Source of the DNA: Nitrospirota bacterium
GTDB taxonomy: Bacteria; Nitrospirota; UBA9217
DNA: 10,036 nucleotides
Assembly (NCBI GenBank): GCA_029858565.1
Contig: JAOUEV010000091.1
Location: forward strand, 1-10,036
Reading direction: 5' to 3'
In this document: positions 1-10,036 of the stretch, in pieces
Layout of the letters: each line of letters begins with the position of its first letter
Position numbering within the stretch: position 1 is the stretch's first letter
The notes under the pieces: model-generated
Database searches by the model: none
What the model saw: only the letters and a program-made list of their open reading frames with translations
What the model was told of the DNA's origin: nothing
Translations under genes and position numbers: made by a program

Positions 1-2
1 TC

Positions 3-1406
3 GACCACATCCACCCCGGCGACCGGGACCGGATCCAGGAAGGCCTGCAAACGCTTTCCGAGAAGGGTCTTCACAGCCACGAATACCGGTTCCGGCACAA
101 GGACGGCACCTACCGGTGGATGCTCGACCGCGTCCGCGTGGTGCGCAACAAAGAGGGCAGGCCCGTCGAGTGCGTGGGTTCGTGGATGGACATCACCGAG
201 CGCAAAAAGGCGGAAGAGCTGCTCACCCGGTACCGGATACAGCTCGAGGAGATGGTGTCCGGCAGGACCCGGGAACTGCAGGACACCATCATGAAGCTCC
301 ATGAGGAGATCGACGAGCGGAAAAAGCTGACCGAGGAGCTCCACAGGAGCAAGCTGTTCCTGACCAACATCCTGAACAGCATCCAGGACGGCATCTGCGT
401 CCTGGATGCTCACCGCAAAATCATGCTCGTGAACAATGCCGTGGCGAAGTGGGTGCCCGAGGCCGCGCAGATCGGGTTCCGGACCCATACCTGCGCAGAC
501 CTGTTCCACAAGCTCGGGAAATGCGACGACTGCATCGCCGATTCCCTGCTCGAAACCGGCCGGATGCGGACCCTGGTGTTCCCCGGCGGTGATGAGAAGG
601 ATAAGAAGTGGTTCGAGGTCCATTCCTATCCCCTGAATACCGAGGACGGAAGGAACGTCGGGCGCGTCGATTACATCCGCGACGTGACCGCCGCGAAGAT
701 CCTGGAAGAGCGCATCACGCACTACCAGGAACAGCTCCGCGCCCTCAACTACGAAATGGCCGCGCTCGAGAACCGTCAGCAGCGTCGTATTGCCCAGGAG
801 CTGCACGACAGCATCCCTCAGACCCTTGCCTTCTGCAAAATGCGTCTGGAGTCCCTTGAGCAGGGGTGCGCCCCGCTTTCGTCCTGTGCAGACAGATCCA
901 CCGGCTTCAAGGAGATCTACGGTCTCCTGGACACCAGCATAGCGGAGGCGCGGAGCCTGATCTTCAAGCTCGCGCCCCCGGTGTTGTATGAGCTGGGGCT
1001 CGAACCCGCGGTCCAGCAGCTCCTGTACCAGTTCGGAAAGGTCCACCCCGTCGAATTCCACTTTGACGGCGCGGGACGCAGCGCGCCGATACAGGGTGAA
1101 GGCGCGGCGATCATGTACGGCATGGTCCGGGAATTGATCACCAACTGCATCAAGCACTCGGGTGCAAGCAGCATCGGCGTAACCGTCGGCAGGCGCGGCG
1201 GGGACCTGGTCCTCCAGGTCCGGGACAACGGGAAAGGTGTCGATCCGGCGTGCATCGGGCAGCGAATGCAGGCGGAGGGGGGCGGATTCGGCCTGTTCAG
1301 CATCCGTGAGCGCGTGCGCCACATGGAAGGCGTATTTGCCATTGAATGCAACGAAGGGGGCGGCGCGTGCGCAACCATCCGCATTCCCCTGAGGCAGCTG
1401 CAATAG
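3..1406 (+). CDS. PAS-domain sensor histidine kinase, HisKA_3 (NarX/UhpB/NreB-like) class; 5' end lies outside the window
   Basis: The frame is open from base 3 (DHIHPGDRDRIQ...EYRFRHKDGTYRWM, a PAS_3/PAC segment), so ATG120 is internal. It then encodes a coiled coil, a second PAS with C-x9-C-x2-C, H-box RIAQELHDSIPQTL, N-box ELITNCIKHS, G1 VRDNGKG and G2 GGFGLFSIRER. Stop TAG 1404-1406. Confidence 0.95.
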   Translation, partial: DHIHPGDRDRIQEGLQTLSEKGLHSHEYRFRHKDGTYRWMLDRVRVVRNKEGRPVECVGSWMDITERKKAEELLTRYRIQLEEMVSGRTRELQDTIMKLHEEIDERKKLTEELHRSKLFLTNILNSIQDGICVLDAHRKIMLVNNAVAKWVPEAAQIGFRTHTCADLFHKLGKCDDCIADSLLETGRMRTLVFPGGDEKDKKWFEVHSYPLNTEDGRNVGRVDYIRDVTAAKILEERITHYQEQLRALNYEMAALENRQQRRIAQELHDSIPQTLAFCKMRLESLEQGCAPLSSCADRSTGFKEIYGLLDTSIAEARSLIFKLAPPVLYELGLEPAVQQLLYQFGKVHPVEFHFDGAGRSAPIQGEGAAIMYGMVRELITNCIKHSGASSIGVTVGRRGGDLVLQVRDNGKGVDPACIGQRMQAEGGGFGLFSIRERVRHMEGVFAIECNEGGGACATIRIPLRQLQ

Positions 1407-1441
1407 ACGGAATATCCTGAGCCATAGCCACGGGAGGAACC

Positions 1442-2071
1442 ATGATCGACCTGATCATCGCAGACGACCACGCCATCTTTCGGCACGGGCTCAAAAACCT
1501 TCTTGCCCAGGAGCCCGACTTCCGGATCCTGGCGGAAGCGGACAATGGGCAGAAAGCGCTCCAGGACATTCGCGACCTGCGGCCCCACGTCGCGGTCCTC
1601 GACCTGTCCATGCCGTGCATGAACGGAATCGAAGTCGTCGCGGAAGTACGGCGCAACAAGCTGGCCACCCGCTGCATCCTGCTCACTGTGCATGACGACG
1701 CGGAAATCGCGGCAACGGCGATCCAGACAGGAACTGCCGGCTATCTCCTCAAGAATCATACGTTCCAGGAAATAAATCAGGCCATCAGAACCGTGGCCGG
1801 CGGCAGGAACTACCTCTCCCCGGAACTCATAACCCTTCTGGCGGATCAGACGCGCCTCGCTCAAGCGTCTCAACGCCTGACCCGTCGTGAGCAAGAGGTC
1901 CTGCGGCTCGTCGCGCAAGGCCTGTCGGCCAAGGAGATCGCCTCGAAGCTCGTTATCAGCGAGAGGACCGTTGATACCCACAAAACCCATATCATGAGCA
2001 AGCTGGACATCCACTCGACCCCCGCACTTATCAGCTATGCCCTCAGGAACAAGCTCGTGACCAGCGGCTAG
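1442..2071 (+). CDS. NarL/FixJ-family response regulator (REC + LuxR HTH)
   Basis: IADDH acidic pocket, VLDLSMP phosphoacceptor, YLLK, and LuxR HTH LTRREQEVLRLVAQGLSAKEIA...TVDTHKTHIMSKL. SD GGAGG lies just upstream; 35 nt after the kinase stop. Confidence 0.96.
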   Translation: MIDLIIADDHAIFRHGLKNLLAQEPDFRILAEADNGQKALQDIRDLRPHVAVLDLSMPCMNGIEVVAEVRRNKLATRCILLTVHDDAEIAATAIQTGTAGYLLKNHTFQEINQAIRTVAGGRNYLSPELITLLADQTRLAQASQRLTRREQEVLRLVAQGLSAKEIASKLVISERTVDTHKTHIMSKLDIHSTPALISYALRNKLVTSG

Positions 2072-2237
2072 CAACTCTTCGCGCTTGGGATCCTTCTGCC
2101 ATCACGCTCCGCGCCGCGTCGGAAATGACACAGCACGTTGCCGCGCTTTACGCTGAATTGCGCTTTTCTGCAGATAATTCCTCCGGCCTGCGTCAAAGCG
2201 ATGTTCGCATCACATCTTCCCACTGTTCTGTGTACAA

Positions 2238-2280
2238 CTACGTAATTTACCTGACCGAAACCTACGGTATTGCAACGATG
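2238..2280 (+). promoter_or_regulatory. Possible regulator-binding repeats upstream of the two-CW operon
   Basis: Locally AT-richer intergenic region with two CTACG-initiated units 24 nt apart (CTACGTAATTTACCTGA and CTACGGTATTGCAACGA). Only weak pattern evidence. Confidence 0.25.
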
Positions 2281-2360
2281 CAGCCGGCATGCATCTTTGC
2301 TATGTTCACTTGAGACCGGAACAGCATGACACCATGCTGTCAGTCATCAGGAGATTTATC

Positions 2361-2711
2361 ATGAGAAAGATGAATTGCTGGGAATTTCACAAGTGCGGAC
2401 GGGAATTGGGGGGGCATAACCGCGCGCAGGGCGTGTGCCCCACCGCGGTTCAGACAGCCTTGAACGGCGTGCATGGAGGCCTCCATGGCGGTCGGTCATG
2501 CTGGATCGTTTCGGGAACCTTGTGCGACGGAGAGCAGCAGGGTTCCTTTGGCGACAAGTTTCAGCGATGCGGACAGTGCAAGTTCTACCGGTTGGTGATG
2601 CAAGAGGAGGGCGCCCAATTCAACCTGTCGGCGGTCCTGCTGGGAAAACTCAAGGCCGGGCTGAAAAGAAGGACCGCTGATGCACGGGGCCCGGAGAACG
2701 GCGCCCTATGA
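2361..2711 (+). CDS. Standalone Cys-rich two-CW domain protein (116 aa), function unknown
   Basis: SD AGGAG at 2349-2353 precedes ATG2361, which is preferred over ORF start 2289. Pattern NCWEFHKC...VCP...GGRSCWIVSGTLC...CGQCKFY has 7 Cys and two CW motifs, matching the two-CW family as I recall it. The stop overlaps the next start (ATGA, 2708-2711). Confidence 0.85.
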   Translation: MRKMNCWEFHKCGRELGGHNRAQGVCPTAVQTALNGVHGGLHGGRSCWIVSGTLCDGEQQGSFGDKFQRCGQCKFYRLVMQEEGAQFNLSAVLLGKLKAGLKRRTADARGPENGAL

Positions 2712-4783
2712 CGGAGCACACCGGCTCCTCGGCCGTGCAGCTGCGTTCGGCAGAACAGTATGCGCCGCACTCTGCCTCCGCGGACCCGCCGCAATTTCGC
2801 GGCCCATGGCCGGGCGCGGGGGCCGGGACCGATCCCGCGGTACTGCTCTCGACCCTCACGACCGTGCTGGACAACCTGGACGCGGCCGTGTACGCGTCGG
2901 ACATGGAAACCCACGAGCTCCTGTACGTGAATCCCTATGTGCGAAAGGCAGTCGGATCGGGCATCAAGCCGGGAGCACGGTGCTGGCAGGTGCTCCAGAG
3001 CGGGCTGACCGGACCCTGCTCCTTTTGCACGAACAGCCGCCTGATCAACGCCAACGGGAAACCCGCGGGCGTTCACACCTGGGAATTCCAGAACACCGTC
3101 AACAGCCGCTGGTACTTCATCAGCGATCAGGCCATCCCCTGGATCGACGGAAGATTGGTGCGGCTGGAGATCGCGACGGACATCACGGCGCGGAAGCTCG
3201 CGGAGCAGGATGATGCCGTCACGCGCGACCTCCTGGAGCAAGGCATTCAAGAGCGGACTCGCGACCTGAAAGAGGAGATCGCGGAGAGAAAAAAAACGGA
3301 GGAGACGCTCCGCCGGAGCGAGGAAAACTACCGGACGCTCGTAGACACCATGCATGAGACCATGACGGTGCTCGCGGCCGACGGGACCGTTCTGTTCGCC
3401 AATGCGCGGACCGCGCTCAATTTCTGCAACGGCACGCCTGGTGACGTGATCAACAGGAACATCACGGAGTTCATTCCCCCGGAATCTGCGAAAAACCATA
3501 TACGGGACTACAACGCGGTTCTCAGGGAGAGCCGCCCGTTGACGCGGGAAGTGCAGACAGTACTGCAGGGGCGGCGGCGCTGGTTTCTCAATACGCTGAC
3601 GCCGGTCCGTTTCGGGGAATCGGGACAACCTGCGGTCCTTTCGATGTCCGTGGATATCACGGACCGCGTAGCCGCGGAGAAGTCGCTTCGGGAAAGCTGG
3701 CTAAGGTTCCGGCAGCTCGCCGAGAACGTCAACGAGGTCTTCTGGGTCCGGGACGCGGTCACGCGGGAAATCCTCTATATCAACCCGGCCTACGAAGCGA
3801 TCTGGGGCAGAACATGCCAGAGCATGTACGAACATCCCGAGTCGTTCTCCAATAGCGTGCATCCCGATGACGCAAAGCGCGTCGCTGCAGCGGTGCGGAA
3901 GCAGCAGGACGGATGCCCGTTTAATGAGGAGTACCGCATCATCCGGCCGGATAACACAGTACGCTGGATCTGGGCGCGCACCTTTCCGGTGCGCGATGAG
4001 TCCGGCGCCACGGTCCGCTACGCCGGAATTGCCGAGGACATCACCGAACGTCATTCGGCGAAGGAAAAGCTGCGGGACTATGCAAGCCGGCTCAAATCGC
4101 TCTCCCGCCGCCTCGTCGAGGCGCAGGAGACGGAGCGGCGCCGGATCGCGCAGGAGTTGCATGACGAGATCGGCCAGTCCCTGACCATGCTGAAGTTCGG
4201 CATCGCGAAACTCGACGATCTTGTTCCGGAAAAGGACCGGAGCGAGGTGGAGGGGCTGCGCGCCCTGGCAGGGGATCTCATGGAAAAAGTGCGCGCACTG
4301 TCGCTCAACCTGCGGCCGTCGATGCTGGACGACCTCGGCTTGCTGCCCGCGCTTCTGTGGCAGACCGAAACATTCTCGCAGAAGACCGGCGTGCAGGTGA
4401 AATTCCAGCATTCAGGGCTTGACCGGAGGTTCCCCCAGGACGTGGAGACAACGGCGTACCGCATTGCGCAGGAAGCGCTGACCAATGTCGCCCGCCACTC
4501 AGGCGCGCGCGAGGCGGCATTGACCGTCCTTGTGCGCGACAACGAGCTTCTGCTCAGGATCAAGGACGGTGGCCGCGGTTTCGATCCTGCGGCGCTCCCG
4601 GCCGGCGGAGTCGGGGCCGGCCTTTCTGGGATCCGCGAGCGGCTGGAGATGGTGGGGGGGCGCTTGACGATCGATACGGCCCCGGAAAACGGCGCGTTGC
4701 TCACAGCAGCGATCCCCCTCGGGAAACAGCTCATGCTAAAGGCGGAACACCATGAACACTCTATCTCTCGTGCTGGCCGATGA
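2708..4783 (+). CDS. Cytoplasmic triple-PAS sensor histidine kinase, HisKA_3 class
   Basis: Three PAS/PAC repeats ending in DITARK, DITDRV and DITERH; no TM segment. H-box RRIAQELHDEIGQSLT, LRPSMLDDLGL, N-box QEALTNVARHS, G1 IKDGGRGF, G2 GAGLSGIRER. Confidence 0.96.
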   Translation: MTEHTGSSAVQLRSAEQYAPHSASADPPQFRGPWPGAGAGTDPAVLLSTLTTVLDNLDAAVYASDMETHELLYVNPYVRKAVGSGIKPGARCWQVLQSGLTGPCSFCTNSRLINANGKPAGVHTWEFQNTVNSRWYFISDQAIPWIDGRLVRLEIATDITARKLAEQDDAVTRDLLEQGIQERTRDLKEEIAERKKTEETLRRSEENYRTLVDTMHETMTVLAADGTVLFANARTALNFCNGTPGDVINRNITEFIPPESAKNHIRDYNAVLRESRPLTREVQTVLQGRRRWFLNTLTPVRFGESGQPAVLSMSVDITDRVAAEKSLRESWLRFRQLAENVNEVFWVRDAVTREILYINPAYEAIWGRTCQSMYEHPESFSNSVHPDDAKRVAAAVRKQQDGCPFNEEYRIIRPDNTVRWIWARTFPVRDESGATVRYAGIAEDITERHSAKEKLRDYASRLKSLSRRLVEAQETERRRIAQELHDEIGQSLTMLKFGIAKLDDLVPEKDRSEVEGLRALAGDLMEKVRALSLNLRPSMLDDLGLLPALLWQTETFSQKTGVQVKFQHSGLDRRFPQDVETTAYRIAQEALTNVARHSGAREAALTVLVRDNELLLRIKDGGRGFDPAALPAGGVGAGLSGIRERLEMVGGRLTIDTAPENGALLTAAIPLGKQLMLKAEHHEHSISRAGR

Positions 4784-5405
4784 CCATTACGTTGTCAGGC
4801 AGGGACTTCGGTCGCTGCTTGAAAAGGACCCCTTCTGCGAAGTTATCGGCGAGGCTGGTGACGGCGTGGAAACCCTCAGAAAAGTAACGGCGCTCAGGCC
4901 GGAAATGCTGATTCTCGACCTTATGATGCCGCTCATGAACGGCATCGAGGTGCTGAAGAGGATCAAACGCGCTTCGCTCCCGACGCAGGTGGTCGTTCTC
5001 TCCATGTACAATACCGCGGCATACGCCGCGGAAGCTTTGAAACAGGGCGCGCTGGGCTACGTTCTGAAGGACGCGCTCGGGCCTGATCTGCTGAATGCCC
5101 TGCGGGAGGTCCGTGCAGGCCGCCGGTACCTCAGTCCGCCCCTCTCGGAAAGCACTGTCGAATTTTATCTCGAAAAGACCGCATCAACAGGCATCGACCC
5201 CGGCGAGACCCTGACCGCCCGGGAGCGGGAGATTCTGCGCCTCGTGGGCGAAGGGCTGAAAAGCAAGGAGATCGCCGCGCGGCTTTTGATCAGCCTCCGC
5301 ACCGTGGAAACCCACCGGTCCAATATCATGCGAAAGCTCGCCATCACCAGCCAGGCCGGCCTGGTACGCTGTGCCCTGGAGCGCGACCTCTCCCCGCTGA
5401 CCTGA
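4752..5405 (+). CDS. NarL/FixJ-family response regulator (REC + LuxR HTH)
   Basis: LADDH, ILDLMMP, YVLK, and LTAREREILRLVGEGLKSKEIA...TVETHRSNIMRKL. Overlaps the kinase 3' end by 32 nt. Confidence 0.96.
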   Translation: MNTLSLVLADDHYVVRQGLRSLLEKDPFCEVIGEAGDGVETLRKVTALRPEMLILDLMMPLMNGIEVLKRIKRASLPTQVVVLSMYNTAAYAAEALKQGALGYVLKDALGPDLLNALREVRAGRRYLSPPLSESTVEFYLEKTASTGIDPGETLTAREREILRLVGEGLKSKEIAARLLISLRTVETHRSNIMRKLAITSQAGLVRCALERDLSPLT

Positions 5406-5459
5406 TTCCCGCCTCCAGCATCGTACGCGTAATGTCGTGAGCGATCCGGAGGGATCACA

Positions 5460-6896
5460 AAGAGCATCTTCCTGGAGAAGGACCTGGGGGAGCTGCTGAC
5501 GCTGGAAAATAAAATGAGCGCGGATTCCTACCAGCACTCGATGAAGGTCTATTCCCGGGTCATTGTGATCATGCTGGCGGTATTTGCCGTAGCGATCGCC
5601 GTGAGCATACTGTCAAGCCTGGCCATTTCCCGGAGCATCATCAGGTTCCTTGGCGGCGAACCTGCCGTCATTGCCAGGATCGCGAACGAGGTCTCGAAAG
5701 GCGACCTTTCTGTTGCCGTGAACGTGCGGAACGGCGACACCGCCAGCGTCATGGCGGCCATGAAAAAAATGGTGGAAAACCTGCGCGGCGTGGGAACGAC
5801 CGCGGAACAGATCGCCGGCGGGGACCTGACCGTCACTGCAACCCTTCTTTCCGACAAGGACACGCTCGGGAAATCGCTCAAGACCATGATCGAGAAGCTG
5901 CGCACCGTGGTTTCGGACGTGAAGAACGCGGCGGACAACGTGGCGAGCGGCTCCCAGCAGCTGTCCTCGGGCGCCGAGCAGATGTCCCAGGGGACCACGG
6001 AACAGGCGTCGTCCACCGAGGAAGCATCGTCGTCGGTGGAGGAGATGAATGCCACGATCCGCCAGAACGCGGACAATGCTGCCCAGACCGAGAAAATCGC
6101 GAGGAAAGCCGCGAACGACGCGCAGGAGAGCGGCAAGTCAGTGACCGAAACCGTGTCCGCGATGAAGCAGATCGCCGAAAAGATCGGGATCATCGAGGAG
6201 ATCGCGCGCCAGACGAACCTTTTGGCCCTGAACGCGGCCATCGAGGCGGCCCGGGCCGGAGAACACGGCAAGGGCTTTGCCGTGGTTGCGTCGGAAGTGC
6301 GGAAGCTGGCTGAGCGGAGCCAGTCGGCGGCAGCGGAGATCACCCAACTCTCGGGATCGAGCGTGGAGGTTGCGCAGCGGGCAGGCGATATGCTGGCCAA
6401 GCTGGTGCCGGACATCCAAAAGACCGCGGAGCTGGTGCAGGAGATCAACGCCGCGTCCAAGGAGCAGGCCGGCGGCGCTGACCAGATCAACGGCGCGATC
6501 CAGCAGCTGAATACGGTGGTGCAGCAGAACGCGGGCGCGGCCGAGGAAATGTCGTCGACCGCCGAGGAGTTGAGCTCTCAGGCCGAGCAGTTGCAAGAGA
6601 CCATCGCCTTCTTCAAGATCGACGGCGCGGACCGCGAGGCTGTGCGGAAGATCGCGGGCAAGAAGGAAAAAGCCGCCAAGGCGACGCATCAGGTCCATGT
6701 GGCGCACCTGGCCCAGGCCGCGGCAAAGGCCAAGCAGCCGCTCCAGCCGGCGGGCGTTGCTCTCAACCTCGGCCACAACGGCCATGGCAAGGGCGATGGC
6801 AAAGATGAGGAGTTTGAGAAATTCTATCGTGACAGGAGCCAGAGGCTCTCGCAAAAAACGCGGCCTTGCGGAACTGCACGGGGCGTGCTGTTGTGA
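5460..6896 (+). CDS. mcp: Methyl-accepting chemotaxis protein (probably 34H class), N-terminally truncated (no TM1 and most of the sensor domain missing); possible pseudogene
   Basis: A single TM ([23 protein letters not shown]), then GGEP-HAMP, a second HAMP, and an intact hairpin tip [37 protein letters not shown]. The first ATG is at 5514. The frame is open back to the TAA at 5430, and an in-frame AAG at 5460 sits 7 nt after SD GGAGG. The EFEKF pentapeptide is followed by a 23-aa extension. Confidence 0.9.
6309..6827 (+). repeat. Paralogous direct repeat, copy 1 (copy 2 is 7989-8507, offset 1680 nt)
   Basis: By manual comparison, the MCP C-terminal halves differ at 9 of 172 aa, with many additional synonymous changes. 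Confidence 0.9.
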
Positions 6897-6939
6897 ATGC
6901 ACGATGACGTCTTAAACGAGAGAGATGGAGGAATAGATC

Positions 6940-7719
6940 ATGATCAAAAGAGCGCTGGTAGTCGTTCTGCTGGGGGCGCTGACGGGGTATGCCTATCTGC
7001 CCGCCCATGCCGCCCATCCCCTGATCACCGACGATACGGGCACCCAAGGGAAGGGCAAGTTTCAGTTTGAGCTCAATGCAGCCTACGGCATGGACAGGGA
7101 ATCCGCGGCTGGCATAACCGTGGAGAGCAGAGAGCTGGAATTCGAAGCAGTGCTCGCCTTCGGCATCGCGGACCCGGTGGACGTCTTTGTTGCAGCGCCA
7201 TACGCACGCGTCCGCGAGACGGCCGGCGGCGTCACGTCGAAGGAGAACGGACCGCTCGACGCGGCCGTGGGCCTGAAATGGCGCTTCTACGAAAATGCGG
7301 CCGGATTGAGCCTGGGCGTGAAACCGGCGGTCATCCTGCCAACAGGCGACGAGGAGAAAGGACTCGGCGCCGGGAAGACAGGCTATGAGCTCTTTTTCGT
7401 CGCCACGCAGGAGGCTGAGCCCTGGGCGTTCCATCTGAACCTGGGCTACCTGCGGAACAACAATGATTTCGACGAGCGAAAGGACCTGTACCACGCGTCG
7501 CTCGCAACGGAGCATAAGATCGGGAGCATTCGCCTGGCGGGAAACGTGGGCATTGAGCGGAATTCCGATAAAACAGCGGACGACGATCCTGCATTCGGCA
7601 TCGTGGGGATCATCTATGGCATTCGGGAGAACCTGGATATCGACGCCGGATACAAGATCGGGCTTACGAAGTCCGAGACGGACGGAACGCTGCTGGCGGG
7701 GCTGGCGTATCGGTTCTGA
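6940..7719 (+). CDS. Putative outer-membrane beta-barrel 'transporter' (Phenol_MetA_deg/SphA-like family)
   Basis: Signal peptide MIKRALVVVLLGALTGYAYLPAHA, N-terminal AHPLITDDTGTQGKG motif, amphipathic strands (GLKWRF, VILPTGD, HLNLGY) and a C-terminal BAM signal LAYRF. SD GGAGG upstream. Confidence 0.8.
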   Translation: MIKRALVVVLLGALTGYAYLPAHAAHPLITDDTGTQGKGKFQFELNAAYGMDRESAAGITVESRELEFEAVLAFGIADPVDVFVAAPYARVRETAGGVTSKENGPLDAAVGLKWRFYENAAGLSLGVKPAVILPTGDEEKGLGAGKTGYELFFVATQEAEPWAFHLNLGYLRNNNDFDERKDLYHASLATEHKIGSIRLAGNVGIERNSDKTADDDPAFGIVGIIYGIRENLDIDAGYKIGLTKSETDGTLLAGLAYRF

Positions 7720-7820
7720 TCCGGGCTGGGTGCGGACGGCTGTCCGGGGATGAAGGCGGATAAAAACAGCGCCTTCGGTTACGGCGCCGAAGCGTCGAAC
7801 GTCACGGTAAAGGAGGAAAG

Positions 7821-8507
7821 AAGCAGATCGCCTCCCTGATTGGGGGTGAGCCTGCTTATGTCACCGAGATCGCGAACCAGGTATCGCGAGGCGACCTGTC
7901 CGTGGATATTGCCCTCGGGAAAAACGACGACAGCGTGATGGCCGCGATGGGCCGCATGGTGGAAAACCTTCGCGGCGTGGGAAAATCTGCGGAGCGGAGC
8001 CAGTCGGCTGCGGCCGAGATCACCCAGCTTTCGGGTTCGAGCGTGGAAGTTGCGCAGCGGGCTGGAGAGATGCTTGCCAAGCTGGTGCCGGACATCCAGA
8101 AGACCGCTGAGCTGGTGCAGGAGATCAATGCCGCGTCCAAGGAACAGTCGTCGGGAGCCGACCAGATCAACGGCGCGATCCAGCAGCTGAACACGGTGGT
8201 GCAGCAGAACGCGGGAGCTGCGGAAGAAATGTCGTCGACTGCCGAGGAGTTGTCCTCCCAGGCCGAGCAGCTGCAGGAGACGATCTCGTTCTTCAAGGTG
8301 GACGGCGCGGACCGCGAAGCGGTAAGAAAGCTCGCGGGAAAGAAAGAAAAAGCTGCGAAGGCCACGCACCAGGTCCATGTGGCGCATTTGGCGCAGGCAG
8401 CGGCAAAGGCGAAGCAGGCGCTCCAGCCTGTGGGCGTGGCGCTTAATCTCGGTCACAACGGCCACGGCAAGGGCGACGGGAAAGATGAGGAGTTTGAAAA
8501 ATACTAG
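7821..8507 (+). pseudogene. mcp: MCP paralogue remnant: no start codon, TM or sensor domain, plus an in-frame 507-bp deletion that removes the signalling tip
   Basis: The frame reads KQIASLIGGEPAYVTEIANQVSRGDL...ENLRGVGKSAE|[10 protein letters not shown]...EEFEKY*. It aligns to MCP1 on both sides of the junction at about 7989-7994 but lacks the MCP1 segment 5802-6308. Confidence 0.88.
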
Positions 8508-8609
8508 GAAGACAGAGACGAGTGACAAGTGACGAGCGACAAGGAGCGGCGGGACAAGTTCTTACTCGTCTCTCGTCAAGCGAAGCGATCGTCACTCGTC
8601 ACTTTCTTC
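8508..8609. repeat. Intergenic heptamer-repeat inverted element (RAGWGAC / GTCWCTY units)
   Basis: Left arm: GAGTGAC-AAGTGAC-GAGCGAC (8520-8540). Right arms: ACTCGTCTCT (8564-8573, complement of 8514-8523) and GTCACTCGTCACTT (8591-8604, 13/14 complement of 8527-8540). Confidence 0.8.
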
Positions 8610-8623
8610 ACGAGGAGGTCATC

Positions 8624-9154
8624 ATGAACGTGGCTGAAATGACCCAAACAACGCAATATCTGACCTACAAGCTCGGCGACGAGGTGTTCGCCCTGGACAT
8701 CGGCAAGGTCCGGGAGGTGCTGGACTTCACCGAGGTGACGAAGGTGCCGAACATGCCGGATTTCATGCTCGGTGTGATCAACCTTCGCGGAAGCGTGGTG
8801 CCGGTGGTTGACCTGCGGACGCGGTTCCACATGCCCAGGAGCGAGCAGACGGTGAATACCTGTATTATTATCACCGAGGTGCAGGTGGACGATGCCGTCA
8901 CGGTGCTGGGCTGCCTGGCTGACTCGGTGCAGGAGGTGCTGGACCTGGAGCCGCACCAGATCGAGCCTGCGCCGAAGATCGGGACGAAGCTCCGGACCGA
9001 CTTCATCCGGGGCATGGGGAAGCACAACAACCGGTTTATCATTATCCTGGACATCGACAAGGTCTTTTCTGTGGAAGAAGTGTCGATAGCAGCGGCGCTC
9101 GGCGCGACCGCCGGATGTCCGGTGGCGCACCAGGCGCCGGCGCAGGGAAAGTGA
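8624..9154 (+). CDS. cheW: Chemotaxis coupling protein CheW
   Basis: SD GAGGAGG at 8612-8618 precedes ATG8624. Motifs QYLTYKLGDEVFALDIGKVREVL, TKVPNMPDFMLGVINLRGSVVPVVDLR, LADSVQEV and FIIILDIDKVF. Confidence 0.96.
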   Translation: MNVAEMTQTTQYLTYKLGDEVFALDIGKVREVLDFTEVTKVPNMPDFMLGVINLRGSVVPVVDLRTRFHMPRSEQTVNTCIIITEVQVDDAVTVLGCLADSVQEVLDLEPHQIEPAPKIGTKLRTDFIRGMGKHNNRFIIILDIDKVFSVEEVSIAAALGATAGCPVAHQAPAQGK

Positions 9155-9189
9155 GGCGCAGGTTCTTCTCAGCTGACGGATGAGTGCTG

Positions 9190-9223
9190 GCGACCATTTG
9201 TTTATCATATGGTCGCTTTTTTT
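9190..9223 (+). terminator. Rho-independent terminator after cheW
   Basis: Stem GCGACCAT (9190-9197) / ATGGTCGC (9209-9216) followed by T7 (9217-9223), 35 nt after the cheW stop. Confidence 0.88.
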
Positions 9224-9327
9224 ATTGCTCAAAATAGAAGCAAAGTGAAGTAAACAGCAACTAATCAAACCTTCCTGCATACTAATATTCGCAGCATACA
9301 ATCAATTATCCTAAAAATGGCAGTTGA

Positions 9328-9458
9328 AACCACAGATTAACACAGAAGAAAAACAAATTCGGACACTTACTTCTCTCCAGACATACACCAAAAGGGTGAA
9401 TCCTGTTTTCGTTTGGAGGTCTTGAATTATCGGGGTTTATTTGTGTTCATATTTGGTT
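9328..9458. repeat. Degenerate nested inverted repeat built from about 10-nt CACAGAT-type units
   Basis: AACCACAGATTAACACAGAA (9328-9347) vs ATTTGTGTTCATATTTGGTT (9439-9458) are 15/20 complementary. Inner pairs are CTCCAGAC/GTTTGGAG and CACC/GGTG. Confidence 0.6.
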
Positions 9459-9501
9459 AACAGCTTTTATCTAGGATTAAATATAATGCTTTTTTACATA
9501 A

Positions 9502-10036
9502 GATGGTCTCGTAAGAAGTCACACGGTACAAAGAGCCGCAAGCCGTGAATCAGATGTCCAGAAGCGGCCTGATCGCCTGATTGCCGCTGAAATTCGCAGC
9601 ATGTGGTCTTTGACAGCACAAGCTAGCGAGGAATAAGTGCCAAAGGGAGACGGTTTTCCATCTGTTTCTCGATTTCGGAATGCCGCCGCCCGGATGATGT
9701 TGATCGACGCTGCTTTTAGGTAAGCGGCGAAGCTCACTGCGGACATACCTCGGACGCGAAGGTCCTTGATTCCGGTCAAGCGATCAAGCTGGGACATGGT
9801 CCCTTCGATTCCCGCGCGGGATCGGTACCGATCCCGAAACTCGGGGGATGCTTCGTACACGCGCCGCCATGCCAGACGGATCGCTTTATCGTCGTACCTG
9901 AGTGAGCGTCCTTTTTTGACCGGCTTCGTCGGGCACGTTATCTTTCGAGAACAGCCGCGACAGGTTCTTTTTGAGAAGAACGCGATGTACCTGTCATTCT
10001 GGTGTTCAGTGTGTTCAGGCGTGCATCCCTCCGGGC
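9502..10036 (-). mobile_element. Insertion sequence (IS1182-like), right end; candidate terminal IR GATGGTCTCGTAAGAAGTC at 9502-9520
   Basis: GC content rises sharply at about 9501 and the transposase stop overlaps the candidate IR. The partner IR is outside the window, so the end is inferred. Confidence 0.72.
9519..10034 (-). CDS. Transposase C-terminus, IS1182-like (DDE_Tnp_1_6); 5' end lies outside the window
   Basis: The frame is open from the window edge: PEGCTPEH...FSKRTCRGCSRKITCPTK...FRDRYRSRAGIEGTMSQLDRLTGIKDLRVRG...AASINIIR. This contains the Cys cluster and the Y-x2-R-x3-E motif typical of IS1182/IS4-superfamily enzymes. Confidence 0.9.
   Translation of the reverse strand, partial: PEGCTPEHTEHQNDRYIAFFSKRTCRGCSRKITCPTKPVKKGRSLRYDDKAIRLAWRRVYEASPEFRDRYRSRAGIEGTMSQLDRLTGIKDLRVRGMSAVSFAAYLKAASINIIRAAAFRNRETDGKPSPFGTYSSLACAVKDHMLRISAAIRRSGRFWTSDSRLAALCTV

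Follow-up and report, generated by a model that had tools for sequence, protein, structure and literature searches.

What does a small, cysteine-rich protein do when its gene is joined to the genes of a histidine kinase and a response regulator? This question is raised by positions 2361-5405 of a 10,036-bp contig of a Nitrospirota bacterium (JAOUEV010000091.1), the whole of which was analysed and is called the window here. An earlier note, made from the letters of the DNA, had read the three genes as an NreABC-like sensory system in which the small protein controls the kinase as a metal or Fe-S subunit. The features of the unit are as follows:

2072..2360, + strand: intergenic region of 289 bp ahead of the small gene, presumed to contain the promoter; ribosome-binding site AGGAG 8 nt upstream of the ATG
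2361..2711, + strand: standalone two-CW domain protein, 116 aa (NF045718 match; AlphaFold2 model)
2708..4783, + strand: soluble histidine kinase, 691 aa, with three PAS domains, HisKA_3, and HATPase_c (Pfam, NCBIfam)
2855..3202, + strand: first PAS of the kinase, residues about 50-165, with Cys92-x11-Cys104-x2-Cys107 (Cys conservation, profile against the PDB)
3362..3670, + strand: PAS_4 of the kinase, residues 219-321 (Pfam)
3770..4033, + strand: PAS_3 of the kinase, residues 355-442 (Pfam)
4133..4321, + strand: HisKA_3 dimerisation and phospho-acceptor domain, residues 476-538 (Pfam)
4445..4720, + strand: HATPase_c catalytic domain, residues 580-671 (Pfam)
4752..5405, + strand: NarL/LuxR-type response regulator, 217 aa, with Response_reg and a GerE helix-turn-helix (Pfam, NCBIfam)

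The open frame of the small gene spans 2289-2711, and the ATG used is the one at 2361, preceded by AGGAG 8 nt upstream. Its stop codon TGA (2709-2711) overlaps the ATG of the kinase gene (2708-2710) as ATGA, and the kinase frame, which ends at 4783, runs 32 nt into the regulator gene, whose ATG lies at 4752. None of the three proteins has a membrane-like stretch, the maximum 19-residue hydropathy means being 0.58 for the two-CW protein, 1.17 for the kinase, and 1.17 for the regulator. The stretch 2361-5405 is one translationally coupled unit for three cytoplasmic proteins, and the soluble 116-aa protein with seven Cys and the ATGA and 32-nt overlaps described in the earlier note are borne out by the frames, the hydropathy, and the reading of the sequence. 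In the surroundings, the GC content drops to 0.55 within 2001-2500, a sigma-70-like consensus scan of the region upstream of the small gene found no promoter-like sites, and the terminator-like sites in the scan equal the shuffled expectation. The rest of the 10,036-bp contig comprises a second kinase-regulator pair, two MCP genes, an outer-membrane protein, CheW, and a transposase fragment.

The small protein belongs to the NCBIfam family NF045718 (two_CW_domain), which it matches with 96.5 bits and an E-value of 8.7e-28 (cut-off 35), profile positions 1-79 (of 80) lying on residues 4-81. This HMM search of 2361-2711 against NCBIfam, a check that the earlier note had proposed, establishes its identity as a standalone two-CW domain. 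The protein has two C-W motifs, C6-W7 and C47-W48, with Cys at positions 6, 12, 26, 47, 55, 70, and 73 and His at positions 10, 19, 38, and 42. Among 190 domain copies, conservation is 96-100% for each of the seven Cys and only 54% for His38; the two-CW domain has no conserved His. At 6.0%, compared with 1.3% for long frames of the genome, the Cys content is above chance, and it is accompanied by the family profile match and the 96-100% conservation. A profile of the small protein reached 1807 protein clusters (50% identity) at E<=1e-3. In Pfam, no family, GAF included, matches the small protein at E<=0.01; among 106 two-CW family members searched at E<=1, there was no match to GAF or CZB (PF13682) and no recurring family, as at most four of the 106 match any one and the best E is 0.11. 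The ESM Atlas matches are only unnamed or 'putative two-CW' clusters, together with fused forms. The literature searched held no relevant publication or published function for two-CW or NF045718, in agreement with the earlier statement that the domain has no established function. Two-CW is a widespread yet uncharacterised family.

The AlphaFold2 model of the two-CW protein reached a pLDDT of 89.3 with a deep alignment, up from 70.7, and predicts a Gly-rich protein of small helices with a long C-terminal helix (residues 74-108). A PDB profile search with two-CW gave no matches at E<=1. When the models were compared with the PDB, the best Foldseek E was 6.0 and the best VIA Z 2.2 (48,161 chains) for the model of pLDDT 89.3, and 4.1 and 2.6, respectively, for the model of pLDDT 70.7. 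Among the known Cys-metal folds, rubredoxin, zinc ribbon, zf-CW, and WhiB-like proteins gave no match by Pfam, PDB profile, Foldseek, or VIA. The predicted two-CW fold thus appears to have no solved relative, a missing match being no proof of a new fold.

The kinase has its H-box His485 and its N and G boxes in invariant alignment columns. The Cys92-x11-Cys104-x2-Cys107 set of its first PAS is conserved in relatives, and with these three conserved Cys the description of the protein as a Cys-PAS kinase holds. The best PDB match of the first-PAS family profile is the NreB PAS, 9WEX_A (E 2e-4, 24.4 bits), which is weak, the runner-up being an unrelated LOV PAS domain with 22.2 bits, and when the kinase PAS was searched against the PDB as one sequence, only chance TRIM7 matches came up. 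NreB of Bacillus licheniformis is described as a sulfide-sensing kinase whose PAS has three Cys and a [2Fe-2S] cluster (PMC13478379). The C-x2-C of 9WEX_A aligns with Cys104/Cys107, and the third Cys is on the opposite side, 11 residues after C-x2-C in NreB but 11 before it here. Both systems also pair a HisKA_3 kinase with a NarL-type protein, and in both three Cys are conserved, but the B. licheniformis system is described without an accessory protein. The kinase probably also senses by itself, via a three-Cys PAS that resembles the Fe-S PAS of NreB.

The NreABC system of Staphylococcus carnosus resembles the locus in its layout, a soluble accessory protein followed by a soluble PAS-HisKA_3 kinase with conserved Cys in its PAS and a NarL-type regulator, and, as in NreABC-type systems, the HisKA_3 kinase and the NarL/LuxR-type regulator are in one operon. 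NreA is an accessory protein that modulates the NreB kinase (PMC13478379, in excerpt). It is a GAF-like nitrate binder, whereas the accessory here is a seven-Cys two-CW protein with no GAF match, and the conserved Cys of the locus kinase, which has three PAS domains, number three instead of four. The 10,036-bp contig holds no nitrate/nitrite respiration genes and no sqr/pdo. The proposed NreABC-like architecture therefore stands as far as gene order goes and fails in the accessory, which is not GAF, and in the nitrate and nitrite respiration genes missing from the contig; since NreA is a GAF protein, the likeness is one of layout and not of family. A separate redox-sensing accessory that controls a histidine kinase is also part of the three-component system HbpS-SenS-SenR of Streptomyces reticuli. 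HbpS binds haem or iron as an extracellular oligomer, unlike the two-CW accessory, which is cytoplasmic and Cys-rich. The locus is best described as an accessory-assisted two-component system with a different accessory family, and the earlier reading is supported in part.

The role of the two-CW domain can be approached through the proteins to which it is fused. A word-based search found only two longer homologues, and the fusions surfaced with an exhaustive profile search. Among the best 150 two-CW representatives, 47 are at least 200 aa long, and signalling domains were found in 34 of these 47, and the statement that two-CW often occurs in signalling contexts is supported, signalling proteins being by far the main setting of the family. 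The fusions comprise 14 histidine kinases, seven receiver-only proteins, three cNMP-Ser/Thr kinases, two GGDEF, two STAS, and two MCP proteins, and one each with PilZ, cyclase, Usp, and PAS. In several of the proteins (P0098, P0147, and P0174), two-CW is directly joined to HisKA-HATPase as the sole possible input domain, and two loci (L046 and L074) likewise encode direct two-CW/HisKA-HATPase fusions. The 34 signalling fusions among 47, some of them with two-CW as the sole possible input, speak for a part in sensing and for a connection with kinases. Two-CW is also found C-terminally, after HATPase, Hpt, MCP, and receiver domains, a position in which it could serve as adaptor or output no less than as input, and P0038 and P0040 have two copies each. 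One further fusion (P0175) joins two-CW to a kinase with the same Cys-PAS subtype as the locus kinase (144 bits). A specific partnership of two-CW and Cys-PAS was considered and rejected, as the Cys-PAS is found in two of 14 two-CW/kinase fusions, about the background frequency; in this genome, the background is 12 Cys-PAS domains among about 73 HATPase-bearing frames.

Two-CW is present in 33 of 36 genomes of the same bacterial family, with at most 14 copies each, and in none of 14 control genomes; the foreign loci come mostly from anaerobic lineages, by the names of their database records. In a tree of 196 domain copies, in which 111 of 193 inner branches are unresolved, the fusions are scattered, and the nearest paralogues of the small protein adjoin an HD-GYP protein and a CheW gene. 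In the same genome, two-CW paralogues are joined to other signalling genes no less tightly than the small gene is to the kinase gene: one overlaps a CheW gene by ATGA, and a tandem two-CW pair abuts a REC-HD-GYP gene. Tandem two-CW gene pairs were found at eight of 29 loci of relatives, in addition to one on contig C142 of this genome.

The earlier expectation that standalone homologues keep a conserved linkage to PAS-HisKA_3/NarL pairs was not upheld. The order of two-CW gene, HisKA_3 kinase, and NarL regulator was found at none of 80 foreign loci and none of 29 loci of relatives (0/109), and no two-CW gene lay within 1.5 kb of relatives of the first PAS of the kinase, which belong to other kinases, at 19 loci. 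This survey used domain matches on stop-to-stop frames with custom HMMs, whose reach is limited and of which the one for HisKA_3 was built from only three seeds. A signalling domain was fused or within 2 kb at 30 of the 80 foreign loci; of 5000 positions drawn at random from this genome, 21% had one. The enrichment is modest, and control and foreign loci were taken from different genome sets. No signalling domain was detected at 42 of the 80 foreign loci, and Pfam found none in 35 immediate neighbours from 22 of these 42, which implies that many standalone homologues work without an adjacent kinase. At two loci (L075 and L086), the two-CW homologue adjoins a DsbD-type thiol-disulfide protein. 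Standalone two-CW genes couple to several kinds of signalling partners, or to none, and their exact combination with a kinase and a regulator at this locus seems to have arisen locally.

For this locus, the two-CW protein is tentatively read, at somewhat less than an even chance, as a detachable metal-based sensing subunit that docks on the co-encoded kinase and tunes its autophosphorylation by the state of its Cys centre. In this reading, the seven invariant Cys would hold together a compact domain of some 80 residues, most likely around a metal centre, which may be an Fe-S cluster or else Zn or Fe bound by several Cys. Fused elsewhere to kinases and other outputs, two-CW would act as an input domain; here it would be a free-standing subunit whose synthesis keeps pace with that of the kinase. 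Docking would probably involve the long C-terminal helix, which in the fused forms leads into the kinase dimerisation helix or a PAS domain. Once docked, the redox or ligand state of the Cys centre would be expected to shift autophosphorylation, and the regulator would then alter the transcription of target genes.

A sensor is not the only role that seven conserved Cys could serve. Two-CW could be a structural Zn-cysteine interaction or adaptor module that bridges signalling proteins, possibly by pairing of two-CW domains. Such a bridge agrees with a domain that is found at either end of proteins, also behind HATPase, Hpt, MCP, and receiver domains, and with the common tandem genes, the copies numbering up to 14 per genome, and the double copies in P0038 and P0040. 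An adaptor is, however, hard to place in the input position of two-CW-HisKA-HATPase proteins that have no other N-terminal domain, and seven invariant Cys exceed the needs of a simple structural Zn site, so this role is considered unlikely. Improbable to a similar degree is the view that the small gene is merely co-transcribed, its protein acting elsewhere, with the chemotaxis proteins of the contig or with other two-CW paralogues, and the kinase sensing by its own PAS. The two-CW/kinase pairing is indeed not conserved, the nearest paralogues stand beside the HD-GYP protein and the CheW gene, and the contig itself has two MCP genes and a CheW gene, with an MCP-two-CW fusion known from a genome of the same genus; but ATGA stop-start overlaps are usual between genes whose proteins cooperate, and direct two-CW/kinase fusions exist.

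Two other explanations concern the chemistry of the Cys. A small redox carrier or cluster donor, ferredoxin- or rubredoxin-like, might serve an Fe-S centre in the Cys-PAS of the kinase without being a sensor. In classical rubrerythrins, a rubredoxin Fe(Cys)4 domain occupies the position that two-CW takes in P0084, where it follows a rubrerythrin-like domain. The resemblance of the three-Cys kinase PAS to the Fe-S PAS of NreB also points this way, as does the exchangeable fourth ligand described for the three-Cys NreB cluster (PMC13478379, in excerpt). P0084 is, however, a single fusion cluster with a weak Pfam match (32 bits), most fusion partners of two-CW have no obvious redox centre, and the Cys-PAS kinases of relatives occur without the small gene, which makes a carrier decidedly unlikely. 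Least credible, and very improbable in our view, is a metal-free thiol-disulfide switch; the high Cys content and the two homologues beside DsbD-type proteins would suit it, but the protein is cytoplasmic, and its odd number of invariant Cys, Gly-rich sequence, and little hydrophobic core seem more typical of metal-organised folds.

The sensing-subunit reading can be extended to the family as a whole, for which it becomes less probable: two-CW would be a seven-Cys metal-cluster sensor of unsolved fold and a general plug-in input, fused or free, for kinases, chemoreceptors, c-di-GMP enzymes, and Ser/Thr kinases in anaerobic bacteria and some archaea, and at this locus it would form, with a kinase carrying an NreB-like Fe-S PAS, a two-centre redox or sulfide device. 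Although the family is large (the 1807 clusters) and has links to almost all classes of signalling output in bacteria, it lacks both a Pfam model and a solved structure. If two-CW is a cysteine-cluster sensor, it would represent an input domain of a new class, one that responds in the cytoplasm to redox state, gas, or metal, and would help explain how little-studied anaerobes such as Nitrospirota and Desulfobacterota, among others, read redox conditions. As the three-gene arrangement is apparently a local invention, the general importance would lie in the two-CW domain rather than in the operon. The locus offers a compact test case, with three soluble proteins made together and a kinase whose activity can be measured in the presence or absence of the small subunit.

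A known module with which a metal-based two-CW sensor could be compared is CZB, whose ligand set consists of three His and one Cys. A metal-based two-CW would share with it the character of a cytoplasmic sensing module on chemoreceptors and diguanylate cyclases, but the two have no sequence or fold relation, two-CW having seven Cys and no conserved His. The CZB domain (PF13682) of TlpD and DgcZ is described as reporting oxidants and redox state (PMC6715182 and PMC8262984, both in excerpt). In this genome, the PF13682 model does match an MCP elsewhere.

The three genes lie on one strand of contig C80, which in its full 10,036 bp is the window and belongs to a draft genome of 3.9 Mb:

2361-2711 (+), gene of the small two-CW protein, 116 aa
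2708-4783 (+), gene of the kinase, 691 aa
4752-5405 (+), gene of the NarL-type regulator, 217 aa

The frame of the small gene runs from 2289 to 2711, with an ATG at 2361 and AGGAG 8 nt before it. Its TGA (2709-2711) and the kinase ATG (2708) share an ATGA, and the regulator ATG at 4752 falls within the kinase frame, an overlap of 32 nt. The small protein has four histidines and seven cysteines (6, 12, 26, 47, 55, 70 and 73), a cysteine content of 6.0% vs 1.3% in the long frames of the genome. All that the earlier note described is present in the frames and sequence, and the two-CW identity that it proposed holds in an HMM search: the protein matches NF045718 (two-CW domain) at 96.5 bits (E 8.7e-28, cut-off 35) and has no Pfam family match. 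Domain models place PAS_4 (residues 219-321), PAS_3 (355-442), HisKA_3 (476-538) and HATPase_c (580-671) in the kinase, whose phospho-acceptor His485 and ATP-binding boxes occupy columns without variation when it is aligned with 29 homologues. The regulator has a receiver domain and a GerE helix-turn-helix and is of the NarL type (Pfam, NCBIfam). A sequence scan of each of the three proteins found no membrane-like stretch.

The two-CW family is large and its cysteines are nearly invariant. A profile built from 23 members found 1807 clusters (representatives at 50% identity) at E<=1e-3 and 1043 at E<=1e-10. In 190 domain copies taken from the proteins collected, each of the seven cysteines is conserved at 96-100%, and N5, W7, R45, W48 and several glycines are conserved as well. 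His38 is conserved in only 54% of these copies, and a histidine ligand is therefore unlikely. AlphaFold2 gave a pLDDT of 70.7 with 23 sequences, and 89.3 (pTM 0.78) with 106 sequences; in the latter model, short helices precede a long C-terminal one (residues 74-108). Neither model had a solved match in Foldseek (best E 4.1 for the first and 6.0 for the second) or reached Z>=5 in VIA-align among 48,161 chains (best Z 2.6 and 2.2). Such Z values are unusually low for a confident model, and the absent match is no proof of a new fold. The family profile found nothing at E<=1 among PDB sequences, 106 members gave no recurrent Pfam family even with a limit of E<=1, and the name of the domain occurred in no paper of the literature searched. 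The family itself is not new, since NCBI has it catalogued.

Domain fusions point to a sensory role. Among the best 150 of the 1807 representatives, 103 are standalone (<200 aa), and all 47 of >=200 aa were scanned against Pfam. Fourteen of these 47 are histidine kinases (HATPase_c, with or without HisKA, PAS, GAF, REC or Hpt), seven carry a receiver domain only, and three are cNMP-binding Ser/Thr kinases, one with PP2C as well. GGDEF, STAS and MCP signalling domains occur in two each; PilZ, nucleotide cyclase, Usp and PAS alone in one each; 11 have no Pfam family. Two-CW is N-terminal in the majority of fusions and C-terminal in some kinases, the MCPs and four receiver proteins. In the representatives P0098, P0147 and P0174, it runs directly into HisKA-HATPase with no other domain ahead, in the position of an input domain. 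The fusions are scattered rather than grouped over the two-CW domain tree, which is poorly resolved, and from these architectures we read two-CW as a mobile sensory module. The fusions favour the sensory role and the tie to kinases put forward earlier. Non-signalling partners were seen in just two of the 47, P0084 (268 aa), with two-CW after a rubrerythrin-like domain, and P0131 (488 aa), with two-CW before an NAD-dependent epimerase. About ten frames of 600-656 aa in relatives' genomes have an N-terminal two-CW at 68-70 bits (e.g. G022:C63:24647-24832 and G030:C94:19893-20078) and look like one conserved fused group in this bacterial family.

The genome of the window has nine two-CW matches above the family cut-off, the window locus included, and the closest relative of the small protein in the domain tree is a paralogue among its own genome's proteins (61% identity). 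Neighbours were annotated with Pfam after custom gene calling. On contig C142 (locus L013), a tandem pair (6998-7360 and 7442-7825) sits downstream of a PAS-GAF kinase and is followed by a REC-HD-GYP gene (~7810-8913), probably overlapping, and a CZB-bearing MCP; this layout recurs in other genomes (L023, L050, L065 and L130). Contig C88 holds one two-CW gene preceded by genes for an MCP, a receiver protein and a PAS-GAF-HD-GYP protein, and another (L017, 7066-7410) that overlaps a CheW gene (7407-7958) by ATGA, the same type of coupling as in the window, with a receiver gene and an MCP next. The match on C6 (L009/L019, 1895-2113) contains an internal TAA and lies ahead of a CheW gene, with an MCP fragment on its other side; it could be a pseudogene or reflect a mistake in the assembly. 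The remaining copies lie beside restriction-modification and DUF6901 genes, with no signalling neighbours. Across these neighbourhoods, tight coupling of two-CW genes thus recurs, but the partners differ.

Two-CW was found in 41 of 60 related genomes (42 of 61 with that of the window), including 33 of 36 of the same bacterial family, where a genome has up to 14 matches. The 14 control genomes had no match. The foreign survey took the best 80 of at least 597 matching places on one-genome-per-species contigs and used HMMs built from Pfam-defined domains of the window's genome, which are weaker than Pfam. The nearest signalling domain was fused in two of these 80 loci (two-CW-HisKA-HATPase), adjacent on the same strand in 10, within 2 kb on either strand in 18 and only elsewhere in the locus in eight; none was detected in 42. 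As a control, 21% of 5000 random positions in the window's genome lie near a signalling domain. A Pfam check of 35 genes immediately next to two-CW at 22 of the loci without detection gave no signalling domain; the families included selB, selA, DsbD, heavy-metal P-type ATPase and multihaem cytochromes. Some contexts outside signalling recur: in L034 and L039 (Thermodesulfovibrionales), selB and selA flank two-CW on the opposite strand; in L075 and L086 (Electronema), OmpW and a DsbD-type protein flank it on the same strand; and in L057 (a marine genome), it lies upstream of a heavy-metal P-type ATPase gene. In 10 of 29 loci of relatives a signalling domain lies at most 1.5 kb away, and eight contain a second two-CW gene. 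One of the relatives' loci, L151 (contig C424 of a genome of the same genus, ~2573-3793 (-)), encodes an MCP with a C-terminal two-CW, flanked by a CheW gene and a PAS-HisKA-HATPase-REC kinase. The order two-CW, HisKA_3 kinase, NarL regulator occurred in none of these 80 foreign and 29 relatives' loci, so the conserved linkage predicted by the earlier note was not found in the loci surveyed outside the window. The three-gene unit appears to be a new form of accessory-assisted two-component system, seemingly local to this genome.

Kinase residues ~50-165, with no Pfam assignment, form a PAS subtype with Cys92-x11-Cys104-x2-Cys107. All three cysteines are kept in the second kinase of the window and in domains of 51-56% identity from six related genomes. 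The best solved match of the subtype profile is 9WEX_A, a weak one (E 2e-4, 24.4 bits, with a LOV PAS domain at 22.2 bits). Its source describes 9WEX as the PAS domain of Bacillus licheniformis NreB, with a [2Fe-2S] cluster on Cys63, Cys66 and Cys78, and as sensing sulfide (PMC13478379). NreB C63-x2-C66 aligns with Cys104-x2-Cys107, whereas the third cysteine stands before this pair in the window kinase and after it in NreB. On this alignment the PAS domain could plausibly carry an Fe-S cluster, and the kinase may be one of the three-Cys NreB type. A special tie of this subtype to two-CW was rejected, as it has 12 copies in the window's genome, no two-CW gene nearby at any of 19 loci that hold it in relatives and a place in only two of the 14 kinase fusions, one of which (P0175) joins both in a single kinase. 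Upstream in the window is a second pair, a HisKA_3 kinase (3-1406 (+), cut by the contig end) and a NarL-type regulator (1442-2071 (+)); this kinase has a three-Cys PAS motif (Cys164, 174 and 177) without a two-CW gene. Identity is 41% between the two regulators and 27% between the two kinases.

Beyond the observed gene structure, family, conservation, fusions and neighbourhoods, we infer metal binding, a signal and binding to the window kinase. The small protein would be a cysteine-cluster input domain in free-standing form, produced in step with the kinase and acting on it in trans, with contact probably made by the long C-terminal helix of the model; the kinase would combine this input with that from its own PAS domains and signal to the regulator. 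As a whole, this chain is a tentative proposal, to which we give somewhat less than even chances. A redox-related signal is probable, be it oxygen, sulfide, a different sulfur species or a metal, because of the cysteine centre, the bias of record titles of foreign loci to anaerobic lineages and the single rubrerythrin-like fusion. Classical rubrerythrins usually have a rubredoxin domain where P0084 has two-CW.

There are rival readings. The small protein could be an adaptor without sensing; or the genes could merely be co-transcribed and the small protein have a different partner. It could also be a redox or cluster donor for the PAS domain of the kinase, or a metal-free thiol switch. The three-gene unit shares with NreABC the layout of an accessory, a PAS-HisKA_3 kinase and a NarL-type regulator, and to this extent the NreABC-like architecture suggested earlier stands. 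Membership does not, because NreA is a GAF-like nitrate binder, whereas the accessory here is two-CW, and the 10,036-bp contig holds no nitrate respiration genes. CZB, which is unrelated to two-CW, is alike in deployment only, as a cytoplasmic metal-based sensor of chemoreceptors and cyclases.

Further along the contig, a truncated MCP of 201 aa (7902-8507 (+)), immediately followed by a CheW gene (8522-9154), seems to have arisen by a recent partial duplication: 176 of its residues align at 94% identity with the C-terminal portion of the full MCP at 5514-6896 (+). GC drops to 0.44 at 9001-9500, and a DDE transposase fragment (PF13751, 9519-10034 (-)) runs off the contig end, which may explain why the contig ends there.
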